Part shown: piece by piece, positions 1 through 64,000 of the stretch
How positions within the stretch are numbered: position 1 is the first letter of the stretch
Layout: the number at the start of each line of letters is the position of its first letter
Source: Candidatus Foliamicus sp.
Lineage (GTDB): Bacteria; Pseudomonadota; Gammaproteobacteria; Steroidobacterales; Foliamicaceae
Length of the DNA stretch: 64,000 bases
Reading direction: 5' to 3'
NCBI GenBank assembly: GCA_965249285.1
Contig: OZ252226.1
Coordinates: 1,465,360 to 1,529,359 of the forward strand
Program-made: the position numbers and the translations under genes
The notes under the pieces: model-generated
The model's database searches: none
The model's input: only the letters and a program-made list of their open reading frames with translations
Told to the model about the DNA's origin: nothing

Positions 1-44
1 GCAAAGAACTCCACGAACGCCGAGCGGATCTCAGCGGTTTTCAT
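1..44 (-). CDS. alaS: alanine--tRNA ligase, N-terminal fragment (continues off the window)
   Basis: The reverse complement of 1-44 reads [14 protein letters not shown], which looks like an AlaRS N-terminus. Its ATG overlaps the recX stop as ATGA. The recA-recX-alaS order is the usual synteny. Confidence 0.6.
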   Translation of the reverse strand, partial: MKTAEIRSAFVEFF

Positions 45-508
45 GGCGCATTGTCCGAGAACAACACACGCGCAACCTGAGCGGCGGAGAAACCGCGGCC
101 ACGTAAGAACCGCGCTTGTCTCGCCATCTGGTTACGGTCTTGGGGCGGCGCCTCGCCGAAACGCCGGCGCCGAGCGGCCGCCGCGCCCCGGTCCCAATCG
201 ACGGCCGCCTCGGCGAGGGACGATTCGATCAATTCCGCTTTCACGCCACGCTCCATAAGCTGCGCACCTATCTTGAGCGGGCCCTGACCGCGCTCCAGGC
301 GCGAGCGCAGGAACGCCTTGGTAAACCTCTCATCGCTCAGCAGATCGCGCTCGACAAGGTCCTTGAGAGTGCTCTCAATGACGCTGCTGTCGTGACCGCG
401 GGTCGCCAGCTTGATCCGCAGTTCCTTGACGGAGTGTTCGCGCCGCGCCAATAGGCCCAGCGATGTATCAAACGGGCCGGCCGTGCGGCTTGACTTGCGG
501 CTAGGCAC
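41..508 (-). CDS. recX: recombination regulator RecX
   Basis: 155-aa ORF directly downstream of recA, overlapping its stop by 8 nt. It has RecX-like helical repeats ([16 protein letters not shown]...). Confidence 0.88.
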
Positions 509-1529
509 TCGCAGCCTCGGCTGGTTCCTCCACCGGTTTGTCTTTGCCGCGAATCAGCGCCTCCAGCTCGTCGGCCACGTCCGGATTGCTCAGCAAGTAG
601 TCGCGGGCCTTTTCCTTGCCCTGACCGATGTGCGCATCCTTGTAGCTGTACCAGGCGCCGGACTTGACGATCAGGTTCTTGGACAGACCCATGTCGATCA
701 GTTCACCAGCGCGGGAAATTCCGTAATGGTCCCCGGTAAACAGGATATCGAACTCGGCCATCTTGAACGGTGGCGCCATCTTGTTCTTGACCACCTTTAC
801 CCGGGTGTGGTTGCCGATCACTTCGTCGCCACGCTTGAGCGCGCCGATGCGGCGGATATCCAGGCGCACCGAGGAATAGAATTTCAGTGCGTTCCCACCC
901 GTGGTGGTCTCCGGGTTGCCGAACATGACACCGATCTTCATCCGCAACTGGTTAATGAAGATCACGATGGTGTTGGAGCGGTTGATGTTGCCGGTCAGCT
1001 TCCTCAACGCCTGCGACATCAGGCGGGCCTGCAGACCCATGTGGCTATCGCCCATTTCACCCTCGATTTCGGCCTTCGGGGTAAGCGCGGCGACCGAATC
1101 CACTACCACCACATCCACTGCGCCCGAGCGCACCAGCATGTCGGTAATCTCCAGGGCTTGTTCTCCCGTGTCCGGCTGCGAAACCAGCAGATCGTCAACT
1201 TTGATGCCCAGGCGTTGGGCATAGTCCGGGTCCAGGGCGTGCTCCGCGTCCACGAAGGCGGCAGTGCCGCCGGCTTTCTGGCATTGCGCCACTACGCTAA
1301 GCGTCAGCGTGGTCTTGCCCGAGGACTCCGGCCCGAATATTTCAACGACCCGGCCGCGCGGAAGTCCACCGATCCCGAGGGCCAGATCCAGCGCCAGACT
1401 GCCGGTGGATACAACCTCGACGTCGCGCACGGCGCCGGCGGCGCCCAGACGCATGACAGAGCCTTTTCCGAATTGCTTCTCGATCTGCGACAGCGCTGCC
1501 GCCAATGCCCGCTTGCGATTGTCGTTCAT
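501..1529 (-). CDS. recA: recombinase RecA
   Basis: Unmistakable RecA sequence ([34 protein letters not shown] Walker A). I chose the internal ATG at 1529 (MNDNRKRAL) rather than the ORF-track start at 1601. Confidence 0.97.
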
Positions 1530-1673
1530 GTTGCTCTGTGCTCCCGCGTTTACCTGTACAGAGTGATTATTCCACAGCCGGGGCTGTTTGCCGCGCTGCA
1601 ATGCAACGGTTTAGGCAAGATATCGGCCTCGCTGCCTATTGCCGCGCACCATACCCCTTGCTTGGAACAAGCT

Positions 1674-1722
1674 GGAACGAGGGCATCTTGCCCTCGACGA
1701 GGGCGGGACGCCCTCGCTCCCG
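1674..1722. repeat. REP pair (head-to-head palindromic units)
   Basis: ggaacgagggcatcttgccctcgac + gacgagggcgggacgccctcgctccc, downstream of pncC. Confidence 0.8.
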
Positions 1723-1777
1723 GCGTGTCCCTTCGCGTCCGCGTCGCGGGAACAGAGGTAAATACTCGACACACGGT

Positions 1778-2275
1778 TCATGCGCCCGCGTTGACTCGCT
1801 TCAGCAGCCCCTCCAACGCATGCTCGACCGTCCTGATACGCACGCTACGGCGATCACCGTCGAAGCGCCGGCATTCCGCTTCCCGCAGCCCATTGCGGCC
1901 GGCCCAGGCAAACCACACCGTTCCGACCGGCTTGGCCGGGCTGCCTCCGCCCGGACCGGCAATTCCGGTAACGGCAAGGCTCCATTCGGTGCGGCCTCTC
2001 TCGAGCGCCCCGGCAGCCATTTCGGCCGCCACCTCGGCGCTGATCGCGCCGTGCTCGTGCAGCGTCCGCGCGCCTACGCCAAGCAAACGCTGCTTGGCGT
2101 CGTTGGAGTAGGTCACGATGGAGGCCGAAAACCATCCTGAACTGCCCGGCCTTTCGGTAATGGCCTGGCCGATCCAGCCGCCGGTGCACGACTCCGCCAC
2201 GGTCACCATCTCGGCGCGCTGCAGCAACAGTTTCCCCAGGTCCTCTACAAGGAGGCTGCCGCGTCGTTCGGTCAC
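1778..2275 (-). CDS. pncC: nicotinamide-nucleotide amidohydrolase (CinA C-terminal domain family)
   Basis: 165 aa with [10 protein letters not shown]...VTYSNDAK...GIAGPGGG...KPVGTVWFA, collinear with E. coli PncC/YgaD. It lies between mutS and recA as in Pseudomonas. Confidence 0.85.
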
Positions 2276-4842
2276 TTCTTCACCCCACCAATACGTTTCA
2301 TTTCAAACAGCAAATCCAAGGCCTCGCGCGGGCTGAGCTGGTCCGGGTCCACGGCCGCCAGGAGCTGGTCCGCAGGGCCGGGCTCGCCGAGCCGCAGCGG
2401 CAATTGCGGATGCGTGGTTTCGCGCTCGATCAGTTGTCCCGATCGCTGCTCCAGGTCCCGCAAAGTCCGACGCGCCGCCGCAATTACCTGGCGCGGCACC
2501 CCGGCCAGGGCCGCCACCTGGAGGCCATAGCTGCGATCCGCCGGCCCCTCGCGCACGGAATACAAAAACACCAGCGTCCCTGCGTGCTCCACCGCGTCCA
2601 GGTGTACGTTGGCGCAACCGGGGACGGTCTCGGGCAAGGCCGTGAGCTCGAAATAGTGGGTCGCGAACAGGGTAAAGCAGCGCAGGCGCTCGGCGATGTA
2701 GCTCGCGGCCGCCCAGGCCAGGGAAAGGCCATCGTAGGTGCTGGTGCCGCGCCCAACCTCGTCCATCAACACCAGGCTCTGTTCGGTGGCGTTATGCAGA
2801 ATACTGGCCGTCTCGGTCATTTCCACCATGAAGGTGGAGCGCCCGCCCGCCAGGTCGTCGCCCGCGCCGATCCGCGTGAAAATGCGGTCCAGCGGCCCGA
2901 TCTGTGCAGCCGCAGCCGGCACGTAGCTGCCGATATGCGCCAGAATGACGATCAGCGCAACCTGCCGCATGTAAGTGGACTTGCCGCCCATGTTCGGGCC
3001 GGTGACGATCAGCATGCGGGTATCGTCCTTTAGCATGAGTTCGTTGGGAATGAACTCGCTGTCCAGAGCTCGTTCGACCACCGGATGGCGACTGCCGGCA
3101 AGCTGGATTCCGGGCTGATCGGTGAGTTCCGGCTTGCTGTAGCCCAACTCCAGCGACCGGGCCGCCAGATTCACCAGCACGTCGGTCTCAGCCAGGGCGG
3201 CGGCCAGCTCCTGCCAGGACGCAAGCCACTGCGACAGCTCTTCAACCAGTTCTTCGTAGAGCCGCGCTTCCAGTTCCAGCGCGCGTTCGCGGGCGCTTAA
3301 GACCCGGTGTTCAAAGCGCTTCAGTTCCGGGGTGATATAGCGCTCGGAGTGCTTTAGCGTCTGGCGGCGTATGAAATGCTCCGGCGCCTCCGCGGATTGA
3401 CTGCGCCGCAGCTCGATGTAATAGCCGTGCACCCGGTTGTAGCCCAGGCGCAGGTTGGGAATGCCGCTAGTTTCGCGCTCCTGTTTCTCCAGGTCCTGCA
3501 GGGCCGTGTCCGCACTGCTGCTGATCTCGCGCAGTTCGTCCAGTTCGTTGCTGTAACCGGCGGCGATCACCTCGCCGTCACGAATCCTTGGGCTTGGCTG
3601 TTCGGCGATCGCCTGTTCAAGCAGGCCCAATCCCTCCGCCGGCGTGTCCATGCGCCCGGCCAGGTCCTGCAACAGGGGCGCGTCCAGCGCCGACAATTGC
3701 TCGCGCAATGCCGGGGTCGCCTTGAGAGCGGCGCGCAGCCGCTCAAGATCGCGCGGACGGGCGGTTCGAATGGCCAGGCGAGCCAGCACCCTTTCCAGGT
3801 CGCCGACCTCGCGGATGCTTGCGCGCCATCCGTCCTTGGCCTCGCGCAGAGTCTCAATGGCCTGAAAGCGGCGCCGCAGCAACTCGTGACAGCGCAGCGG
3901 GCGATGAATCCAGCGCCGCAGCATCCGGCTACCCATGGGCGTGGCGCAGCGGTCGATGACCCCGGCCAGGGTGTATTCATGGCGTCCGGAAAGCGAGCGG
4001 TCCAGTTCCAGGTTGCGCCGTGTGGCGGCGTCCATGAGCAGCGCCTCGCTGGGTCGTTCCACGGTGAGCGTCCGCACATGCGGCAGTGCCCCGCGCTGGG
4101 TGTCCTTTACATAATCAAGCAAGCACCCGGCAGCGGCCAGGGCACGGTCCATGCCCTCGGCGCCAAAGCCATCGAGATTGTGCACCCGAAACTGCTGCTG
4201 CAAGGCGCGCCGGGCGGAGGAAACGCTGAATTGCCAGTTTCTTCGCTCCTGTACGGCGGGCGCATCGGGCAGCGCCTCAGGCAGCCGCGCTCCCTCGCTT
4301 GCCAGCAGTTCAGCCGGCCGCAAGCGCTGCAACTCGCCTTGCAATTCCTCCAGGCCGGCGCATTCGGTAATGCAGAAGCTGCCGGAACTCAGCTCCATCC
4401 ATGCCAGGCCGTAGGCGCCATCTTCCTGATACAGCGCCGCAACCAGGTTGTCGGCTGCGCTGTCCAGGAGCGCTTCGTCGGTGAGTGTGCCGGGCGTTAC
4501 CAGGCGCACGACCTCACGTTTCACCGGGCCGCCCGAGGCCGTGGGACGGCCGATCTGCTCGCAGATCGCGATCGATTCTCCCATCTGAGCCAGCCGGGCA
4601 ATGTACGAGTCGGCGGAATGCGCCGGCACTCCGGCCATGGGTATCGCCTCGCCGTTCGATTGACCGCGGCTGGTCAGGACGATGTCCAGCAGCGTCGCCG
4701 CACGGGTGGCGTCTTCGAAGAACATTTCGTAGAAGTCGCCCATGCGGTAGAAAAGCAGCGAATCGGGATGCTGCGCCTTGATGCGCAGGTACTGCTGCAT
4801 GACCGGCGAGTGTCCGGCGAACGGCCGGGCGCCGGTGGTCAT
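2272..4842 (-). CDS. mutS: DNA mismatch repair protein MutS
   Basis: 856 aa with N-terminal [17 protein letters not shown]...[15 protein letters not shown] and Walker [10 protein letters not shown]. Confidence 0.97.
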
Positions 4843-4846
4843 TTAC

Positions 4847-6946
4847 TTAAGCCTTTCCGAAGCCGCGGCCGGCGGCGGCCAGATCCACCAGCCGCTGCGC
4901 GGGAGCCCAGCGGGCGCCGAATCGCTCATGGAACGCGTGGATGTCCGCGAGCACCGGGGCCAGCCCCTGGTGATCCGCGTAGTGCATGGGACCGCCCCGC
5001 CAGGCCGGAAACCCATAGCCGTAGACGTACACGATGTCGATGTCGGATGCGGCCCTTGCCACCCCTTCCTCAAGCAGCTTGGCGCCGACGTTCACCAGCG
5101 GGTACATGCACCGCTTGACGATCTCTGTCGGCTCGGCGGCCGGGCCGGACCGATAGCCCATCTCTTCGGCCAGGCCCTCAATCAACCGGACCACCCCGGG
5201 ATCAGATTCGGGAACCCGGCTTCCGGGCCGATAGTTGTAAATGCCGTGGCGGTTCTTCTGCCCAAACCTTTCTCGCTCGCACAGCGCATCGCCCAGGCGC
5301 TCGCCCGGCTTGCGCTCGCCGACCGGCTTGCCGGCAAGTTTCCGGGCCCGCCAGCCGAGGTCCAGGCCCACCAGATCGGCCATCTGAAACGGCCCCATGG
5401 GCAAGCCGAATTCGCGCAGCACAGCATCGACTTGCTCCGCCGGCGTGCCTTCAAACAGCAGCTCGAAGGCTTCGAACATGTAATCGGTCAACATGCGGTT
5501 GCCGATAAAGCCGTGGCTGTTGGCAGACCAAACGGGGATCTTCTTCATCCGGGAAGCAAGCGCAAACGCGCAGGCGATAGTTTCCGGAGCGCTTTGCCGG
5601 CCCTGGATCACTTCCACCAGCCGCATGATGTTGGCCGGACTGAAGAAATGCATGCCCAGGACCTGCTCCGGCCTGCCGGTTGCATCCGCCATTCGGTCGA
5701 TGTCCAGATAGGAAGTATTGCTGGCGATAACCGTCTCTGCAGGCAGAATTTCGTCCAGGCGGGCGAAAATCTGCTTCTTGAGGTCGAGATTCTCGTAGAT
5801 CGCCTCAACGGCGAAGTCCGCTTCGGCCAGGGCAGCGTATTCCGTGGTGGGCGTAATCAGCCCCATGCAGCGTTGCGCGCCGCCGGGCGCCAGCCGGCCG
5901 CTTTTTTCCGACCGCTCGAAATTCTTGTGTACCACGCCCAGGCCCCGCTCCAGGGCCTCCTGGCTGGTCTCCAACACGGTCACCGGAATACCGGCGATGG
6001 CGAAGTTCATGGCGATGCCCCCGCCCATCGTTCCGCAACCCACCACCGCGGCGCGCTCAACCGGACGGGCCGAAGCGCCCCCGGCGCCCCTGAATACCGC
6101 GCGTTCGGCGAAGAACAGGTGCGAGAGCGCCGCGCTCTGCGGGTTCTTCAGGCAGCGTATGAAGCGGCGGCGCTCCTCGCCAAGCCCGGCCCTGAAATCG
6201 TCGCGGCAGGCCACCGCCTGCTCAATGCACTGCACGATCAGTTCCGGCGAGTCCCGGCCCCGCATCTTTCGGGCGATCAGGCCGCGGGCGGCCGCAAACG
6301 CCTCCGCCCCTTCGCCGGCTTCGGAAAGTTTCCCCGGACCCGAGGATATCTTGCGCAGCGGGCCATCCTGATCCAGCAACTCGCCGGCGTACACGCAGGC
6401 GGCCTCGGTCACGCTGCCTTCCAGCAACTGGTCGGCCAGGCCGATCTTCAAGGCCTGTTGCGTATCCACCGGCCTGCCGTCCAGGCACATGCGCAAAGCG
6501 TGCTCCACCCCGATCAGGCGCGGCGTTCGTTGCGTGCCTCCGGCGCCCGGCAGCAGGCCGATATTCACCTCGGGAAAGGCGAACCGGGCGCGGGAAGACA
6601 CCGCTCGATAGTCGCAGGCCAGGGCCAACTCCAGGCCGCCGCCGTAGGCCACCCCGCCGATCACCGCTACCACGGGCTTGGGACATGCGTCCAAGGCGTC
6701 GCACAGCGCCGTCAGAGACGCCTCCGGCGCCGGGAGCTCCTTCAGGCCGAACTCCTTGATGTCGGCGCCGGCGCACCAGGTCTTCAGGCCGCTAAGCAAT
6801 AACACCGCGCCTGCCGAGTCGTCCTGCGAAGCCGACTCGATTGCCGCCAGCAGCGGGGCGCGCAGCTTTGCCCCCAGGGCGTTGACCGGCGGAGAACCCA
6901 TTTCAATCAGCCGGATCCGGCCGCGATCACTCACCTTGACCGTCAT
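4847..6946 (-). CDS. bifunctional enoyl-CoA hydratase / 3-hydroxyacyl-CoA dehydrogenase (FadB/FadJ-like)
   Basis: 699 aa. The N-terminal half is crotonase-like (VNALG...CAGADIKEF). The central part has a Rossmann motif ([12 protein letters not shown]) and a 3-hydroxyacyl-CoA dehydrogenase C-terminal region. Confidence 0.85.
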
Positions 6947-6957
6947 GCGCCGCCTCC

Positions 6958-7045
6958 GTCCATTCGGCGAGGGCAGGATGCCCTCGTTCCCAAGCGTGTT
7001 TCCTGCGCATCAGCGCAGCGACGCCTGCTGCGAAAACTCCCAGCC
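6958..7045. repeat. REP unit plus conserved tail module, flanked by a 27-bp direct duplication (6931-6957 and 7046-7072)
   Basis: gcgagggcaggatgccctcgttccc is followed by ttcctgcgcatcagcgcagcgacgcctgctgcgaaaactcccagc. The flanking repeats are identical at 23 of 27 positions. Confidence 0.85.
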
Positions 7046-7057
7046 TCACCTTGAGTG

Positions 7058-8041
7058 TCATGCGCCGCTGCCTACTATTCTGAATACCCACTTGCCGGTT
7101 ACCTGACGATGGGCAAAGGCCTCATACGCTTGCATGTATTCCTCAAGCGGGAGCTCCCGGCCGATAGGGCAGCCGATGGCGCCGCCGGCCGCCAGCTCCG
7201 ACAGGGCACCAAGGTTTTCGCGCGCAACATCGGGATGCCGATCGGTCCACGGACCCCACAAAACGCCCAACACCGCGGCGGTCTTCAACAAGACCAGGTT
7301 CAGCGGCAGGCGCGGGATGGACCCGGCGGCGAATCCCACCACCAGGAAACGGCCGCCCGGCGCACAAGCGCGATAGGCTGATTCCGAATAGTCCCCGCCC
7401 ACCGGATCGACCACGACATCGACCCGGCCCCCGGCCAGCTTCTTCAGCCGGCCACGAAAATCGTCCTGGGTATAGTCGATGCATTCTTCAGCGCCCAGGG
7501 ACATTGCCAATTGGAGCTTGTCCTCGCTCCCGGCCGCGGCGATCACGTGGGCGCCCATGGCCTTCGCCAACGCTACGGCCGCCATTCCCACCCCTCCGCC
7601 GGCGCCCAGCACCAGCACGGTTTCGCCGGCTTGAAGGTCCGCAACCTGCTTGTAAGCGTGGTAGCAGGTACCGTACGTGATGCAAAAGCCGGCGCCCTGA
7701 GCAAAACTCATATTTCCCGGCAGGCGGGCCACATGATGGCGGGGAGCAACCGCCAGCTCGGCAAACATAGCCCGGCCGTGCATCGCAACCCGATCGCCTA
7801 CCGCCAGGTCCTCGACGCCTTCGCCGAGCGCCGCCACTACGCCGGCGGCCTCGCCCCCGGGAGTGAACGGAACTTCGGGACGGCGCTGATAGCGGCCCTG
7901 AACCATCAGCAGATCGAAGAAATTGAGGCCCGCGGCGCCCACCGCCACCAGCACCTCGCCCGGCGCCGGGGCCGGTTCCGGCGCCTCGCCCACAACAAGC
8001 TCCGGGCGCTCGGCGTAGCGGGTGCAAATCAGAGCGCGCAT
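7058..8041 (-). CDS. NADPH:quinone oxidoreductase / medium-chain (zinc-type) dehydrogenase family protein
   Basis: 327 aa with an MDR fold pattern (GEVLVAVGAAGLNFFD..., VLGAGGGVGMAAVALAKAMGA). Confidence 0.8.
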   Translation of the reverse strand: MRALICTRYAERPELVVGEAPEPAPAPGEVLVAVGAAGLNFFDLLMVQGRYQRRPEVPFTPGGEAAGVVAALGEGVEDLAVGDRVAMHGRAMFAELAVAPRHHVARLPGNMSFAQGAGFCITYGTCYHAYKQVADLQAGETVLVLGAGGGVGMAAVALAKAMGAHVIAAAGSEDKLQLAMSLGAEECIDYTQDDFRGRLKKLAGGRVDVVVDPVGGDYSESAYRACAPGGRFLVVGFAAGSIPRLPLNLVLLKTAAVLGVLWGPWTDRHPDVARENLGALSELAAGGAIGCPIGRELPLEEYMQAYEAFAHRQVTGKWVFRIVGSGA

Positions 8042-8076
8042 GACTGGGGGGTGTCTCTTATCGTCGGAAGGCGCGG

Positions 8077-8844
8077 TTAGACGTGGATACCGCCATCCAC
8101 CAGCAGCGCCTGTCCGGTCACGTAGGAGCCGGCCGCCGATGCCAGGAACACGACCAGCCCCGCAACTTCATCCGGGGCGCCCATGCGGCCCAGGGCGGTG
8201 GTGTCCAGGAAGCTCTTGCGCGACTCGGCGTCGCTCCACAAGGCCCTGGAGAAGTCGGTCTTGATCAGTCCCGGACAGACCGCGTTTGCGGTGATGCCGT
8301 CGCGCCCGTATTCCAGCGCCAGGTTGCGGGCCATCTGGATCTCGGCCGCCTTGGACATGCCGTAAGCACCGATCTTGTCGTGCGCCATTTGGCCCACGTA
8401 CGAGGAGATCAGCACGATACGGCCGTAACCCCGGCTCTGCATGCCCGGCGCGACCAGCTTGCTGAGCCACAGATTGGCCGTCACGTTACACCGCCAGATG
8501 CGTTCAAAGGCGCTGTCGCTGATATCCAGCAACGGACCGAAATGCGGGTTCACGCCCACATTGGACACCAGGATGTCGATGGCGCCGAAGGCCGCGCGGG
8601 TGCGCGCCACCAGGTCTTCCAGCTGGTCCTTGTGGAACACGTTGCAGGGGACCGCTATGGCTGTGCCCTTGCCGAACTTGAGATTGAGTTCTTCGGCGGT
8701 TTGCTCACAGGCCTCCGGCTTGCGGCTGGATGCGGTTACCCGGGCCCCATGCTCCGCCATCCGCGTGGCGATGGCCTTGCCGATACCGCGAGTGGAGCCG
8801 GTAATCAGGGCCGTGCGGCCCTCCAGGTTGAACAGTTCGTTCAT
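8077..8844 (-). CDS. SDR-family oxidoreductase
   Basis: 255 aa with the TGSTRGIG cofactor motif, the YGMSKAA catalytic Y-x3-K motif, and a classical SDR length. Confidence 0.85.
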   Translation of the reverse strand: MNELFNLEGRTALITGSTRGIGKAIATRMAEHGARVTASSRKPEACEQTAEELNLKFGKGTAIAVPCNVFHKDQLEDLVARTRAAFGAIDILVSNVGVNPHFGPLLDISDSAFERIWRCNVTANLWLSKLVAPGMQSRGYGRIVLISSYVGQMAHDKIGAYGMSKAAEIQMARNLALEYGRDGITANAVCPGLIKTDFSRALWSDAESRKSFLDTTALGRMGAPDEVAGLVVFLASAAGSYVTGQALLVDGGIHV

Positions 8845-8856
8845 GCCTGGGGCCGA

Positions 8857-9375
8857 TCAGGAATCCTGCGGAATCAACATGAATAGCTGCTGGGCCACCC
8901 AGGCCGGCTTTTCCTGGCCTTCGATTTCCATGTACTTGTCGAGTTGAATCACCACCCGTCCGGCGCCCCGATCCCGAACTTCGGCCAGGGTGGAATGCAC
9001 CCGAACGCGCGAGTCGGAAGGCACCGGGTTGATGAAACGCAATTTGTTCAGACCGTAGTTGATCACAAAGCCCAGGTCTTCAATCTCGGCGAGATCGGGC
9101 GATTCCAGGTGCACCGATAAGGAAAGCGTCAGGAACCCGTGCGCGATCGTGGATTTGAATGGAGTTTCGCGCGCAACGCGCTGGGGGTCCACGTGAATGA
9201 ATTGGTGATCGGAGGTGCAGTCGGCGAACGCATTGATGCGCGCCTGATCCAGGTGCAACCATGCCGATGGAGCCAGCGTGCGCCCCTCCCGATCTTTGAG
9301 GTTTTCGATCTTCACAGGCGGTCTTCCGTAGTCTCTGATGCAGCGTCGAGCGGGTATAGTATATGGGTTCGGCAT
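8857..9375 (-). CDS. MaoC-like (R-specific enoyl-CoA) dehydratase, hot-dog fold
   Basis: 172 aa containing FADCTSDHQFIHVDPQRVARETPFKSTIAHGFLTLSL, the MaoC dehydratase signature region. The start codon is uncertain. Confidence 0.78.
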   Translation of the reverse strand: MPNPYTIPARRCIRDYGRPPVKIENLKDREGRTLAPSAWLHLDQARINAFADCTSDHQFIHVDPQRVARETPFKSTIAHGFLTLSLSVHLESPDLAEIEDLGFVINYGLNKLRFINPVPSDSRVRVHSTLAEVRDRGAGRVVIQLDKYMEIEGQEKPAWVAQQLFMLIPQDS

Positions 9376-9395
9376 CGCTTTCCGGGGGCATTCTG

Positions 9396-10343
9396 ATGAG
9401 CTCGCAAGACACTCGTGATCAAGGCAGTACCGGCTGGATGGCCGGAATTTTTGCGCGGCCGCCTTTTATCGGCCTGTTCCCGTTTGCGGTGTTCTTTTTG
9501 TCCCAGGGGCTAGGGCATGCGGTAATGATCCAGGTGGAGCGCGGCTTCGGGGCGCCGATCATGTATTACGCCGCCGGCGCCATGGGTTTGGTCGGCGCAG
9601 TGCTGCTTTGGATCGGCATGCGCCAGGACAGCGAGGTAAGCGCCACCTGGCTGGGTTATTTCGCCGCCTGGCTTATGTGGACCGGCTGGGTGGAGTTCTC
9701 GTTCGTTTACTACGCGCACTCGCTGGAGGTGGCGCCGTTGCTGGACGCGGCCGGCGAGATTGCTACCAAGCCGGAATACCTGGTAATGATGTCCTCGCTG
9801 GGCGTGATGCTGGCCACTCTGGTGTATTTCCTGTTCAACCGGGAAACGCGCTGCAATTTCTTCCGCTGGTTCCACCGCTGGCTGGGCTTGGGCACCGGCA
9901 AGCCCAGCGAAGGCCACAAGCGCAACTTCGCCGCCATCACGGCGCTGGAGACGATCTACCTGATCTGGTTCTTCTACCTGGCGCTGCTGCTGATTTACGA
10001 TGAAGCGGTGCTCGGCGACCAGCACCCGGTCACTTATGTCATCGCCTCGCTCAACGCGGTATGGGCGATCTTCCTGCTGCAGCGCCTGCTGCGCTTCCGC
10101 CGGGTAGCCACTGCGCTACGCTACTCGATTGCTACCGCCATAATTACCTGGAACGCGTACGAATTTGTCGGACGATGGGGCTGGGTCAACGATTTCTTTG
10201 TCCGGCCGGACAAGTACGGTTGGGAAATCACCGGTATTGCCGTGTTGTCGCTGGGAATCGTGGCCTTCTGCCTGTTCATGCCGGCGGGCAAACGCGAGCG
10301 CGAACGGGTGGCGGCGATGGAGCAGGAACTCAGCGCGAACTAG
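9396..10343 (+). CDS. polytopic inner-membrane protein of unknown function
   Basis: The ORF has about 8 hydrophobic segments and I recognise no family. The start could be 9363 or 9396. The TAG stop is formed by the first bases of the 10341-10611 element. Confidence 0.55.
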   Translation: MSSQDTRDQGSTGWMAGIFARPPFIGLFPFAVFFLSQGLGHAVMIQVERGFGAPIMYYAAGAMGLVGAVLLWIGMRQDSEVSATWLGYFAAWLMWTGWVEFSFVYYAHSLEVAPLLDAAGEIATKPEYLVMMSSLGVMLATLVYFLFNRETRCNFFRWFHRWLGLGTGKPSEGHKRNFAAITALETIYLIWFFYLALLLIYDEAVLGDQHPVTYVIASLNAVWAIFLLQRLLRFRRVATALRYSIATAIITWNAYEFVGRWGWVNDFFVRPDKYGWEITGIAVLSLGIVAFCLFMPAGKRERERVAAMEQELSAN

Positions 10344-10611
10344 TGTCGTGTCACACGTGTATCTTCGCATCAGAGCGTTCGTAGCGCGCCAATGCAAGGC
10401 GCAGCCCGCAGGGAATACTTTTTGCCGTATTGCCCAGGGCTGCAACGCCGCAGTGGCGCGCTACCAACGCTCCCGAAGGGCGCTTCTCCCTTGGCCCGTG
10501 GCGGCGTTGCGCCCCTGGGCAATGGGAGAGACGCCATTCCCGGCGGGACGCGCCCTGCCACGGACCAAGGGAGAAGCGCTGATGCGAAGATACAGGTGTG
10601 ACACGACACTA
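10341..10611. mobile_element. MITE-like non-autonomous element with 33-bp terminal inverted repeats and two internal hairpin modules
   Basis: Positions 10341-10373 (tagtgtcgtgtcacacgtgtatcttcgcatcag) are the reverse complement of 10579-10611 with 1 mismatch. Internal hairpins pair 10374-10391 with 10454-10471 and 10480-10502 with 10557-10579. There is no coding capacity and the flanks are TA. Confidence 0.6.
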
Positions 10612-10677
10612 GGCGCTACTTGATTTTTTTGTCCCGGGTCCGTCCTTTGGGGCGGGCTACAGGTCAGTACGTATTCA

Positions 10678-12441
10678 ATGAACATGCGATCTCATTATTG
10701 CGGCGAACTCAACGCCAAACACGTCGGCGCGCAGGTGGAAGTGTGCGGCTGGGTCAACGGGCTGCGCGATCACGGCGGCGTGATCTTCATTGATCTGCGC
10801 GACCGCGACGGCATCCTGCAACTCGTATGCAATCCCGACCAGGCCGAGGTGTTTGCGGTAGCCGAAAGGGCGCGCTCGGAATTTGTGCTGCGAGCGACGG
10901 GGGGCCTGCGGCTTCGCCCCCAAGGAACGATCAACCCGGAACTCAAGACCGGCGAAGTGGAACTGGTCGCCGAAACTCTGGAAGTCTTGTCGGCGGCGCG
11001 CGACCTGCCGTTCCACCAGGGCGAAGGGGCCAACGAGGAACTTCGCCTGAAATACCGCTATCTGGATTTGCGGCGTCCGGAGATGATCTCCCGGCTGCGG
11101 CTGCGCCACAGCGTGTTGGCCGCGATCCGCGCATTCCTGGATGAGCGCGGCTTCGTGGACGTGGAAACGCCCATGCTGACGCGCGCCACGCCGGAGGGCG
11201 CCCGGGATTTTCTTTCCCCGGCACGCAATCGGCCGGGGCGCTTCTATGCCCTGCCCCAGTCTCCGCAGTTGTTCAAGCAGTTGCTGATGATGTCGGGACT
11301 GGATCGCTACTACCAGATTGTGCGTTGTTTCCGCGACGAGGACCTGCGGGCCGACCGGCAGCCGGAATTCACTCAACTGGACGTGGAAATGTCGTTCGTG
11401 GACGAGGAAGAGGTGATGGGCCTGATGGAGGCCCTGGTCCGCGGCGTTTTTGCCGCTGTGCTGGATGTGCACCTGCCCGACCCCTTCCCGCGGATGTCCT
11501 ATGCCGAGGCCATGCAACGCTATGCCAGCGATGCGCCGGATTTACGCAATCCACTGGAACTGGTGGAGTTGAGCGATGTCCTGCGCGACACGGAATTCAA
11601 GGTCTTCTCGTCTCCCGCCCGGGACCCGGGCTGCCGGGTGGCGGCCTTGCGTATCCCCGGTGGCGCCGGCATGAGCCGGCGGGAGCTGGACGAACTCACT
11701 CAATTCGTTCAGGCCATGGGCGCCAAGGGCATGGCCTGGATCAAGATCGCAGACCCGGCACAAGGGCGCGAAGGCATGCAATCGCCGCTACTCAAGTTCC
11801 TGGGCGATAAGGAAATCACTGCGCTGCTCGAGAACACCGGAGCAGCCGCCGGAGACCTGCTGTTGTTCGGCGCCGGGTCCACGGCGATAGTGAACCGCAC
11901 TCTTTCGGCGCTGCGCGACCGCCTGGGGCGGGAGCGCGAACTGCTCCGCGACGGCTGGACCCCGCTGTGGGTAACCGAGTTCCCGGCGTTTGAGCTCGAT
12001 GAAGACGACAAGCGCTGGAAAGCCCTCCACCACCCGTTCACCGCGCCGGGAGTGACGGCTGCCGATGAACTGCTCAAACACCCCGGCAAGACGGTCTCGC
12101 GCGCCTACGACCTGGTACTGAACGGCCATGAGATCGGCGGCGGCTCCATCCGCATTCACCAGCGCGAAATGCAATCGGCTGTCTTTGAGTTGCTGGGGCT
12201 CTCGGCCGAGGAAGCCGACGCACAGTTCGGGTTCTTCCTGAAGGCACTGGAGTTCGGCGTGCCGCCCCATGGTGGCATCGCCTTCGGCATTGACCGCTGG
12301 GTCATGCTCATGGCGCAAGCGGAATCCATCCGCGAAGTCATTGCATTCCCCAAGACCCAGTCCGGCGCCTGCCCCCTCACCGGCGCCCCGGCTGCCGTGG
12401 AGTCGAAGCAGCTGCGCGAGTTGGGCATCCGCCCGTTATAA
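10678..12441 (+). CDS. aspS: aspartate--tRNA ligase
   Basis: 587 aa starting MRSHYCGEL..., with HGGVIFIDLRDRDG and the class II motifs. The start may instead be 10684. Confidence 0.95.
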   Translation: MNMRSHYCGELNAKHVGAQVEVCGWVNGLRDHGGVIFIDLRDRDGILQLVCNPDQAEVFAVAERARSEFVLRATGGLRLRPQGTINPELKTGEVELVAETLEVLSAARDLPFHQGEGANEELRLKYRYLDLRRPEMISRLRLRHSVLAAIRAFLDERGFVDVETPMLTRATPEGARDFLSPARNRPGRFYALPQSPQLFKQLLMMSGLDRYYQIVRCFRDEDLRADRQPEFTQLDVEMSFVDEEEVMGLMEALVRGVFAAVLDVHLPDPFPRMSYAEAMQRYASDAPDLRNPLELVELSDVLRDTEFKVFSSPARDPGCRVAALRIPGGAGMSRRELDELTQFVQAMGAKGMAWIKIADPAQGREGMQSPLLKFLGDKEITALLENTGAAAGDLLLFGAGSTAIVNRTLSALRDRLGRERELLRDGWTPLWVTEFPAFELDEDDKRWKALHHPFTAPGVTAADELLKHPGKTVSRAYDLVLNGHEIGGGSIRIHQREMQSAVFELLGLSAEEADAQFGFFLKALEFGVPPHGGIAFGIDRWVMLMAQAESIREVIAFPKTQSGACPLTGAPAAVESKQLRELGIRPL

Positions 12442-12477
12442 AATTCGCGCAGCCTCACGGCTGGTCCTTTTACTCCC

Positions 12478-12825
12478 ATGCCAATTTACGAATACGAATG
12501 CCGCGAATGCGGATACCGGCTGGATGCGCTGCAGAAGATCAGTGATCCTCAACTAAGCGATTGCCCGGAGTGCAGGCAGCCCGCCCTGAAGAAACTCGTT
12601 TCGGCGCCGCACTTCCGGCTCAAGGGCAGCGGCTGGTATGAAACCGACTTCAAGCACGGCGGCGCCGGGAAATCGGACCAGGGCGCTGAAAGCGGCGAGT
12701 CCAAGGCCTCATCCGAAGGCGGCAAGGATTCCGAAGGCAGCAAGGATTCCGGGGAAAGCAAGACGGAATCTTCCGGCAGCGGGAGCGCCAAGGAAAGCGC
12801 TGCAACCGAAGCAACCGCCTCATGA
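12478..12825 (+). CDS. FmdB-family zinc-ribbon protein with an acidic Ser/Gly/Lys-rich tail
   Basis: MPIYEYECRECG...CPECRQ forms a CxxC...CxxC ribbon, followed by a low-complexity tail. Confidence 0.8.
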   Translation: MPIYEYECRECGYRLDALQKISDPQLSDCPECRQPALKKLVSAPHFRLKGSGWYETDFKHGGAGKSDQGAESGESKASSEGGKDSEGSKDSGESKTESSGSGSAKESAATEATAS

Positions 12826-12828
12826 ATC

Positions 12829-13509
12829 ATGGCGATTAGGAACTGGTGGCCGCGTCTGCGCCGCATTCTGGTGGCGGGACTGCTGGTGTGGGTTCCGCTG
12901 GGCGTAACGGTATTTCTATTGGGGCTGCTGGTGAATTTGGCGGACACGACTCTGGGCTTGATTCCGCCACAGTATCGGCCCGAAGCCCTGCTGAATCTGG
13001 ACTTTGTTATTCCCGGCCAGGGAATAGTGCTCAGCCTCCTGTTGCTGTTTTTTACCGGACTTGTTGCCGCCAACGTATTTGGTAAGCGGATAATTTCATT
13101 CTGGGAAGGGGTGCTGCGCCGCATTCCCCTGGTGCGGCCCATTTACACGGCCGTCAAGGGCTTTCTGGAGATGGTCTTGAGCGGGCAGAGCGGCTCCTTC
13201 AGCCGCGTGCTGCTGATCGAGTATCCGCGCAAGGGCGTCTACTGCATCGCGTTTCAGACCTCCAGCACAGTGGGCCAGATCGCGGAACACACGCCGGAAG
13301 GGTGCGTATTCGTGTTCGTGCCCACTACACCCAACCCCACCTCCGGATTCCTGGTTGTGGCGCCCAAAAAGGACCTGATTGAACTGGACATGAGCGTGGA
13401 AGACGCCATCAAGCTTGTGGTGTCCGTTGGCGTGGTCGTGCCGGACCCGTCGCAACTGAAGCGCGCCGACTCGGCCGGGCGCGCGGAGCGCGCCGCCGGT
13501 GACGCATGA
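12829..13509 (+). CDS. DUF502-family membrane protein
   Basis: 226 aa with two N-terminal TM segments and the conserved FVPTTPNPTSGFL block that I associate with DUF502. Confidence 0.72.
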   Translation: MAIRNWWPRLRRILVAGLLVWVPLGVTVFLLGLLVNLADTTLGLIPPQYRPEALLNLDFVIPGQGIVLSLLLLFFTGLVAANVFGKRIISFWEGVLRRIPLVRPIYTAVKGFLEMVLSGQSGSFSRVLLIEYPRKGVYCIAFQTSSTVGQIAEHTPEGCVFVFVPTTPNPTSGFLVVAPKKDLIELDMSVEDAIKLVVSVGVVVPDPSQLKRADSAGRAERAAGDA

Positions 13510-14333
13510 GCGCCGGGCCGAGTGACGTATCGGTAATCTTCAGCACCTTCCAGCAGCCCGAGTGGCTGCGCAAGGCCCTTTGCGGATTCGCCTCTCAATC
13601 CCATCCGGACTTTGAGATCGTTGTGGCCGATGACGGCTCCGGCGAGGAAACCGCTGATGTCATCCGTTCGGCCGGAAGACGCACGGGATTGCAGATCGAG
13701 CACGTTTGGCAGGCCGACCGCGGGTTTCGAAAATGCCGCGTACTCAACAAGGCCATCGCAAGGTCCCGCGGCGACTACCTGATATTCACCGACGGTGATT
13801 GCATCGCGCATCCGGAATTCGTGGCCCGGCACCTGGAACTGGCCGAACCCGGGCGTTTCCTGTCCGGTGGCCTGCTGCGCCTGCCGCTCGGTCTGTCGCA
13901 CAACCTCCAGCCGGACGATATCTACTCCGGCCGTGCTTTTTCGGCTTCCTGGCTGCGCGGAAGGGGTATGCCGCTCACCTACAAGTTGCTCAAGCTCAGC
14001 GCGGGCCTCGGCTTCGGAGCGCTACTGGACCGCATTTCCCCGGCCACCGCCGGCTGGAACGGGCACAACGCTTCCGGCTGGAAGTCGGACATCCTTCAGG
14101 CGAACGGGTTTGACGAGCGAATGGGCTACGGCGGCGAGGACCGCGAACTGGGGGAGCGCCTGGAGAACGCCGGCATTCGCGGCAAGCGCATTCGCCACCG
14201 GGTCACTTGTTTGCACCTGGATCACCCGCGCGGCTACGTTGACCCGGAAGTGCGCGCGGCCAACCTTGCCATCCGCGGCAAGACCAGGCGGCTGCGCCGC
14301 ACGCGGACCGAGCACGGAATCGCGCAGTTGTAG
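13506..14333 (+). CDS. family 2 glycosyltransferase
   Basis: VSVIFSTFQQPEWL...FEIVVADDGSGEET...FTDGDC (DxD-like). The start ATGA overlaps the stop of the upstream gene. Confidence 0.8.
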   Translation: MSAGPSDVSVIFSTFQQPEWLRKALCGFASQSHPDFEIVVADDGSGEETADVIRSAGRRTGLQIEHVWQADRGFRKCRVLNKAIARSRGDYLIFTDGDCIAHPEFVARHLELAEPGRFLSGGLLRLPLGLSHNLQPDDIYSGRAFSASWLRGRGMPLTYKLLKLSAGLGFGALLDRISPATAGWNGHNASGWKSDILQANGFDERMGYGGEDRELGERLENAGIRGKRIRHRVTCLHLDHPRGYVDPEVRAANLAIRGKTRRLRRTRTEHGIAQL

Positions 14334-14337
14334 TTGA

Positions 14338-14407
14338 CCCGGGAACGAGGGCGTCCTGCCTTCTTTCCCGAGCAGCGTGTCGAGGGCAGGATGCCCTCGT
14401 TCCCGGG
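14338..14407. repeat. REP pair forming a 70-nt palindrome between convergent genes
   Basis: cccgggaacgagggcgtcctgcc...gtcgagggcaggatgccctcgttcccggg. Confidence 0.8.
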
Positions 14408-14411
14408 TTGG

Positions 14412-17243
14412 TTAGGAACCGGTGGCTGCGATCTCGCCGGCGGCTTCAGCCTTGGCCTTGTCGCCGGCGATGAAGATCACGAAATCATCGGCGTTGAGGT
14501 ATTTACGGAACGCTTCGTTGACTTCGTCGAGCGAAAGCGCCCTGTAACGCTCGTGCATCGCTCCATACCACTCGGCATCCAGACCGTGTTCCGCACCGGA
14601 CCGTAAGATTCGCGCCAGGCTGCCGTCGCTGGACCAGGAACTCAGGTCGCTTGAAATGCTGCCGTCCACAGCGTCCTGAAGCTCGTCTGCCGTGAATCCG
14701 TCGTCGAGTGCACGCTGCAATTCTTCCAGGGCCCCGGCCTTGACCTTTACAAGGTTTTCCGGAGCTGCGATGGCGCGCATAGAGAGGCTGCCCTGATCGT
14801 CGCCCACGCGGCGGGACGCGCTCATTCCGCCTCCCGCTCCATACGACCAGCCCTCCTTCTGACGCAGCCGATCAATCAGGCGATTGCTCATCCCGCCGCC
14901 GCCGAAGATCCGTGTGCCAATGGCCAGCGCGGCGTAATCAGCGTCGCGAATGTTCAGCGGAACCGGGAGAGCGGCAATCATGACCCCGTTGGCCTTGTCC
15001 GGGGTATCCAGCCATGCCTGCTGCGACGCCACCGGATGGTGGCTGCTCGGCGCCGGCACGTAGGCGACCGTCGCTTCCCAATCGCCGAACAGTTCATTCA
15101 GGCGCGCTGCCAGGGTAGCGGAATCTATGTTGCCCACGGCCGTTGCAATCGCTCCCTGAAAACCGACGTGCGAGTTCCAGAATTCCGCCAGATCGTCCCG
15201 CTTTATGTTCCGGATCATTTCCTCCTGTTCGTCCAGGTCCAAGGCGTAGCGGAAGTGGCCCGGGCCGTACGGACTCAGCGCCTTGGAAAGGGCGATATTG
15301 GCAACGCTGCCCGGCTGGCCACGGGCCCCGGCCAGGCTCGCCAGCGCGGAGCGCCTGACTTCCTCCAGTTGATCGGAATCGAAAACGGGCTCACGCAGCA
15401 CATGCGCCATCAGCGCAAGCGCTGCATCAAAATTGGCCTCGTCGGTCGTCAGCGTGGCGCTTACTCCCTGTCCGCCGGCGCCAACACCCATGCTGCTCTT
15501 CAAACGGTTCCACTCGGTGGCCAACTTGTCGCGCGTGTAGCGCGTCGTACCACGTTGCAATTGACCAGCTGCATAACCAGAGACGCCTTGTTTGCCGGAC
15601 AGACTTTCCTCGCTGCCGAAGAACAGGTTCAGCGATACAATGATCTGGTCGCCGCGGGATTTCTTCTCGATCGCCCAGAGTGAACCGTCTCCCGCCAACT
15701 CATGCTTGACGGTGCGGGCGGAGATATTCTCAGGCGTGGGAGCAAATTCTTCGCCGGCGCTTACCGATTGCCGTCCCGCCATAGCCGCAAGCTCAACGCT
15801 TTGATCGCCACGCGCGGCAACCATGGCCCGATCCGGGGTTTCGGTGGGAACAAACATGCCGGCGGTGCGATTGCTGCGCTTGAAGTGCTGCACCGCGGCC
15901 GCATTGAGATCTTCCACCGTGAGCGCATCCAGCTGGTCCTTGTAAAGGAACAGATACCGCCAATCTCCCGCGGCGATACTTTCCGAAAGATACGTCGCCA
16001 GCGAGCGGACGCTCTTGATTGCGTTTTCGTAGCCCGAAGAAAGCGCCAACCGGGCCCACTCGAGTTCTTCTTCGGTAATGGGCTCCTCGGCAATGCCTTC
16101 AGCCACCTCCAAAAGGGCGTCCATTACCTGTTGCGCGTCACCGTCCACCGGCACCGTCGCGTTGAACTTGAACAGGCACGGGAAGGCAAACTCTTCAGCT
16201 CTGGCGCTTGCGCCGGCGGCTATGCCCGGTTCCACCAGCTTGCGGTACAGCCGCCCGCGGCTGGAATCGGACAGTATCCGCGCCACCACGCCCAACGCCG
16301 TGTTCTCGTATGTGGCGCCGGACGGAATGTGGTAAGCAGCCATCACCAGGCTCTGCTCTCCAACGCGCCTTAGCGTTACGAGGCGCTCGCCGTCCTGCAC
16401 CGGTTCGACGGTATAAAGGCTCGGCAGTTCCCGTTCGGGCGCCTGCAAGGCGCCGAAGGAGTCGGCGATGATCGCCGCCGTTTCCTTGGGATCGAAATCG
16501 CCGGCCACGATCAAGGTGGCGTTGTCGGGCTGGTAGTACATGCGATAAAAGGCCTGCAGACGCAAGATATCCACGCCCTCTACGTCGGAGCGCGCACCTA
16601 TGGTGGAGTTGCCGTAGTTATGCCATTCGAAGGCTGCGGCCGTTACGCGCTGATTCAACATCCTTCCCGGGCTGTTTTCGCCACGCTCCATCTCATTGCG
16701 CACCACCGAAAATTCGGATTGCAGATCATCATACGAGATATAGGAATTGACCATGCGGTCGGCCTCCATCCGCAAGGCCCATTCCAGGTTGTCATCGGTG
16801 GGTTCGAAGCTCTCGAAGTAATTGGTGCGATCGAGCCAGGTGGTGCCGTTGAAACCCATGCCGCGCTCGGCGAAATCCTTGGGAATTGCGGGATGGTCGG
16901 GAGTGCCCTTGAACAGAAGGTGCTCCAGAAGGTGCGCCATGCCGGTTTCGCCGTAATTCTCGTGCATGGAACCGACGTGGTAGGTAACGTTCACTGTCAC
17001 CCGCGCCTGTGCGCTGTCGGGAAACAGCAGCACCTGCAGGCCGTTGGGCATTGTGTACTCGTGAATACCCTCCACGCTGGTTACGTAATCGAAACCCCCC
17101 TCGCCGCCGGAGAGCCCCAGTGGATCGTCTGCCGCCACTGGATCTTCTGCTACATTCGACAGGGAAGTACAGCTCGATGTCACCACCGCGGATGCCGGCA
17201 GCGCCAGCAACATGACGATCAATCCTTTCCTCAGATTCCTCAT
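14412..17243 (-). CDS. secreted M16 (pitrilysin/insulinase) family zinc peptidase, double-unit
   Basis: 943 aa with an N-terminal signal or lipobox-like sequence (LLALPASAVVTSSC), the inverted zinc motif HLLEHLLF, and two tandem M16 halves. Confidence 0.85.
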   Translation of the reverse strand: MRNLRKGLIVMLLALPASAVVTSSCTSLSNVAEDPVAADDPLGLSGGEGGFDYVTSVEGIHEYTMPNGLQVLLFPDSAQARVTVNVTYHVGSMHENYGETGMAHLLEHLLFKGTPDHPAIPKDFAERGMGFNGTTWLDRTNYFESFEPTDDNLEWALRMEADRMVNSYISYDDLQSEFSVVRNEMERGENSPGRMLNQRVTAAAFEWHNYGNSTIGARSDVEGVDILRLQAFYRMYYQPDNATLIVAGDFDPKETAAIIADSFGALQAPERELPSLYTVEPVQDGERLVTLRRVGEQSLVMAAYHIPSGATYENTALGVVARILSDSSRGRLYRKLVEPGIAAGASARAEEFAFPCLFKFNATVPVDGDAQQVMDALLEVAEGIAEEPITEEELEWARLALSSGYENAIKSVRSLATYLSESIAAGDWRYLFLYKDQLDALTVEDLNAAAVQHFKRSNRTAGMFVPTETPDRAMVAARGDQSVELAAMAGRQSVSAGEEFAPTPENISARTVKHELAGDGSLWAIEKKSRGDQIIVSLNLFFGSEESLSGKQGVSGYAAGQLQRGTTRYTRDKLATEWNRLKSSMGVGAGGQGVSATLTTDEANFDAALALMAHVLREPVFDSDQLEEVRRSALASLAGARGQPGSVANIALSKALSPYGPGHFRYALDLDEQEEMIRNIKRDDLAEFWNSHVGFQGAIATAVGNIDSATLAARLNELFGDWEATVAYVPAPSSHHPVASQQAWLDTPDKANGVMIAALPVPLNIRDADYAALAIGTRIFGGGGMSNRLIDRLRQKEGWSYGAGGGMSASRRVGDDQGSLSMRAIAAPENLVKVKAGALEELQRALDDGFTADELQDAVDGSISSDLSSWSSDGSLARILRSGAEHGLDAEWYGAMHERYRALSLDEVNEAFRKYLNADDFVIFIAGDKAKAEAAGEIAATGS

Positions 17244-17350
17244 TGCAATTTCCTCAAAATAATATCTACGTAAACTAAATCTGATGCGGCCGCGATCCAG
17301 AACGTCGCACTATAACCGCGCCCGACGATCGGGACGGAAGCGCGACAATC

Positions 17351-19942
17351 TTACGCCTCCTTAGACCGGCCTGTGACAGATATGGCGGTCTTGCCGTTCT
17401 TATCCGCCACCACAAGCGTCTCACCGGCCTTCGCGCCCGTCGACAACAGCCATTCCGCCAGGGGGTTCTCCACGTAGTCGCGAATCACCCGCTTCAGCGG
17501 CCGCGCGCCGTAGGCCGGATCGTAGCCGAGATTAGACAGGCGCAACCTTACGGCATCCTTAACTTCAAGGCCCAAGTCCTGTTCCGCCAGCCGCGCCGCC
17601 AGGCGATCCAGCTGCAAGTCCACGATCGCGCGAATTTCGTCGCGGCTAAGCGGCTTGAACACCACGATATCGTCGATGCGGTTGAGAAACTCCGGGCGGA
17701 AATGCGCGCGCAGCGAAGTCATCACGGTATTCTTGATTTCATCGTGCGGTGAGCCCGCCAGGGACCGGATTTGATCCGAGGCGAGATTGGAAGTCATGAT
17801 CACTACCGTGTTGCGGAAGTCCACGGTGCGTCCCTGGCCGTCGGTCAGGCGACCCTCGTCCAGTAATTGCAGCAGGATGTTGAGCGCGTCCGGATGGGCT
17901 TTTTCCAGTTCATCCAGAAGCAGAACCGAATAGGGCCGGCGGCGCACCGCCTCGGTCAGCTGACCGCCTTCCTCGTAGCCCACATAGCCGGGTGGAGCGC
18001 CCACTAGGCGCGAAATCGCGTGTTTCTCCATGTATTCCGACATGTCCACGCGCACCAGCGCCGACTCGCCGTCGAACAGGAACTCCGCCAGCGCCTTGCA
18101 AAGCTCAGTCTTTCCCACGCCGGTCGGCCCAAGGAACAGGAACGATCCGATGGGACGATCCGGGTCGGCCAGCCCGGCGCGGGAGCGGCGGATGGCCCGC
18201 GAAACCGCGCGCACCGCCTCGTCCTGCCCAACCAGGCGGGCGTGCAACTCCTCTTCCATGTGATTGAGCCGCTCGCGTTCGCCGGTCAGCATACGGGCCA
18301 CGGGGATGCCCGTGGCGCGGGCCACGATGGCCGCGATATCCGCTTCATCAACCCGGCTCGACAGCATGGCTGCGGATGAACCGTGAGCGTCCTGCGCCTG
18401 CGATTCCTTTAGCTTCTTCTCCAGCTCCGGTATTACTCCGTAGTGCAGTTCCGACATGCGCTGAAGGTCCTGGCCACGGCCTGCTTTTTCCAATGCCAGA
18501 CGAGCCTGTTCAAGCTGCTCCTTGAGCCCGGCGGCCTCCTGGGTGTGGGCTTTTTGCGCCTGCCAGACCTCCGAGAGGCTCAAGTACTCCCTTTCCCGCT
18601 CGGCTATTTCAGCATCCAGATCCGCCAGCCGCTGCCTGGCGCCTTCTTCTTCATCCTTGCGCAGGGCCTCACGCTCAATCTTCAGTTGGATCAGGCGGCG
18701 CTGCAGCCGGTCGATGGCTTCGGGTTTCGAGTCCATTTGCAGGCGAATGCGGGCCGCGGCTTCGTCCACCAGGTCGATGGCCTTGTCGGGCAGCCTGCGA
18801 TCGCTGACGTAGCGTTGCGAGAGGGTGGCGGCGGCCACGATCGCGGCGTCGGAAATCACCACGCCGTGATGCACCTCATAGCGCTCCTTGAGTCCGCGCA
18901 GGATGGCGATGGTGTCCTCCACGCTCGGCTCCTCGATCATCACCTTCTGGAAACGCCGTTCCAGCGCGCCGTCCTTTTCGAGGCGCCGGCGGTATTCGTC
19001 CAGGGTGGTGGCGCCCACGCAGTGCAACTCACCGCGCGCCAGGGCCGGTTTGAGCATGTTGCCGGCGTCCATGGCGCCCTCGGCCTTGCCCGCGCCCACC
19101 AGCGTGTGCAGCTCGTCAATAAACAGAATGATCCGGCCTTCGTGCCTGGCCAGCTCCTTTAGGACCGCCTTCAGCCGCTCCTCGAACTCGCCCCGATACT
19201 TGGCGCCGGCAATCATCGCACCCAGGTCCAGGGCAAGCAGGCGCTTTTTCCTGAGACTTTCGGGAACCTCGTTGTTGGCGATACGTTGCGCCAGGCCCTC
19301 CGCGACGGCGGTCTTGCCAACGCCCGGTTCGCCGATCAGCACCGGGTTGTTCTTGGTGCGCCGTTGCAGGATGTGCATGGTCCGGCGGATTTCCTCGTCG
19401 CGGCCGATGATCGGATCGAGCTTGCCCTCCTCAGCCAGGCGGGTGAGATCAATTGCGTATTTCTCAAGCGCGCCGCGCAATTCCTCGGCGCCGGCTTCGT
19501 CTACCGTTTCCCCGCCTCGAAGCTGGTCAATAGCCGCCTCCAGCCGGGCCGGCTCAACGCCAGCTTCCTTCAGAAGTCGAGCGTGCTCGCCCTTGTCGCC
19601 GGCCGCCGCCAGCAGCAGGACTTCACTGCTTACGACGGTATCGCCACGCTTGCGCGCCAGCTTCCCGGCCAGATTCAGGACTCGCCCCAGTGCGGCCGAC
19701 GCATGCAGATCACCGTCCTGACCCTGCACGCATGCCATCCGCTCAAGGGTCTCGGTCAGGCCCGTGCGCAGCCTGCCGGTGTCGGCTCCGGCATGGCGCA
19801 GGAGAGGAAGAATTGCGCCTCCATCCTGGTCGAGTAGCGCCTGGAGAACGTGCAGCGGTTCGAGAAACTGATGGTTGGCGTCCACAGCTCTTGCCCGCGC
19901 TTCGGTCAGAGCGTCTCGCACACGATTGGTGAATTGGTCCAT
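17351..19942 (-). CDS. clpB: ATP-dependent chaperone ClpB
   Basis: 863 aa with two AAA+ modules ([16 protein letters not shown]) and a long middle coiled coil. Confidence 0.97.
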
Positions 19943-19994
19943 GGTGCGGATATAGCGCCCGGAGCGCCGAATTCAACCGGGACTTCCGACTACG

Positions 19995-20675
19995 TTAACC
20001 GGCCGTAAGCCAGATAAAGGAGGCGTGCCGGCCTGTATTGCCGTCCCTACGGTAGGAATGAAAGCGCCCGGGATCGGAAAAGGTGCACCAGCGACCGCCC
20101 TGGACCCGGGAGATGCCCAGGCACTCCAATTTGTGCCGGGCCAGGGACGCCAGATCCAGCAGCCAGTGTTCGCTGTCCTGGAGCAGGAAGAACCTTGCCG
20201 CATCCGGCGTGCCGGTCGTAATGGCCCGGTACACGTCCGCCCTTACCTGGTATGCGGATCCACCGATCCCCGGTCCGATCCAGGCCATCAAACGCTCCGG
20301 CCCCACGGCCTCGGCTGGACCCCGGCAAAGCGCCGCAACGGTCGATTCAATCACTCCCGAAGCCAGACCGCGCCAGCCGGCATGCACCGTACCGACCCGG
20401 GTCCCGGCATCGTCGCACAGCAGAATCGGCAGGCAGTCCGCGGTACGCACGACGCAAGGCCGGTGCGAAGAAAACGAAATGCAGCCATCGGCGCGGGCGG
20501 AAGTCCAGTCGTCGTCCGCGCATACCACGTCGGCGCCATGAACCTGCGAAAGCCAGCGCGGTTCGCCCGGAATCCCAAGTGACCGCCAGGCTTCGTCGGG
20601 CGTAACGCCGCGCAGGGTGCTGGCGGCACGTACCGAGCGGGGCGCGGGCCAATCGGGATGAATCAACTGCTCCAT
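19995..20675 (-). CDS. pgeF: peptidoglycan editing factor PgeF (YfiH / laccase-domain protein)
   Basis: Contains the YfiH motifs (TADCLPILL, HAGWRG, CTFSD...FHSYRRDG). I chose the ATG at 20675 (MEQLIHPDW). The rluD-yfiH-clpB order matches E. coli. Confidence 0.85.
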   Translation of the reverse strand: MEQLIHPDWPAPRSVRAASTLRGVTPDEAWRSLGIPGEPRWLSQVHGADVVCADDDWTSARADGCISFSSHRPCVVRTADCLPILLCDDAGTRVGTVHAGWRGLASGVIESTVAALCRGPAEAVGPERLMAWIGPGIGGSAYQVRADVYRAITTGTPDAARFFLLQDSEHWLLDLASLARHKLECLGISRVQGGRWCTFSDPGRFHSYRRDGNTGRHASFIWLTAG

Positions 20676-21601
20676 GAATACCGATCCCAGTCGCGCTGTT
20701 CGCCGGCCAGCCCGGCAAGTAGTTCGCACATATCCTCCGGCAGAGGCGCGGTGAATTCGCACTCCTCGCCGGTTGCCGGGTGCTGAAGCCGTAACTGGCG
20801 CGCATGCAGCGCCGGACGCTGGAAATCTACCGCGCCCCGCGCATACAGGGAATCTCCCGACAGGGGGTAACCCAGGTGGGCCAGATGAACACGGACCTGG
20901 TGGGTCCGCCCCGTTTCCAGGCGGACCGCAAGAAACGAGTGCCTGGGAAAACGGGCCAGAATGCGGAAATGGGTCACAGCGCTTCGTCCTCCGCGGCGTA
21001 CCGCCATACGCAGCCGGTCACGGGAGTGGCGTCCCAGGGGCTCATCAATGGTACCGCCGGCCACCGGGCAGCCGCGCGCAACGGCCCGGTACTCGCGTTG
21101 AATGCGCCGCGCCTGCAGGTCCTTGGTCAGGCGTTGGTGAGCGGCGGCCGTGCGGGCCACCAGCAGCAGCCCGGTAGTTCCGGCGTCGAGCCGATGGATC
21201 AGGCCGAACCGCGGCACGGCGCTTAGTTCAGGAAAACGGTGCAGCAGTCCGTTTTGCAGCGTGCCTCCCGGATTACCGGCGCCCGGATGGACCACCAGGC
21301 CGGCCGGCTTGTTCACTACAATCAGATTCGAATCCGCATGCGCCAGCGCAAATTCCACCGGTTCGGGTTCTACCGTACCCGTGGCCAGCAATTGCGCCCT
21401 GATTTCATACACTTGTCCGGCTTCCACCGGCATGCGCGGAGGCCCGACCGAGACCCCTTTCCCGAACACCTGGCCGTTCTCGATCCACTTCTTGATCAGG
21501 CTGCGTGAATAATCAGGCAACAATTCCGCAAGCACCGCATCCAGCCTGCGTCCCGCCAGTTTGTCGGGTACCACAACCCGGCATTCAAGCACGCGCCTCA
21601 C
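20663..21601 (-). CDS. rluD: 23S rRNA pseudouridine synthase RluD
   Basis: 312 aa with an S4 domain and the RluA-family catalytic motif (HRLDAGTTGLLLVA). It is divergent from bamD as in E. coli. Confidence 0.9.
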   Translation of the reverse strand: MRRVLECRVVVPDKLAGRRLDAVLAELLPDYSRSLIKKWIENGQVFGKGVSVGPPRMPVEAGQVYEIRAQLLATGTVEPEPVEFALAHADSNLIVVNKPAGLVVHPGAGNPGGTLQNGLLHRFPELSAVPRFGLIHRLDAGTTGLLLVARTAAAHQRLTKDLQARRIQREYRAVARGCPVAGGTIDEPLGRHSRDRLRMAVRRGGRSAVTHFRILARFPRHSFLAVRLETGRTHQVRVHLAHLGYPLSGDSLYARGAVDFQRPALHARQLRLQHPATGEECEFTAPLPEDMCELLAGLAGEQRDWDRYSWSS

Positions 21602-21697
21602 CGCCTGAGCCCCTGCAATCCGCCCGGCATGCCTAACAATCGCGGCCTTTCGTTATACTGCACGCTTCAAGGAACCCAAGCCGTTTCGAGTAATTGA

Positions 21698-22486
21698 ATG
21701 ATTTCAGCACGATACCTCGCCGGAATTCTACTTGCGGCAGCAGCCTGCGCCACCCTGGCCGGTTGCGGGCGCGGCGATGAACGCGACGAGCTGTCGGCTG
21801 CCAGCATATTGTATGAACGCGGGCACGCCGCGCTCGAAGGCGGAGACTTCCGCAAGGCGCTCCGGTTCCTTGGTGCATTGAAGTCTCGCTTTCCGTTCAA
21901 CCCGCAAACCCGCCAGGCGCAACTGGAAATCATCTATTGCTTATACAGGCTCAATGACCAGGACAGCGCTGTGGAGGCAGCGCGGGAGTTCGAACGCGAA
22001 AACCCACGCCACCCGAACGTCGATTACGCCATCTACATGCGCGGGTTGGCCTTGTTCGCCCGCCAGCCAGGGCGGTTCGGGCGACTGTTTCGGATTGACT
22101 ACTCCCGCCGTCCCATTCTGACCGCCGGAGAGTCATTTGACGCCTTTACCCAATTGGCCACTCGTTATCCCGAAAGCGAGTATGCCCCCGACGCGCGCCG
22201 ACGGATGGTATTCCTGCGTAACCGGATGGCCCAGTACGAGAATCACGTAGCCGACTATTACTTTCGCCGCGGCGCGTGGGTGGCCGCCGCCAATCGGGCG
22301 CGCTTCGCCGTAGAGAACTACCATGGCTCGCCGGAAGTCGCTCGGTCGCTGAAGATTATGGTGAAGGCGTACCGCAACATCGGGATGGACGACCTGGCCT
22401 CGGATGCCGAGCGCATGCTGGCCGCGAACTTTCCCGGCGAGCAAGTCGACAGCGAGCGGCGCCGGCGCCGGTTTTTCTTCTTCTAG
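21698..22486 (+). CDS. bamD: outer membrane protein assembly factor BamD
   Basis: 262 aa with a lipoprotein signal (LAGCG) and TPR-like repeats. It sits in the yfiO position divergent from rluD. Confidence 0.9.
   Translation: MISARYLAGILLAAAACATLAGCGRGDERDELSAASILYERGHAALEGGDFRKALRFLGALKSRFPFNPQTRQAQLEIIYCLYRLNDQDSAVEAAREFERENPRHPNVDYAIYMRGLALFARQPGRFGRLFRIDYSRRPILTAGESFDAFTQLATRYPESEYAPDARRRMVFLRNRMAQYENHVADYYFRRGAWVAAANRARFAVENYHGSPEVARSLKIMVKAYRNIGMDDLASDAERMLAANFPGEQVDSERRRRRFFFF
22457..22483 (+). terminator. putative intrinsic terminator embedded in the last codons of bamD
   Basis: A 14-nt GC palindrome cggcgccggcgccg (22457-22470) is followed by gtttttcttcttc. It also encodes the odd protein tail RRRRRFFFF. 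Confidence 0.45.
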
Positions 22487-22504
22487 TCGCCCGTGCAAGA
22501 ACAA

Positions 22505-22600
22505 GAGCGAGGGCGTCCCCGCTCCCCGATCAGCGTCGCGGACAGGCTCTCGTCGAGGGCAGGATGCCCTCGTTCCCAGGGGAGATGCCCTCGCTCCGGG
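22505..22600. repeat. REP cluster (three units, partly degenerate)
   Basis: gagcgagggcgtccccgctcc ... gtcgagggcaggatgccctcgttccc ... gagatgccctcgctcc. The string cgatcagc recurs at 22527 and 22602. Confidence 0.75.
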
Positions 22601-22604
22601 CCGA

Positions 22605-23279
22605 TCAGCCCTCCAGCGGTATCAGCGAGGCAACCCGCTTGATCCGGCCCTGCTTGCCCGGCGGGCCCAGAGTAATGCACGCCGCCGTGGGGCGCCTGAT
22701 TTCGTATTCGCCGACCGAGTAGCGGGCGTAGCGCCGGCGCAGGACATCTTCGCAAAGCAGTAGCCGGTAGTCGCGCTCCAGGTGACTGAACCGGACCCGC
22801 ACCACGTTGTCGTCGGAAACCGGCCGCCGCGTAACGTCCACAATGTAGTGGTCGAGTTCAATGAGCATTAGCGAAGATTCCAGTTCCATGGCCTCCGGGG
22901 CCAGCACGCGATCGTAGAAGCCAGCCTTCGTGGAGGTCATGTCCGACCATAACACCAGCGGCGACGAGCACAGATCGCCCAGCAATTCCCGTGGATAGGC
23001 CCCTACCTTGCGCCACCTGGGGCGATCCGCCACCCGCAGGTTCTCGGTTTGCGGTGGCTTGGGCGTAGCCTCTTCCACCGGCGCCGCAAAAATATCCAGC
23101 GGCCGGACCGGGGACTTGTTTCGGTAACGCACTGCGTTCAGCGACAGCGCACCCCCCTTTTCGGGGCCCTCCAGCCGTGCCCAGGATCCCAGGCTCTCGC
23201 CGTCAAAATGCACTGCAGCCACCCGCAGGCCGCCTGCGACTTCATAGCGCGCTAAACACAGAAATTGTCTGATGTCCAC
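22605..23279 (-). CDS. hypothetical protein (no family recognised)
   Basis: 224-aa ORF with GC-typical codon usage and no TM segment or signal peptide. It fills the gap between the REP cluster and rluC. Confidence 0.5.
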   Translation of the reverse strand: MDIRQFLCLARYEVAGGLRVAAVHFDGESLGSWARLEGPEKGGALSLNAVRYRNKSPVRPLDIFAAPVEEATPKPPQTENLRVADRPRWRKVGAYPRELLGDLCSSPLVLWSDMTSTKAGFYDRVLAPEAMELESSLMLIELDHYIVDVTRRPVSDDNVVRVRFSHLERDYRLLLCEDVLRRRYARYSVGEYEIRRPTAACITLGPPGKQGRIKRVASLIPLEG

Positions 23280-23305
23280 ACAAGGCTCCGGAAAAGAGCG
23301 GTATT

Positions 23306-24250
23306 TTATGTTTTTCGGCTGCCGCGGCCAAACTCCGGCTGACCCAGGCGCTCCAGCACCGACCGCAATTCATCCGGTAACGGCGCCCGCAGGCAAAGCT
23401 CGCGCGATGTTTGCGGGTGCGTGAACTTCACCTCGGAGGCATGCAGAAACAGCCGCTTAAGCGCGATTCGCTCCGCCAGTTCGGCGCTTGACCGGCCATA
23501 CCGGTCGTCGCCGAGCACCGGATGGCCGATGGCGGCCGCATGAACCCGAATCTGGTGGGTGCGCCCGGTGATTGGAATAGCGCGGACCAGCGTGGCGTTT
23601 CCCCAACCACGGCTGGGAATATAGCGAGTTTCCGCCGGCTGCCCCGAACCGGCTCGAACCCGCCGCTCGCCGCCCTCGGTGAAGGAGCGGTCCAGGGGCA
23701 GGTTGACGCGGCGCTCGGGGCCGGTCCAGCCCCCGGCGAGCAGGGCCACGTAGGATTTCTCGATTGCATTGCGGCGAAATGCCTGGTGCAGCGCGCTCAG
23801 GACACGGGGCTTCCGGGCAAACACCAAACAGCCGCTGGTGGCCCGGTCCAGACGGTGAGCCAATTGCAGGAAGTCCTCATTGGCTCGAGCTGCACGCAGC
23901 AATTCCACCGCTCCCAGGTTCACCGAACCGCCCGCATGCACTGCCAAACCGGCCGGCTTGTTCAAAACCAGCAAAGAGTCGTCTTCGTGCAGCACGCACT
24001 GCTCAATCCAGCGGGCGCGCGCCGCGACCGGGGGCGGCGCACGGCGATCAATAAACGGGGGCAGACGGATCTCGTCACCGGTTCGCAAACGATGACTCGA
24101 TGCCACCCGGCCCCGATTTACCCGCACCTCGCCCCTGCGGATCATGCGATGCACCCGCGCCAGACGCATTCGCTTTAGCCGGCCGGCTAGGAAATTGTCC
24201 AGCCGGCGGCCGGAATCGTCTTCCGATACGATCAGAATATTGCTCTTCAC
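23306..24250 (-). CDS. rluC: 23S rRNA pseudouridine synthase RluC
   Basis: 314 aa with an S4 domain and the HRLDRATSGCLVFA motif. It is divergent from rne as in E. coli. Confidence 0.85.
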   Translation of the reverse strand: MKSNILIVSEDDSGRRLDNFLAGRLKRMRLARVHRMIRRGEVRVNRGRVASSHRLRTGDEIRLPPFIDRRAPPPVAARARWIEQCVLHEDDSLLVLNKPAGLAVHAGGSVNLGAVELLRAARANEDFLQLAHRLDRATSGCLVFARKPRVLSALHQAFRRNAIEKSYVALLAGGWTGPERRVNLPLDRSFTEGGERRVRAGSGQPAETRYIPSRGWGNATLVRAIPITGRTHQIRVHAAAIGHPVLGDDRYGRSSAELAERIALKRLFLHASEVKFTHPQTSRELCLRAPLPDELRSVLERLGQPEFGRGSRKT

Positions 24251-24307
24251 CTGCGCCCAACCGTCACGCCACGGCCCCCGGACTTGATCAGGCTGTTCCG
24301 CATGGCG

Positions 24308-24316
24308 TGCTATAGT
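24308..24316 (+). promoter_or_regulatory. candidate extended -10 promoter (TGcTATAGT) of rne, followed by a roughly 240-nt leader
   Basis: tgctatagt lies at 24308-24316. A long, lower-GC, hairpin-rich untranslated region runs up to the ATG at 24562, analogous to the autoregulatory rne leader of E. coli. Confidence 0.35.
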
Positions 24317-24561
24317 AATCGTCGGCGTTGCGCACTGGCGCCCGCGCAGATACTTGCGCCAGCGGCAACACCTATTGCCGAATCTGTTTTCTAATGCGGC
24401 GGAGGAACGCCGGTCTTACCGGATGGATTTCCAAGACAAGAACGCGCCAAGGGTCACATTCCTGATGAATGACCTGATTGCGTACTGCCGCCGGCGCGGT
24501 CTCGGTGCAGCGCTGTGCGCGGCTGCGGCATGGTTCCGCCCGAACCTGGACAAAAATCACA

Positions 24562-26493
24562 ATGAGAAGAATGCTAGTAAACGCCACCCAGCAAGAAGAG
24601 GTGCGCGTTGCTTTGGTCGATGGGCAACAACTTTATGACCTTGCCATTGAACATCGAGAAAAAGAACAAAAGAAAGGCAACATCTACAAGGGGCGCATTG
24701 CGCGAGTAGAACCCAGTCTTGAGGCTGCGTTTGTTGATTTCGGCGCAGAGCGCCACGGTTTTCTCCCCTTAGAGGACATATCCCGCGAGTACTTTCTGGG
24801 GACGCCGGAACCCGGCAAACCCCTGAACATTGCCGAGCTGGTGAAGGAAGGCCAGCAGCTGGTGGTGCAGGTCGAGAAAGACGAGAGGGACAACAAGGGC
24901 GCCGCGCTGAGCACCCTGGTCTCCCTGGCCGGCCGTTACCTGGTACTGAATGCCAACAACCCACGCGGTGGGGGCGTATCCCGCCAGGTCCGAGGCGAGG
25001 ACCGCCAGGCGGTGCAGCAGCGCCTGGGCAACCTCAATATTCCCAAGGGCATGAGCGTAATCATCCGCACCCAGGGTCACGACCGGGGTGGCGAGGAACT
25101 GCAATGGGACCTGGACAACCAGCTGCGGATATGGGAGGCCATCAAGCTCGCAGTGCTGGAGCGCGACGGCCCTTTCCTGGTGGTGCAGGAATCCAACGTG
25201 ATTCTGCGTGCGGTGCGGGACTATCTCTCCGACTCAATCGGGGAAATCGTAGTGGACGACGACGAAGCCTACGAGAGCATCCGCAGTTTCATGAAGCACA
25301 CCATGCCGCACTTTCTGGACCGCCTGCGGCGGCATGAGGACGACGGGCCGCTGTTCAACCGCTACCAGATCGAAAGCCAGATCGACACCGCGTATCGGCG
25401 CCGCGTCAACCTGCCCTCCGGCGGCCAGATCATCATTGACCAGCCGGAGGCCGGCATTTGCATCGACGTCAATTCCGCGCGCGCCACGTCGGCGGAGGAC
25501 ATCGAGCAGACTGCGCTGCAAACCAACCTGGAGGCCGCCGACGAAATCGCCCGTCAGTGCCGGATCCGCGATTTATCGGGGCTGCTGATGATCGACTTTA
25601 TCGATATGCGCTCCGCCGGATCCAACCGGCAGGTGGAGGATCGGCTGCGCCAGGGCACCCGCAACGAACCGGCGCGGATACAGATCGGACAGATTTCGCG
25701 CTTCGGCATCCTGGAAATGTCGCGCCAACGCTTGCGCACGTCGCTGGTCGATACGACTCACGAGACCTGTCCGCGATGCGGCGGTACCGGGCGAATTCGC
25801 GGTGTGGAGTCACTAGGCCTGCACGTGCTGCGGATGATCAGCGAAGAAGCGGGCAAGGAACGCACCTCGAAGGTGGTGGCGGAACTGCCACTGGTTGTGG
25901 CGAACTTTCTTCTGAACGAGAAGCGATCCGCCCTGACGCAAATCGAGGACGTATACATGGTCAGCGTGGTTCTGGTTGCCAATTCCGCCATGGAGACACC
26001 CGAGTTCGCTTTGCGGCGGGTGCGCGACAATACCGATGACGAAACCCCCAGTTACGAATTGGCAACCGTGACGGCCCCGCCCCCTGCCAATCTTGCACCC
26101 AGCCGCGGCAAACCGCCGGAAAAGCCGGCGGTAGAGCGCTCCCTGCCTGATACCGCGCCGCCCGAGCACAAGGCCAAGGCCGCCAAGAAGCCAGACCGCA
26201 AGAAGAAGAAAAAGCCGAAGGTTGGATTTTTTGCTCGTCTGTTCGGGCGGAACAAGAAAAAGAAAACTCCGGCCAGGCAACCTGCCAGGAAGGCTCAGCC
26301 GCAACAACGCTCTCGGCCGCAACGCAAGGCAAAGCAGCCGCCGAAACACCAGGGCGGACCCAGGAACAAGGCGCAGGGCGAATCGCAGGCGCCCCGCCGC
26401 AAGGAATCCGAATCCGGCAACGGTCATCCTCCGCGCAGGCGCAGGCGCAGGCGCCGCAGGCGCCCCGGGAGCGACGCCCCGCCGTCGTCCTGA
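24562..26493 (+). CDS. rne: ribonuclease E (short form, 643 aa)
   Basis: It starts MRRMLVNATQQEEVRVALVDGQQLYDL and has an S1 domain, a DNase I-like domain and the CPRCGGTG zinc link. The basic tail ends in RRRRRRRRRR. I chose the ATG at 24562 rather than 24478. Confidence 0.92.
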   Translation: MRRMLVNATQQEEVRVALVDGQQLYDLAIEHREKEQKKGNIYKGRIARVEPSLEAAFVDFGAERHGFLPLEDISREYFLGTPEPGKPLNIAELVKEGQQLVVQVEKDERDNKGAALSTLVSLAGRYLVLNANNPRGGGVSRQVRGEDRQAVQQRLGNLNIPKGMSVIIRTQGHDRGGEELQWDLDNQLRIWEAIKLAVLERDGPFLVVQESNVILRAVRDYLSDSIGEIVVDDDEAYESIRSFMKHTMPHFLDRLRRHEDDGPLFNRYQIESQIDTAYRRRVNLPSGGQIIIDQPEAGICIDVNSARATSAEDIEQTALQTNLEAADEIARQCRIRDLSGLLMIDFIDMRSAGSNRQVEDRLRQGTRNEPARIQIGQISRFGILEMSRQRLRTSLVDTTHETCPRCGGTGRIRGVESLGLHVLRMISEEAGKERTSKVVAELPLVVANFLLNEKRSALTQIEDVYMVSVVLVANSAMETPEFALRRVRDNTDDETPSYELATVTAPPPANLAPSRGKPPEKPAVERSLPDTAPPEHKAKAAKKPDRKKKKKPKVGFFARLFGRNKKKKTPARQPARKAQPQQRSRPQRKAKQPPKHQGGPRNKAQGESQAPRRKESESGNGHPPRRRRRRRRRRPGSDAPPSS

Positions 26494-26539
26494 GGGACAT
26501 CAGCCGCTTAAATGTGTTCGGCGGTGAGCCAGCCGTCGG

Positions 26540-26683
26540 GCTTATAGGTGGCGAAGGCAGGATGCCCTCGCTCCTATGGAACAACCTGGGAACGAGGGCT
26601 TCCAGCCCTCGACGACGGCAGGATGCCCTCGCTCCATTGTTCCCTGCGCGTCAGCTTAGCGGCGCCTGCTGCGAAAACTCCCA
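26540..26683. repeat. 144-nt composite element (three REP units plus tail module), flanked by a 34-bp direct duplication (26506-26539 and 26684-26717)
   Basis: By my hand alignment it is roughly 85% identical over about 135 nt to 57158-57293. The flanking repeats are identical at 32 of 34 positions. Confidence 0.85.
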
Positions 26684-26685
26684 GC

Positions 26686-27345
26686 TTAGATGAGTTCGGC
26701 GGTGAGCCAGCCGTCGGACTGCCAATGCGACACTTGCATCTCCACGCCCATGCTCTCGGCATAGGCGAGCAGGCGGGGACGGGTCCAGTTCTCGTGTATC
26801 CACTCCTCGCTAAAGTCGAACTGCCCCAGCTTGCGGCAGGCGGCCAGTACCCGGCCAAAGGGTGAACGCCAGCGCCGCATGCCGGGGCTGGATTCGTTGT
26901 CCAGACAGAGTTGATAGTGACAGGCAGTGCGATCGAAAATCCCGATCAAGGCAATTTCGCGCTGACCGGTCTTTTCAATAAGGCCTCTCATGCGCTCGTT
27001 CAGGGGCTCCATGGTCTTGATGTCGTGAGCCACGAACTCGTCCATCATCCCGTGGTCCTTGGCGAACTGCATGGCCTGAAGGTGCGCCTTGATCAGCGCA
27101 TCGTTAATCTCGTGGGCATAGGGCTGGGTGTTCCTGAGCGTCTTCAGCACTACCGCCATGGACTTACCGAGTTCCTCTTCGCGGCCCTCAAGCCCGCTTT
27201 GGGCGCCGGCGAACGCGCCGGGCGGCGGACCTTCCGATACGCCGGGCGGCGGGCCGCCTGCTACTCCGGGCGGAGGACCGCCCGCGGACTGCGGCCGGGG
27301 GCCGGCAATCGGCCCGGTCTCTTTGCGTAATGGTTGAACGCTCAT
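26686..27345 (-). CDS. hypothetical protein with an N-terminal Pro/Gly-rich repeat region
   Basis: 219-aa ORF. The N-terminus has GGPPPGV-type repeats and I do not recognise the globular C-terminal part. Its last 10 codons are duplicated 178 bp downstream. Confidence 0.5.
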   Translation of the reverse strand: MSVQPLRKETGPIAGPRPQSAGGPPPGVAGGPPPGVSEGPPPGAFAGAQSGLEGREEELGKSMAVVLKTLRNTQPYAHEINDALIKAHLQAMQFAKDHGMMDEFVAHDIKTMEPLNERMRGLIEKTGQREIALIGIFDRTACHYQLCLDNESSPGMRRWRSPFGRVLAACRKLGQFDFSEEWIHENWTRPRLLAYAESMGVEMQVSHWQSDGWLTAELI

Positions 27346-27387
27346 GGCGTACCTCGCTGGGTCTTTGTTTGCCTAGGGGTGTTGTAA

Positions 27388-28125
27388 TTATATGGAGCGC
27401 AAAATCCGCTCCACACGGCGCACATCTTCGGCAGTGTCCACTTCCGGCCCGGGAGGCGGATCCGCGATCTCCACTCCGATGGCCATTCCCAGCCACAGGG
27501 CGCGCAATTGCTCCAGCCCCTCGATGCGCTCCAGTTCGCACTGCGGTTCGCCGGTAAGGCGCTTCAAGACCGACACACGGTAGGCGTAGAGGCCCGTATG
27601 CCGCAGGTAGCGGGGCCGACCGCCGGTCGCGGGGTGGCTCGCCGGAATCGCCGCGCGGCTGAAGTACAGGGCCCGGCTGTCCCCGTCCAGTACCACCTTT
27701 ACGATATTCGGATTGCCGGCATCCTCAGGGGATTCAAGGGCCGAAGCCAGGGTCGCGACGTCGTCCTTCAGCGCCCTGGCCGCAACCGCCCGAATGTGGG
27801 CCGGGTCAACAAGAGGCGCATCACCCTGCAGGTTTACAACGACTTCCCCGGGCGGGAACTGCAATTCCTCGGCTACCTCCGCCACCCGGTCCGAGCCACA
27901 GCTATGGTCCGGCCGGGTAATACGCGCCGCACCGCCGAACTCGTCCGCGCAGGTGGCCACGCGCTTGTCGTCGGTGGCGATCGTCACGGTCCGCGCGCCG
28001 GCTTTCATGGCCCGCCGCCAAACGTGCTCGATCAGCGGCCGTCCGGCGATCAGCTGCAAAGGCTTCCCCGGCAGCCGGCTGGAGGCAAAACGCGCGGGAA
28101 TCACGATATGAAAGCCTGAAGTCAC
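27388..28125 (-). CDS. kdsB: 3-deoxy-manno-octulosonate cytidylyltransferase
   Basis: IVIPARFASSRLPGKPL is the KdsB N-terminal motif. I chose the GTG start at 28125, which overlaps the lpxK TAG stop by 1 nt (ATAGTG). Confidence 0.9.
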   Translation of the reverse strand: MTSGFHIVIPARFASSRLPGKPLQLIAGRPLIEHVWRRAMKAGARTVTIATDDKRVATCADEFGGAARITRPDHSCGSDRVAEVAEELQFPPGEVVVNLQGDAPLVDPAHIRAVAARALKDDVATLASALESPEDAGNPNIVKVVLDGDSRALYFSRAAIPASHPATGGRPRYLRHTGLYAYRVSVLKRLTGEPQCELERIEGLEQLRALWLGMAIGVEIADPPPGPEVDTAEDVRRVERILRSI

Positions 28126-29108
28126 TATTTGTTTCCGAAAAGCGCGAGAACTTTGCCGACAATTCTCTGTGCGGAATCGCCGGGCATGACCACACGGGCC
28201 GGTGTCCACCAGAGATCCTGACCGTCGCGGCCCGGGTACTTTACGGCGTCCTTGGCGGTCATGAATACCGGCATTCCCCGCTGCAGCAGTTTCTTCATGG
28301 ATACGCGTCCATGATCCGGCGCCCGCACCGGCTCAATTTCGAGGCCCGCTTCTGCAAGCGCGCCGTGAAAGCGCTCGGGCGCGCCGATACCGGCGAGCGC
28401 CAGAACCCGCCGCCCCGCAAACTCCCGCAAGGGCCGCCGGGCGGTCCCATCCAGCCGCACGGCATGGTCTATGCGCAATTCAAATCGCAATCCGGGGAAC
28501 TCCCCGCCAGTGCCTTGCACCAGCACCTCATCCGCTTCGCCCAGGCGGCGCGCGGGTTCTCGCAAGGGGCCCGCGGGCAGCAGACGACCGTTCCCCAGAC
28601 CCCGGTCACCGTCAACTACGCAAAGTTCCAGGTCACGCGCCATGCGGTAGTGCTGCAAACCGTCATCCGATAGCACGAGGTCCGCCCCCTCCTGTGCCGC
28701 CCGGCGGACTGCTCGCGCCCGGTCGATGCACACCCACACCGGACAGCCGACCTGCCGAGCCAGCATTACCGGCTCATCGCCTACCGCGGCGGGATCAGAG
28801 CGCCCGCTAACCCGCACCGGCGCAGTTTGCCTTCGGCCCCCGTAACCGCGGCTCACGATAGCTGGGCTGCGCCCGGCGTTGATCAAGGATTCGGCCAGCC
28901 AAGCGGTAATCGGGGTCTTGCCGGTTCCTCCCACGGTAATGTTGCCGATCACCACAACCGGGACGGCTGCTTTGATTGAACTGGCCCAGCCCTTCCGGTA
29001 AGCAGTTCGCCGAAGGGCGACCGCGCCGGCAAACAAGCTGGCCAGCGGGTAAAGCAGAGTACTCAGCCAACCGCGCCGCTCCCACGCCTTTGGTGCGCTA
29101 GCCCGCAT
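28125..29108 (-). CDS. lpxK: tetraacyldisaccharide 4'-kinase
   Basis: P-loop GNITVGGTGKTP. I chose the ATG at 29108 (MRASAPKAWERRGW...), which overlaps the end of msbA. The msbA-lpxK-kdsB order supports the call. Confidence 0.88.
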   Translation of the reverse strand: MRASAPKAWERRGWLSTLLYPLASLFAGAVALRRTAYRKGWASSIKAAVPVVVIGNITVGGTGKTPITAWLAESLINAGRSPAIVSRGYGGRRQTAPVRVSGRSDPAAVGDEPVMLARQVGCPVWVCIDRARAVRRAAQEGADLVLSDDGLQHYRMARDLELCVVDGDRGLGNGRLLPAGPLREPARRLGEADEVLVQGTGGEFPGLRFELRIDHAVRLDGTARRPLREFAGRRVLALAGIGAPERFHGALAEAGLEIEPVRAPDHGRVSMKKLLQRGMPVFMTAKDAVKYPGRDGQDLWWTPARVVMPGDSAQRIVGKVLALFGNK

Positions 29109-30855
29109 TTCTGGCGTTGGCGCGGAATTGCAGCCGGTAGAGGCTGGCATAGTGACCGTCGCGCGCCAGGAGCTCCGCGTGAGCACCACTCTCTACGATG
29201 CGGCCGCGCTCCAGGACCACGATCCGGTCGGCGTGCTCTACAGTGCTCAGGCGATGGGCGATCACCAGGGTGGTTCGGCCGCGCATCAAGCGATCGAGCG
29301 CGTCCTGCACGTGGCTCTCGGAACGGCTGTCCAGGGCGGAGGTTGCCTCGTCCAGGATCAGTACCGGCGCATCTTTCAAGAGTGCGCGCGCAATTGCCAC
29401 CCGCTGGCGCTCGCCGCCGGACAGGCTGACGCCACCCTCACCGACCCTTGCGTTGAGGCCCTCTTTCCTCGATTCGACGAACTCCATGACATGAGCCGCG
29501 CGGGCTGCGGCCTTGACCGCCTCGGGGTCGGCCTTCGACAGCGCGCCATAGGCGATATTGTTGGCCAGGGTGTCGTTGAAGAGCATGACATCCTGGGTGA
29601 CCAATGCGATCTGTTCGCGCAAGGCCGGCAATGGCCAATCGCCCAAGGGGCGGCCGTCGAGCCGCAGTTGTCCCGAATCGGGTTCGAAGAAGCGCGGTAT
29701 CAGGCTTACCAGGGTGGATTTGCCGCTGCCCGAACGTCCCACGATCGCCACCCGCTCGCCGGGCTGGATCTTGAGCGAAATATCACGCAAGGCCGCCGTG
29801 CCCTCGTTGTCGTAGGAAAACGACACGTCGGCGAACTCCAATTCGCCTTTGACACGCCCGGGCAGGTCACTGCGCGGCGCGGCGCCGGCGTCGGACTCCA
29901 CCACGCTATCCAGCAGCCGGAACACAGATGTGGCGGCGGCCAGTCCGCGCTGCAAAGAAGCATTCACGTTGGTGAGATGTTTGAGGGGCGTCATGAGCAA
30001 CAACATCGCGGCCATAAAGCCGGTGAACTTTTCCACCTGCAGGCTTTCGGCGGCGGAATACTGGGCCACGAACCAGGCCACCGACGCAACACCGATAGCT
30101 GCCAGCAGCATAGTCAGCCCATCGCCCCCGGCCCGCGCCATAACCAGCTTGAGGTGCAGCCGTTTGTTGACCTCATTGGCCCGGGCAAAGCGGTCAGTCT
30201 CACGCGCCGCCCCTCCGAACACCTTGATAACGCGATGACCCCGCAAGGCCTCATCGGTAATCCGCGACACCTCGCCCATGTTTTCCTGGATACGGGTGCT
30301 GTAGCGGCGAAAGTGCCGAGACAAGACACGGGCCGTAAGCGCAATCAAGGGCGCTACCACGAATACCACCGCGGACAGACCGGCGCTGGCGTAAACCATG
30401 TAGGCAACCAGGCCCGCAACGGTAAGGCTGTCGCGAATGACGGTGGTGATCACGGTGGATGAGGTATCCGCAACCTGCTCGGCGTCATACAGCATCCGGG
30501 AGAGCAATTCGGCGCGCGGCCTTTGTTCCACGTCGCGCACCGGCATCTGAAGGAATCGCGCAAACAGCATTTCCCGCAATTGGCCCACCACTGAGCGGCC
30601 AATGCGTCCCAGCTGATATGCGGACAGGAACCCGGAAACGCCGCGCACTGCAAACAGGCCCAGCACCCCCAAGGGCAACCACCGGCCCCATGGTCCGGCC
30701 GCGTTGCCCAACAGCCCGGTCAGTCGCTCCACGGCGATTGCAAACCCGGTTTCCGTCCCCGCGAATACCGCCATCGCCAGGACCGCCAGCAGAAAGCCGC
30801 GCCAATACCGAACGGCCAGCGCCGCGAGGCGTTTCGTTGGAGTATCCCGCCGCAT
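29098..30855 (-). CDS. msbA: lipid A export ABC transporter permease/ATPase MsbA
   Basis: 585 aa with a 6-TM domain and an ABC ATPase (GRSGSGKST, LSGGERQR, LILDEATSALD). Confidence 0.93.
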   Translation of the reverse strand: MRRDTPTKRLAALAVRYWRGFLLAVLAMAVFAGTETGFAIAVERLTGLLGNAAGPWGRWLPLGVLGLFAVRGVSGFLSAYQLGRIGRSVVGQLREMLFARFLQMPVRDVEQRPRAELLSRMLYDAEQVADTSSTVITTVIRDSLTVAGLVAYMVYASAGLSAVVFVVAPLIALTARVLSRHFRRYSTRIQENMGEVSRITDEALRGHRVIKVFGGAARETDRFARANEVNKRLHLKLVMARAGGDGLTMLLAAIGVASVAWFVAQYSAAESLQVEKFTGFMAAMLLLMTPLKHLTNVNASLQRGLAAATSVFRLLDSVVESDAGAAPRSDLPGRVKGELEFADVSFSYDNEGTAALRDISLKIQPGERVAIVGRSGSGKSTLVSLIPRFFEPDSGQLRLDGRPLGDWPLPALREQIALVTQDVMLFNDTLANNIAYGALSKADPEAVKAAARAAHVMEFVESRKEGLNARVGEGGVSLSGGERQRVAIARALLKDAPVLILDEATSALDSRSESHVQDALDRLMRGRTTLVIAHRLSTVEHADRIVVLERGRIVESGAHAELLARDGHYASLYRLQFRANARNAG

Positions 30856-30864
30856 ACTTCGAGT

Positions 30865-33222
30865 TTACCCGTCAGCCGGCCTATCAGGGCCATCAACTGC
30901 CCCAGGCGGGTAGGTCCAGAGCCTCGCCCGATCACGGCGCCATTCCTTCACCAGCATCAGCGGTCCACCGTCTCGCACCTCAAACCGCAGGGCGCCGCTT
31001 GCGCCGGTGTCCCACTGCCGGGCTCCCGCCTCCGCCCATCGTGCCACCACGGTTTCTCGGGGAAATCCCCAACGGTTGAAAAAGCCCGAGGAGTGCGCAA
31101 CCAGGCGCGCACGCGCCGCCTCAACAAAGCCGGCACTCGACGAACTTGCGCTACCGTGGTGAGGCGAAAGCACCAGGTCGAAGGGCCCACGAAAGGGTGT
31201 CCCGACCAGCCGGGCCTCGCCGGACGCCTCAAGATCGCCGGGCAGCAACACGCGGGCGCCCGGGGCTTGAACTTCGAGGACGCAGGAACTGTTGTTACCG
31301 CGGCCTCCCATGCCGGGTCGCGGACTCAACATGCGAAACTGAACCTCTCCCGCCCTCCACTGCCCTCCGGCCACGCAGCGCCGGAAAGTGTTTGCCGGAA
31401 GACCGAATAAGGCCGGCGCGATCAGTACCGCTTCGGGATGAGCGGCCAGAACGCTGGCTGCTCCGCCCGCATGATCGTTATCTCCGTGCGAAATCACCAC
31501 CGCATGCAGGCGCCGAACGCCCAACTCCCTCAAGGCCGGCGCCACTACGCTGTCACCGGCGTCGCTGGAGGAATACTTGGGGCCTGCGTCGTACAGCAGG
31601 TTGTAGCCGGGCGCCTGCACCAGAACCGAAAGCCCCTGACCCACGTCAAGCACGGTCACCGCGAAATCAGCCTGCAATATCTCCCGATTCAACCCCAGTA
31701 CCGCCGGCAGCAGCAGCAAGGGCGCGGCCCAACGGGCAGGCGCAGGGCGCGGCGCCAACAGCCAGGCGATGCCGACAGCCGCCAGGATTGCCGGGAGCAA
31801 ACCGAAGGCCGGGGCGGACCAGGCCGCCAGTTCAAATCCCGAGAGATCGCTCAGAATCTCCATGACGCCGGCCAGCAGGCTCGCCCCGCACTGCAGCAGA
31901 AACACGCCTGCCAGGGGCCAGACCAGCGCAAGCAGCAGGGCTCCTAGCAAACCGGGCAAGATCAGCAGCGAAAACAACGGAATCGCAACCAGATTAGCTG
32001 CAGCACCGATCAGCGATACCTCGCCGAAGAACGCCAGCACCAGCGGCGCCAGGCCCAGCGTAATGCGCCACTGGGCCGCCAGCAGACGGCGAGCCCAAGC
32101 CGCCGCGGCCGAGGTGCGCGGCTCGCCGCTAGCCTGACCCGGTTCTCTCAAGTTCAAAACGCTGATCGCCAGGAGAGCCACGGCCCCGAAACTCAGCCAG
32201 AACCCCGCCGAGAGCACCGCGAACGGGTCCGGCGCCAGAACCACGAGCAAGGCGGCGCCGAGGGCCGCGCCAAACCCGCCGCGGCGGCGAAGCTGGGTAA
32301 AGACAAGCACGGCGGTGATCATCGCCAGACTGCGCAGCGTGGATACCGCAAAGCCGGCCAAAGCCGCATAGGCCAGGGCAGCCATAAACGAGCAGGCCGC
32401 GGCTGACAACCGGGGCTGAAGCCTGGTGAAATACCGCTGGGCAATGCGTCCCAGCGCGCCGCCCAGGAACCAGGCGAACCACGCCACCACGCCGACATGC
32501 AGACCCGAAATCGCAAAAAGGTGCGCGGTGCCGGTGCGTCGAAGCACCTGCCAGTCATCGTTCTTGAGGCGATGCCGCGCCCCGGTGGTCAGGGCAATGA
32601 CGTAGCGCAGCCCCGAATTGCCCTCAAGCCAGCCATCAAGCCGGGCCACCAGGGCGGCGCGCAGGCACAACAGCCTCGGGCCCGTTTCGCAGCCGGCCAG
32701 TCGTTGCGGCGGAAATTCGTCGCGCACGTATCCCGTAGCGTTGAGGTTTTCCCGAAACGCCCACTGTTCGAAATCGAATCCACCCGGGTTGTAAAGCCCG
32801 CGTGGAGCGCGCAGCCGCACCTTGAGCCGCCAGGTTTCGCCCGCCAGCGGCGGCTCGTGGCAGTCATACCAACTGACCAGGATGCGATCCAGCGGCGGTC
32901 CCTCGTCCTCGACCTGCCTGACTCGAAAGCGGAACCGGCAGCGAAGGTCGTCGACCCGCGGAAACTCGTCGATCACGCCGGTAACGATGCGGTCCACGCG
33001 CCCGGCTGTGTCCGCCATCCGCTGTTGCAGGCGCAGCTCCGCCAGTGAAAGTCCCACGGCGCTGCCCAACAGCAGGACGGCCAGGAGCACCCCGCGCATG
33101 CGCCAGGCGCACAGCGCCGCAAGCGCCAGCAGCGCCGCGAAGAATATTGGATCGGGCGGCGGTGGCAGCAGCACTAACGCCAGGCTGACGCCGGCCAGCC
33201 ATGCTATGCCCAGCGGCAACAT
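30865..33222 (-). CDS. comEC: DNA internalization-related competence protein ComEC/Rec2
   Basis: 785 aa with a polytopic competence domain and a C-terminal metallo-beta-lactamase motif (VISHGDNDHAGG). Confidence 0.85.
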   Translation of the reverse strand: MLPLGIAWLAGVSLALVLLPPPPDPIFFAALLALAALCAWRMRGVLLAVLLLGSAVGLSLAELRLQQRMADTAGRVDRIVTGVIDEFPRVDDLRCRFRFRVRQVEDEGPPLDRILVSWYDCHEPPLAGETWRLKVRLRAPRGLYNPGGFDFEQWAFRENLNATGYVRDEFPPQRLAGCETGPRLLCLRAALVARLDGWLEGNSGLRYVIALTTGARHRLKNDDWQVLRRTGTAHLFAISGLHVGVVAWFAWFLGGALGRIAQRYFTRLQPRLSAAACSFMAALAYAALAGFAVSTLRSLAMITAVLVFTQLRRRGGFGAALGAALLVVLAPDPFAVLSAGFWLSFGAVALLAISVLNLREPGQASGEPRTSAAAAWARRLLAAQWRITLGLAPLVLAFFGEVSLIGAAANLVAIPLFSLLILPGLLGALLLALVWPLAGVFLLQCGASLLAGVMEILSDLSGFELAAWSAPAFGLLPAILAAVGIAWLLAPRPAPARWAAPLLLLPAVLGLNREILQADFAVTVLDVGQGLSVLVQAPGYNLLYDAGPKYSSSDAGDSVVAPALRELGVRRLHAVVISHGDNDHAGGAASVLAAHPEAVLIAPALFGLPANTFRRCVAGGQWRAGEVQFRMLSPRPGMGGRGNNSSCVLEVQAPGARVLLPGDLEASGEARLVGTPFRGPFDLVLSPHHGSASSSSAGFVEAARARLVAHSSGFFNRWGFPRETVVARWAEAGARQWDTGASGALRFEVRDGGPLMLVKEWRRDRARLWTYPPGAVDGPDRPADG

Positions 33223-33249
33223 TGAATTGCGGCGGGATAAAGCCTGGTT

Positions 33250-33957
33250 TCAGCTTTCCGCGGCAGCCAGCAGGCCGTCGCGCAAAGCGAGTACGCGGTC
33301 CATCCGCCGGGCGCGATTCAGATCATGGGTCACGATCACCAGCGCGGCGCCGGTGTCGCGGTTGAGCTCCAGGAGTAGCCTGAAGACCTGCTCGCCGGAT
33401 TCGGGGTCCAGATTGCCGGTCGGCTCATCGGCAAGAACAACGGAAGGACGCGTAATCAGCGCGCGCGCCACGGCCACGCGCTGTCGCTCGCCCCCCGACA
33501 GTTTTGCCGGGCGATGACTCAGGCGCTCGCCCAGACCCACCTTTTCGAGCAGTTCACGTGCTCCAGCCAAGGCCCCGGCCGTAGCCGACCGGCGAATGAG
33601 TAGCGGCATTGCCACATTTTCTACCGCACTGAATTCCGGCAAAAGGTGATGAAACTGGTACACGAAGCCGATGTGGCGGTTGCGCTGTTTGCCGCGCTCG
33701 GCCGGCGGCATCGCGCTGAAATTCCGGCCTTCCAGCTCCACCCAGCCGCGCGTGGGCGTGTCCAGGCCGCCGAGCAATTGCAGCAGCGTCGTCTTTCCGG
33801 AGCCCGACGCGCCCACTACCGCCACGCGTTCACCCGGCTCAATCGTCAGGTCCACTCCACGCAGCACTTCGAGCACCCGGCGCTGCTCACGGAAATGCCG
33901 CGCCAGTCCGTGGCAGGACAGCGGCGCCGCGCCCTCGGAGGTTACCTGCTCACTCAC
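33250..33957 (-). CDS. lolD: lipoprotein-releasing ABC transporter ATP-binding protein LolD
   Basis: ABC ATPase motifs GASGSGKTT, LSGGERQRVAVARAL and VLADEPTGNLD. I chose the GTG start at 33957, 2 nt after the upstream stop. There is no in-frame ATG near the conserved N-terminus. Confidence 0.9.
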   Translation of the reverse strand: MSEQVTSEGAAPLSCHGLARHFREQRRVLEVLRGVDLTIEPGERVAVVGASGSGKTTLLQLLGGLDTPTRGWVELEGRNFSAMPPAERGKQRNRHIGFVYQFHHLLPEFSAVENVAMPLLIRRSATAGALAGARELLEKVGLGERLSHRPAKLSGGERQRVAVARALITRPSVVLADEPTGNLDPESGEQVFRLLLELNRDTGAALVIVTHDLNRARRMDRVLALRDGLLAAAES

Positions 33958-33959
33958 GA

Positions 33960-35198
33960 TTAATCCCAGCGGATCGCGGTCGCCGGGTCCGTTCGCGCAG
34001 CGCGCAGCGCCGGATACACGGTTGCGATCAGAGAAAGCAGCAGAGCCAGCGCGCATACGACGATGACTTCCGGAATTATGATGTGGCTCGGCATCTCGTC
34101 GAGAAAATAGCCCGGGCTGACCAGGCTCGTGCGGAGAAACTGCTCGGCCCAGGAAGTAAGCGGACCCGCAAAATACGCCAACGGGATTCCCACCGCAAGA
34201 CCCAGCAGCATGCCAAACAGGCCGGCAAAACCACCATGTGCGACAAACACGGCCAACACGGACCCGGGTGTGGATCCGAGAGTCCGAAGGATGCCGATCT
34301 CAGGAGTCTTTTCGCGCACGATCATCACCAGGCTGGACACGATATTGAAGGCGGCAATCGCCGCCAGAAGCGTGAGAATGATAATCGTCACCCGCTTGGT
34401 CATGGCAATGGAATAGAAAAAGTTGCTGTATACCGTGTTCCAATAGCGCCCGAACAATTCCCCGGCCCTATCCCCCGCTATTTCAGGTAGCACCGTGTTC
34501 ACCCTGCGTGGATCGTGAAGCATGATGCGCAGACCGAAGGTGTCCACGCCCAAACCGAAAAGGCGGCGCCCATCTTCGTAGTGGACCCAGGCCAGCGAAC
34601 CGTCCAGATCGTTCATACCGGCATGAAACTCGCCCGCAACGCGCAGGCGGCGCATACGGGGAGCAATCCCCGCGGGCGTGCTCCAGCCCTGCGCCATCAT
34701 CAGTACAACATCGTCGCCCGTACTCACGCCAAGACGCGCGGCCAACTCGCTGCCGAGCACAATGCTCCAGGAACCGGCGCTGAGCGACGCTAATACATCA
34801 TCACCCGTCAGGCCGCCCAGCCCCTCGAAGGCCGGCTCGCCGGGTTCAAATCCGAGAATCAGAACGCCCGCCACCGCATCCGGCACACTCAATACACCCT
34901 GCCCTTCGATAAAGGGCGCCGCCGCGTCGACGTCCGGATGCGCCAAAGCGGAAATGCGAAGTTCGCGCCACCCGGCCAACCGCCCGGCTGCGCCGTGAAG
35001 ACTGCCGTGGGCCACGACATTCAGTACCCGCTCGCGCACAACCTGGTCAAAGCCATTCATCACCGACAGGACGATTACCAACAGCGCCACGGCCACCGCT
35101 ACACCCAGCATGGACAGCATTGAGACCAGCGAAACAAATCCGGCGCCCCGGCTCGCGCGAAGCTGCGCCAACGCCATCCGTAGTTCGAAAAAAACCAT
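33960..35198 (-). CDS. lipoprotein-releasing system permease (LolC/LolE family)
   Basis: 412 aa with the FtsX-like permease topology (MacB-type periplasmic loop and a C-terminal 3-TM bundle). It is adjacent to lolD. Confidence 0.85.
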   Translation of the reverse strand: MVFFELRMALAQLRASRGAGFVSLVSMLSMLGVAVAVALLVIVLSVMNGFDQVVRERVLNVVAHGSLHGAAGRLAGWRELRISALAHPDVDAAAPFIEGQGVLSVPDAVAGVLILGFEPGEPAFEGLGGLTGDDVLASLSAGSWSIVLGSELAARLGVSTGDDVVLMMAQGWSTPAGIAPRMRRLRVAGEFHAGMNDLDGSLAWVHYEDGRRLFGLGVDTFGLRIMLHDPRRVNTVLPEIAGDRAGELFGRYWNTVYSNFFYSIAMTKRVTIIILTLLAAIAAFNIVSSLVMIVREKTPEIGILRTLGSTPGSVLAVFVAHGGFAGLFGMLLGLAVGIPLAYFAGPLTSWAEQFLRTSLVSPGYFLDEMPSHIIIPEVIVVCALALLLSLIATVYPALRAARTDPATAIRWD

Positions 35199-35201
35199 GG
35201 C

Positions 35202-36446
35202 TTACTCGTAACGCAGCACGCTGGCCGGGTCGACTCGGGCCGCGCGCCGGGCCGGGTACCAGCTTGCCAGCGCCGACAACAACAGGCCCAGCCCGGCCAC
35301 CGAGAGCACCAGAGAGACTGACAACTGCGATGGAACCCCAGTCAGGTACATGACTTCCGCCGGCAGGAAATCGAAACCGAAGAAGTCTTCGAGGGTCGAC
35401 ATCACCGCATCGACGTTGCGCGCCAACCAGACGCCAAGAGCCCCGCCCAGCGCCACACCGACGATTCCCGCCAGCAGGCCCTGCAGGGAAAAAACCGCCA
35501 TGATGGTCGAAGTGCTAGCCCCCAACGTAGCGAGTATCGCAATTTCAGCGCGGCGCTCATTGACCGACATCACAAGCGTAGCAAGGACGTTGAACACGGC
35601 AACCGCGATGATGGCGGACAACAGCACAGCCATGGCCAGGCGCTCCAGCTGCACGGTTCGAAACAGCGCTTCATGCTCTTGCATCCAGGAACGCGGCGTA
35701 AGGCCGTGCCGTTGCACCGTCTCGGCATTGGACGCCCAGGTCTTCACCGCTTCGGGCGTGGCGTAGGGATCATTGCCGCGAACTTCCAGAGCGCTTGCCC
35801 GGCCGCCCAGGCCTGCCAGGTCCGACACGGTTTCCAGGCTTGCTATCGCCAAGCTCGTGTCGGCCCCGGCTACCCCCGCCTGGAATACCGCCCGAACCGG
35901 AAGGTCGCGCAAGCGCGGAGTGGCTCCTCCCGGTTGAGGGACCAATACTCGCACGATCTCGCCGACACGAACGCCCAAATCGTCGGCCAGGTAACTCCCG
36001 AGAGCCAGGCCGCCTTGGCGCCCATGCAGATCGTTGAAGGATCCCGCCGTTGCTCTTTCGCCATACTGCGCTGATTGCAACTCCGGATCGGCGGCGATTC
36101 CACGCAGCCGGACTACCGCAAACCTCCCCCTTGAGGACAACAGGCTTTCCACCTCAACGGTTGGCGCTACCGTAATGACCCCGGGGACTTTCGCCACCTC
36201 TTCGGCTATTTCGCGCCAGTCTTCAATGCCATCCTCGGCAACAAGCTTCACTTGCGCGTCGAACCTGAGCAAACGCTCACGCAACTCGGCCTCGAAACCA
36301 TCCATAACCGCGATCACCACGATCAATGCGGCCACGCCAAGGGCGATCCCGCCTACCGAGGCCAGACCGATGAAGGAAATGAACCGGTTGCGCGTGGGCG
36401 CGCGCAGGTAGCGCCAGGCGATGGCAAGCGATAGGGGCCGGAGCAT
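35202..36446 (-). CDS. lipoprotein-releasing system permease (LolC/LolE family)
   Basis: A paralogue of the previous gene with the N-terminus LSLAIAWRYLRA typical of LolC/E. I chose the ATG at 36446. It is divergent from mfd as in E. coli. Confidence 0.85.
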   Translation of the reverse strand: MLRPLSLAIAWRYLRAPTRNRFISFIGLASVGGIALGVAALIVVIAVMDGFEAELRERLLRFDAQVKLVAEDGIEDWREIAEEVAKVPGVITVAPTVEVESLLSSRGRFAVVRLRGIAADPELQSAQYGERATAGSFNDLHGRQGGLALGSYLADDLGVRVGEIVRVLVPQPGGATPRLRDLPVRAVFQAGVAGADTSLAIASLETVSDLAGLGGRASALEVRGNDPYATPEAVKTWASNAETVQRHGLTPRSWMQEHEALFRTVQLERLAMAVLLSAIIAVAVFNVLATLVMSVNERRAEIAILATLGASTSTIMAVFSLQGLLAGIVGVALGGALGVWLARNVDAVMSTLEDFFGFDFLPAEVMYLTGVPSQLSVSLVLSVAGLGLLLSALASWYPARRAARVDPASVLRYE

Positions 36447-36498
36447 CCGGTCATTGTCCCACGAACCCGCCGGCATTCGGCTTCATAATGCGCGCCGT

Positions 36499-39400
36499 AT
36501 GCGCGCACAACCCGACAGCCCGGCTCGGTTGCCGCAAGTCCTCCGTACCCACTGGCCGGAGCGGCCCGGCGCACCTCTACGGTTGCACGGGGTAACCGCG
36601 GGCGTGGCGCCATTGCTATGCGCGGAATTGATCGCCTGCCGGCCTTCATCCTGCGTTGTAGTGGTCACGCCCGACCCGGGCGGGACGGAGCAGTTCATGC
36701 AGCAAGTGGCCTGGCTGCGCGGGAACAAGGACGGCATGGCGCTGCTTCCCGATCGCGAAACACTGCCCTATGACCTGTTCAGTCCGCACCCGGAAATCAC
36801 CTCCAGGCGGCTTGAGACGCTCACCCGGCTGCTGGATCCCGAGTCATCGCAAATGCCCCAGACGCTGTTCGTGGCCGCTGCGACGCTCCTGGAGCGTCTG
36901 CCGCCACGCACGCAATTCCGCCAGTGGCTCGGATTTTCCTGCCGCGTGGGTCAGGAACTGGACCCGGAGTCCCTGCGGCAGCGGCTGGAGGAGGCCGCCT
37001 ATGTGCGCGCGCCAATGGTCAATGAACCTGGTGAATACGCGGTCCGGGGCGCCTTGATCGATCTTTACCCCAGCGGCGCCGCCGCGCCGGTGCGCATCGA
37101 ATTCTTCGACCTTGAAGTTGAATCGATCCGCTTGTTCAACCCGGCCTCGCAGCGCAGCATCCAGACGCTGGACTCTTTCAAGCTACTGCCGGCCCGTGAG
37201 CTGCCCCTGGATTCAGGCAGCGTGGCGGCGTTCCGGGAACGCTTTCGGCAGCGGTTTCCCGCCAATCCCGCGCGGGCAGAAGTGTTTCGCAAGCTGGGCG
37301 AGGGAATGGCGCCCCAAGGCGCGGAAAACTACCTGCCGCTGTTCTTCGAGCACACTGAAAACCTTTGGGATTACCTGCCCGCGGACATCGCCGTGATTCT
37401 GCTCCCCGGCAGCGCGGCGGCCATGCAGGGCGAATGGGAGACGGCGGCGGATCGTTACAGGCAACGGGATGGCGACCCGGAGCAGCCCTGTCTGCCGCCC
37501 GAGGAATTGTTTGCGCCGCCGAAGGTGCACCAGGCCGCCATGGCAAGCTTGCGCTGCGTCGAAGGTCTGGCCGATCCCCTTCCCGATGTAGCGCGGCAGG
37601 CATACGCACTTTCCGTCAACGCCGGCCCCGCACCCATGGTGCCGCTGGCCCGCACTGATGATCACACCTCACTCGAGGCCTACTCAAACACGCCCGGCCG
37701 GAGAATCCTGCTGAACGCGGAAACCGCCGGTCAGCGTGAGTTGATCCGCGAACTGCTGGGCGGCCGGCGCCTCAAGCCGCTGGGAGTCGGGTCCTGGGCG
37801 GAGTTTCTGTCATCAAGGGCCCCCTTGTGCCTTGCCGAGAGCCCGCTCAATTGCGGCATCGCGCTGCCGGATGATCGGGTCATCCTGACCGAGCGTGAAC
37901 TGTTCGGCCGGCAACGGCCGCTGACCCGCCGCCGGCGCCGGGGTCAGCCGGATCCCGAGGCCATCCTGCAAAGTCTGGCGGACCTGACGCCTGGCGCGCC
38001 GGTGGTCCACGAAGATCACGGTATCGGCCGCTACGAAGGCTTGCAGCACATGGACGTGGGCGGCGCACCCGCCGAGTTCATGCGGGTGCGCTATGCCGGC
38101 GACGATCGTCTCTACGTTCCGGTGTCGGACATGCAGCTCATCACCCGCTATACCGGCGGGAATCCCGAGAACGCGCCGCTGCACCGCCTCGGTTCGGATG
38201 CCTGGGCCCGCATCAAGCGAAGGGCCGAGCAGCAATTGCGGGACGTCGCAGCGGAACTGCTCGACCTGCAGGCACAGCGGGCCGCGCGCCAAATGCCCGC
38301 CATGTGCGCGCTGCTCTCGGAAATGAGCGCTTTTGCGGCGCGCTTTCCGTACCGGCTCACGCACGACCAGGAACGCGCCGTCGAACAGGTCCTCGACGAC
38401 CTGGCATCCGGAAGGCCGATGGACCGGCTCATATGCGGAGACGTGGGTTTTGGCAAGACCGAAGTGGCCCTTCGCGCAGCGTTTGCGGCCGTAATGCAAG
38501 GCTTTCAGGTGGCGGTTCTGGCGCCCACAACCCTGTTGGCGGAACAGCTCCACCAGGTATTCAGCGACCGATTCGCGGATTGGCCGGTTCGGATCGAATC
38601 ACTTACCCGTTTCGGCAGAGGCCGCAAGAACGAACAAGTGCGGGAATACTTAAGCGACGGACGCGCGGACATAGTGGCGGGCTCCCACGGCCTTCTGAGC
38701 GCCGGCGTTCGTTTCAAGCGCCTGGGGCTGCTTGTAATCGATGAGGAACATCGCTTCGGTGTGCGCCAAAAGGAACGCATCAAGGCATTGCGGGCCGACC
38801 TGCACGTTCTTACCCTCACCGCAACCCCGATACCGCGTACGTTAAACATGTCGCTGGGCGGCCTGCGCGACCTTTCGCTGATCACCACGCCGCCGCCCGC
38901 GCGCATGGCGGTAAAGACCTTTGTTACGCCGTGGCGCAACAGCCTGATCCGTGAGGCCTGCGGGCGCGAATTGCGGCGCGGCGGAGCGGTTTTCTTCGTC
39001 CACAACCGGGTCCAGGACATCGACCGCATCGCCCGCGAAGTAAAGAACCTGCTGGGAGATGTGAGGCTCGAAGTGGCGCACGGCCAGTTGGTTGACACCG
39101 AACTGCAACGGGTCATGACCGACTTCTATCACCGCCGCTTCGACGTGCTGGTATGCACCACCATCATCGAGAGCGGCCTGGACGTCCCGCACGCCAACAC
39201 GATGCTGATCAACCGCGCCGACCGGCTTGGCCTTGCTCAATTGCACCAGTTGCGGGGCCGGGTCGGACGCTCGCATCACCAGGCCTTTGCTTACCTGATC
39301 CGGCCGCATGAGAAGGAAATGACCGCCGACGCGCGCAAACGGCTGGAGGCCATACAGGCAGCCGGTGAGCTGGGCGCCGGCTTTCTGCTTGCCACCCACG

Positions 39401-39996
39401 ATCTTGAAATCCGCGGCGCCGGAGAACTGCTGGGCGAGGAGCAATCCGGCCAGATTCAGCAGATCGGCTTCAGTCTCTACAACGAGATGCTGAATCGGGC
39501 GGTCGAGGACCTGCGCGGCCACACAAGCGGCCGTCCGGTTACGCCGGCCCATCCGCGCGCCGACCTGGAGCTTAACCTCGGCGCGCTGCTGCCGGAGGAC
39601 TACATGCCGGATGTCAACCAGCGCCTGAATTGGTACAAGCGGATAGCGTCGGCTGCCGATTCCTCAGAGCTGAACGCGCTCCTGGTGGAGTTGGTGGACC
39701 GGTTCGGCCCGGTCCCGGACTCGGCCCGCAACCTGTTCCGCCAGGCACGCATCCAGCAACGTATGCGGGAGTTGCGAATACAGATGCTGCAAGCGGCAGC
39801 CCACGGCGGTGAAGCGGAGTTTCACAGCGACACGCCGGTAGATCCTTTGCGGCTGGTGGCGATGGCCCAGCAGCAACCGCAAGAGTTCGCCCTGCGCCCC
39901 CGCGGCGAGCTCAAGTTCCGCGCGGACCTTGCCGAGCCGGAGCAGCGCTTCCGCTACGTCGAGCGCCTTATGACTATGCTGGAAAACCCAAAATAA
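36499..39996 (+). CDS. mfd: transcription-repair coupling factor Mfd
   Basis: About 1165 aa with a UvrB-homology N-terminus, an RNAP-interaction domain, superfamily 2 helicase motifs (GDVGFGKTEVA, DEEHRFG) and a TRG motif. The start is uncertain (36421 or 36499). Confidence 0.95.
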   Translation: MRAQPDSPARLPQVLRTHWPERPGAPLRLHGVTAGVAPLLCAELIACRPSSCVVVVTPDPGGTEQFMQQVAWLRGNKDGMALLPDRETLPYDLFSPHPEITSRRLETLTRLLDPESSQMPQTLFVAAATLLERLPPRTQFRQWLGFSCRVGQELDPESLRQRLEEAAYVRAPMVNEPGEYAVRGALIDLYPSGAAAPVRIEFFDLEVESIRLFNPASQRSIQTLDSFKLLPARELPLDSGSVAAFRERFRQRFPANPARAEVFRKLGEGMAPQGAENYLPLFFEHTENLWDYLPADIAVILLPGSAAAMQGEWETAADRYRQRDGDPEQPCLPPEELFAPPKVHQAAMASLRCVEGLADPLPDVARQAYALSVNAGPAPMVPLARTDDHTSLEAYSNTPGRRILLNAETAGQRELIRELLGGRRLKPLGVGSWAEFLSSRAPLCLAESPLNCGIALPDDRVILTERELFGRQRPLTRRRRRGQPDPEAILQSLADLTPGAPVVHEDHGIGRYEGLQHMDVGGAPAEFMRVRYAGDDRLYVPVSDMQLITRYTGGNPENAPLHRLGSDAWARIKRRAEQQLRDVAAELLDLQAQRAARQMPAMCALLSEMSAFAARFPYRLTHDQERAVEQVLDDLASGRPMDRLICGDVGFGKTEVALRAAFAAVMQGFQVAVLAPTTLLAEQLHQVFSDRFADWPVRIESLTRFGRGRKNEQVREYLSDGRADIVAGSHGLLSAGVRFKRLGLLVIDEEHRFGVRQKERIKALRADLHVLTLTATPIPRTLNMSLGGLRDLSLITTPPPARMAVKTFVTPWRNSLIREACGRELRRGGAVFFVHNRVQDIDRIAREVKNLLGDVRLEVAHGQLVDTELQRVMTDFYHRRFDVLVCTTIIESGLDVPHANTMLINRADRLGLAQLHQLRGRVGRSHHQAFAYLIRPHEKEMTADARKRLEAIQAAGELGAGFLLATHDLEIRGAGELLGEEQSGQIQQIGFSLYNEMLNRAVEDLRGHTSGRPVTPAHPRADLELNLGALLPEDYMPDVNQRLNWYKRIASAADSSELNALLVELVDRFGPVPDSARNLFRQARIQQRMRELRIQMLQAAAHGGEAEFHSDTPVDPLRLVAMAQQQPQEFALRPRGELKFRADLAEPEQRFRYVERLMTMLENPK

Positions 39997-40000
39997 CCCC

Positions 40001-40054
40001 CCTGGGAAAGAGGGCATCCTGCCCTCGACGCAGGCAAGACGTCCCCTCCCCAGG
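40001..40054. repeat. REP pair immediately after the mfd stop
   Basis: cctgggaaagagggcatcctgccctcgac + gcaggcaagacgtcccctccccagg (the second unit is degenerate). Confidence 0.7.
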
Positions 40055-40296
40055 TTTCCCACACTCGTCCTACCCTCACGAAGCGCTCAAGCAAGAGCTA
40101 CAGCTCCCAAGGCCATTTGCCCAAGAGTCAGAAACTACCGCCAATATCGTGAGAAATTCGTATTGACACTTCTCCGGGTTCGGTTGTATTCCCGCTAGCG
40201 TTCCCGGCCTTTGGCAGTACGCGTCCCCCAACGTTCCGGCGGGAAGCAGACCCCAAGGGCCATTTTTGTTGAACTGATGACATGGAGGTCAGGACT

Positions 40297-40869
40297 ATGT
40301 CCACTGCTATCCTGGTTGACACGGCCTTCTTTCTGAAGCGATTCCGCCATGTCTACCCGGATCTGAATGCCAAAAATCCAACGATTTTCGCCGCCACGCT
40401 CTGCAAGATGTGCATGGCTCATGTTGGCGATGCCGACTTGTATCGGATCCTGGTTTACGACTGCCCGCCCCTAAATAAGCGAACGCATCATCCAATTACG
40501 CAGGAACTCGTAGACTTCCTAAAGCTCCCGGGCGCCCTATTCCGGTTGGAGTTTCACAAGCAGCTAAAGCAAAAGCGCAAAGTGGCGCTCCGTCTGGGTT
40601 ACCTCAGAGCGCAAAATTGGATAATCACGCCTGAAGCGGGGAAGAAACCTCTCGCCGGCAAGATAACGCCAGATCAGCTACAGCGGACCAACGCGAGATT
40701 CGACATCACCCAAAAAGGCGTCGACACAAAAATCGGGATTGATATTACTTCGCTCGCCTTGAAGCGCATGGTTAAGCAAATCGTGTTGGTGTCGGGCGAC
40801 GGCGACTTCGTGCCGACTGCAAAGTTGGCCAGACGCGAGGGGATCGATGTCGTATTGGATCCAATGTGA
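40297..40869 (+). CDS. NYN-domain (LabA/PIN-like) putative ribonuclease; the in-frame TGA may truncate it
   Basis: AILVDTAFFLKR...YRILVYDCPP...QKGVDTKIGIDI...LVSGDGDFVPTAKLARREGIDV is the NYN acidic-residue pattern. A GGAGG sits 8 nt before the ATG at 40297. G+C is much lower than in the neighbours. The frame stays open for 27 codons after the TGA, to 40953. Confidence 0.72.
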   Translation: MSTAILVDTAFFLKRFRHVYPDLNAKNPTIFAATLCKMCMAHVGDADLYRILVYDCPPLNKRTHHPITQELVDFLKLPGALFRLEFHKQLKQKRKVALRLGYLRAQNWIITPEAGKKPLAGKITPDQLQRTNARFDITQKGVDTKIGIDITSLALKRMVKQIVLVSGDGDFVPTAKLARREGIDVVLDPM

Positions 40870-40988
40870 TCTCACATCGGGGACGCGCTCCACGAGCACA
40901 TTGACGGCCTGCGTTCAACATCCCCTAAACCGCACAATTACAGAGCTGTCTGACCTTCGATCGCAATGGCGGACAGGCTACTGTTTGG

Positions 40989-41046
40989 CCATAGGAGTTT
41001 TCGCAGCGGGCGCCGTTGCGCTGACGCGCAGGGCACCAACGCTGGG
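40989..41046. repeat. inverted, degenerate copy of the REP tail module inside the low-GC islet
   Basis: ggagttttcgcagcgggcgccgttgcgctgacgcgcaggg is the reverse complement of the 57252-57293 tail (gtcagcgcaacggcgcccgctgcgaaaac is identical). Confidence 0.65.
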
Positions 41047-41199
41047 GACGATTGGGAAAAGCAGACACCTGCAACATGACGCTGCCAGGTCGTTCGCACA
41101 ACGCATAGCCTACCCTGGGGAGAGCTACGGATTCCTTCCTCAGCCGCTTCCGCCAGCGACGAGCGAGTACTTGCAGTGTGCAAGCCGTAAACTAGGCGC

Positions 41200-41859
41200 A
41201 TGTCTTCGCGCGTCACGTTTCGCTGTCTCAAGCCAGCCGTGCGAAGCGTCTTAGCCACTCTGCTGGGGCTTACGAGTCTCGCGCTTGCTCCCGCAACGGG
41301 TTTGGCGCAGGAAAACGACTTCCGGGTTGCTCTGGAGATGGTGGTGTTCGCCCAACTGGAACCGGAGGCCAGCACGGAGGACATTCTGGTGACTCCGCCT
41401 GACCTGCCTCCCGCGCGGACTTATCCCGCGCCTATTCGGCTGCCGGATGCAGGACCTGTGACGCCACAGACGCCACCCGGCGTAGTTGCGCTTACCCGCG
41501 CCCAATACGCGCTGGACGGGATTTGGGGGGCAATGCGCCGCAGCGCCGAGTACCGCCCGCTGGCCCATTTCGCCTGGGCCATGCCCGCGGAATGGAACGG
41601 CGCGGCAATCCCCTTGCGTCTATCGACCTTGTCCGCTGCTCCACTGGCTTTCAGTGGACAGGTTTCGCTGGAGGAGGATCGGTTCGTGCAACTCACGCTG
41701 GATGTGCGCCTGCCTGCCGAGCCTGACGCGGCAGGAACGTATCGCCTGACCGAGCGACGGCGCCTGCTTCTGGGAGAGATCCACTACTTCGACCATCCCC
41801 GCTTCGGTGCAATCGTGAGGCTATTCCGCTATCGCTCCCGGCCGCAAGCGGAAGAATGA
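41200..41859 (+). CDS. CsiV-like (DUF2803) periplasmic protein
   Basis: It has a signal peptide (LALAPATGLAQE), then ...VALEMVVFAQ..., and a C-terminal HYFDHPRFGAIVRL motif that I associate with the CsiV family. It occupies the position next to mfd as in Vibrio and Pseudomonas. Confidence 0.55.
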   Translation: MSSRVTFRCLKPAVRSVLATLLGLTSLALAPATGLAQENDFRVALEMVVFAQLEPEASTEDILVTPPDLPPARTYPAPIRLPDAGPVTPQTPPGVVALTRAQYALDGIWGAMRRSAEYRPLAHFAWAMPAEWNGAAIPLRLSTLSAAPLAFSGQVSLEEDRFVQLTLDVRLPAEPDAAGTYRLTERRRLLLGEIHYFDHPRFGAIVRLFRYRSRPQAEE

Positions 41860-41882
41860 ACACAAGCTGATCCGGAGCGAGG

Positions 41883-41938
41883 CAAAGGAGCGAGGGCATC
41901 CTGCCCTCGACGAGGGCGAGACGCCCTCGTTCCCAGCG
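41883..41938. repeat. REP pair flanked by a 20-bp direct duplication (41863-41882 and 41939-41958)
   Basis: ggagcgagggcatcctgccctcgac + gacgagggcgagacgccctcgttccc. The flanks are caagctgatccggagcgagg and caagctaatccggagcgagg. Confidence 0.85.
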
Positions 41939-41942
41939 CAAG

Positions 41943-42746
41943 CTAATCCGGAGCGAGGGCGAGACGCCCTGCTCCAGCGCTCCCATCGGGGGGATCGGAA
42001 TCCGAAATCCAGCGATTGATCAGTTGGCGGGCACGCTCAAGCGCCGAGTCCAGCCAAGTCCGGTGCTGGGCGTGAATGCCGGCGGTTTCGCCCGCTGCTT
42101 CCCGGCCTGCGGCGCAGTTCGTCACCAGCGAGAGTGAAACATAAGGGATACTGAGTTCACGCGCGAGCACGGCCTCCGGCATCAAAGTCATTCCGACCAG
42201 GGTGCAACCGTCGCGCTCCAGCCGGTCGATTTCCGCAGCGGTCTCCAGGCGCGGACCCTGCATAACTCCGTATACCCCCTGGGCAAGACAGCCCGTATTC
42301 ACCGCAGCCGCTGCCAGACCCTCCCGCATTTCGGGATCGAAGGGAACGGCGAATGCAATGAACGCGCTTTTTCCTGCGCCCTCCTCCGTGAAACTGGTTG
42401 CGCGCGAGTGCGTGTAGTCGATCAGGTCATGAGGTATGGCGACCGTCCCCGGAACGGCATCGGGCGCAATGCCGCCCACGGAATGCACGCCGAGGACGCA
42501 TTGCGCCCCCGCATCGGCCAGCGCATGCAGGTTTGCCCGGTAGTTGATTCGATGTGGCGCGATAGCGTAGTCCTCGCCATGCCGGTTCAGGAACAGGACC
42601 TCGATCCGATTGAGCCGGCGAATCTCCACGGGTGCGGAAGGCCGGCCATAGGGCTGACCTCCTTCCGGCGCCAGCCCTTCCTTCCTACCCAGACCCAAAC
42701 GCTCCGGCGGGACCCCGGAAATCAGCGCAAGCCCGTCAATCCGCAT
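41943..42746 (-). CDS. S-methyl-5'-thioadenosine/thioinosine phosphorylase family (PNP type)
   Basis: 267 aa with ...FLNRHGEDYAIAPHRINYRANLHALADAGAQCVLGVHSVGGI.... It lies next to nagZ as in P. aeruginosa. The last roughly 8 codons lie in a REP-like unit. Confidence 0.8.
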   Translation of the reverse strand: MRIDGLALISGVPPERLGLGRKEGLAPEGGQPYGRPSAPVEIRRLNRIEVLFLNRHGEDYAIAPHRINYRANLHALADAGAQCVLGVHSVGGIAPDAVPGTVAIPHDLIDYTHSRATSFTEEGAGKSAFIAFAVPFDPEMREGLAAAAVNTGCLAQGVYGVMQGPRLETAAEIDRLERDGCTLVGMTLMPEAVLARELSIPYVSLSLVTNCAAGREAAGETAGIHAQHRTWLDSALERARQLINRWISDSDPPDGSAGAGRLALAPD

Positions 42747-42800
42747 CAGCGATCAGGGTTTGAAAGGCGCCAGGCGCCCAGCAGCAAGACCAGGCATTCA

Positions 42801-43739
42801 CTAACGCACGCGCTGCAGCGTGGCGAGCCGTTGCGCGGAACCTGCATCGGGTACGTAGCGCCAGTCCTTAAGAAGCTCACGCACCCCCTCGGGGTCGTTG
42901 CAAATCGGCAGCATGTCGCAGCCGGCCTCCAGCGAAGCCGCCACGCGCTCGGCAAGCCCCCCGGCCTCTTGAGCGCCGTGCATGGACAGGTCATCGGCAA
43001 AGATCACGCCGGAGAAACCCAGGCGTTCACGCAGCTCTTGGCCTATCCATCGATCCGAGTAGCAAGGAGCGGAAGCGTCCACGGCGGGATATTGCACATG
43101 GGCGGTCATGATCGCGCCCAGACCCGCTCCTATCAGCCGTTCGAACGGCTCGAGATCAATGAGCAGCGCCGCATATTCCCTTTCATCCACCGGCGTCTCA
43201 TGATGGGAATCGGCCGCTACCCAGCCATGACCCGGAAAGTGCTTGGCCACGCAGGCCATGCCGGCGGCGCGTGCGCCTTGAAGAAATGCCAGTCCCAGGT
43301 CCGCGACAGTCCGGGGCTCGCCGTGCAGGGCGCGGTCGCCTATCACGGCGCTCCTGCCGTAGTCCAGGTCCACGACCGGCGCAAAGCTGAAGTCGATGTC
43401 CACCGCCTCCAACTCCAGCGCCACAAGCCGGCCCCGTGCGTAGGCCAATTCCTTCGCGCGCCCGGGCGCGCGATCATGAATTTCACCCAGAACCCGGGCC
43501 GGAGGGAGGGAGGAAAATCCCGAACGCATGCGCTGCACGCGACCTCCCTCCTGGTCGATAGCGATAAGTAAAGGGCAGCCTGCCGCGGTGCGAATCGCGC
43601 TAACCAGACGCCGGGTCTGCCCGGGAGAAAGGTAGTTGCGGGTAAACAGGATCACGCCACCGACGGCGGGATGGCGCAGCAGCCCCTCCTCTTCGGGCAA
43701 CAGGGCGGCGCCCTGCAGATCGATCATCAGCGGCCCCAC
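42801..43739 (-). CDS. nagZ: beta-N-acetylhexosaminidase NagZ
   Basis: GPLMIDLQG...GGVILFTRNY...IDQEGGRVQR...KHFPGHG are the GH3 NagZ motifs. I chose the GTG at 43739 (or ATG at 43727). The longer ORF-track version overlaps the upstream gene. Confidence 0.88.
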   Translation of the reverse strand: MGPLMIDLQGAALLPEEEGLLRHPAVGGVILFTRNYLSPGQTRRLVSAIRTAAGCPLLIAIDQEGGRVQRMRSGFSSLPPARVLGEIHDRAPGRAKELAYARGRLVALELEAVDIDFSFAPVVDLDYGRSAVIGDRALHGEPRTVADLGLAFLQGARAAGMACVAKHFPGHGWVAADSHHETPVDEREYAALLIDLEPFERLIGAGLGAIMTAHVQYPAVDASAPCYSDRWIGQELRERLGFSGVIFADDLSMHGAQEAGGLAERVAASLEAGCDMLPICNDPEGVRELLKDWRYVPDAGSAQRLATLQRVR

Positions 43740-43750
43740 GGCGGTTTCGC

Positions 43751-44233
43751 TCAGGGTCGAATTTCCACCCGGCAGCCAGGACCCACCTGGCCGCACAGCT
43801 GGATCACGTGGGCATTGCGCATGCGCACGCAGCCATGCGAGCGCGGAACTCCCATCGGCTCGGAATCCGGTGTTCCGTGGATGTAGATGTAACGGCGCAT
43901 GCTGTCGACCTGCCCGTACCGGTTTAGTCCGGGCTGTTCGCCGCACAGCCAGAGAATACGGCTCAGGATCCAGTCGCGACCGGGATGCTGTCGGGCCAGG
44001 TCTTCGGAGTAGATTTCTCCGGTTGGCCGGCGGCCGACGAAGACGGCGCCCGGCGGCTGCCCTGCGCCGATGCGAGCCCGGATGCGGTGCAAGCCGCGCG
44101 GCGTGCCCATGCTGTCGGCCAACTCGCCGGGGCCGTAACGGGACGTGGAAACTGCCCATTCCTGCCGCACCCTGCCTCCATCAAGAAGTTTCAGGGACTG
44201 CCGGGAAATGTCGATGAGCACTTCGCCAGGCAT
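43751..44233 (-). CDS. L,D-transpeptidase (YkuD) domain protein
   Basis: 160 aa with the catalytic motif HGTP...SHGCVRM. Confidence 0.8.
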   Translation of the reverse strand: MPGEVLIDISRQSLKLLDGGRVRQEWAVSTSRYGPGELADSMGTPRGLHRIRARIGAGQPPGAVFVGRRPTGEIYSEDLARQHPGRDWILSRILWLCGEQPGLNRYGQVDSMRRYIYIHGTPDSEPMGVPRSHGCVRMRNAHVIQLCGQVGPGCRVEIRP

Positions 44234-44378
44234 CGATCAAACGCTATGACTCAGTCTTCCCGTTGGCGCAGCCGATGACCGCCGTCCTGGGCGCCGGGTA
44301 AGGGCAAGGACACGCCGGACACCCGGCCCGGCAACTGAAGCCTGCATGGCACTCCCTGAGACCGGGCACCGCAGGCTC

Positions 44379-45302
44379 TTATGCCGCCTGCTCTTCCTGG
44401 ACAGCCCCCTTCGGCGAAGGGTCCGGGGCTGAGGCTTTCTGGTCGGAACTCTGCTTCGGCGAAGGGTCCGGGGCCGGAGCTTCCTGATCGGAACTCTCTT
44501 CCGGGGCGCCTTCTCCCGGCCCGTCCGCTTCCGCCTCCAACTTACCGGCAAAGGCCTTCAAGTGATCTTCGCTGCTGGCTTTCAGCACGTCAATCAGCAG
44601 CCCGTACTCTTCGTCCAGATTGTCTTGCGTCAGGTTGCCTCGCAAGTATTGGAAATGCAGGAACACCAGATAGGTATTCAGCGCGTCCTCAAGACAGTAG
44701 CGGCGAATGTCGCCGATCCTGCCGTCCAAGTAGGCGCCCATCACCGATGATCCATCCATCAGGTTCTTGCCGGGCAAGCCAAGCAAGGCGCAGGCCTCGC
44801 GCAGGCTGGGACGGCCCCGGCCCTGAAATCCGGATAGGGCATCCATGAGATCCGTATGGCGCCAATGGAAACGCGACAGATAGTTGTTGAAGCGGAAGAC
44901 ACGGTCGTTCACGCCGGTTTCCCAATAGGTCTTCGCCTGCACCTCGTAGCGAAGCGCTCGAAAGTTCAGAACCGGCAGGTCGAACGCCGCCCCATTCCAG
45001 GTAACCAGATCGGGCACATAGTGTCCCAGGCCGCGGAAAAACCGCATGATCAGTTCCGATTCCTTGGCGTCTTCGTCTCCCAGCACCAGCGGCCGCACGC
45101 CCTCATCATTGCGGAGCACCACCGCAATCGCCACCACTTTGTGCTGTATGGGCGGAAGAAATTCCAGACCGGTGCGCTGCTGATAGTGATGCTGCATAGC
45201 GCGCATCACCTCGCCGTCGTCCAGGTCATCGAGTCCGTATAGCGATCGCCCTAGTTCAGGATCCGGTACCGTCTCAATGTCGAAAATCAGTTGCGCACTC
45301 AT
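44379..45302 (-). CDS. predicted 3'-5' exonuclease related to the PolB exonuclease domain
   Basis: [10 protein letters not shown] (Exo I), ...LVTWNGAAFDLPVL (Exo II) and ...YCLEDALNTY (Exo III-like). The C-terminus carries a 15-aa tandem repeat. I chose the ATG at 45302. Confidence 0.7.
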   Translation of the reverse strand: MSAQLIFDIETVPDPELGRSLYGLDDLDDGEVMRAMQHHYQQRTGLEFLPPIQHKVVAIAVVLRNDEGVRPLVLGDEDAKESELIMRFFRGLGHYVPDLVTWNGAAFDLPVLNFRALRYEVQAKTYWETGVNDRVFRFNNYLSRFHWRHTDLMDALSGFQGRGRPSLREACALLGLPGKNLMDGSSVMGAYLDGRIGDIRRYCLEDALNTYLVFLHFQYLRGNLTQDNLDEEYGLLIDVLKASSEDHLKAFAGKLEAEADGPGEGAPEESSDQEAPAPDPSPKQSSDQKASAPDPSPKGAVQEEQAA

Positions 45303-45696
45303 CGCTTGCTCCCCCACTTCCAGTAACAAGTATCGCCGTTGCCACTACCAGGCCGGCTTCATCAGTCAAACTCAAGTGGCCACCGGATATTCCGGCGGCC
45401 GCGCACGCCGCCCTGCCGCGTGGCGAAAAAATAATTTCCGGGCGGCCTCGCCTATCGTGCCGGACTCCGGAATCGCGGACCCACATGCCGTGGCGAAAAC
45501 CCGTGCCCAGGGCCTTTACGATCGCCTCTTTAGCCGCGAAACGCATGGCGAGAAAGCGCACCGGGTTCTTGGCGCCGAGGAAGTCCCGCTGCTCGGAATC
45601 CATCAGCACGCGGCGCGCAAACCGATCGCCGAAGCGCCGGTACACACGATCCACCCTGTCAATTCGCAGCAGGTCCGTTCCTATGCCGTAAATCAT
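45274..45696 (-). CDS. acpS: holo-[acyl-carrier-protein] synthase
   Basis: [15 protein letters not shown]...[12 protein letters not shown]. The pdxJ-acpS order supports the call. Confidence 0.9.
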
Positions 45697-46430
45697 TGCC
45701 CCCTAGCCCCGCGAGCCGCCGTCATCAGACTCTTCATTCGCCGAACGGCCCCGGAAAACCCATCAAATAATGCTTGGGCAACGATAGCATGACCAATATT
45801 GAGTTCCGCAATCTGCTCAATCGCCGCAACTGCGGCGGTATTCTCGTAGTGGAGTCCGTGGCCGGCGTTAACCGCCAGCCCCAGGCCCGCGGCGACATCT
45901 GCGGCGTGCTTGATGCGCGCCAACTCCCCAGCCGCGGCCGCTCCCGCAACATCGGCGTACGCGCCCGTATGCAGCTCCACCACCGGCGCCCCGGTTGCGG
46001 CGGCGGCCTCAAGCTGAGCCTCATCAGGGTCAACGAACAGCGACACGCGCACACCCGCAGCCGCCAGGCGCACACACACATCTTCAAGCGCGCCTGCCTG
46101 TCCAAGAACGTCCAGCCCGCCTTCGGTCGTCAACTCCCGGCGCCGTTCAGGAACCAGGCAGCAATCCTCAGGCCGCCAGCGCTCAGCCAGCGCAACCATC
46201 TCCGCGGTAGCGGCCATCTCGAGGTTCACCCGAACGCCCGGCATCCGCACCAGACGCTCTAGGTCGTGGTCCTGGATATGGCGGCGATCTTCCCGCAGAT
46301 GCGCCGTAATGTAGTCGGCGCCGGCCGCCAGAGCCTGCTGCGCGGCCTCCACGGGATCGGGGTACACCGTGTTGCGCGCCTGGCGCAAGGTCGCCACGTG
46401 ATCTACGTTCACTCCAAGAAGAATCGTCAC
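45693..46430 (-). CDS. pdxJ: pyridoxine 5'-phosphate synthase
   Basis: [15 protein letters not shown]...[12 protein letters not shown]...ELHTG...NAGHGL. Confidence 0.93.
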
Positions 46431-46726
46431 CGCAAATGCCCCTGTCGGGCTTTCTCTATTGCTGTTCGAAGTTTGACAGTTTGCCTACTTGATCGCAATG
46501 GCCTTCCAATCTTTTGATTTGCCTGACGGGCTGATTCAGAGTACCATGCGGCGCTCACATACTGGCTCGCGATAGCGCGATGCGCCGCTTTGATGCGGTG
46601 CCATGTCCCGGGCAAAACCTTCGAATATTCCCGTTCCGACCGCGCCCGGAGCCGGGCCAAGAACCGCCATATCACGACCGTGCCAGGGACTCCGGCCGCA
46701 CTGTTTGGCGCAGTAAGGATATCCTC

Positions 46727-48010
46727 GTGAACGATAACAAATTCTCAGGCCTCGACCTGGCCGATCCCATACAGCGCGCGCTGGCCGCCCGAGGCCACCT
46801 CGAGCCGACCCCGATCCAGGAACGCGCCATTCCCGAACTGCTGGCCGGCAAGGATCTGCTGGGTATAGCCCAGACCGGCACCGGCAAGACGGCGGCCTTC
46901 GCGCTTCCCATTCTCGACCGGCTTTCGCGCGGTCACGGCAAGAAAGACCGCCGGCGCCCGCGCGCCCTGATTCTAGCGCCCACCCGCGAACTCGCGATCC
47001 AGATCGGCGAAGAAATCCGCGCCTACGCAATTTATCTTCATTTGCGCCATACCGTGATCTTCGGCGGTGTCGGCCAGAAGCCCCAGGTCAGCGCCCTGCG
47101 GCGCGGCGTTGATATTGTGGTCGCCACCCCGGGCCGGCTGCTTGATCTCATGGACCAAGGCTGGCTGAGACTCGGCGCGGTTGAAGTCCTGGTGCTGGAT
47201 GAAGCAGACCGCATGCTCGACATGGGTTTCGTGCGCGACGTCCGAAAGATTATCGGGGCCGTGCCCGCCGACCGCCAATCGCTGCTGTTTTCGGCCACCA
47301 TGCCCACCGAGGTTGCCCGTCTTTCGCGCACCATTCTGACCAATCCCGTGCTTGTTGAAGTAACACCGCGGGCCACGCCGGTCGCGCTCGTTGAACAGCT
47401 CGTCTATCACGTCGGCGCGCGGAAGAAGCTGGCCTTGCTGAACGGTATCCTGGAGGATCCGGCGCTGTCCCGGGTCCTGGTGTTTTCCCGCACCAAGCAT
47501 CGCGCCAACAGGATCACGGAGAAGCTCGGCAAGGCCGGGGTGAGCGTTGACGTAATCCACGGGAACAAGTCCCAAAGCAGCCGCCAGCGGGCCTTGAAAC
47601 GGTTCCGCGCCGGCCAGGTGCGCGTCCTGGTCGCAACCGACATCGCCGCCCGCGGCATCGATGTCGAGGGCGTCACCCATGTCATCAACTTTGAGTTGCC
47701 CAACGAGCCGGAAAGTTACGTCCACCGCATCGGCCGCACTGCGCGGGCGGGGGCCGGCGGATTTGCATTGTCGTTCTGCGATCCCACGGAACGGGCCTAT
47801 CTCAGCTCCATCGAACGCCTGATCCGCCACCGGCTGACGGTGGCCGGAGACGGTGTGACGCCCGCGCTGCCGAACAAGGCGGAAATGACCGGGAAGCATT
47901 CGCGCCGGCCCCGGCGCAACGGCGGCGCCCGCAACCAGCGCCGGGACCGGGCGGCAGCGCCGAATGCCGGCGCCATGAGGTTCCCCCGGGACCTCCCAGC
48001 CTCCGCCTGA
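46727..48010 (+). CDS. rhlE: ATP-dependent DEAD-box RNA helicase (RhlE-like)
   Basis: Q motif, [15 protein letters not shown] and [10 protein letters not shown], with a basic C-terminal tail. I chose the GTG at 46727, preceded by TAAGGA. A roughly 290-nt upstream untranslated gap precedes it. Confidence 0.88.
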
Positions 48011-48071
48011 ACAAGCCAGGCGACGCCATCAGGGCGGGGCCGCAGGCGCGCCAGGCGATGAAAAGCCTTGC

Positions 48072-53139
<5,068 letters not shown>

Positions 53140-53186
53140 TGCCCGTGGTTTTCAAAGGCGGGGTGACTGGTGTAAATTGCCCTGCC

Positions 53187-53582
53187 ATGAAGCCCATCCT
53201 GAAGACTTTTCCCAACCCGTGCACGGGCCGCAATTATACCATCAGCGTGCGAGCGCCCGAGTTCACCTGCCTGTGCCCGAAGACCGGTCAACCGGACTTC
53301 GCGGAGCTCACGATCGACTACGTACCGGACAAATTGTGCGTGGAGTTGAAGTCGCTGAAGCTGTATCTCAATTCCTTTCGGGACCGCGGCGCGTTTCACG
53401 AAGCGGTCAGTAACGAGATTCTGGATGAACTCGTAGCCGCCACCCGGCCCCGCTACATGCGGCTGGTTGGTCGATTCAATGTTCGCGGAGGCCTGTATAC
53501 GACCGTTACCGTGGAACATCGCGCGCCGGACTGGGAGCCGGAATCCGAGTTCGAAAAAGAACGCCCCGAAGGGGCCGCATAA
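53187..53582 (+). CDS. queF: NADPH-dependent 7-cyano-7-deazaguanine reductase (type I QueF)
   Basis: [37 protein letters not shown] is the QueF catalytic Cys and motif. I chose the ATG at 53187. Confidence 0.9.
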
Positions 53583-53610
53583 CGCTATAATTCCGCGCGC
53601 TCGCAGTACC

Positions 53611-54045
53611 ATGAACGAACAACTCATACACGGCATTCCTCCTTATCGCCCCAAGAAGGGTGAGAAGTACATGAATGACGACCAACTGGAGCACTTCCGC
53701 AAGATACTGCTGTCGTGGAAGGCGGAATTGATGGGCGAGGTGGAGCGGACCGTGCATCACATGCGCGATGATGCAAGTAATTTCCCCGACCCGAGCGACC
53801 GGGCCACTCAGGAATCAGAATTCGGCCTGGAACTCAGGACCCGCGACCGGGAGCGCAAGCTGTTGAAGAAGATCAACGCCGCGCTGGAGCGGATCACGGA
53901 CGGCAGCTACGGCTATTGCGAGGAAACGGGCGAGGAAATCGGCCTGGAAAGGTTGCAGGCGCGGCCGGTGGCCACGCTATCGGTGGAAGCGCAACAACAC
54001 CGCGAGATGTCCGAGCGCCAATATCGCGATCGGACGACCCGCTAA
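53611..54045 (+). CDS. dksA: RNA polymerase-binding transcription factor DksA (single-Cys, non-zinc-finger type)
   Basis: The coiled-coil tip motif FPDPSDRATQE (DxxDxA) is present. The C-terminal region reads YGYCEETGEEIGLERLQARPVATLSVEAQ where E. coli has CxxC...CxxC. Confidence 0.9.
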   Translation: MNEQLIHGIPPYRPKKGEKYMNDDQLEHFRKILLSWKAELMGEVERTVHHMRDDASNFPDPSDRATQESEFGLELRTRDRERKLLKKINAALERITDGSYGYCEETGEEIGLERLQARPVATLSVEAQQHREMSERQYRDRTTR

Positions 54046-54048
54046 CTG

Positions 54049-54126
54049 CTGGGAGCGAGGGCGGGACGCTCTCTGGAGGAACTCGCGGTTTGAGAGAGTT
54101 CGAGGGCGGGATGCCGTCGTTCCCAG
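54049..54126. repeat. REP pair between the convergent dksA and pnp genes
   Basis: ctgggagcgagggcgggacgctctc ... ttcgagggcgggatgccgtcgttcccag. Confidence 0.7.
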
Positions 54127-54152
54127 GGAGGGTGCCCTTTACCCCGGGAGTG

Positions 54153-56579
54153 TTACGCCTTGACGCGGCGGCGGCGGCGTGGGCGCCTTGGTTCCTCGCC
54201 GTCGGTCGCTTCGCTCCCTCCCTCAAGGCCGCGCATGGTCAGCCGGATACGACCGCGACCATCCACTTCCATTACCCGAACGTTAACGCTGTCGCCCACG
54301 CTGAGCACGTCGCTGGTGCGCTCAATGCGCCGGTCCGACATTTGCGAGATATGCACCAGGCCGTCAGTACCCGGAAGGACGGTGACGAACGCGCCGTAGT
54401 CCATGACGCTGGATACGGTGCCTTCATAAGCCTTGCCGACCTCAATCTCCTGAACCCGGCTGCGGCTTGCGCCCCTGGGTTGGGAATCTTCCGTTTCGCC
54501 GTCGAGATTACGCATACTCAGCCGGATGCGCCCCTGGCGGTCTACCTCCAGGACCTTGACCTGGACGGAATCGCCTTCCGCAAGCCGGTCGCTGACTTGA
54601 TCCACTCGTTCGTCGGAGATCTGCGAAATGTGCACCAGGCCGTCCTTGCCCGGAACAATGGTGACAAAAGCGCCAAAGTCCATCAGGCGGGCCACCTTGC
54701 CGTCGTACACCTGGCCTACTTCAACGTCGGCGGTAATCAATTCGATTCTTCTGCGCGCTTCACGCCCGGCCTCGCCGTCAACGGAGGCGATCTTCACCGT
54801 GCCGTCGTCCTCAATGTTGATTTCCGCGCCGGTTTCCTCGGTGATGGAGCGGATCACCGCGCCGCCCTTGCCGATCACGTCGCCGATCTTCTCGCGGTCG
54901 ATCTGCATGGTGAAGATCGAGGGGGCCCAGTCCGACATCTCCTTCCGGGACGCGGAAATCACTTCGCTCATCTCGCTTAAGATGTGCAGCCGCGCAACGC
55001 GGGCCTGCTCCAGCGCCTCGGCCATGATGTCGCGCGTAATTCCGTCTATCTTGATGTCCATCTGCAGAGCGCTGATTCCCTCCTCGGCGCCGGCCACCTT
55101 GAAGTCCATGTCACCGAGGTGATCTTCGTCTCCCAGGATGTCGGTCAGGACCGCGTGGCGGTCGTCGTCCTTGATCAGGCCCATGGCGATACCGGCCACC
55201 GGCGCCTTCAATTTCACTCCGGCGTCCATCAGCGCCAGGCTGGCGCCGCACACGCTGGCCATGGAGCTGGAACCATTCGATTCGGTAATTTCCGAGACCA
55301 GGCGAATCACATAAGGGAACTCGTCCATTGCAGGCAGCACCGCTGATATGCCGCGCCGGGCAAGCCGGCCATGACCGATTTCGCGCCGTTTGGGGCCGGT
55401 CATGAAGCCGGTCTCACCCACCGAATACGGCGGGAAGTTGTAATGCAGCATGAAGCGGTCGCGGGTGGTGCCATCCAGGGCCTCGACGATCTGTGCGTCA
55501 CGGTCGGTCCCCAGGGTGGCGGTCACCAGGGCCTGGGTCTCGCCACGGGTGAACAGCGCCGAACCGTGGGTCCGCGGCAGCACTCCCACCTCGATGTCCA
55601 GGCCACGGACCGTGAAATTGTCACGCCCGTCAATACGCGGATCGCCCGACAGCACCCGCTGGCGCACCAGGCGCTTCTCCAGATTCTTGAGCGCGGACGA
55701 AATTTCCTGCAACTGAGCAGGTGCGGCGTCCTCCGGAGCCAGTTCCTCGGCCACCCGCGAGCGAATCTCACCCAGGCGCTCAGTTCGCTGGACCTTCTCC
55801 GTGATGCTGTAGGCTTCTGCAAGATCCTGCTCGGCGATCCGGGCCACCTCGGCCGCAAGATCATCGTTCGCAGGCGCGGCCTGCCATTCCCAGGCAGGCT
55901 TGCCGGCCTCGGCAGCGAATTCCTTGATGACTTCAATCGCCGTTTGCATCTGCTCGTGCCCGAACAGCACCGCGTTGAGCATGATCTCTTCGGACAACAG
56001 GTCCGCTTCGGATTCCACCATCAGCACCGCGCTCTCGGTCCCGGCGACCACCAGGTTCAGCTTGGAGGAAGCCAGTTCCGTGGCAGTAGGATTGACAACA
56101 TATTCTTCGTCTATCCATGCCACGCGGGCGGCGCCGATCGGTCCGGCGCAAGGCAGGCCGGACAGGGCCATCGCCGCGAACGCGCCCAGCATGGACGGAA
56201 TGTCCGGATCAACCTCCTGGTTGTTGGACAGCACCGTGGCAATGACTTGAACATCATGAAAGAAGCCCTTGGGAAACATGGGCCTTAAGGGGCGGTCAAT
56301 CAAGCGGCAGGTCAGCGTTTCCTTTTCCGTGGGACGCCCTTCGCGGCGGAAAAAACCTCCGGGAATGCGGCCCGCGGCGTAGGTCTTCTCCTGATAGTTC
56401 ACTGTCAGCGGCAAAAAGCCGCGACTGGGGTCGGCCTTCCTGGCGCCGACAACGGTAACGAGCACCACCGTCTCCGACATGCTCACCACCACCGCGCCGT
56501 CCGCCTGACGCGCCATCTTTCCTGTTTCCAGCGTTACCGTGTGGCTGCCATACTGGAATTCTTTGTTTACGATAGACAC
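54153..56579 (-). CDS. pnp: polyribonucleotide nucleotidyltransferase (PNPase) with a duplicated C-terminal S1 domain
   Basis: 808 aa from a GTG start. It has two RNase PH domains, a KH domain ([14 protein letters not shown]), then two S1 units (aa 620-692 and 713-785) and an [11 protein letters not shown] tail. Confidence 0.97.
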
Positions 56580-56604
56580 TGCTACCTCTCTTGCATTGGT
56601 TTGG

Positions 56605-56646
56605 GGCGCGCCTTACGCGCGCATCATCTCACTCCACTAGTGGAGT
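56605..56646 (-). promoter_or_regulatory. hairpins in the rpsO-pnp intergenic leader
   Basis: A gcgcgc/cttac/gcgcgc hairpin lies at 56606-56622 and the palindrome ctccactagtggag at 56633-56646, just upstream of the pnp SD and GTG. In E. coli this position holds the RNase III-processed autoregulatory leader. Confidence 0.3.
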
Positions 56647-56760
56647 CCTGTGGGAAATCCTTCAAGATTTGATCTTAGGTTCCGCGAAAATAAATCTGCA
56701 CTTTAAGGACTGGACCGGCGTCGGCAAACCCGATCACTCACGGCGAAGTTTCCCGGATGC

Positions 56761-57030
56761 TCAGCGACGCAGGCCGAGGCGGGAAATCAGCGTGGCATAG
56801 CGCTCCTGATCCCTGCCCCGCAAATACTTGAGGAGCCGCCGACGGCGATTGACCATCCGCAGCAAGCCACTGCGTGAGTGGTGATCCTGCTTGTGTGCAT
56901 GGAAATGGCCGGACAACGCGTTAATGCGCGCCGACAGCAGCGCAACCTGCACTTCGGCGGACCCAGTGTCCGCCGAACCGCGCTGATACTCATGCACGGT
57001 TGCGCTAATATCACTTGAGTTAAGTGGCAT
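56761..57030 (-). CDS. rpsO: 30S ribosomal protein S15
   Basis: 89 aa with ...[44 protein letters not shown]. Confidence 0.97.
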
Positions 57031-57135
57031 GCGGTAGTTCTTCAGACCGTATCAAAGCGAACTATTGTACTCTGATTTCGCGAGCAACACGGTTTTTCGC
57101 CGTTCCATCTCGAAAATAATTCCGCGCACAATCCG

Positions 57136-57293
57136 CCCTGGAGGGAGGGCATCCTGCCCTCCGAGGACGGGGCGTCCTCGCTTGCATGGAACAACCTGGG
57201 AACCAGGGCTTCCAGCCCTCGCCGAGGGCAAGATGCCCTCGCTCCATTGCTTCCTGGCGTCAGCGCAACGGCGCCCGCTGCGAAAACCCTCAG
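57136..57293. repeat. composite REP element (four units plus tail module) between truB and rpsO
   Basis: ggagggagggcatcctgccctcc, gacggggcgtcctcgc, gggaaccagggcttccagccctcg and gagggcaagatgccctcgctcc are followed by the tail ...gtcagcgcaacggcgcccgctgcgaaaaccctcag. It is homologous to 26540-26683. Confidence 0.85.
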
Positions 57294-57298
57294 GAGGC

Positions 57299-58231
57299 TC
57301 AGCCCACCTGCGGAGTGCCCTGGGCCTTGAGCAGACGGCGCGGCGCAACCTGGCCGTCCAGGGTGGCTTCGCCGATCCCGATGAAGCCCTGGGTTCCCGC
57401 ATACAAGCGAACCGGACCGGGGCGCATCCCGTGGGCCGCAGCCACCGGATTCCCGCGCTGCAGGTAAAAGCTTTCACTGGACGACAGCTGCACGGCCGGC
57501 AACCCTTCGACGGCGGCATCGGCCGGCAACAGCAGCGCATCGAGCGCCGAATGCCCGCGACCGGCGCAGGCCTTCAACCGCTCCATGGTCACCATGCCGG
57601 ACGCTTCAAAAGGCGCGACGCTGAGACGCCTGAGAGCGCTTACGCAGGCAACCGAGCCAGCCGCCTCGGCAATATCTTCGACCAGGGTCCGGATATACAC
57701 GCCGCTGCCGCAAGCTACCGTGAATACCGGCGCGGAAGGCGAGTATTCATCCAACTCAAGGCGGTGAATGACAACGCGCCGGGGAGCGCGCTCCACTGTC
57801 TTGCCGGCGCGAGCCAATTTGTAGAGGCGCCTGCCCTTGTGCTTGAGCGCCGAATACATGGGCGGAACCTGCTCGATTTCGCCGCTAAAGCGCCCGAGAA
57901 CCTCCTCGAGCCGCGCTCGGCTTAGCTGTCCGTCGGCGGTCTCAAGAACGGTCGTCCCGGTTGTATCGCCGGTGTCGGTCTTGCGCCCGATCCGGGCGGT
58001 GACCCGGTACAACTTTTCCGCCTTGAGCAGAAAACCCGACAACTTGGTGGCTTCGCCCAGGCATACCGGCAACATGCCGGTGGCGATGGGATCAAGGCTG
58101 CCCGTGTGGCCTGCCTTGCGGGCCGCAAACAGCCGCTTGACCCGCTGCAGCGCGGCGTTGGAGGTCAAACCGGCAGGCTTGTCGAGCAGCAGCAGTCCAG
58201 CGACGTCGCGCCGGTTCCGGTCAGGCGTCAT
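57299..58231 (-). CDS. truB: tRNA pseudouridine(55) synthase
   Basis: GLLLLDKPAGLTSN...GHTGSLDPIATGMLPVCLGEATK is the TruB catalytic Asp motif. Confidence 0.93.
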   Translation of the reverse strand: MTPDRNRRDVAGLLLLDKPAGLTSNAALQRVKRLFAARKAGHTGSLDPIATGMLPVCLGEATKLSGFLLKAEKLYRVTARIGRKTDTGDTTGTTVLETADGQLSRARLEEVLGRFSGEIEQVPPMYSALKHKGRRLYKLARAGKTVERAPRRVVIHRLELDEYSPSAPVFTVACGSGVYIRTLVEDIAEAAGSVACVSALRRLSVAPFEASGMVTMERLKACAGRGHSALDALLLPADAAVEGLPAVQLSSSESFYLQRGNPVAAAHGMRPGPVRLYAGTQGFIGIGEATLDGQVAPRRLLKAQGTPQVG

Positions 58232-58590
58232 TTTCGGGCAAGCTCATCCTTGCGCACGGCGTCCTCGATCAGCTCAGCCAGAGCGTCGCCTCGAATCTGG
58301 CTGTCGTCCGGCACAAATCGCAATTCCGGCTGCCTGCGCAGGCGAAAGGACTCACTCAAGCGTTTACCCATGTAGCCGCCCGCGGCCTTAAGCGAGGCGG
58401 CGGTTTTCTCGACACCGGCCGTGCCGGGGAGATACCACACGCGGCAGACACTGAGATCACCGGAAAATGTAACGTGGGTAAACCGGACTCCCTGCAATCT
58501 CGGATCTCGAAGTTCCGAGTGTTGCATGGTTGCAAAAACCCGCAGGGCTCGCGAGGCCAGCCGTTCTGCACGTGTAAATTCGCGGGGCAT
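58228..58590 (-). CDS. rbfA: ribosome-binding factor A
   Basis: 120 aa with ...TRAERLASRALRVFATM...DPRL..V..T.V..S.DL..., located between infB and truB. Confidence 0.92.
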   Translation of the reverse strand: MPREFTRAERLASRALRVFATMQHSELRDPRLQGVRFTHVTFSGDLSVCRVWYLPGTAGVEKTAASLKAAGGYMGKRLSESFRLRRQPELRFVPDDSQIRGDALAELIEDAVRKDELARK

Positions 58591-58691
58591 GGGAGTTGGT
58601 AGTCAGGGCCTTTGAAATCTCTCGGAGGCCCCGATGCAAGGGGCAGGAACCAGGCCAGGGCCGCGACCCGGCGCGCCGACTCCGCGGGAGT

Positions 58692-61253
58692 TCAGGTCCT
58701 GGACTCCTCCACGCTCTCGAAGCATTCGATGATGTCACCGGCGCGCACGTCCTTGTAGTTGCGAACTCCTATGCCGCACTCGGTTCCGGCGCGCACCTGC
58801 TCAACATCGTCCTTGAAGCGGCGCAAGGATTCCAGTTCCCCTTCGTAAATCACCACGCTGTCGCGCAGCACGCGGATGGGGTTGTGGCGCTTTACCAGGC
58901 CGTCGGTAACCAGGCAGCCGGCGATGTCGCCGAACTTGGGCGAATGGAACACCTCCCGGACCTCGGCGTTGCCGACAATCTCCTCGCGCAGCACCGGCGC
59001 CAGGTGGCCCTTGACCACCTCCTGCATGTCATCCAGGACTTCATAGATCACGCTGTAGTAACGCACTTCAACACCGGTGGCCTTGCGTGCCTGCTGCCCG
59101 CCGGGATCCAGGCGCACGTTGAATCCGATTACCGAAGCCCCCGAGGTGGCCGCCAGGTTGATGTCCGATTCGGTGACGCCGCCGACACCGGACGAAACCA
59201 GCTCCACTTCCACCTCTTCGCGGCTCAAGCGCCTGAGCGCATCGGACAGGGCTTCCACGCTGCCGCGCACGTCGGCCTTGACCAGCAGGCGCACAGTCTT
59301 GGCTTCTTCCTCGGCCGGAAACGCGCCGGTAAATGCCGGTTGTCCCTTGCGCTGGGCCAACTGCTGCTCGCGGACGGCCCGTGCGCGCCATTCAGCCGCC
59401 TCCCGGGCTAAACGCTCGGCGGGAAACACTACCGCGTCCTGCCCCGCCTCCGGGGCCCCGGAAAGCCCCTGAACCACGACGGGCACGGACGGCGAGGCAT
59501 GGTCAATCTGCTTATTGCGCTCATTGCGCAACGACTGCACGCGCCCATATTCGGATCCGGCCAGCAGGATGTCACCCTTGCGCAAACGGCCTTCCGTAAC
59601 CAGCAGGGTGGTTACGGGTCCCCGGCCGGTTTCAATGGTCGATTCAATAACGACTCCACGGGCGCCACCCTGGCGCCGCGCTTGCAATTCAAGCAGGTCC
59701 GCCTGCAGGAGCACTCGCTCAAGCAAGTCGTCGACACCCTGGCCGGTACGGGCGGATACTTCCGCGACCTGCGTATCCCCGCCATATTCTTCCGGAGCCA
59801 GTCCGAGCACGTTGAGCTGGTTACGCACCTGGGTGGGGTCGGCATCTTCAAGATCAATCTTGTTGATCGCGACCACTATGGGCACCTCCGCGGCCTGGGC
59901 GTGTTTGATCGCTTCTTCGGTCTGCGGCTTCACGCCATCGTCGGCGGCAATCACCAAAATCACAATATCCGTCAAGCGGGCGCCGCGGGCCCGCATGGCG
60001 GTAAACGCGGCGTGGCCGGGCGTGTCCAGGAAAGTAATCGCGCCGCCCTTGGCGCGCAACCGGTAAGCGCCGATATGCTGGGTTATGCCGCCCGCCTCAG
60101 AAGCCGCAACACTGCTGTTGCGCAGGTGATCCAAAAGCGAGGTCTTGCCGTGATCGACGTGTCCCATGATGGTCACCACGGGGTCGCGGTCCTCCAGTTC
60201 GCCGGCCGTTGCCACCGCTTTCGCCAGCAATGCCATCTCCTCGTTGGTCTCGGCCTGCGCGACCACCTCGTGCCCCATGGCCTCGACGATGATCATGGCC
60301 GTGGTCTGGTCCAGTGCGTCGTTGATTCCGGCCATCACGCCTTCCTGCATGAGTGTGGCGATAACCCTTTCCGCTCCCACCGCCATCTGGCGAGCCAACT
60401 CGGACACGGTAATGGATTCGGGCACTTCGACGGTATGCACGACCGGCGCCGCCGGCAGCACGAACGCGTTTACGTTCTCGACCTTGGCCGTGGCATGCCG
60501 GCTGGCCTTGCGACGGCGCGAGCGGCGCGGCCGAACATTGGCCGCCACATGCAGTTCTTCTCTGGGCGGCGCCTTTCTCGATCGGGCCACCTTCGGCGCT
60601 CTCGCCTGCTTGCGGGCCGCCTCCTCGCGGGTGCGCGCCGCCTGGGCGGCTTCCGCCCTGCGTTGCTCTTCGGCCTTACGCTCGGCCTCCTCCCGCTCAA
60701 GGCGCGCCTGCTCCGTAGCCTTTTCCAGCTCGGCTTCCTGTTCGGCGCGATGTTTGGCGTCCTCTTCGGCCTTGAGCGCCTCTTCGCGCTCGACCTGTTC
60801 CTGTTCCTTCTGCGCTTCCTGTTCGGCAAGCTTGCGCTCTTGTTCCTCTTGCTCGACTGCCTCGGCAGCGTGGCTTTCCTGTTCCAGCCGCAGCGCTTCC
60901 TCTTCCTCGCGCTGCACCATCGCCTCGCGCTCCAGGGCGGCACGATTAACGAATTTCCGTTTGCGACGAAAATCGACCTGAACGGCGCGGCGGCGCCCCT
61001 GGTCAACCTGCACTACCTCCACCGACTCGCGGCGCGTGATGCTGATTTCGCGCGGCATCGCCGAGTCCTTGGAAGTTCCTCCCGCATGCCCGTGGCGATT
61101 TCGCAGGAAGGCCAGCAATTCCTCCCGGGCCACATCAGGCACCGGCTGACTGGCGTCGTCAAAAGTGTGTCCGGCGCGCTCCAGTTGGTCCATCAGGTGC
61201 TCCACGGGCACCTTCAGGTTCTCCGCCAGTTTGGCTATGGTCAGGTCAGTCAT
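58692..61253 (-). CDS. infB: translation initiation factor IF-2
   Basis: It has a charged Glu/Lys/Arg-rich N-terminal region and the GTPase domain (VTIMGHVDHGKTSLLD, DTPGH, NKID). I chose the ATG at 61253, which overlaps the end of nusA. Confidence 0.96.
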   Translation of the reverse strand: MTDLTIAKLAENLKVPVEHLMDQLERAGHTFDDASQPVPDVAREELLAFLRNRHGHAGGTSKDSAMPREISITRRESVEVVQVDQGRRRAVQVDFRRKRKFVNRAALEREAMVQREEEEALRLEQESHAAEAVEQEEQERKLAEQEAQKEQEQVEREEALKAEEDAKHRAEQEAELEKATEQARLEREEAERKAEEQRRAEAAQAARTREEAARKQARAPKVARSRKAPPREELHVAANVRPRRSRRRKASRHATAKVENVNAFVLPAAPVVHTVEVPESITVSELARQMAVGAERVIATLMQEGVMAGINDALDQTTAMIIVEAMGHEVVAQAETNEEMALLAKAVATAGELEDRDPVVTIMGHVDHGKTSLLDHLRNSSVAASEAGGITQHIGAYRLRAKGGAITFLDTPGHAAFTAMRARGARLTDIVILVIAADDGVKPQTEEAIKHAQAAEVPIVVAINKIDLEDADPTQVRNQLNVLGLAPEEYGGDTQVAEVSARTGQGVDDLLERVLLQADLLELQARRQGGARGVVIESTIETGRGPVTTLLVTEGRLRKGDILLAGSEYGRVQSLRNERNKQIDHASPSVPVVVQGLSGAPEAGQDAVVFPAERLAREAAEWRARAVREQQLAQRKGQPAFTGAFPAEEEAKTVRLLVKADVRGSVEALSDALRRLSREEVEVELVSSGVGGVTESDINLAATSGASVIGFNVRLDPGGQQARKATGVEVRYYSVIYEVLDDMQEVVKGHLAPVLREEIVGNAEVREVFHSPKFGDIAGCLVTDGLVKRHNPIRVLRDSVVIYEGELESLRRFKDDVEQVRAGTECGIGVRNYKDVRAGDIIECFESVEESRT

Positions 61254-62772
61254 GCTCACTCTGCGCGCCCTCCTGCTCGGCAAACCACGGCGCCCGTGCG
61301 GCCATGATGAGCTTGCCTGCAGCCTCCTCGTTCAGCTCCTCGATATGCTCGGCCAGGTAGTCGGCTTCCTCCCAGGCCAGGTCCTCGCGCGTAGAAACGC
61401 CCTGGCTGGCGAGTGAATAGGCCAGCGCGCGAGTCATGCCATCCACTTCAAAGAGATCTTCCTCAGGCGTGGCCTGCTCCATTTCCTCTTCGCGGCTCAA
61501 GGCATTCATCAACAGCACGTCGCGCGCACGCGCGCGCAGCTGATCGACCAAAGGCTCGTCGAATTCCTCAATGGCGTAGAGTTCGGCAACCGGCGAGTAG
61601 GCAATCCCTTCCAGGTCGGTGATTCCCTCGTCCACGAGGACCTGGGCCACGTCCTCGCCGACCGACAATTGCTCACGAAACATTTCGATAAGCTGGCGAT
61701 TCTCCCGCTCGATCTTCGACTCGATCTCGGTCGGCGTCATCGCGTTCAGTTCCCAACCGGTCAGCCGGCTGGCCAGCCGAATGTTCTGGCCTCCGCGCCC
61801 GATCGCCTGCGACACCATCGACTCGGAAACGGCGATATCCATTCGCTGATTGTCCTCATCCACCATGATCTGCACGACATCGGCGGGCGACATGGCGTTG
61901 ACCACGAATTGCGCCGGGTTTTCGTCCCAAAGGATGATGTCCACCCGTTCGCCCGCAATCTCGTTGGTAACCGCCTGCACCCGTGACCCGCGCATGCCGA
62001 CGCAGGCGCCCACCGGGTCGATCCTCGGCTCCCTGGAACGCACGGCTATCTTGGCCCTGGCGCCCGGATCGCGAGCCGCGCCGAGAATCTCGATCAGGCC
62101 CTGTCCGACTTCCGGCACCTCCACGTTGAACAGGGCCATAAGAAATTCCGGGCTGCTACGGGTCAGCCTGAGCTGGGGCCCGCGGGTTTCGGTGGCCACC
62201 TCGTACAGCAAGCCCTTGACCCGATCCTGCGGGCGTATCGGCTCCCTGGGAATCATGTGCTCGCGGGGCACGAAGCCCTCCACTCCCCCTCCCAGGTCTA
62301 CATAGACACCGTTGCGGTCCACGCGCTTGACCACGCCGCTCAACAACTCGCCGATGCGACCCTGGTAGCGTTCGCGGACCAGGGTGCGTTCCGCTTCGCG
62401 CACTTTCTGATTGATGACGTGCTTTGCGGTATAGGCGCCGATGTGCCCCAAGTCCATCCCGTCAATGGGCCGCTCCACGACTCCTCCGGAAACCGCCTCC
62501 GGATCGATGCGCTGGGCTTCCGCCAAACGCAGCTGGCGCGTGGGCGCCTCAATCTCCTCAGCGTCGTCCTCCATGACCTCCCATTGGCGAAAATACTCCT
62601 GCTCGCCGGTGTGCCGGTCGATGGCTACACGAATTTCAACATCCTCGGCCAAAAGCCGCCGTCGCGCCGCCGCCAGACCGGCCTCCACGGCAGAAAATAC
62701 CACGTCTTTGGCGATGGCCTTTTCGTTGGAAAGAAGCTCTACAGCTTCGAGGATTTCCTTGCTACCAAACAC
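61246..62772 (-). CDS. nusA: transcription termination/antitermination factor NusA
   Basis: 508 aa with an N-terminal domain, S1, two KH domains (AIGRGGQNIRLAS) and C-terminal acidic repeats. Confidence 0.97.
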   Translation of the reverse strand: MFGSKEILEAVELLSNEKAIAKDVVFSAVEAGLAAARRRLLAEDVEIRVAIDRHTGEQEYFRQWEVMEDDAEEIEAPTRQLRLAEAQRIDPEAVSGGVVERPIDGMDLGHIGAYTAKHVINQKVREAERTLVRERYQGRIGELLSGVVKRVDRNGVYVDLGGGVEGFVPREHMIPREPIRPQDRVKGLLYEVATETRGPQLRLTRSSPEFLMALFNVEVPEVGQGLIEILGAARDPGARAKIAVRSREPRIDPVGACVGMRGSRVQAVTNEIAGERVDIILWDENPAQFVVNAMSPADVVQIMVDEDNQRMDIAVSESMVSQAIGRGGQNIRLASRLTGWELNAMTPTEIESKIERENRQLIEMFREQLSVGEDVAQVLVDEGITDLEGIAYSPVAELYAIEEFDEPLVDQLRARARDVLLMNALSREEEMEQATPEEDLFEVDGMTRALAYSLASQGVSTREDLAWEEADYLAEHIEELNEEAAGKLIMAARAPWFAEQEGAQSEHD

Positions 62773-62775
62773 GGA

Positions 62776-63249
62776 TCATCCCTCAACTCGGACGTCGGGC
62801 GTCAGCCGCGCGACTTTGATTTCCGCCAGGTTCAGTTCGACTTGCCCTGTCCCGTCGGGTACATCCACCACGATGACCTCGCCTTTTCTCGCCAACAGCG
62901 TTCCGCCAAAATTCCTCCGGCCGTGCTGCTCCCGGGACATTGTTATGCGTACGCTCCGACCGGCAAAACGATCGAAATGCTCAGGCTTTGCGAGCTTCCG
63001 GTCGAGACCGGGCGAGGACACTTCCAGGTTGTAATGCCCGGGAATCGGGTCCTCGACATCGAGCAGGGCGCTGACCTGGCCGCTGACCCGCTCACAGTCC
63101 TCCAGAGCGATGCCTGAATCTTGATCGATGTACAGACGCAGCACCTGACCGCGGTTCTCCCGCCTCAGTTCCAGGTCCGCCAGCTCGTAGCCCAGCGCTT
63201 CCACGCAGGGCGCCAGCAAACCGTTCAGCCTGTCCAAAATCAAATTCAT
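62776..63249 (-). CDS. rimP: ribosome maturation factor RimP
   Basis: L..LLAPCVEALGYELADLEL......VLRLYID...GI.LEDCERVS. I chose the ATG at 63249. It lies between the initiator tRNA and nusA. Confidence 0.9.
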   Translation of the reverse strand: MNLILDRLNGLLAPCVEALGYELADLELRRENRGQVLRLYIDQDSGIALEDCERVSGQVSALLDVEDPIPGHYNLEVSSPGLDRKLAKPEHFDRFAGRSVRITMSREQHGRRNFGGTLLARKGEVIVVDVPDGTGQVELNLAEIKVARLTPDVRVEG

Positions 63250-63295
63250 ACGCCACAAAAAAGCCCCTCGCGGGGCCATTTCGCAAAACCAAAGT

Positions 63296-63372
63296 TGGTA
63301 GCGGGGACAGGATTTGAACCTGTGACCTTCGGGTTATGAGCCCGACGAGCTGCCTGACTGCTCCACCCCGCA
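63296..63372 (-). tRNA. metY: initiator tRNA-fMet (anticodon CAT)
   Basis: The 77-nt cloverleaf is collinear with E. coli tRNA-fMet. It has the CUCAUAA anticodon loop, three consecutive G:C pairs closing the anticodon stem, A11:U24, an unpaired 1:72 position and an encoded CCA. It occupies the metY position upstream of rimP-nusA-infB. Confidence 0.9.
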
Positions 63373-63387
63373 ACCGCGAGTTGAGCG

Positions 63388-63393
63388 ATTATA
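63388..63393 (-). promoter_or_regulatory. perfect -10 hexamer TATAAT for the metY-rimP-nusA-infB operon
   Basis: The reverse complement of 63388-63393 is TATAAT, 15 nt upstream of the mature tRNA 5' end. I did not see a good -35. Confidence 0.45.
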
Positions 63394-63607
63394 CAGGAAA
63401 ACGTTGAATAAGAGCCTGAAAGTGCGGCCATAATCCACAGTTCGGCTGGCCTTGCGACCCCGGAAAATACCTCGTGAATTGCACACTCCAGACGAGTGCT
63501 AACATTCCGCTTTGCCGCGGCAGCCGAATCCCGCTTGGATCTCAGTAGATTCGGCGCCCAGGGGGGCGGCGCGGGCTTACGTGCGGGTAAACCAGAGGAA
63601 AATCATC

Positions 63608-64000
63608 ATGGCTAGCACAGCTGACACAAACTACGCCGGCGTGTGGGACAACCGGCTTGGATTCGGCAACACACCGGTCGTCATCGTCATCGACCTGCTC
63701 AAGGGCTACACGACCGAAGGATCCGCGTTGTATGCGCCCGGCGTTGTGGCCTGCCTGAAGGAAGTACCCGAGGTGGTTGAAGCGGCCCGGGCTAAGGGTG
63801 TACCGGTGATTCACACCCGCGTTCTGTACAACCCCGCCAACTTCGAGGACGGCGGTGTCTGGACCTTGAAGGCCCCGGTGCTCAAGGACCTGGTGCCCGG
63901 CAACCTGTACGCCGAGTTCTGCGACGAAGTAGCGCCGCCACCCGGCGAAACGGTCCTGACCAAGAACTATGCAAGCTGCTTCTTCGGTACCAGCCTTTCA
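63608..64000 (+). CDS. isochorismatase-family cysteine hydrolase, N-terminal part (runs off the window)
   Basis: The ATG at 63608 is preceded by GAGGAA. The translation MASTADTNYAGVWDNRLGFGNTPVVIVIDLLKGYT...GVPVIHTRV...TKNYASCFFGTSL matches the isochorismatase/CSHase pattern (D...K...C triad region). It is not in the ORF track because it has no stop in the window. Confidence 0.7.
   Translation, partial: MASTADTNYAGVWDNRLGFGNTPVVIVIDLLKGYTTEGSALYAPGVVACLKEVPEVVEAARAKGVPVIHTRVLYNPANFEDGGVWTLKAPVLKDLVPGNLYAEFCDEVAPPPGETVLTKNYASCFFGTSLS

What the first reader, a model, noticed from the sequence alone, without database searches (positions are those of the whole stretch)
6931..7072. REP element inserted into an overlapping stop/start (ATGA) operon junction, with a 27-bp duplication that keeps both genes intact
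The string tcaccttgaccgtcatgcgccgcctcc (6931-6957) and tcaccttgagtgtcatgcgccgctgcc (7046-7072) are 23 of 27 identical and 115 bp apart. They flank an 88-nt REP-plus-tail unit. Each copy contains GCGCATGAC, that is the last codons of the quinone-oxidoreductase-like gene, its TGA, and an overlapping ATG followed by ACx xTC AAG GTG. The right copy supplies the real oxidoreductase stop (..GSGA*) and a vestigial start (MTLKVR). The left copy supplies the real FadB-like start (MTVKVS) and a vestigial ..GGGA* tail. The simplest reading is that the ancestral genes were translationally coupled through ATGA. The insertion then duplicated the junction, so neither ORF was damaged. This is a second, sequence-unrelated case of a long duplication at a REP insert.
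Basis: seen in the sequence. Interest (0 to 1): 0.6.

Follow-up and report, generated by a model that had tools for sequence, protein, structure and literature searches.

The report
REP unit splitting two overlapping genes
A small non-coding repeat element landed exactly where two overlapping operon genes share the four bases ATGA and copied 36 bases of that junction to both of its sides, so both genes stayed whole; a target copy this long is not what REP-type repeats are expected to make.

Summary
On the coding (minus) strand a 36-bp stretch, not 27 bp, occurs twice: 7080-7045 and 6965-6930, 29/36 identical. The two copies flank a 79-nt insert at 6966-7044.

The insert is one REP hairpin plus a 48-nt non-palindromic head that I call module B. 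Both parts recur elsewhere in the window; the 36-mer does not.

Copy 1 holds the real stop of an MDR/quinone-oxidoreductase-like gene. Copy 2 holds the Shine-Dalgarno site and the real ATG of a FadB-like gene.

Three related lineages have the same two genes joined directly by ATGA with no insert: two outgroups and one ingroup lineage. Seven other alleles carry the insert at identical boundaries, with 1, 3 or 5 REPs.

A second, unrelated site (26508-26720) shows the same B+REP unit flanked by a 35-bp duplication. Relatives have the empty site there too, and there the duplication was not needed to save any gene.

So the long duplication looks like a property of the insertion process rather than of selection. 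The enzyme or mechanism is unknown, and I have only two events. I rate it a new variant of a known kind, of moderate interest.

The parts
7045..7080 (-). Copy 1 of the 36-bp target duplication (coding strand GAATAGTAGGCAGCGGCGCATGACACTCAAGGTGAG). It holds the last codons and the real TGA (7060-7058) of the oxidoreductase-like gene, plus a vestigial ATG (7061-7059) and vestigial first codons MTLKV.
   Evidence: aligns to the single copy at empty sites
6930..6965 (-). Copy 2 of the 36-bp target duplication (GAATGGACGGAGGCGGCGCATGACGGTCAAGGTGAG). It holds a vestigial oxidoreductase tail and TGA (6945-6943), the Shine-Dalgarno GGAGG (6957-6953) and the real FadB-like ATG (6946-6944).
6966..7044 (-). 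Inserted 79-nt element, made of module B plus a linker plus one REP hairpin plus CC. It is absent from the empty-site alleles.
6997..7044 (-). Module B, a 48-nt non-palindromic head of the element (GCTGGGAGTTTTCGCAGCAGGCGTCGCTGCGCTGATGCGCAGGAAACA on the coding strand). It abuts copy 1.
   Evidence: other copies at 26638-26685, 40988-41035 and about 57250-57296
6968..6991 (.). REP hairpin CGAGGGCAGGATGCCCTCG (7-bp G+C stem) with its conserved TTCCC flank.
   Evidence: about 17 extragenic copies in the window
7058..8041 (-). Upstream gene: 327-aa MDR-family (quinone-oxidoreductase-like) dehydrogenase (ADH_N + ADH_zinc_N).
4847..6946 (-). Downstream gene: 699-aa FadB-like enoyl-CoA hydratase / 3-hydroxyacyl-CoA dehydrogenase.
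6927..7061 (-). 44-codon 'bridge' ORF. It starts at the vestigial ATG that overlaps the oxidoreductase stop, stays open through the element, and stops 17 nt past the FadB ATG. Its function is not shown.
26686..26720 (-). Second event, functional copy of a 35-bp target duplication: the real 3' end and TAA of a 219-aa gene.
26543..26685 (-). Second event, the inserted 143-nt B + three-REP unit.
26508..26542 (-). Second event, vestigial copy of the 35-bp duplication (32/35 identical). It lies 14 nt from the stop of the convergent RNase E/G gene (TGA 26491-26493).
   Evidence: empty site in L213-L215
57140..57296 (-). Third B+REP unit, between truB and rpsO, with B next to the truB stop. No duplication is recognisable.

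Best explanation
A non-autonomous, BIME-like composite repeat inserted into the 4-bp overlap (ATGA) between the oxidoreductase-like gene and the FadB-like gene of a fatty-acid-type operon. The repeat is a 48-nt head (module B) followed by REP hairpins in alternating orientation.

The insertion copied 36 bp of the target to both sides of the element. I infer that the two target strands were opened about 35-36 bp apart (roughly 3.5 helical turns) and that the single-stranded flanks were filled in.

The 36 bp span the last seven oxidoreductase codons, its stop, the FadB Shine-Dalgarno site, the ATG and five codons. So the upstream copy keeps the oxidoreductase intact and the downstream copy keeps a self-sufficient FadB start. 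The only thing lost is the direct stop/start coupling.

Afterwards the REP number at the site changed (1, 3, 5). The two copies exchanged bases by conversion, the block was shuffled between strains, and one lineage is empty, probably through recombination between the 36-bp repeats.

Shown: the insertion, its boundaries, the duplication, the empty sites and a second event with a 35-bp duplication. Inferred: the staggered-cut mechanism, the agent, and any effect on expression.
For: Empty sites have a single copy and a direct ATGA: L001, L083, L204/L205.

Seven filled alleles share identical boundaries, copy1|SCTGGGAG... and ...CCCTCG(C/T)C|GAAT: window, L081, L208, L209, L210/211, L206/207, L082.

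The 36-mer is unique in the window, while the insert modules are repeated.

The second event uses the same unit in the same orientation, with B against the intact gene end, and has a 35-bp duplication. Its empty site is seen in L213-215 and its filled state is shared with L220.

In that second event the genes were already 14 nt apart, so no gene needed the duplication. The spare copy also decays in L220. The duplication is therefore mechanistic, not selected.

GGAGG lies 6 nt before the FadB ATG inside copy 2.

The window's ORFs are otherwise housekeeping genes, with no mobility gene among them.
Against: There are only two events with measurable duplications. Two further B copies (truB-rpsO and 40988-41035) and six REP-only clusters show no flank duplication.

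No enzyme is identified. No REP/RAYT or MITE mechanism I know of gives such a duplication.

The history is not tree-like. The empty lineage L204 sits inside the clade, and the [copy 1 + B] block is mosaic between lineages. A single insertion followed by loss is therefore likely but not proven.
Confidence: 0.6

Rival explanations
1. Replication or repair accident rather than transposition. A polymerase template switch, or capture of a repeat copy as filler at a broken or staggered site, copied a B+REP unit from elsewhere and resumed 35-36 nt upstream of where it left, producing the flanking duplication as a by-product.
For: No transposase, terminal inverted repeats or RAYT were seen. Extra, untemplated-looking bases (ACCTATA) sit at the REP-side junction of the second event. 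REP hairpins are plausible stalling sites. 'Insertion with long target duplication' is known for other DNA without any transposase (PMC2853133).
Against: Two independent events gave nearly the same length (36 and 35 bp), the same element orientation and the same element end (SCTGGGAG) at the junction. An accident should give scattered lengths and break points. No microhomology is evident at the junctions.
Confidence: 0.25
2. Selection filter only. The element inserts by an ordinary process with variable or no duplication, and at an overlapping junction only the rare events that duplicate the junction survive. The long repeat would then reflect survivorship, not mechanism.
For: At the ATGA junction any insertion without a duplication covering the stop, Shine-Dalgarno site and start would damage one of the two genes.
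Against: The second event carries a 35-bp duplication although the convergent genes were already separated by 14 nt. The spare copy there is non-functional and decays in L220.
Confidence: 0.08
3. Two steps. A 36-bp tandem duplication first un-overlapped the genes, and later a REP unit settled in the new intergenic spot.
For: REP-type elements prefer intergenic DNA. Tandem duplications of junctions do occur.
Against: The element sits exactly at the boundary between the two copies in all seven filled alleles, and again at the second locus. No allele has the duplication without the element.
Confidence: 0.05
4. The two 27/36-mers are chance similarity, or are part of the repeat element itself.
For: None beyond the G+C-rich composition.
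Against: Shuffles expect 0.00 matches. The flank alignment is far above the null. The stretch is absent from all other element copies. It is present once at empty sites.
Confidence: 0.01

Closest known systems
REP / BIME elements and REPINs (mobilised by RAYT Y1 transposases)
   Same: Short G+C-rich palindromes in many extragenic copies. They cluster in alternating orientation and are joined by conserved non-palindromic motifs. Copy number varies at a locus, and a whole unit can be present or absent between strains.
   Different: IS200/IS605-type Y1 transposition does not make sizeable target duplications (PMC2817692). Here two insertions carry 35-36-bp duplications. No RAYT was seen, but the window is only about 2% of the genome.
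Insertion with long target duplication (ILTD; Nobusato/Kobayashi, Furuta et al. 2010, PMC2853133)
   Same: The insert is flanked by a direct repeat of more than 30 bp that is single-copy in the empty-site genome. There is no mobility gene, and the repeats often overlap a gene's 3' end.
   Different: ILTD was described for kilobase restriction-modification gene cassettes with variable repeat lengths (46 to over 400 bp). Here the insert is a multicopy non-coding repeat of 79-290 nt, and the two lengths are nearly equal.
MIRU (mycobacterial interspersed repetitive units)
   Same: Small repeats sit inside operon junctions and carry short ORFs whose ends overlap the stop and start of the flanking genes (PMC3184786). 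Here three alleles have a bridge ORF running from ATGA to ATGA.
   Different: MIRUs are 40-100-bp tandem units with 4-nt direct repeats. They are not REP hairpins and have no long duplication. In this window's allele the bridge ORF ends 17 nt past the start.
Insertion sequences that make long duplications: the IS1202 subgroup (27-28 bp) and IS1634/IS1549 (8-514 bp)
   Same: They show that bacterial transposases can open a target with a long stagger, either fixed (27-28 bp; bioRxiv 10.1101/2022.12.17.520857) or variable (PMC2266710).
   Different: Those are autonomous ISs with a transposase gene and terminal inverted repeats. This element has neither, and 35-36 bp is longer than the fixed lengths reported there.
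CRISPR spacer integration by Cas1-Cas2 (analogy from general knowledge, not tested)
   Same: Two nucleophilic attacks one repeat-length apart (about 28-37 bp) followed by fill-in duplicate a stretch of about 36 bp around the inserted DNA.
   Different: There is no CRISPR array, leader or cas gene here. The inserted DNA is a structured repeat unit, not a spacer.

Membership tests
REP / BIME (REPIN-like) repeats | Short G+C-rich imperfect palindrome present in many copies, confined to extragenic DNA | tested here: met
   About 17 copies with 3 or fewer mismatches, all between ORFs. The two hits inside genes have 4 mismatches.
REP / BIME (REPIN-like) repeats | Clusters of palindromes in alternating orientation, separated by conserved linker motifs | tested here: met
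   B-REP(-)-REP(+)-linker-REP(-) architecture at 26543-26685, at 57140-57296 and in L208/L206/L082. There are 1/3/5-REP variants at one site.
REP / BIME (REPIN-like) repeats | A cognate RAYT (Y1 transposase) gene flanked by the same REPs in the genome | not testable with these tools
   No Y1_Tnp or other transposase among the window ORFs scanned. The window is about 2% of a 3.2-Mb genome.
REP / BIME (REPIN-like) repeats | Insertion without sizeable target duplication (IS200/IS605-type single-strand mechanism) | tested here: not met
   36-bp and 35-bp duplications at two insertions with documented empty sites.
MITE | Terminal inverted repeats matching an IS, and a short fixed target duplication (2-10 bp) | tested here: not met
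   The element ends are GCTGGGAGTTTT... and ...GCCCTCGCC, which are not inverted repeats of each other. The duplication is 35-36 bp.
Insertion with long target duplication (ILTD) | Direct repeat of more than 30 bp flanking the insert that aligns to a single copy in a genome lacking the insert, with no mobility gene in the insert | tested here: met
   Criteria are as given in PMC2853133.
Insertion with long target duplication (ILTD) | Insert is a gene cassette (restriction-modification genes in the original definition) | tested here: not met
   The insert is 79-143 nt of non-coding repeat in this window, and 75 to about 250 nt at the same site in relatives.
MIRU-like operon-junction repeats | Small ORF in the repeat whose start overlaps the upstream stop and whose stop overlaps the downstream start | tested here: inconclusive
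   This holds for L209, L206 and L082. In the window, L081 and L208 the ORF stops 17 nt past the start, and in L210 it fuses in frame. The REP modules lack stop codons in nearly all frames, so an open frame is weak evidence.
Long-duplication insertion sequences (IS1202, IS1634) | Transposase gene and terminal inverted repeats, or a derivative that keeps the IS ends | tested here: not met
   No ORF lies inside the element, there are no inverted termini, and there is no transposase in the window.

The most novel reading that the evidence does not exclude
This gammaproteobacterial lineage has a dedicated integration system that inserts B+REP units right at gene 3' ends. It would use a ruler-like stagger of 35-36 bp, longer than any fixed target duplication I found in the IS papers read here, and comparable to Cas1-Cas2 repeat duplication. 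The same two cut points at the oxidoreductase/FadB junction may even have been used more than once, which would explain the mosaic, highly divergent insert alleles in otherwise 98-99% identical strains.
Probability: 0.2. Interest if true: 0.8.

Novelty: new variant of a known kind. Interest (0 to 1): 0.55.

Why it matters
REP and BIME repeats are among the commonest non-coding repeats in bacteria, yet how new copies arise is still only partly understood. The favoured RAYT model predicts no target duplication.

Here there are two clean filled/empty pairs with 35-36-bp duplications. This suggests that at least one REP family spreads by a different route, or with a different partner enzyme.

It also shows how a mobile repeat can enter a translationally coupled, overlapping gene pair without killing either gene, turning a 4-bp overlap into a 111-nt structured spacer between stop and start. 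The spacer can then grow, shrink, be read through (a 737-aa FadB is predicted in one allele) or be lost precisely.

The long repeats themselves give a built-in route to exact excision. That would make such insertions reversible regulatory variants within a population.

Tried and rejected
- **Metagenome scan.** None of the 120 loci held a full B or a REP. The census of more insertions therefore failed.
- **Genome scan.** The genome-contig scan did not return the source genome, only relatives at 80% identity or less.
- **Known families and signals.** Rfam gave nothing at gathering threshold or at E<=10 around the site. The promoter/terminator scan found nothing in 6700-7300. The whole 151-nt RNA fold is not unusually stable (z = -1.35).
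- **Plasmids.** The plasmid collection has no similar DNA.
- **Other clusters.** Eight other REP/B clusters in the window have no significant flank duplication.
- **truB-rpsO unit.** All four related loci found were filled and of the same length, so no empty site was obtained.
- **L212.** Its gene end AEHI* looked like an empty site, but the contig simply breaks at the start of B.
- **Bridge ORF.** I considered it as evidence for selected coupling and rejected it as weak, because the REP modules are stop-free in almost every frame.
- **Shared target motif.** GACGG sits at the same offset in both targets. This is marginal, about 3-6% by chance, and I did not rely on it.
Full report
**What is in the sequence**

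Both genes lie on the minus strand. A 327-aa MDR-family (quinone-oxidoreductase-like) gene occupies 8041..7058. A 699-aa FadB-like gene (enoyl-CoA hydratase plus 3-hydroxyacyl-CoA dehydrogenase domains) occupies 6946..4847. They sit in a run of MaoC-dehydratase, short-chain dehydrogenase, oxidoreductase, FadB, then mutS.

A pattern of their shared bases matches only these two places in the window, even with two mismatches allowed. Shuffles expect none.

The repeat extends further than reported. It covers 36 nt, 6930-6965 and 7045-7080, 29/36 identical. The material between the copies is 79 nt (6966-7044).

On the coding strand the order is:
- copy 1, GAATAGTAGGCAGCGGCGCATGACACTCAAGGTGAG;
- the element;
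- copy 2, GAATGGACGGAGGCGGCGCATGACGGTCAAGGTGAG.

Copy 1 carries the real oxidoreductase stop and a spare ATG. Copy 2 carries a spare stop, a GGAGG Shine-Dalgarno site six bases before the ATG, and the real FadB start.

**What the insert is**

The insert has two parts that recur in the window.
- A 19-nt G+C-rich palindrome, CGAGGGCAGGATGCCCTCG, with a TTCCC flank. About 17 good copies exist, all between ORFs and often as inverted pairs.
- A 48-nt non-palindromic head that I call module B. Three further copies lie at 26638-26685, about 57250-57296 and 40988-41035.

The fuller form of the unit is B, REP, REP, a conserved linker, then REP, about 135-145 nt in all. This form is seen at 26543-26685, between truB and rpsO, and at this same junction in relatives.

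This is a BIME-like organisation. Rfam has no family for it. There is no promoter-like or terminator-like site, and nothing similar exists in the plasmid collection. All four B modules point the same way relative to the gene upstream of them: gene stop, then B, then REPs.

**Empty and filled sites**

The source genome was not in the species-representative collection. The nearest relatives are uncultured Gammaproteobacteria. Protein search, cluster listing and contig look-ups recovered the orthologous locus from eleven further assemblies.

| State | Loci | Relation to the window | Spacing added at the junction |
|---|---|---|---|
| Empty, direct ATGA, single copy of the 36-mer | L001, L083 | outgroups, 78-84% DNA identity | none |
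| Empty, direct ATGA, single copy of the 36-mer | L204/L205 | ingroup, 93-94% | none |
| Filled, one REP | window, L081 | — | 115 nt |
| Filled, one REP | L210/L211 | ingroup | 111 nt |
| Filled, three REPs | L208, L206/L207, L082 | ingroup | 172-173 nt |
| Filled, five REPs plus a second spacer | L209 | ingroup | 287 nt |

All seven filled alleles have exactly the same boundaries: copy 1 followed by (G/C)CTGGGAG, and ...CCCTCG(C/T)C followed by GAAT.

Loci without the element have one copy of the junction, not two.

**A second event shows the duplication is mechanistic**

At 26508-26720 the same B plus three-REP unit is flanked by a 35-bp repeat, 32/35 identical. The copy next to B is the real 3' end and stop of a 219-aa gene. 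The other copy is a spare, lying 14 nt from the stop of the convergent RNase E/G gene.

In three assemblies of a sister lineage (L213-L215) the site is empty: stop, 14 nt, stop. In L220 the site is filled at the same boundaries and the spare copy has decayed.

Here no gene needed the duplication. The long repeat is therefore a product of how the unit gets in, not only of which insertions survive. The two lengths, 36 and 35 bp, are nearly the same, and in both events the B end lies against the intact gene end.

**History at the junction**

A rooted neighbour-joining tree of the flanks places the empty lineage L204 inside the clade. It groups with the L209/L210/L206/L082 group upstream of the junction (98.5% bootstrap) and with the window group downstream (70%).

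The block [copy 1 + B] is mosaic.
- L208 has flanks 98-99% identical to the window. Yet its copy 1 (34/36) and its B (48/48) match L209, whose flanks are only 89-92% identical to L208's.
- The window differs from L208 at 6/36 positions in copy 1 and 7/48 in B.

The window and L081 differ by two substitutions two bases apart. These make copy 2 match copy 1, which looks like a short conversion tract.

I read this as one old insertion followed by four kinds of change: gain and loss of REPs, conversion between the copies, exchange between strains, and a precise loss (or import of an empty allele) in L204. Re-insertion at the same two cut points cannot be excluded.

**How it most likely works**

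Shown: a repeat unit entered an ATGA overlap and 36 bp of target now flank it.

Inferred: the target strands were opened about 35-36 bp apart and the gaps were filled. I put the probability that a dedicated cut-and-fill process did this at roughly 0.45-0.6. A replication or repair accident is the main rival, at about 0.25.

The consequence for the genes follows from the anatomy. The duplicated stretch spans the stop, the ribosome-binding site and the start, so each gene keeps a complete end. Direct stop/start coupling is replaced by a 111-nt structured spacer between the oxidoreductase stop and the FadB start.

An ORF starting at the spare ATG stays open through the element in all seven alleles.
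- In L209, L206 and L082 it ends on the second ATGA.
- In the window, L081 and L208 it ends 17 nt past the FadB start.
- In L210/L211 it fuses in frame, which gives a predicted 737-aa FadB.

This could preserve coupling, as proposed for MIRUs (PMC3184786). However, the REP modules lack stop codons in almost every frame, so I do not count it as evidence. Whether the hairpin stabilises or ends the upstream transcript is untested.

**Comparison with known systems**

- **REP/BIME.** The element meets the sequence definition of a REP/BIME repeat. It fails the expectation that such repeats insert without a sizeable duplication (PMC2817692).
- **MITE.** It is not a MITE: it has no inverted termini and no short duplication.
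- **ILTD.** It meets the operational criteria of 'insertion with long target duplication'. That class was defined for restriction-modification cassettes with variable repeat lengths (PMC2853133).
- **Long-duplication ISs.** Insertion sequences with long duplications exist: the IS1202 subgroup at 27-28 bp and IS1634/IS1549 at 8-514 bp. Those carry transposases and inverted repeats.
- **Mobility genes.** None of the window ORFs scanned against Pfam matched a mobility-gene family. Those with a Pfam match are housekeeping genes (recA, mutS, aspS, clpB, mfd, ligA, smc, pnp, infB, nusA and others); six ORFs matched no family.

**Verdict**

The thing itself is a new variant of a known kind: a REP/BIME-type unit whose insertions carry a target duplication of about 36 bp.

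The weak points are the small number of events (two) and the unknown agent. A census across the available complete genomes of this clade would settle whether the 35-36-bp stagger is a rule.

Noticed in passing
L210:3001-5214 and L211:2463-4676 (protein P0125): In this allele the insert plus duplication is 111 nt and in frame. Gene callers therefore predict a 737-aa FadB whose first 37 residues are encoded by the spare start, module B and a REP hairpin.
   Followed up: partly
L209:2763-3111: The same junction is expanded to five REPs with a second B-like spacer (287 nt added). So the site grows and shrinks in steps of a REP pair plus linker.
   Followed up: partly
window 6947-6951 versus L081:4093-4095: Two substitutions two bases apart (GGCGGAGTATGA in L081/L208/L209, GGCGGCGCATGA in the window) make copy 2 identical to copy 1 over that stretch. 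This looks like a short gene-conversion tract between the duplicated copies.
   Followed up: partly
window 26508-26720; L213-L215:2585-2700; L220:2086-2400: A second insertion of the same unit has a 35-bp target duplication between a 219-aa gene and the convergent RNase E/G gene. The empty site is seen in a sister lineage, and the spare copy has decayed in L220.
   Followed up: yes
window 40000-42400: This is a gene-poor, REP-rich stretch. It holds a NYN-domain ORF (40282-40869, lower third-position G+C), an orphan module B without intact REPs (40988-41035), and a run of REPs at 41880-41990.
   Followed up: no
window 57140-57296: A B + REP unit lies between truB and rpsO, with B next to the truB stop. 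It is present at the same length in four related assemblies, and no flank duplication is recognisable.
   Followed up: partly
window 6956-6960 and 26533-26537 (coding-strand positions 6-10 of each target): Both duplicated targets have GACGG at the same distance from the REP-side boundary. It may be a target preference, but it would arise by chance about 3-6% of the time.
   Followed up: no
L002:5095-6001: A more distant relative (FadB 76% identical) lacks the oxidoreductase gene altogether. The short-chain dehydrogenase gene is followed by 138 nt and a GTG-started FadB.
   Followed up: no
L205:5105-7676: mutS is called as two ORFs (533 and 302 aa) in this assembly, but as one 856-aa gene in its near-identical partner L204. 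This is either a frameshift or an assembly error.
   Followed up: no

What the first reader, a model, noticed from the sequence alone, without database searches (positions are those of the whole stretch)
26506..26717. Composite REP element bracketed by a 34-bp direct duplication that copies the 3' end (with stop codon) of a gene
The string gcttaaatgtgttcggcggtgagccagccgtcgg (26506-26539) recurs as gcttagatgagttcggcggtgagccagccgtcgg (26684-26717), 32 of 34 identical and 178 bp apart. The right copy is the real 3' end of the 26686-27345 gene (...DGWLTAELI*). The left copy still reads ...DGWLTAEHI* on the same strand, only 12 nt from the rne stop. The 144 nt between them is a composite of three GAGGGCA/TGCCCTC hairpin units and a tail module, and it has a close homologue at 57136-57293. 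This looks like a filled insertion site with an unusually long target duplication. To my knowledge, REP/BIME or REPIN mobility via RAYT-type transposases is not expected to produce target duplications, and classical MITEs make 2-10 bp ones. The mechanism behind this family may therefore be undescribed.
Basis: seen in the sequence. Interest (0 to 1): 0.62.

Follow-up and report, generated by a model that had tools for sequence, protein, structure and literature searches.

The report
REP inserts with long target duplications
In a Candidatus Foliamicus-like bacterium, small palindromic (REP-type) repeats sit at gene boundaries between two copies of a 20-37-base piece of the gene end they split. 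Known REP mobility does not explain this footprint, which lets the repeats enter overlapping or abutting genes without destroying them.

Summary
26506-26539 and 26684-26717 match at 32/34 (34/37 when extended). The motif is unique in the window, and the right copy is the real 3' end and stop of a 219-aa gene. The 34-mer is target sequence, not an element terminus: other copies of the element lack it, and relatives carry it only at the orthologous gene end.

The pattern recurs. At 6930-6965/7045-7080 a 36-nt duplication brackets another array. It splits an ATGA stop/start overlap that is intact and single-copy in a 98%-identical relative and in an 85% one. Shorter or decayed cases occur at 41.9 kb, in L019 (25 nt) and at an AlaS end (9-13 nt).

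An 88% relative has both copies with only one REP hairpin between them, so the 144-nt composite is not the duplicating unit. The duplication is old, and the 32/34 identity reflects gene conversion. One composite copy inserted with no duplication at all.

Best reading: REP-family DNA entered staggered breaks, about 36 bp apart at the two clearest sites. Selection kept events where each copy retains a needed stop or start. The enzyme is unknown.

Verdict: a new variant of a known kind, of moderately high interest.

The parts
26506..26539 (.). Left (non-coding) copy of the duplicated target at site E. It extends to 26542 at 34/37.
   Evidence: Orthologous decayed copies are present in L120 and L242.
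26540..26551 (.). 12-nt spacer of unknown origin between the left copy and the first REP hairpin. It is conserved in L120, and an 11-nt counterpart is present in L242.
26552..26574 (+). Head REP hairpin (CGAAGGCAGGATGCCCTCGCTCC). In relative L242 it is the only family unit between the two copies.
26575..26683 (+). REPIN-like doublet (GGAACAA...TTGTTCC long hairpin) plus a 3' tail ending GCGAAAACTCCCA. It is absent from L242 and homologous to 57181-57292, 1661-1768, and copies in L019, L022 and L244.
26684..26717 (-). Right copy of the duplicated target. It is the functional 3' end and stop codon of the 219-aa gene.
26686..27345 (-). Conserved hypothetical gene (219 aa, no Pfam match) whose 3' end was duplicated.
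24478..26493 (+). rne (RNase E/G family) ORF. It converges on the 219-aa gene, and its stop is at 26491-26493. The 24478 start is the mechanical ORF start; the real start is probably later.
   Evidence: Pfam families in the syntenic loci.
6930..6965 (.). Site B, left copy of a 36-nt target duplication. It holds the ribosome-binding site and the ATG (6944-6946, minus strand) of the 699-aa FadB-like gene, and lies 2 nt from the REP hairpin.
6966..7044 (+). Site B insert: one REP hairpin (6968-6986) plus the tail module. It is absent from L244 (98% identical DNA) and L246, and is replaced by a larger array in L245.
7045..7080 (.). Site B, right copy (29/36 identical to the left copy). It holds the stop (7058-7060, minus strand) of the 327-aa quinone oxidoreductase gene, overlapping a now unused ATG.
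41863..41958 (.). Site H: a 20-nt direct repeat (41863-41882 and 41939-41958, 19/20) around a REP pair. It derives from a CTAG stop/stop overlap of two convergent genes that is intact in L248. The second copy supplies the stop of 41943..42746(-).
1661..1768 (+). Site A: a REPIN-like element with a degenerate tail, inserted without any target duplication. The site is empty in L246.
57139..57294 (+). Site I: the close homologue of the composite, lying between truB and rpsO. No flanking duplication was detected.
22505..22609 (.). Site D: a REP array carrying a window-specific 25-nt patch. The patch is an imperfect copy (ccgatcagc at 22526-22534) of the adjacent gene end (22601-22609).

Best explanation
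The locus is an old, filled insertion site of a lineage-specific REP/REPIN-like repeat family.

REP-family DNA, at minimum one 27-nt hairpin with short flanks, was joined into a staggered double-strand break. The two nicks lay about 34-37 bp apart and spanned the last 11 codons and the stop of the 219-aa gene. Filling in the two single-stranded overhangs produced two copies of that stretch, so the gene kept an intact end on the right and a redundant copy was left beside the rne stop.

The same process split the ATGA stop/start overlap at 7 kb. There one copy keeps the upstream gene's stop and the other keeps the downstream gene's start.

Insertions at gene boundaries survive only when the duplication spans the boundary, which is why long duplications are seen there.

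Afterwards the arrays were remodelled. REPIN-like tail-bearing units were added or lost by REP-REP recombination. The two target copies were occasionally homogenised by gene conversion. Whole inserts were lost or exchanged between strains.

Shown:
- the duplicated DNA is target DNA;
- the insert sits exactly at the junction of the two copies;
- empty alleles carry one copy;
- the pattern recurs at independent sites;
- gene conversion and array remodelling occurred.

Inferred:
- the staggered break and fill-in;
- which unit was inserted first;
- the enzyme, which is unknown.
For: 1. The 34-37-nt pair is real and unique. Its core is found elsewhere only at the orthologous gene end.
2. REP-free relative L243 has a single copy and a 45-nt gap between the stops. 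L242, L120 and the window share the duplication and the left spacer.
3. Site B is a clean test. L244 (98% identical DNA) and L246 have one 36-38-nt copy with the two genes overlapping at ATGA. The window and L245 have two copies with a REP array exactly between them.
4. Of the long non-tandem local direct repeats in 64 kb, three bracket REP arrays: 37, 36 and 20 nt. A 30-nt pair at 73% that touches a REP arm (14238/14333) looks like chance.
5. In a flank test over 13 arrays, sites B and E score 36 and 59 against a null maximum of 20. L019 gives a third case of 25 nt that contains the accA stop.
6. Sites H and J also duplicate stop-codon junctions when compared with empty alleles.
7. In each case the insert lies at the exact copy/copy junction. 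By my estimate, a REP landing by chance in a pre-existing tandem duplication would do this in about 1/20 of cases at site B and 1/48 at site E.
Against: - A family copy at 1.6 kb inserted with no duplication, and the 57-kb copy shows none. The duplication is therefore not an obligatory product of every family insertion.
- Duplication lengths differ between sites: 36-37, 25, 20 and 9-13 nt.
- All duplications are old and diverged. No fresh event with identical copies was seen, so the original inserted unit cannot be read directly.
- L242's single-REP state could instead be a deletion derivative, through CTCC...CTCC microhomology.
- No transposase, RAYT or integrase gene lies in the window ORFs checked or in the syntenic gene tables. 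The rest of the genome could not be searched.
- Replication template switching would leave the same footprint.
Confidence: 0.5

Rival explanations
1. Copy-choice or break-induced template switching, with no dedicated enzyme. A nascent strand stalled near a gene end switches to a REP-family locus elsewhere, copies part of it, and returns to the original template upstream of where it left. This re-copies 0-40 nt. Selection then filters the outcomes at gene boundaries.
For: - Duplication lengths vary and include zero: 0, 9-13, 20, 25 and 36-37 nt.
- Filler of unknown origin sits at the left junction of site E, and inside the right copy in L019.
- A window-specific 25-nt imperfect templated patch of the neighbouring gene end lies inside a REP arm at 22.5 kb.
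- REP-unit copy number changes between near-identical strains.
- The REPs are strong hairpins.
Against: - The right junction is the same in independent copies...GCGAAAACTCC[C/T][A/G]G, then target. This suggests a defined element end.
- The two clearest events in one genome have nearly the same length, 36 and 37 nt, which suggests a ruler.
- Junction microhomology at site B is only 1-2 nt.
Confidence: 0.2
2. A two-step origin. A short tandem duplication of the gene boundary arose first by slippage, creating a dispensable spacer. A REP, mobilised by an ordinary mechanism that makes no duplication (such as a RAYT), landed in it later.
For: - Tandem duplications do arise in this genome (families D2, D7 and D11).
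- REP arrays grow by tandem duplication of REP-plus-flank units.
- A family copy can insert without any duplication.
Against: - At sites B and E the insert lies exactly at the copy/copy junction. By my estimate this has a combined chance of about 1 in 1000 if landing were random among tolerated positions.
- No REP-free tandem duplicate of either target was found in any relative. Empty alleles have one copy.
- No other gene-boundary tandem duplicates appear in the window scan.
Confidence: 0.08
3. Off-target integration by a CRISPR Cas1-Cas2-type integrase. This enzyme duplicates a repeat-length stretch of target on each side of a spacer-sized insert. Here the captured fragment would have been a REP hairpin, later expanded by REP-REP exchange.
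For: - The two clearest duplications are 36 and 37 nt, within the range of CRISPR repeat lengths.
- The minimal insert, in L242, is about 34-37 nt, which is spacer-sized.
- One relative carries a cas3 gene near ligA.
- Off-target genomic integration by Cas1-Cas2 has been reported (cited in PMC7054753). That it duplicates a repeat-length target is from my own knowledge.
Against: - The inserted DNA is a member of the same repeat family at every site.
- Other sites have 0, 9-13, 20 or 25-nt duplications.
- No CRISPR array or cas1 gene lies in any DNA held, so the repeat length could not be compared.
- The inserts in the window are 79 and 144 nt.
Confidence: 0.07
4. A SINE-like retroelement inserted by target-primed reverse transcription. 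The constant tail would be the 3' end where cDNA synthesis starts. The left end would be variably truncated, and the second nick would fall at a variable distance.
For: - The right end is constant.
- The left end and content vary: tail only at 41.0 kb, one REP plus tail at 7 kb, and the full unit elsewhere.
- Target duplications vary in length and include none.
Against: - No reverse transcriptase was seen in any held locus.
- REP-REP recombination explains the left-end variation, as seen in L245 versus the window and L244 versus L245.
- L242 has the duplication without the tail body.
- No such bacterial element is known.
Confidence: 0.04
5. The left copy is kept for a function. For example, it could be a 34-nt antisense segment in the rne 3' UTR that pairs with the end of the convergent 219-aa gene's mRNA, so the high identity would reflect selection.
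For: The window's left copy is 32/34 identical to the right copy, although its orthologues have diverged. The left copy lies directly after the rne stop.
Against: The left copy is strongly decayed in L120 (21/34 to its own right copy) and in L242 (27/36). It is absent in L243 and L250. No promoter-like or terminator-like signal is present, and there is no Rfam match.
Confidence: 0.03

Closest known systems
REP/BIME arrays and REPIN-RAYT systems of proteobacteria
   Same: - Short GC-rich extragenic palindromes are present in many copies: 18 core hits in 64 kb against 1.2 expected.
- They occur as singlets, inverted doublets that form a long hairpin, and mosaic arrays.
- They lie at gene ends.
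- The family is lineage-specific and absent from relatives at about 80% identity.
   Different: - There is no conserved GT[A/G]G head next to the palindrome, a defining feature in PMC3686654.
- A 45-nt non-palindromic tail module is present.
- Some arrays are flanked by 20-37-nt target duplications, whereas IS200/IS605-type Y1 enzymes make none (PMC2817692).
- No RAYT was seen, though the genome could not be searched.
IS1549/IS1634 (IS1634 family)
   Same: These elements produce long target duplications of variable length, 8-514 bp, with no accepted mechanistic model (PMC2266710).
   Different: They are 1.5-2 kb elements that encode a DDE transposase. Here the inserts are 34-144-nt non-coding hairpin repeats, and no such transposase is in view.
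Bacterial MITEs
   Same: The elements are small, non-coding, structured and interspersed, they are polymorphic between strains, and they carry flanking direct repeats.
   Different: MITE duplications are short and of fixed length. The unrelated MITE in this same window shows the classical pattern: 265 nt, 30-nt terminal inverted repeats and CTAG on both sides. The REP family shows 0 to 37 nt and has no terminal inverted repeats beyond the hairpin itself.
Mycobacterial MIRUs (own knowledge: Supply et al. 1997)
   Same: Repeats are inserted at stop/start overlaps inside operons, in a way that keeps a stop for the upstream gene and a start for the downstream gene. Site B does the same.
   Different: MIRUs are 46-101-bp tandem units that are not palindromic REPs. 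The junction is part of each unit rather than a duplication of host target.
CRISPR spacer integration by Cas1-Cas2
   Same: The geometry is repeat-length duplication (about 36-37 nt) on both sides of a spacer-sized insert, as in the L242 state.
   Different: The insert is always a REP-family sequence, duplication lengths vary between sites, and no CRISPR-Cas adaptation genes or arrays are in view.

Membership tests
REP/REPIN-RAYT | A short imperfect palindrome repeated many times in extragenic space. | tested here: met
   The core GATGCCCTCGCTCC gives 18 hits against 1.24 expected. Hairpin arms were found, and the fold has z = -3.6.
REP/REPIN-RAYT | REPIN architecture: two REPs in inverted orientation forming a long hairpin. 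| tested here: met
   The stretch GGAACAACCTGGGAACGAGGGC...GCCCTCGCTCCATTGTTCC folds as one 66-nt hairpin. It is conserved in the copies at 57 kb and in L019, L022 and L244.
REP/REPIN-RAYT | A conserved 5' GT[A/G]G tetranucleotide next to the palindrome (PMC3686654). | tested here: not met
   The flanks are GGAA/GGAG-CGAGGGC. No GTAG or GTGG appears in any copy read.
REP/REPIN-RAYT | A cognate single-copy RAYT gene flanked by the REPs. | not testable with these tools
   No Y1 transposase family appears among the ORFs checked or in the gene tables of the syntenic loci.
REP/REPIN-RAYT | Insertion without target duplication (IS200/IS605-type chemistry, PMC2817692). | tested here: inconclusive
   Met at site A. 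Not met at sites B, E, H and J or in L019.
MITE | Terminal inverted repeats that match a parent insertion sequence. | tested here: not met
   The composite's ends (CGAGGGCAGG... and ...GCGAAAACTCCCAG) are not inverted repeats. No parent insertion sequence is in view.
MITE | A short target duplication of fixed length. | tested here: not met
   Duplications are 0, 9-13, 20, 25 and 36-37 nt.
IS1634-family-mobilised element | Long target duplications of variable length. | tested here: met
   compared with 8-514 bp in PMC2266710.
IS1634-family-mobilised element | An IS1634-family DDE transposase in the genome, with ends matching the element. | not testable with these tools
None is present in the held loci of this species, and the DDE genes in L247 lie in an unrelated island.
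Cas1-Cas2 off-target integration | Duplication length equal to the host's CRISPR repeat length, with a spacer-sized insert. | not testable with these tools
   The duplications are 36-37 nt and the L242 insert is about 34-37 nt. No CRISPR array is in any held DNA.
Non-LTR (target-primed) retroelement | A reverse transcriptase source, a constant 3' end, 5' truncation and a variable target duplication. | tested here: inconclusive
   A constant right end and variable duplications are seen. Left-end variation is explained by REP-REP recombination. The presence of a reverse transcriptase is not testable.

The most novel reading that the evidence does not exclude
This REP/REPIN-like family, or its single-hairpin head, spreads by an integration chemistry not described for REP-type repeats. 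That chemistry cuts the target with a very long stagger, about 36-37 bp at the two best sites and shorter or none elsewhere. Alternatively it primes synthesis at the target. Either way the element carries its own 'gene-end insurance': it can enter stop/start overlaps and the last codons of essential genes without inactivating them.
Probability: 0.3. Interest if true: 0.75.

Novelty: new variant of a known kind. Interest (0 to 1): 0.58.

Why it matters
How REPs and REPINs get into new sites is still largely inferred, and the accepted Y1/RAYT chemistry predicts no target duplication. A REP-type family that repeatedly shows 20-37-nt duplications of the gene ends it splits, verified against empty alleles, gives a concrete footprint from which the insertion mechanism can be worked out.

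It also explains how such repeats can colonise sites that should be forbidden. Examples are a 4-nt ATGA stop/start overlap inside an operon, a CTAG stop/stop overlap of convergent genes, and the last 11 codons of a gene.

There is a practical point for annotation as well. The redundant copies mimic gene ends and starts, so gene callers mis-start or extend ORFs. One caller started the FadB-like gene inside the array in L245 (727 aa instead of 699), and another called a 245-aa product at this locus in L242.

Tried and rejected
1. Pattern scans of genome contigs and metagenome contigs for the tail module. Only two true copies were recovered, L019 and L022, both in Candidatus Foliamicus MAG chromosomes. 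A viral-contig scan found nothing.
2. Exact look-up of the 219-aa protein found no record.
3. Rfam gave only sub-threshold chance hits, MIR169_6 and HCV_SL588. No promoter-like or terminator-like sites were found.
4. 'The 34-mer is an element terminus' is rejected.
5. 'Chance or assembly artefact' is rejected. The copies are diverged and are shared by independent assemblies.
6. A REP remnant left of the left copy (tGAGGGaCATCagCC after the rne stop), which would allow a simple REP-plus-flank tandem duplication, is rejected because it is not conserved in L242 or L121.
7. A hidden decayed duplication at the 57-kb copy was not found, p about 0.65.
8. 'L244's empty allele at 7 kb is a recent deletion from the window's allele' is rejected. 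Its single copy differs from both window copies (32/38 and 30/38) while the flanks are 98% identical, and it is closest to copy 1 of L245 (35/38). This suggests an old polymorphism with allele exchange.
9. L250 (81% relative) gave only a decayed REP and no readable duplicate.
10. Literature searches found no description of REP-type elements with long target duplications and nothing on Foliamicus.
Full report
**1. The observation**

26506-26539 and 26684-26717 are 32/34 identical and 178 nt apart. An ungapped extension reaches 37 nt at 34/37. The 24-nt core occurs exactly twice in the window even with three mismatches allowed, against none expected.

The right copy is the 3' end of ORF 26686-27345(-) and ends ...DGWLTAELI*. 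The left copy begins 12 nt after the rne stop at 26491-26493 and would read ...DGWLTAEHI*.

Between the copies lie three REP-type units and a tail. This stretch folds better than all 200 shuffles as single-stranded DNA. The homologue at 57.1 kb is 97/113 identical over the shared part.

An unbiased scan of all 64 kb for local direct repeats puts this pair first among non-tandem pairs.

**2. The repeat family**

- The core GATGCCCTCGCTCC occurs 18 times in the window, against 1.2 expected.
- The tail ...CGNCGCCYGCTGCGAAAAC occurs four times: at 7.0, 26.7, 41.0(-) and 57.3 kb.
- The family has three building blocks:
  - a 27-nt hairpin, GGAGCGAGGGCA-N3-TGCCCTCGCTCC;
  - a REPIN-like inverted doublet that folds into one 66-nt hairpin;
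  - a 45-nt tail ending GCGAAAACTCC[C/T][A/G]G.
- There is no Rfam match and no promoter-like or terminator-like signal.

The only true copies recovered from public genomes are in two 'Candidatus Foliamicus sp.' MAG chromosomes, L019 and L022. Homologues of window proteins are also named Foliamicus. A cluster member of the 219-aa protein sits on a contig whose length equals that of OZ253475.1. The window therefore very likely comes from this gammaproteobacterial genus.

Relatives at about 80% DNA identity, L243 and L249, have no REPs of this family.

**3. Is the 34-mer target or element?**

It is target. No other copy of the element carries it. Among all 251 fetched loci its core occurs only at the orthologous gene end, in L120, L242 and L243.

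**4. The orthologous locus in relatives**

| Locus | Relatedness | State at the rne / 219-aa gene junction |
|---|---|---|
| L243 | protein 79% | REP-free: 45 nt between the two stops, one copy |
| L120 | DNA about 93% | Same composite as the window; left copy decayed (21/34 to its own right copy) |
| L242 | DNA about 85% | Both copies and an 11-nt counterpart of the left spacer; only CGAGGGCAGGATGCCCTCG + CTCCCAG between them |
| L121 | protein 74% | A different insert; perhaps a stub of the left copy |
| L250 | protein 81% | A decayed REP; no readable copy |

Two consequences follow.

- The 105-nt REPIN-plus-tail body is not needed for the duplication.
- The duplication predates the split of lineages that are 85% identical.

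The window's left copy is closer to its own right copy (32/34) than to the orthologous left copies (24/34 and 25/36). L242's two copies share c...c at two positions where both window copies have t...t. The simplest reading is gene conversion between the copies.

**5. The decisive second site (7 kb)**

While reading the other tail copies I found a second bracketed array. The ORF map shows what was split. The 327-aa quinone oxidoreductase gene ends at 7058-7060(-), and its TGA overlaps an ATG. The 699-aa FadB-like gene starts at 6944-6946(-).

In L244, which is 98% identical to the window in DNA, and in L246 (about 85%), the two genes overlap by ATGA. There is also a single copy of the 36-38-nt stretch.

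In the window, 6930-6965 and 7045-7080 (29/36 identical) bracket a REP hairpin plus tail. The left copy lies 2 nt from the hairpin, and the right copy follows ...AAAACTCCCAGC directly.

L245 (about 92%) is filled at the same position with a larger array, REP plus two REPIN-like units, between the same two copies.

Each gene keeps one intact end. The copies are mosaics between genomes: the 3' part of the window's copy 1 equals that of L245's copy 2. L244's single copy is closest to L245's copy 1 (35/38), although the flanks of the window and L244 are 98% identical right up to the site. This is an old polymorphism with conversion and allele exchange, not a fresh insertion.

**6. Other sites**

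- **Site H, 41.9 kb.** L248 is empty. Two convergent genes share a CTAG stop overlap. The window has a 20-nt repeat (41863-41882 and 41939-41958, 19/20) around a REP pair. The repeat derives from that junction. The phosphorylase-family gene now runs through a REP to a stop in the second copy.
- **Site J, AlaS/GCS2 spacer in L244 and L245, empty in L246.** A 9-13-nt repeat, cgtctcMag, covers the AlaS stop region. Its right copy starts exactly at the element's end.
- **L019.** A 25-nt repeat contains the accA stop. The right copy is interrupted by 23 nt of filler.
- **Site D, 22.5 kb.** A window-specific 25-nt patch inside a REP arm is an imperfect copy of the neighbouring gene end.
- **Site C, 14.3 kb.** A 31-nt REP unit varies in copy number between the window and L244.
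- **Site A, 1.6 kb.** L246 is empty, and the comparison shows a clean 108-nt insertion with no duplication.
- **Site I, 57 kb.** No duplication was found, and truB has a different C-terminal tail from L249.

In a flank-versus-flank test over 13 arrays, sites E and B score 59 and 36 against a null maximum of 20, and L019 scores 20.

**7. Mechanism**

At sites B and E the insert sits exactly at the junction of the two copies. By my estimate, a REP landing at random in a pre-existing tandem duplicate would do that in about 1/20 and 1/48 of tolerated positions. Duplication and insertion are therefore most likely a single event, as in a target-site duplication made by filling in a staggered break.

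The two best cases are 36 and 37 nt, which hints at a ruler. Other sites show 0-25 nt, which argues against a universal one.

The right junction is constant and the left is variable, but REP-REP recombination demonstrably remodels the arrays.

I therefore commit to 'staggered-break insertion of REP-family DNA with long fill-in, filtered by selection at gene boundaries' at about 0.5. The rivals are:

- replication template switching, about 0.2;
- a two-step origin, about 0.08;
- Cas1-Cas2-type off-target integration, about 0.07. The geometry fits the L242 state and one relative has cas3, but no array or cas1 could be examined;
- a target-primed retroelement, about 0.04;
- a functional antisense copy, about 0.03.

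**8. Comparison with what is known**

The family behaves like REP/BIME/REPIN repeats in form and location, but it fails one defining feature, the GT[A/G]G head. At several sites it also conflicts with the expectation of no duplication for IS200/IS605-type enzymes.

It is not a classical MITE. A real MITE in the same window shows the textbook pattern.

Long, variable duplications have a precedent in IS1549/IS1634. Preserving stop/start overlaps recalls mycobacterial MIRUs (own knowledge).

I found no report of REP-type repeats with long target duplications. That is absence of evidence in an open-access library, not proof.

**9. Verdict**

The finding is a new variant of a known kind, with a real chance (about 0.3) that the underlying integration chemistry is undescribed for this class.

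The main limitation is that all events seen are old and the genomes could not be censused.

Noticed in passing
window 10344-10608 (CTAG at 10340-10343 and 10609-12): A classical 265-nt MITE with about 30-nt terminal inverted repeats (tgtcgtgtcacacgtgtatcttcgcatcag...). It is flanked by CTAG and inserted at the TAG stop of the upstream gene. It is absent from L244, L245 and L246. Other copies lie in L246 (opposite window 4817) and in L120 (next to the 22.5-kb REP array).
   Followed up: partly
window 41943-42010: The PNP_UDP_1-family gene 41943..42746(-) has a C-terminal extension of about 17 aa that is translated through a REP hairpin, ending at a stop in a duplicated junction copy. The L248 orthologue ends earlier, at a CTAG shared with the convergent CsiV-family gene.
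   Followed up: partly
window 57031-57301: The truB-rpsO spacer is 267 nt here but 23 nt in L249. Sequence homologous to L249's last truB codons now lies non-coding on the far side of the REP composite, and truB has a different 11-aa tail. This may be an insertion inside the gene end without duplication.
   Followed up: partly
window 14340-14407 versus L244: REP array copy-number variation between 98%-identical genomes. L244 has one extra 31-nt unit (REP + ctcccaggttt). L246 has partial tandem units.
   Followed up: partly
window 22520-22545: A window-specific 25-nt patch (tccccgatcagcgtcgcggacaggc) interrupts a REP arm. It is an imperfect copy of the DuOB-family gene end 70 nt away and is absent in L120 and L242.
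   Followed up: partly
window 44409-44498: A 45-nt tandem duplication (87% identical) lies inside the 3' part of ORF 44379..45329(-), a coding 15-aa repeat. It is not associated with REPs.
   Followed up: no
window 27216-27263 and 26430-26470: The 219-aa gene has a Pro/Gly-rich 24-nt tandem repeat near its N-terminus and no Pfam match. The rne product ends in an Arg-rich run (RRRRRRRRRR) encoded by GCGCAGGCGC repeats.
   Followed up: no
L247 and L248 (relatives, around ligA): Strain-specific islands flank ligA in relatives. They carry Fic, HigB-like and HipA toxin genes, an integrase, DDE transposases (DDE_Tnp_1, IS1595) and a cas3 gene. They are absent from the window and contain no REPs of the family.
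   Followed up: no
L245 11184 and L242 10001-10738: Gene callers are misled by the duplicated gene ends. The FadB-like gene is called 727 aa, starting inside the REP array, in L245. The 219-aa gene's orthologue is called 245 aa, running to 24 nt from the rne stop, in L242.
   Followed up: no

What the first reader, a model, noticed from the sequence alone, without database searches (positions are those of the whole stretch)
40057..41199. Low-GC islet between mfd and csiV carrying a solitary NYN-domain nuclease gene with an in-frame TGA
mfd and the CsiV-like gene are direct neighbours in the Vibrio and Pseudomonas gene orders I know. Here they are separated by about 1.1 kb whose composition is visibly different, by eye about 50% G+C against about 65% around it, with many aaa/aat/tta/ata codons. 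The only convincing gene is a NYN (PIN-like/LabA-type) domain protein with a strong GGAGG SD. It stops at TGA 40867-40869 right after ...GIDVVLDPM. The same frame then stays open for 27 more codons (SHIGDALHEHIDGLRSTSPKPHNYRAV*, next TGA at 40951-40953) with the same low-GC codon style. This suggests either a recent TGG-to-TGA nonsense mutation truncating the C-terminal helix or stop-codon readthrough. The flanks hold imperfect direct repeats cccaaggccattt (40106) and cccaagggccattt (40252), and a degenerate inverted REP tail (40989-41046). No partner gene (antitoxin, ATPase, sensor) is present. If this is a defence or toxin-type nuclease it is either orphaned or regulated by the roughly 240-nt untranslated flanks.
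Basis: partly seen in the sequence, partly recalled or inferred. Interest (0 to 1): 0.55.

Follow-up and report, generated by a model that had tools for sequence, protein, structure and literature searches.

The report
Decaying mobile NYN RNase cassette
A 1.2-kb piece of foreign DNA between two housekeeping genes carries a ribonuclease gene that is being inactivated (its in-frame TGA is a real nonsense mutation), and the gene comes with a conserved, previously unlisted RNA hairpin that accompanies this gene family in phages, plasmids and many bacteria.

Summary
The mfd–csiV gap (39997-41199, 1,203 bp) is the lowest-GC 1.2-kb stretch of the window, at 56% against 63.6%. It holds one NYN (PF01936) gene, 40297-40869.

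- Intact homologues are about 218 aa.
- Trp follows LDPM in at least 90% of them.
- The 27 codons after the TGA match the family's conserved tail.
- Eight sister-strain assemblies (about 98% nt identity) carry TGG there, but have their own +1 G frameshift 43 nt downstream.
- The closest other species (L009) keeps only a remnant with a 472-bp internal deletion.
- Nine further related species have mfd abutting csiV, with no islet.

So this is an acquired gene undergoing three independent inactivations.

There is also a new result. The 5' flank is not anonymous. It holds a promoter and a 56-nt terminator-like hairpin (40206-40261, followed by a U-run). The hairpin has an AGUA/GAA internal loop of the sarcin-ricin type. 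My covariance model finds this hairpin directly upstream of NYN homologues in 52 of 85 genomic and metagenomic loci and 75 of 80 viral loci. It finds none in 886 kb of control DNA. Fifteen of its 16 base pairs covary. Rfam 15 has no matching family above threshold; TEG147 is the nearest.

The family sits in prophage lysogeny modules and on conjugative plasmids, with no partner protein. Its function is inferred, not shown.

The parts
36697..39996 (+). mfd (transcription-repair coupling factor), the left neighbour. Homology to relatives' mfd ends at about 39987. The last three codons (NPK) and the stop are lineage-specific.
   Evidence: ORF. The gene is called as 1099 aa, with Mfd Pfam domains, in sister strains. 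nhmmer with the empty-site profile matches 39901-39987, E 5e-17.
39997..40030 (.). G+C-rich hairpin just after mfd (GAGGGCATCCTGCCCTC at 40011-40027). It is a host REP-like element. A 30-bp unit containing it is tandemly duplicated in two sister strains.
   Evidence: Sequence. Duplication in L004 and L006. Related copies after csiV and at about 57150-57240.
40163..40192 (+). Promoter of the NYN cassette: -35 TTGACA at 40163-40168, an 18-nt spacer, then -10 TATTCC at 40187-40192. The -10 is degenerate, because relatives have TAnnnT.
   Evidence: TTGACA and the TA of the -10 are invariant in an alignment of five otherwise unrelated upstream regions. Host-type promoters are visible upstream of the hairpin in many of 50 loci. 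The simple promoter scan does not call it in the window, since the last -10 base is C.
40206..40272 (+). Conserved leader RNA hairpin plus U-run.
- P1: 40206-40214 paired with 40253-40261.
- Internal loop: CAGUAC (40215-40220) opposite AGACC (40248-40252). This is an AGUA/GA(N) loop of sarcin-ricin type.
- P2: 40221-40227 paired with 40241-40247, with one G.A mismatch.
- U-run: AUUUUUGUUG at 40262-40271.
   Evidence: Covariance model R1 hit at 40203-40276, 55.8 bits, E 2e-12. Covariation: 15 of 16 pairs change on both sides; 92.5% of cells are paired against 74.0+-0.9 in shuffles, with 0 of 500 shuffles as high. At least 5 T in the 9 nt after P1 in 47 of 52 copies. No Rfam 15 match for this copy.
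40284..40288 (+). Shine-Dalgarno GGAGG, 8 nt before the start codon.
   Evidence: Sequence. GGAG is conserved in relatives.
40297..40869 (+). NYN-domain RNase gene, truncated to 190 codons by a TGA. It also carries lineage-specific V31F, L118P and A174T changes at positions conserved in at least 90% of the family.
   Evidence: Pfam, PHROG and PADLOC scans. Alignments A1 and A10. Differences from sister strain L005.
40867..40869 (+). Nonsense codon TGA replacing the conserved Trp191 codon TGG.
   Evidence: TGG in L001-L008 and in the L009 remnant. W191 is at least 90% conserved.
40870..40953 (+). Orphaned 3' end of the NYN gene: 27 codons plus the original TGA stop. It still encodes the conserved tail SHIGDALHEHIDGLRSTSPKP.
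   Evidence: Alignment to 218-aa homologues. Sister strains have a +1 G inserted at window position 40912.
40992..41036 (.). Host repeated element (REP-like) downstream of the NYN gene.
   Evidence: Second copy at window 57247-57290 on the minus strand, and a copy in L009 at 10070-10113. The 40954-41060 stretch folds with z = -3.8.
41146..41196 (+). Possible degenerate relic of the original mfd 3' end, displaced by the insertion. It ends in the CCGTAAACTAG motif that precedes csiV in empty-site relatives. The evidence is weak.
   Evidence: Collinear nhmmer match to the empty-site profile, but only E = 2.4 over the whole window. The CCGTA(A/C)ACTAG motif is seen.
41200..41859 (+). CsiV-like gene, the right neighbour.
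   Evidence: PF10972 at 63.3 bits. It abuts mfd in nine related species.

Best explanation
The islet is the remnant of a small mobile cassette. It landed at the very 3' end of mfd in the common ancestor of this species and its nearest sister species, both Gammaproteobacteria near 'Candidatus Foliamicus'. It is now decaying.

**The intact cassette**, as seen in hundreds of other loci, has four parts in order:
1. its own promoter;
2. a roughly 56-nt hairpin with a sarcin-ricin-type AGUA/GAA internal loop, which is followed by a U-run and so looks like an intrinsic terminator;
3. a Shine-Dalgarno sequence;
4. a 218-aa NYN (PIN-like) ribonuclease gene.

This cassette typically rides in the lysogeny module of temperate phages, between the repressor and the integrase, or between cI and N. 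It also rides on conjugative plasmids. It has no partner protein.

**In this window** the ribonuclease gene has been knocked out by a TGG-to-TGA nonsense mutation at the conserved Trp191. This removes a 27-residue tail that is among the most conserved parts of the family. The gene has also collected three missense changes at near-invariant positions. Sister strains lost the same tail through a +1 G frameshift. The sister species lost 472 bp of the gene.

**Inferred, not shown:**
- The intact protein is a lysogen- or plasmid-expressed RNase used in exclusion, defence or addiction.
- The hairpin keeps it off by terminating most transcripts. It may also be bound or cut by the RNase itself.
- In this host the gene is no longer useful, or is harmful, and so it is being lost.
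For: **Acquisition.**
- The islet is absent from nine related species, where mfd abuts csiV.
- It is present at the same site in 13 contigs of sister strains and as a remnant in L009.
- It is the lowest-GC 1.2 kb of the window.

**Nonsense mutation.**
- Intact homologues are 218 aa, W191 is at least 90% conserved, and the tail is conserved.
- TGG is found in sister strains and in L009.
- TGA is a normal stop codon in this genome.

**Independent lesions.**
- A +1 G at window position 40912 in L001-L008.
- A 472-bp deletion in L009.

**Relaxed constraint.**
- The NYN gene shows 2 synonymous against 6 non-synonymous differences plus 1 indel. mfd shows 46 against 19 (Fisher p = 0.017).
- The window-specific changes V31F, L118P and A174T hit positions conserved in at least 90% of the family.

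**NYN fold.**
- The AF2 model of homologue P0002 has pLDDT 91.7.
- Its best PDB match is the MARF1 NYN domain, 5yaa, E 8.8e-5, probability 1.0.

**Hairpin.**
- Model R1 hits directly upstream, on the same strand, in 52 of 85 loci and 75 of 80 viral loci.
- It gives 0 hits in 886 kb of control loci.
- Covariation is strong.
- G.U pairs outnumber A.C pairs 49 to 12, which points to a sense-strand RNA.
- 47 of 52 copies have a U-run.

**Mobility.**
- 65 phage records, 165 plasmid records and at least 482 IMG/VR stretches.
- In a lambdoid phage the gene lies between the cI-like repressor and N. In P2-like phiE202 it lies next to the integrase and a toxin-antitoxin pair.
- A tyrosine integrase lies downstream in 24 of 98 distinct clusters. 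A repressor lies upstream in 16 of 98.
Against: - No integrase or att site survives in the window. The proposed relic of a duplicated mfd 3' end is statistically weak (E = 2.4), so the route of insertion is inferred.
- The dN/dS contrast rests on 8 substitutions. It is only borderline against all flanking genes pooled (p = 0.054), and one flank gene (PNP) also shows 1 synonymous against 6 non-synonymous.
- The 190-aa product keeps all the predicted catalytic aspartates, so residual activity cannot be excluded.
- The read support for the single G-to-A change could not be examined.
- No experiment on any member of this NYN subfamily or on the hairpin was found in the library, so the function is inference.
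- E. coli lambdoid copies have a plain terminator hairpin without the AGUA/GAA loop, so the loop is not universal.
Confidence: 0.8

Rival explanations
1. The TGA is decoded: either programmed read-through or near-cognate reading by tRNA-Trp. A full-length 218-aa NYN protein would then still be made, possibly at a deliberately low level.
For: The frame stays open for 27 codons and still encodes the conserved tail. Near-cognate reading of UGA by tRNA-Trp would restore the ancestral residue (established knowledge).
Against: - TGA ends 10 of 29 long ORFs in the window.
- No relative has TGA at this codon.
- The lesion is recent: about 2% nucleotide divergence from TGG-bearing strains. An open tail is therefore expected by default.
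- The same copy carries three damaging-looking missense changes.
- Sister lineages destroyed the same region by frameshift and deletion.
Confidence: 0.06
2. The TGA is a sequencing or assembly error and the gene is intact in the organism.
For: It is a single-base difference. No other contig in the collection encodes exactly this 190-aa product.
Against: - It is a substitution, not a homopolymer-length error.
- The window's copy differs from sister strains at 7 other sites in the gene and 9 in the flanks, so it is a distinct allele rather than a consensus glitch.
- Decay of this gene is the rule in this clade.
Confidence: 0.05
3. The C-terminal truncations are adaptive rather than degenerative. 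Removing the tail would attenuate or re-tune a toxic RNase, and the 190-aa and 210-aa forms would remain functional.
For: - Two independent lesions in one species both spare the NYN core and hit only the tail.
- The promoter, hairpin and SD are still recognisable; R1 scores 55.8 bits.
Against: - The tail holds many invariant or near-invariant residues: L198, H201, D203 and G204 invariant; W191, E200 and P212 at 90% or more. It is therefore likely to be needed.
- The window copy also has L118P, A174T and V31F at conserved sites.
- The sister species deleted the whole core.
- The -10 box and P2 of the hairpin are also degraded in this clade.
Confidence: 0.12
4. The islet is ancestral to the whole group and was lost from the other species, rather than gained in this lineage.
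For: Presence or absence alone cannot polarise the event without a rooted species tree.
Against: - Nine species, and most more distant Gammaproteobacteria sampled, have mfd next to csiV.
- Composition is deviant.
- The gene family is demonstrably mobile on phages and plasmids.
- The empty sites are clean, with the csiV start within about 5-30 nt of the mfd stop.
Confidence: 0.03

Closest known systems
NYN / LabA-like domain family (Pfam PF01936). Solved examples: the MARF1 NYN domain (5yaa) and VPA0982 (2qip).
   Same: The Pfam match is above threshold. The predicted fold of an intact homologue matches the MARF1 NYN domain. The SGDGDF motif aligns with 2qip. The acidic residues typical of PIN-like RNases are conserved: D8, D143, D168 and D170.
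   Different: - Sequence similarity to any solved structure is very low: 13-15% identity by fold search and E 0.04 by sequence.
- This subfamily has extra beta-hairpin insertions and a conserved 28-residue C-terminal tail, WSxIGDxLHEHIDGL.STSPRP.
- It comes with a dedicated upstream RNA hairpin.
- No member has been studied, as far as the library shows.
PHROG 5783 (phage protein family of unknown function).
   Same: Full-length match, E 4.5e-62, residues 1-190 on profile positions 2-202 of 246. The profile extends well beyond the truncated window ORF, as an intact family member would.
   Different: The window copy stops where the profile continues. It lies in a chromosome with no phage genes around it.
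Rfam RF03535 TEG147 (60-nt Staphylococcus aureus transcript, typed Cis-reg).
   Same: The architecture is the same: an outer helix, an AGUA/GAA internal loop, an inner helix, then a U-run. The best copy of the NYN leader (L164) aligns to the model over its full length. The JAR3D survey lists the RF03535 loop as a sarcin-ricin motif (PMC13085918). Teg147 is detected as a short stand-alone transcript (PMC5826253), which is what a terminated leader would look like.
   Different: - Scores are far below the family threshold: 29.3 against 56.1 bits. The window copy gives no hit at all.
- In reverse, R1 scores the S. aureus element at only 13.4 bits.
- The S. aureus element is not followed by a NYN gene.
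Type III toxin-antitoxin / abortive-infection systems (ToxIN, CptIN, TenpIN).
   Same: A promoter, then a structured non-coding RNA, then a terminator, then an endoribonuclease gene. They are carried on plasmids and phages and have no protein antitoxin (established knowledge of ToxIN; cassette anatomy).
   Different: Type III antitoxins are tandem repeats processed by the toxin. Here there is one hairpin and no tandem repeat. The toxin folds are unrelated to NYN. Toxicity and RNA-protein binding are untested.
PIN-domain toxins that cut the ribosomal sarcin-ricin loop (M. tuberculosis VapC20/VapC26).
   Same: These are PIN-like nucleases whose substrate is a sarcin-ricin loop (PMC5175351, listed; also cited in bioRxiv 10.64898/2026.09.18.752725). 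The NYN cassette carries a loop of the same sequence type right next to a PIN-like nuclease gene.
   Different: VapC toxins have a protein antitoxin (VapB). No link between this NYN subfamily and rRNA has been tested. The resemblance is a lead only.
Lysogen-expressed 'moron' or exclusion genes in the immunity region of temperate phages (for example the lambda rexAB position between cI and N).
   Same: In a lambdoid E. coli phage the NYN gene sits between the cI-like repressor and N. In many viral contigs it lies between a repressor and the integrase. It has its own promoter and terminator, as morons do.
   Different: No exclusion or defence phenotype is known for it. It matches a PADLOC NYN model only weakly and partially (22 bits over 46 residues).

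Membership tests
NYN domain (PF01936) | Profile match above Pfam's gathering score | tested here: met
   39.2 bits against a cut-off of 24.2, residues 134-186.
NYN domain (PF01936) | PIN-like alpha/beta fold | tested here: met
   AF2 model of the 74%-identical intact homologue P0002: pLDDT 91.7. Best PDB match is the MARF1 NYN domain 5yaa_C, E 8.8e-5, probability 1.0, TM (target) 0.67.
NYN domain (PF01936) | Conserved acidic active-site residues | tested here: met
   D8, D143, D168 and D170 are invariant in 56 homologues and present in the window ORF.
NYN domain (PF01936) | Ribonuclease activity | not testable with these tools
Intact member of the 218-aa NYN subfamily (PHROG 5783-like) | Full-length ORF including the conserved tail W191...P212 | tested here: not met
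   TGA lies at codon 191. The PHROG profile continues 44 positions beyond the match.
Pseudogene of a horizontally acquired gene | Disabling lesion at a conserved position, absent from close relatives | tested here: met
   TGG in L001-L008 and L009 against TGA here.
Pseudogene of a horizontally acquired gene | Relaxed selective constraint | tested here: inconclusive
   2 synonymous against 6 non-synonymous, compared with 46 against 19 in mfd (p = 0.017). Against all flanking genes pooled, p = 0.054. Counts are small.
Pseudogene of a horizontally acquired gene | Insertion relative to an empty site in relatives | tested here: met
   Nine species have mfd directly followed by csiV.
Rfam RF03535 TEG147 | Covariance-model score at or above the gathering score (56.1 bits) | tested here: not met
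   The window copy gives no hit at E <= 10. The best relative scores 29.3 bits.
Intrinsic (Rho-independent) terminator | G+C-rich stem followed directly by a U-run | tested here: met
   P1 is a 9-bp stem followed by AUUUUUGUUG in the window. 47 of 52 family copies have at least 5 T in 9 nt. The simple scanner does not call it, because the 'loop' exceeds its 8-nt limit.
Intrinsic (Rho-independent) terminator | Transcripts end at the U-run | not testable with these tools
   This needs Term-seq or 3' RACE.
Type III toxin-antitoxin system | Tandem repeats of antitoxin RNA upstream of the toxin gene | tested here: not met
   No tandem repeats in 39950-41250. One R1 hit per locus as a rule.
Type III toxin-antitoxin system | Terminator between the RNA and the endoribonuclease gene | tested here: met
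   The hairpin plus U-run lies between the promoter and the SD.
Type III toxin-antitoxin system | The RNA neutralises the toxin, and the toxin is growth-inhibitory | not testable with these tools
   This needs experiments.
Integrase-borne genomic island or prophage remnant | Integrase gene and flanking att direct repeats | tested here: inconclusive
   There is no integrase in the gap. The candidate duplicated mfd 3' end at 41146-41196 is weak (E 2.4). Relatives of the cassette often sit next to integrases (24 of 98 clusters).
PADLOC 'NYN' defence component (PDLC01154) | Full-length profile match | tested here: not met
   Only residues 140-185 match profile positions 229-272 of 310, at 22.3 bits.

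The most novel reading that the evidence does not exclude
The hairpin would not be just an attenuator but the RNA partner of the nuclease. It would be a sarcin-ricin-loop mimic, made in excess as a short terminated transcript, that binds or is cut by a NYN RNase whose real target is a sarcin-ricin-type loop such as the one in 23S rRNA. That would make the cassette a new, single-hairpin kind of RNA-antitoxin / abortive-infection module, carried in the lysogeny region of many temperate phages and on conjugative plasmids. It would also explain why the gene has no partner protein, and why it is repeatedly disabled once it is stranded in a chromosome.
Probability: 0.15. Interest if true: 0.8.

Novelty: new variant of a known kind. 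Interest (0 to 1): 0.55.

Why it matters
For this genome the result is modest. It is a clean, datable example of a foreign gene arriving at the end of mfd and then being disabled three separate ways in close relatives. This says the gene is dispensable or costly in these bacteria.

The wider point is the cassette itself. A NYN ribonuclease family with thousands of members occupies the slot in prophages where exclusion and defence genes usually sit, and also rides on conjugative plasmids. It always travels with a covarying hairpin that carries a sarcin-ricin-type loop and doubles as a terminator. Neither the protein subfamily nor the RNA seems to have been studied, and the RNA is not in Rfam 15 above threshold.

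This gives a directly testable hypothesis for how a stand-alone, potentially toxic RNase is kept in check without a protein antitoxin. It also offers a possible explanation for the orphan S. aureus transcript Teg147.

Tried and rejected
- **Rfam on the window copy.** No relevant hit at E <= 10. On ten cleaner copies the only hit was sub-threshold TEG147.
- **TEG147 as the S. aureus version of the same cassette.** I located the element in S. aureus-derived DNA (L176). No NYN gene follows it, and R1 scores it at only 13.4 bits. I rejected membership and kept only the architectural resemblance.
R1 with filters off finds nothing there.
- **A displaced copy of the mfd 3' end as attR.** The match is collinear and in the right place, but it is not significant over the whole window (E 2.4). 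I report it only as a weak lead.
- **Similarity of 41127-41155 to the NYN N-terminal coding region** (repeat D1, 72%). I judged this a chance match or part of the same weak mfd relic.
- **Sequence search of PDB.** Only a marginal hit to 2qip.
- **PADLOC.** Only a partial, weak NYN hit. NCBIfam gave nothing above cut-off.
- **Literature searches.** Searches for NYN with prophage/anti-phage, sarcin-ricin, type III TA and Cpp15 returned nothing on this subfamily.
- **SRLase1** (bioRxiv 2026) is BECR-like and unrelated.
- **Alternative genetic code or selenocysteine at the TGA.** Rejected, because TGA is a common stop here and the homologous residue is Trp, not Cys.
- **Exact-sequence look-up of the 190-aa product.** Not on record.
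Full report
**1. The observation**

mfd ends at TAA 39994-39996, and a CsiV-family gene (PF10972, 63 bits) begins at ATG 41200. That leaves a 1,203-bp gap.

The gap is 56.0% G+C, against 63.6% for the window. It is the minimum of all 1.2-kb sliding windows in the 64 kb.

The gap holds one convincing ORF, at 40297-40869. It is preceded by GGAGG at 40284-40288. It matches Pfam NYN above threshold (39.2 bits against 24.2) and PHROG 5783 at E 4.5e-62.

The ORF ends at TGA 40867-40869. The frame then stays open for 27 codons, to TGA 40951-40953.

**2. The in-frame TGA is a nonsense mutation at a conserved tryptophan**

I searched with the read-through product (TGA read as W) and found 5,638 relatives. 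The closest intact ones are 218 aa, exactly the read-through length. They align end to end at 70-74% identity.

In alignments of 22 and of 56 sequences, the residue after LDPM is Trp in at least 90%. The following tail, xxIxDxLxEHIDGLxSTSPRP, is among the best-conserved parts of the protein. L198, H201, D203 and G204 are invariant. The window's orphaned codons encode SHIGDALHEHIDGLRSTSPKP.

TGA terminates 10 of 29 long ORFs in the window, so it is a normal stop codon in this organism.

**3. Close relatives show two further, independent lesions**

The nearest protein (P0001, 210 aa) occurs on 13 contigs from several assemblies. In all of them it sits in the same place: mfd, then NYN, then csiV.

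Over the islet these sister strains are about 98-99% identical to the window in DNA. They carry TGG at the Trp codon. They also have one extra G at the position corresponding to window 40912 (CTGCGGTTC against CTGC-GTTC). That extra base shifts the frame and ends the protein at ...LRFNIP.

The best-matching GTDB species representative, a 'Candidatus Foliamicus sp.' MAG (L009, Mfd C-terminus 89% identical), has the same left flank, promoter, hairpin and first 83 nt or so of the gene. After that there is a 472-bp internal deletion (window 40380-40851 is missing). Then comes the tail, with TGG and no extra G: DPMWSHIGNALLEHIDGLHSTSPRPRNYIAA*.

The ancestral state was therefore an intact 218-codon gene. 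It has since been disabled three times: by nonsense here, by frameshift in sister strains, and by deletion in the sister species.

Polarising the six amino-acid differences between the window and L005 with the family alignment gives the following. The window branch acquired N27, V31F, L118P, A174T and W191*. Three of the four substitutions fall at positions conserved in at least 90% of the family. The other branch acquired V159A and the frameshift.

The synonymous to non-synonymous ratio is 2:6 in the NYN gene, against 46:19 in mfd, 3:0 in csiV and 5:0 in the GH3 gene. PNP is 1:6, however, so this is suggestive only (p = 0.017 against mfd; p = 0.054 against all flanks pooled).

**4. The islet is an insertion**

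Nine further species of the same group (Mfd C-terminus 83-85% identical) have the csiV start within about 5-30 nt of the mfd stop, and no NYN sequence. Many more distant Gammaproteobacteria also show mfd followed by csiV.

Homology to the relatives' mfd ends at about 39987. The motif CCGTA(A/C)ACTAG lies just before csiV in the empty sites, and it is retained at 41186-41196. The inserted DNA is therefore roughly 39988-41185.

The stretch 41146-41178 may be a degenerate copy of the original mfd 3' end. That would suggest integration into the end of mfd, with duplication of the target. The match is not significant on its own (E 2.4 over the window).

No integrase remains. In L009 the site has also collected about 4 kb of other cargo and an IS.

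Host REP-like hairpins flank and invade the islet: at 40011-40027, and at 40992-41036 with a second copy at 57247-57290.

**5. The 5' flank is a conserved promoter-plus-hairpin module**

I aligned the upstream regions of NYN genes from unrelated contexts, where the proteins are about 70-74% identical and the neighbouring genes differ. This showed a conserved TTGACA, a 17-18-nt spacer and a TAnnnT. After these comes an invariant GCCTTTGGCAGTACG block and, further on, a matching CCCAAAGGC.

Eighty further loci from metagenomes (proteins 43-54% identical) showed the same design with different helix sequences. The design has these elements:
- an outer 8-9-bp helix (P1);
- an internal loop, CAGUA(A/C) opposite C(C/U)GA(N)C;
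- an inner helix of about 7-8 bp with free sequence (P2);
- a variable apical loop;
- a U-run directly after P1.

**5a. Evidence that the structure is real.**
- On a MAFFT alignment of 13 copies, my proposed structure has 92.3% of cells paired, against 77.9+-1.8 in shuffles. Ten of 16 pairs show compensatory changes. Register-slid controls reach 64% or less.
- RNAalifold independently recovers P1 on 31 sequences.
- I built a covariance model, R1, from those 13 copies. It finds the element at E <= 1e-3 in 52 of 85 NYN-bearing loci. Every hit is on the gene's strand, and those checked against the NYN start lie just upstream of it.
- R1 hits directly upstream of the NYN gene in 75 of 80 IMG/VR viral loci.
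- R1 also finds it upstream of the gene in Burkholderia phage phiE202 (40 bits).
- R1 gives no hit at E <= 1 in 886 kb of mfd loci that lack the gene.
- On the 52-sequence alignment, 15 of 16 pairs show changes on both sides. 92.5% of cells pair, against 74.0+-0.9 in shuffles. None of 500 shuffles reaches any observed measure. This alignment is fitted to the model, which favours the structure.
- G.U pairs outnumber A.C pairs 49 to 12, as expected for an RNA read on the sense strand.
- 47 of 52 copies have at least 5 T in the 9 nt after P1. The model includes those columns, so this count is somewhat circular.

**5b. The window's copy.** It spans 40206-40261 with a U-run to 40271, and scores 55.8 bits. 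It is slightly degraded. It has a U.G wobble pair where relatives have U-A, a G.A mismatch in P2, A instead of C at the first 3' loop position, and a -10 box ending in C.

**6. Relation to known RNAs**

Rfam 15 has no hit for the window copy.

The cleanest copies give one sub-threshold match, to RF03535 TEG147 (29.3 bits against 56.1 needed). TEG147 has the same layout, including the AGUA and GAA strands.

That family derives from a 60-nt S. aureus transcript of unknown function (PMC5826253; PMC7779021). A 2026 survey lists its loop as a sarcin-ricin motif (PMC13085918).

In S. aureus-derived DNA the element is not followed by a NYN gene, and R1 scores it only 13.4 bits. I therefore treat it as the nearest known relative in architecture, not as the same family.

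Calling the NYN leader's loop 'sarcin-ricin type' rests on its sequence and on this analogy. It is an inference.

**7. What the cassette is**

*Fold.* The protein is NYN/PIN-like. The AF2 model of a 74%-identical intact homologue has pLDDT 91.7, and the MARF1 NYN domain is its best PDB match. The usual acidic residues are invariant.

*Mobility.* The family is strongly associated with mobile elements:
- 65 phage records, including 48 Stx2a-converting phages;
- 165 plasmid records, of which 129 are conjugative and 134 are from Campylobacter;
- at least 482 IMG/VR stretches.

*Position.* In lambdoid phage ev099 the gene lies between the cI-like repressor and N. In P2-like phiE202 it lies beside the integrase and a toxin-antitoxin pair.

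*Neighbours.* I clustered neighbouring ORFs over 98 distinct NYN clusters. A tyrosine integrase lies downstream in 24, a serine recombinase downstream in 5, and an HTH plus S24 repressor upstream in 16. No other recurrent neighbour, and so no dedicated partner protein, was found. Chromosomal copies in other bacteria are solitary genes among housekeeping genes.

*My inference.* This is a self-contained accessory gene of the 'moron' type. It has its own promoter, a terminator-hairpin that keeps expression low, and an RNase that serves the mobile element in exclusion, defence or addiction.

Whether the hairpin is only a cis attenuator, an autoregulatory site, or an RNA antitoxin cannot be decided here. 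The layout (promoter, RNA, terminator, endoRNase) resembles type III toxin-antitoxin systems. The defining tandem repeats are absent, however.

PIN-domain toxins that cut the ribosomal sarcin-ricin loop are known: VapC20 (PMC5175351; also cited). That makes a loop-mimic hypothesis worth testing, but nothing here tests it.

E. coli lambdoid copies have a plain hairpin terminator without the special loop.

**8. Verdict**

This is a horizontally acquired, solitary NYN nuclease gene, cut short by a recent TGG-to-TGA mutation. As a feature of this genome it is a decaying pseudogene, which is ordinary.

Two things raise the interest. One is the triple independent inactivation in close relatives. The other is the family-wide hairpin, apparently undescribed, that turns the 'solitary' nuclease into a two-part RNA-protein cassette.

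Noticed in passing
window 40206-40272; also L089-L173 and L177-L256, just upstream of each NYN gene: A conserved, covarying terminator-like hairpin with an AGUA/GAA internal loop accompanies this NYN family in genomes, phages and metagenomes. It is not in Rfam 15 above threshold. I built model R1 for it.
   Followed up: yes
L009 7189-11860 (OZ250178.1, Ca. Foliamicus sp.): The same mfd-csiV site in the sister species holds the NYN remnant plus about 4 kb of extra cargo: two or three secreted-looking hypothetical ORFs, an ORF (9006-9977) that looks like a formylglycine-generating-enzyme/sulfatase-modifying protein, and an IS transposase (about 10324-11540, G+C up to 75%). The ORF identities are my reading of the translations and were not checked against Pfam. 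The site acts as a local insertion hotspot.
   Followed up: partly
L004 and L006, just after the mfd stop (corresponds to window 39997-40030): Two sister strains carry a 30-bp tandem duplication of the REP-like hairpin unit CCTGGGAAAGAGGGCATCCTGCCCTCGACG immediately after mfd.
   Followed up: no
window 40011-40027, about 41870-41900, and 57150-57290: A family of host REP-like G+C-rich hairpins (GAGGGCATCCTGCCCTC and relatives) sits after several genes. A second repeat type (40992-41036) recurs at 57247-57290 on the minus strand and in L009 at 10070-10113.
   Followed up: partly
L176 2995-3063 (OR844992.1, deposited as 'Staphylococcus phage SA 1306 Kay', UNVERIFIED_ORG): The S. aureus Teg147 element occurs here with convergent host-like genes downstream and no NYN gene. 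The 183-kb record is flagged UNVERIFIED_ORG, and the ORFs beside the element look like host genes, so it may be bacterial chromosome rather than phage.
   Followed up: partly
L202 2929-2998 and 3941-4010: One viral contig has two R1 hairpins, one upstream and one downstream of the NYN gene. This may be a second cassette or a duplicated leader.
   Followed up: no
proteins P0041-P0043, P0047, P0057 (alignment A1): Other close homologues (66-73% identical) are also shortened. Some are N-terminally short forms of 171-180 aa. P0047 has a frameshift-like divergent end after ...PAAKLS. Decay of this gene may be common in related metagenomic lineages.
   Followed up: no
L164 3709-3802 and 1665-1846; L098 2251-2324: In some metagenomic loci the NYN cassette lies next to tRNA genes (tRNA-Sec, and a tRNA about 100 nt upstream of the hairpin) and a sub-threshold 6S RNA match. 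This is consistent with integration of mobile elements at tRNA genes.
   Followed up: no
window 36421-36696: The longest mfd ORF starts at 36421, 92 codons upstream of the start implied by the 1099-aa gene called in sister strains. It overlaps the divergent lolE-like gene, so the annotated mfd start is uncertain.
   Followed up: no

Follow-up and report, generated by a model that had tools for sequence, protein, structure and literature searches.

A gammaproteobacterial polynucleotide phosphorylase with a second C-terminal S1 domain and an arginine-rich tail

The window, that is, the whole 64,000-nucleotide stretch of DNA that was analysed (Candidatus Foliamicus sp., contig OZ252226.1), carries the gene for polynucleotide phosphorylase (PNPase), pnp, on its minus strand. 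The gene order is tRNA-Met, rimP, nusA, infB, rbfA, truB, rpsO, pnp, which includes the canonical rpsO-pnp context. The gene is the one copy of pnp, a housekeeping gene, in this Candidatus Foliamicus-like gammaproteobacterium. Scans of its surroundings gave no promoter and no terminator, and Rfam matches there were to the tRNA only. The gene, the parts of its product and its upstream neighbor are as follows.

54153..56579, minus strand: pnp coding sequence, from the ORF list (808 codons, GTG start, stop at 54153-54155)
54945..56579, minus strand: catalytic core, aa 1-545 (RNase PH 1, alpha-helical PNPase domain, RNase PH 2; Pfam)
54741..54914, minus strand: KH domain, aa 556-613 (Pfam KH_1 at 1.9e-12)
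54504..54722, minus strand: S1a, aa 620-692, the ancestral, conserved S1 domain (best Pfam S1 stretch, 619-690)
54444..54503, minus strand: inter-S1 linker, aa 693-712, with acidic residues before basic ones and a pLDDT that predicts disorder
54225..54443, minus strand: S1b, aa 713-785, the derived second S1 domain (second Pfam S1 stretch; hmmsearch 711-786)
54156..54224, minus strand: C-terminal tail, aa 786-808, an acidic stretch then an Arg-rich end (pLDDT <50)
54165..54188, minus strand: Arg-rich motif RRPRRRRR, aa 798-805 (the Arg run is kept across clade tails)
56761..57030, minus strand: rpsO (ribosomal protein S15), directly upstream of pnp (TIGR00952, 114 bits)

PNPase is among the best-studied RNA-decay enzymes, and its KH-S1 cap controls substrate capture, autoregulation and the handling of sRNA and Hfq. 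The canonical enzyme has two RNase PH domains, one KH domain and one S1 domain, E. coli Pnp being 711 aa long; to our knowledge, all solved PNPase structures have one S1 per subunit. A preliminary description of this locus had proposed an 808-aa PNPase with two S1 domains after the KH domain, a reading borne out by the ORF list, Pfam, the AF2 model (built as a monomer) and Foldseek. Pfam finds two RNase_PH and two RNase_PH_C domains, the PNPase domain (PF03726), KH_1 and two S1 stretches (3.4e-38 together), and hmmsearch likewise gives two S1 domains, at aa 618-693 and 711-786. The protein scores well above the cutoffs of the equivalog models TIGR03591 (1146.6 bits, cutoff 525.05) and NF008805 (1114.3 bits, cutoff 471). 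The TIGR03591 match spans only aa 9-691 of the 808, so all residues past S1a are extra; these additional C-terminal residues, about 116 in number, comprise the linker, S1b and the tail. The catalytic core is modeled mostly at pLDDT 80-96. Judged from these matches, the protein is assigned to the PNPase family by its core and is an architectural variant at its C-terminus, where two S1 domains and not one follow KH. Its expected activity, that of the PNPase family, would be that of a homotrimeric phosphorolytic 3'-5' exoribonuclease.

In the full-length AF2 model, S1b forms a five-strand barrel (pLDDT 77-85) with the S1 fold, whose strands (E717-725, E729-735, E738-743, E764-772 and E778-781) follow the same order as those of S1a and mirror them. 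A model of S1b by itself was used for fold assignment only, alongside the full-length model; its mean pLDDT is merely 60 (57-79 within the domain) because 40% of the fragment is disordered. In Foldseek searches, this S1b model matched solved S1 domains with probability 1.00 and rmsd 2.0-2.8 A, the top match being the KH-S1 region of E. coli PNPase (6qh2; E 4e-8, rmsd 2.2 A over 72 columns, 53% identity), and 1sro gave a target-normalized TM of 0.73. The residues at the RNA-contact positions are F635, F638, H650, D680 and R684 in S1a and Y728, F731, H743, D773 and R777 in S1b, with one conservative F>Y change. Their register to the E. coli protein, set against the 1sro sequence, is presumably correct, being consistent with the published numbering of the RNA-binding surface. 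In E. coli PNPase, the conserved residues of this S1 surface are F19, F22, H34, D64 and R68 (PMC6832287). Sequence and model together indicate that S1b is a bona fide folded S1/OB domain with an intact predicted RNA-binding face.

S1a and S1b align without gaps at 46 of 73 identical residues (63%), with 62 of 73 positives and E = 3e-35, which puts chance resemblance out of the question. The identity count is the one given in the preliminary description, whose peptides match the translations of nt 54504-54722 and 54225-54443 exactly. At the DNA level, 144 of 219 positions are identical, synonymous divergence between the copies is saturated (dS about 1.67), and both have a GC3 of 0.74. Compared with the S1 domains of other gammaproteobacterial PNPases, S1a shows 78-96% identity and S1b 60-68%; the copies carry different fixed residues at 10 positions, and at nine of these S1a has the single-S1 consensus. 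S1b is without three basic residues that never vary in S1a or in single-S1 PNPases (R631>S, K645>T and, in most members, K628>T), and the binding properties or the partner of S1b may therefore differ from those of S1a.

The acidic/basic linker of 20 aa and the Arg-rich tail are both present as first described, and both are predicted to be largely disordered, with pLDDT <50 over aa 694-709 and in the tail. Linker length ranges from 20 to 28 aa across the clade through indels that are always in frame, and the linker opens with NLDGE..., which corresponds to NLEDDAA, the short acidic tail at the C-terminus of single-S1 relatives. The tail of the window PNPase has 23 residues, the last 11 of which form its Arg-rich close; across the clade, tails are 18-33 aa long with a mean net charge of +4.4, and all 35 that were parsed contain a run of R4-R6 (R5 in 30 of them) in an otherwise variable sequence. 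This run is absent from 82 single-S1 relatives, whose post-S1 tails are just 3-7 aa long. From the conserved residues and the charge, we infer that S1b and the tail may bind RNA.

The double-S1 PNPase was found in 37 protein clusters (805-829 aa), and its gene in five species genomes and a sixth (L005) cut by a contig end; the contigs include complete chromosomes of 2.5-4.8 Mb. The reading frame is unbroken in all five complete genomic copies and up to the contig end in L005, and S1b has been lost in no clade member. Isolate names within the clade (SB0673, CAR4, CO36388) are taken by us to suggest sponge metagenomes. Literature searches for Foliamicus, Foliamicales and Foliamicaceae found nothing; papers on UBA10353 surfaced, with no link to the clade established. 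A HMMER search with the KH-S1a-linker-S1b-tail segment is dominated by ribosomal multi-S1 proteins because domain scores add up; it reveals other multi-S1 PNPases and gives no count of them. These come from metagenomes. Three S1 domains are found in an unrelated group among them, the P0147 clade (906-988 aa), whose nearest single-S1 relatives are annotated as Myxococcota or Bradymonadia. The others are P0154 (983 aa, three S1), P0202, P0266 and P0278 (two S1) and P0222 (two S1). The extra S1 domains of all these PNPases fall apart from S1b in the tree, and their gains are therefore regarded as independent. Mapping of the distribution, which the preliminary description had proposed, places the double-S1-plus-tail form in a single gammaproteobacterial clade and independent parallels to it elsewhere; the multi-S1 architecture is rare but recurrent. 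No description of a C-terminal tandem-S1 PNPase was found in the literature searched, and the second S1 with its Arg tail, though new to that literature, departs only modestly from the familiar enzyme.

Several candidates for the long form were set aside. Loci L016, L032 and L052, which appeared double by tblastn match length, have a single S1 on direct S1 mapping, and P0038 (827 aa) owes its length to an N-terminal extension on a single-S1 protein. In L081 (GCA_001684015.1), pnp is broken into several ORFs.

The explanation favored here starts in the clade ancestor, in which the C-terminal S1 and the first residues of the short acidic tail would have been duplicated in tandem. The upstream copy, S1a, would have retained the ancestral sequence, and the downstream copy, S1b, would have diverged rapidly at first and come under strong purifying selection later. 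In the present-day protein, S1b is tethered to the KH-S1a cap by the disordered linker of 20-28 residues and followed by the disordered tail with its four to six Arg. Above the channel entrance, a PNPase trimer would then hold three additional S1 domains, each of them mobile, and as many polycationic tails. Such additions would raise the reach and avidity of single-stranded RNA capture, and the 3' end of the captured RNA would be passed to the canonical KH-S1a ring and then to the phosphorolytic core. That six S1 domains in each trimer would alter RNA capture at the pore is a reasonable expectation from what is known of PNPase architecture. The double-S1 architecture and its history are close to certain, and the explanation as a whole, including the RNA-capture mechanism, is given a probability of about 0.6.

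It could also be supposed that S1b and the tail serve mainly as a protein-interaction or regulatory module of a rearranged degradosome and not as a simple RNA catcher, with an RNase E that has lost its scaffold making contact through poly-Arg and acidic segments. The R10 run of RNase E could, for example, attach to PNPase in the cyanobacterial manner, or the Arg tail of PNPase could bind to RNase E, to RNA condensates or to the acidic linker of the same protein. The window contains the corresponding gene.

24562..26493, plus strand: rne, compact RNase E, 643 aa from the probable start (NF008074 match, profile positions 1-648 of 1068)
26434..26463, plus strand: R10 run near the RNase E C-terminus (Arg runs also in clade homologues)

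In this RNase E, Pfam gives only S1, RNase_E_G and a Thio-like domain, the non-catalytic region amounts to about 130 aa, and a short neutral tail comes after the R10 run, which lies 9 residues from the C-terminus. All 43 RNase E clusters of the clade are similarly short, at 572-703 aa (622-703 aa for clade homologues, about 640-690 aa as a round figure), most relatives having 741-1049 aa, and an Arg run of at least 8 occurs in the last 40 aa in 40 of 42 clade clusters compared with one of 77 relatives. The contigs of many of these clusters match in length the contigs that carry double-S1 pnp. RNase E and PNPase are two of only three proteins, among the 44 of the window, with a C-terminal run of at least five Arg, and the loss from S1b of basic residues invariant in other PNPase S1 domains would also suit a role in protein contact. 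Cyanobacteria have a compact RNase E in which RRRRRRSSA, close to the end, has been demonstrated to be the site that recognizes and recruits PNPase, its SSA being needed for binding (PMC3964918). In the clade studied here, however, PGSDAPPSS, PAADAPPPS or a similar stretch (P-G/A-x) comes after the Arg run; these residues are neutral, as SSA is, but make up a different motif from the critical SSA. Moreover, the co-occurrence comes from one evolutionary lineage (n = 1), compaction is not unique to the clade (RNase E is also about 685-692 aa long in six relatives whose Arg runs are in single digits), and the canonical RNA-contact residues kept in S1b favor RNA binding. On this evidence, a mainly protein-binding or regulatory role for S1b and the tail is unlikely. 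The compact poly-Arg RNase E hints at a rearranged degradosome, and RNase E is, we infer, a possible functional partner of the window PNPase.

A fuller scheme, speculative and rather improbable, is that the clade re-partitioned its degradosome. RNase E would have shed its scaffold, that is, its Arg-rich segments and partner sites, and kept a membrane-anchor-like helix and R10, and PNPase would have taken over auxiliary RNA capture through the tethered S1b and the oligo-Arg tail. R10, as a convergent counterpart of cyanobacterial RRRRRRSSA, would recruit PNPase via the new acidic linker and tail or via S1b, and the other two- and three-S1 PNPases would be repeated solutions to the same problem.

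The tandem duplication itself has been weighed against another source for S1b, either fusion with a separate S1 gene (of the GSP13/CvfD/YabR type, or a ribosomal S1 fragment) or recombination from a foreign pnp. A bootstrapped neighbor-joining tree of 73 residues from a subsample of 67 S1 domains, which by its nature fits both in-lineage duplication with acceleration and acquisition of an S1 from another gammaproteobacterial pnp, recovers S1b as monophyletic at 100%, groups S1a with single-S1 relatives at 80%, and sets all of these apart from the other multi-S1 PNPases at 78%. S1b lies outside the grouping of S1a with single-S1 relatives, and its identity to its own S1a (63%) falls within the range of its identities to the S1 domains of other Gammaproteobacteria (60-68%), as fusion or foreign recombination might predict; near-equal distance to all PNPase S1 domains is, however, also expected if a fast copy split from a very slow parent. 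YabR and GSP13 are the second and third Foldseek matches, and the CvfD/Ygs/GSP13 model NF040579 scores 126 bits on the whole protein (cutoff 117), but it clears that cutoff only because the scores of the two S1 domains add up, S1a being its best stretch. Per domain, the best PDB sequence matches of S1b are S1 domains of PNPases (6d6k at 82 bits and 1sro at 79.5 bits; 78-82 bits and 53% identity against PNPase S1), compared with 58 bits and 39% identity for GSP13 (2k4k) and 46 bits at best for ribosomal S1. The likeness between S1a and S1b also runs over 80 aa (aa 618-697 and 711-790), past the S1 core into the acidic tail segment, and their GC3 is identical. Fusion or foreign recombination is thus very unlikely as the origin of S1b, and S1b is, by its sequence affinities, a derived copy of a PNPase-type S1.

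That S1b might be a neutral or decaying appendage without function could be suspected from the fast evolution of its flanks, where omega is about 0.3 in the linker and 0.24-0.60 in the tail. S1b itself, however, has an omega of 0.04-0.10 at dS 0.65-1.3, equal to that of the catalytic core (0.09-0.11); the values are 0.01-0.04 for S1a and 0.03-0.13 for the KH region (aa 546-615, slightly wider than KH). Forty-one of the 73 S1b positions show the same residue in S1a and S1b and reach 95% conservation or more in each copy, the contact residues are kept, and the domain persists in every clade member. These data point to purifying selection on S1b comparable to that on the catalytic core, and lack of function is highly implausible, having been effectively refuted already by the selection analysis. 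They also uphold the earlier statements that the duplication is old, given a paralogue dS of about 1.7 and S1b orthologues that are monophyletic across the clade, and that the second copy has been maintained. Least credible of all, and effectively refuted as well, is the idea that assembly or annotation produced the second S1, by collapse or expansion of a repeat or by stop read-through; an assembly artefact had been discounted in the preliminary description too. Tandem repeats can suffer misassembly, but these copies differ at 34% of nucleotides and are too divergent to confuse an assembler, diverged orthologous copies recur in 37 clusters from many independent assemblies, Mb-size chromosomes included, and the frame stays open in the five complete copies and L005 despite linker and tail indels.

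Natural two-S1 PNPases, and the independent three-S1 ones, offer a ready-made experiment on how S1 number and tethering relate to affinity, processivity and substrate choice. If the changes in PNPase and RNase E are linked, they would show degradosome functions moving between subunits in evolution; if not, the locus would still be a tidy case of a domain that was duplicated, and whose copies diverged unequally, in a gene of an essential pathway.

Among known systems, canonical PNPases (E. coli PDB 3cdi, 7ogk and 1sro; Caulobacter 4aim) share with the window protein the two RNase PH domains, the helical domain, KH, S1 and the rpsO-pnp context, to which the window protein adds a disordered linker, a second S1 and an Arg-rich tail. 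The other multi-S1 PNPases (the P0147 clade, P0154, P0202/P0266/P0278 and P0222) likewise have extra S1 domains after KH-S1, low-complexity linkers and genuine rpsO-pnp genes, but they come from other phyla or lineages, have longer linkers and do not end in an Arg run. An additional S1 has been identified bioinformatically in seed-plant mitochondrial PNPase (PMC9181182); it is N-terminal and belongs to a eukaryotic organellar enzyme, whereas the arrangement described here is a C-terminal tandem. Ribosomal protein bS1 offers a likeness, with tandem S1 domains on flexible linkers that capture single-stranded RNA, although it is without a catalytic core. The DYGAFV motif, which is typical of domain 3 of bS1, occurs in S1b, yet per domain S1b is nearer to PNPase S1, and rpsA models on the window PNPase all score far below their cutoffs (best NF005208, 167 bits against 368). 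With the cyanobacterial RNase E-PNPase system, the clade has in common a compact RNase E with terminal poly-Arg (here R8-R10 and a short neutral tail); it differs in being gammaproteobacterial, in the residues after the Arg run and in that PNPase is itself Arg-tailed, and its RNase E Arg run is a candidate recruiting motif. Finally, the AR1, AR2 and AR4 segments of gammaproteobacterial RNase E are short, polycationic, disordered segments that are reported to bind RNA near decay enzymes (PMC9860253, PMC11964227). Those segments sit within the long C-terminal domain of RNase E, whereas here a comparable segment ends PNPase and the RNase E scaffold is short.

The pnp gene of the window, the relevant domains of its product and a tRNA gene of the same locus lie as follows.

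54153..56579, minus strand: pnp ORF, GTG start, 808 aa
aa 556-613 of PNPase, minus strand: KH domain (Pfam)
54504-54722, minus strand: S1a, the upstream S1 copy (aa 620-692)
54225-54443, minus strand: S1b, the downstream S1 copy (aa 713-785)
63296-63372, minus strand: tRNA-Met (CAT), directly upstream of rimP-nusA-infB

The preliminary description had claimed an 808-aa PNPase with two S1 domains after KH and had named a domain scan as a check; Pfam finds two RNase PH domains with their C-terminal subdomains, the helical PNPase domain, KH and two S1 stretches. The NCBIfam PNPase equivalogs score at about twice their cutoffs and their alignment is confined to aa 6-691, so that about 116 C-terminal residues lie beyond the canonical protein. 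On all sequence criteria save the canonical domain count, the protein is a PNPase. Its locus is the ordinary proteobacterial chromosomal one, with tRNA-Met, rimP, nusA, infB, rbfA, truB and rpsO located 5' of pnp on the same strand and dksA, queF, smc and ligA 3' of it; the tRNA-Met gene before rimP-nusA-infB parallels metY in E. coli. G+C content of the window is 60-67%. Among named genomes, the nearest is that of Candidatus Foliamicus sp., a complete chromosome (OZ242252.1; Gammaproteobacteria, order Ca. Foliamicales). The SMC protein (50113-53139, minus strand) has only 1008 aa, and its match to the SMC_prok_B profile (1181 positions) falls into three separate stretches; its coiled-coil arms thus look shortened. 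Elsewhere in the window, a 943-aa M16-family (insulinase-like) peptidase is encoded at 14412-17243 (minus strand), with no NCBIfam match at E <=1e-20.

Translation of S1a and S1b returns the peptides quoted in the preliminary description, and its 46 identities over 73 positions are recovered in a gap-free alignment (E = 3e-35); all its numbers are correct. Similarity reaches past the S1 units, to 80 aa in total (aa 618-697 vs 711-790). AlphaFold2, applied to the full-length protein (mean pLDDT 80), folds aa 711-785 into a barrel of five strands in the order seen in S1a (pLDDT 77-85); disorder is predicted for the linker (aa 694-709) and for the tail (aa 786-808), both with pLDDT below 50. Modelled alone, aa 700-808 match S1 domains of known structure in the PDB; first comes an E. 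coli PNPase KH-S1 construct (6qh2; rmsd 2.2 Å over 72 columns, 53% identity), with a target-normalised TM of 0.73 for 1sro. When S1b is compared per domain with PDB sequences, PNPase S1 domains score best (78-82 bits), followed by GSP13 (58 bits) and the best ribosomal S1 domain (46 bits). The RNA-binding site of PNPase S1 is defined by five surface residues, F19, F22, H34, D64 and R68 (PMC6832287), whose equivalents are F635/F638/H650/D680/R684 in S1a and Y728/F731/H743/D773/R777 in S1b.

A search of 5.8 billion proteins yielded 37 clusters of 805-829 aa (84-100% identity). All 37 have the long C-terminus, and contigs of 2-4.8 Mb are the source of many of them; the next-best matches have 73% identity, 693-707 aa and one S1. 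Related pnp loci of GTDB species representatives were also mapped for S1 units, giving the spread in related taxa: both units are found in five genomes (L001-L004, L006), pnp is cut at a contig end in a sixth (L005), and 74 other related loci carry one S1. Misassembly or stop read-through as the source of S1b is excluded for practical purposes, because these clusters and genomes share the form, 34% of nucleotide positions differ between S1a and S1b, and no clade member has lost the reading frame despite indels in linker and tail.

A neighbour-joining tree built from 67 S1 domains with bootstrapping places the S1b copies in one clade (100% bootstrap) and joins the S1a copies to the single S1 of related Gammaproteobacteria, leaving S1b outside (80%); all three stand together against the S1 of other multi-S1 PNPases (78%). 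Identity to the S1 of relatives is 78-96% for S1a and 60-68% for S1b, which shares 63% with its own S1a. Ten positions are at least 95% conserved in each copy and differ between copies, and the single-S1 consensus has the S1a state at nine of them. The two copies have the same GC3, 0.74. The first linker residues (NLDGE...) match the short acidic tail with which single-S1 relatives end (NLEDDAA), and an acidic stretch also comes after S1b. The extra S1 could, less probably, have been taken from another gammaproteobacterial pnp, 73 residues being too few to separate foreign acquisition strictly from duplication. The simplest reading of these comparisons is that S1 and the first part of the tail were duplicated in tandem in the ancestor of the clade, after which the distal copy would have diverged fast and the Arg-rich end would have been gained later. 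That the duplication is old, as had been proposed, agrees with the saturated synonymous divergence between S1a and S1b (dS ~1.7) and the single origin of S1b.

Omega (dN/dS) by PNPase region, pairwise Nei-Gojobori estimates, window and five genomes
Catalytic core (RNase PH and helical PNPase domains): 0.09-0.11
KH: 0.03-0.13
S1a: 0.01-0.04
S1b: 0.04-0.10
Linker: about 0.3
Tail: 0.24-0.60

Constraint on S1b is therefore about equal to that on the catalytic core, in keeping with the earlier claim that the second copy is maintained. Among clade members, the linker has 20-28 aa and the tail 18-33 aa; every parsed tail (35/35) contains a run of 4-6 Arg, five in 30 of them, and mean net charge is +4.4. 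Altogether, the feature is real and was read correctly in the preliminary description: PNPase throughout this lineage carries a tandemly duplicated S1 and an oligo-Arg tail that selection has kept, and for which a function is plausible.

In known PNPases, KH and S1 lie over the central channel of the trimer, where they are the first to touch single-stranded RNA, in a contact that is reversible (PMC6832287, PMC9181182). S1b would be a folded, RNA-competent domain, attached by a disordered tether longer than 20 residues and trailed by a polycationic tail; each trimer would gain three mobile capture arms, which should make RNA locally more concentrated, and its binding more avid, at the channel entrance. 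Extra RNA-capture arms are thus the most economical explanation for S1b and the tail, with a probability of roughly 0.6. S1b may also differ in specificity or have a protein partner, because basic residues invariant in other PNPase S1 domains have been replaced in S1b (R631>S, K645>T).

Three S1 domains are found in another clade of about 15 clusters (906-988 aa; metagenomic proteins P0147, P0294-P0307, P0274, P0192), which represents an independent multiplication, since its nearest single-S1 relatives are annotated as Myxococcota or Bradymonadia. P0154 (983 aa; L082 5001-7952, plus strand, gene order infB-rbfA-truB-rpsO-pnp) likewise has three, with long Ser/Glu/Lys-rich linkers between them, and P0202/P0266/P0278 and P0222 have two each. 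These extra domains do not group with S1b in the S1 tree, so S1 has multiplied in PNPase several times. The pnp of L081 (GCA_001684015.1; 1391-3915, plus strand), with the two-S1 C-terminus of P0278, is broken into four consecutive ORFs after rpsO, through either pseudogenization or assembly frameshift errors. In the single-S1 relative L057, an rpsA-like multi-S1 gene (9694-10700, plus strand; four S1 matches, 34-42% identity) lies ~3.6 kb downstream of pnp.

The window also encodes a compact RNase E.

24478..26493, plus strand: RNase E, probable start 24562 (M29), 643 aa

It matches only positions 1-648 of 1068 in the E. coli-type profile, and its non-catalytic region of ~130 aa carries a conserved PEKPAVERSLPDTAPP motif, an amphipathic GFFARLFG segment, a Lys/Arg-rich stretch and, nine residues before the C-terminal end, an R10 run. 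All 43 clade homologues have 572-703 aa, most other relatives 741-1049 aa, and many of the former lie on contigs equal in size to those carrying double-S1 pnp. A terminal run of at least eight Arg is specific to the clade, being present in 40/42 clade proteins vs 1/77 relatives, the one exception being a clade-like fragment. C-terminal runs of at least five Arg are present in three of the 44 predicted window proteins, among them RNase E and PNPase; the third, a BamD homologue (21698-22486, plus strand), has an odd ...ERRRRRFFFF tail past the end of its family profile. The co-occurrence of these RNase E and PNPase features, a correlation within a single lineage, suggests that the degradosome of the clade may have been rearranged. 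An RhlE-type DEAD-box RNA helicase (476 aa; 46580-48010, plus strand), 6 kb from pnp, is a candidate helicase for the degradosome of a genome in which RNase E has no long scaffold. The clade, the repeated independent origins and the compact poly-Arg RNase E would together make a natural system for degradosome RNA capture.

No description of a C-terminal tandem-S1 PNPase was found in the literature searched. The nearest mention is seed-plant mitochondrial PNPase, for which bioinformatics indicated an additional S1 (PMC9181182); that S1 is N-terminal, whereas S1b is C-terminal. Cyanobacteria have a compact RNase E whose near-terminal nonapeptide, RRRRRRSSA, recruits PNPase (PMC3964918); the R10 run of clade RNase E resembles this recognition motif.
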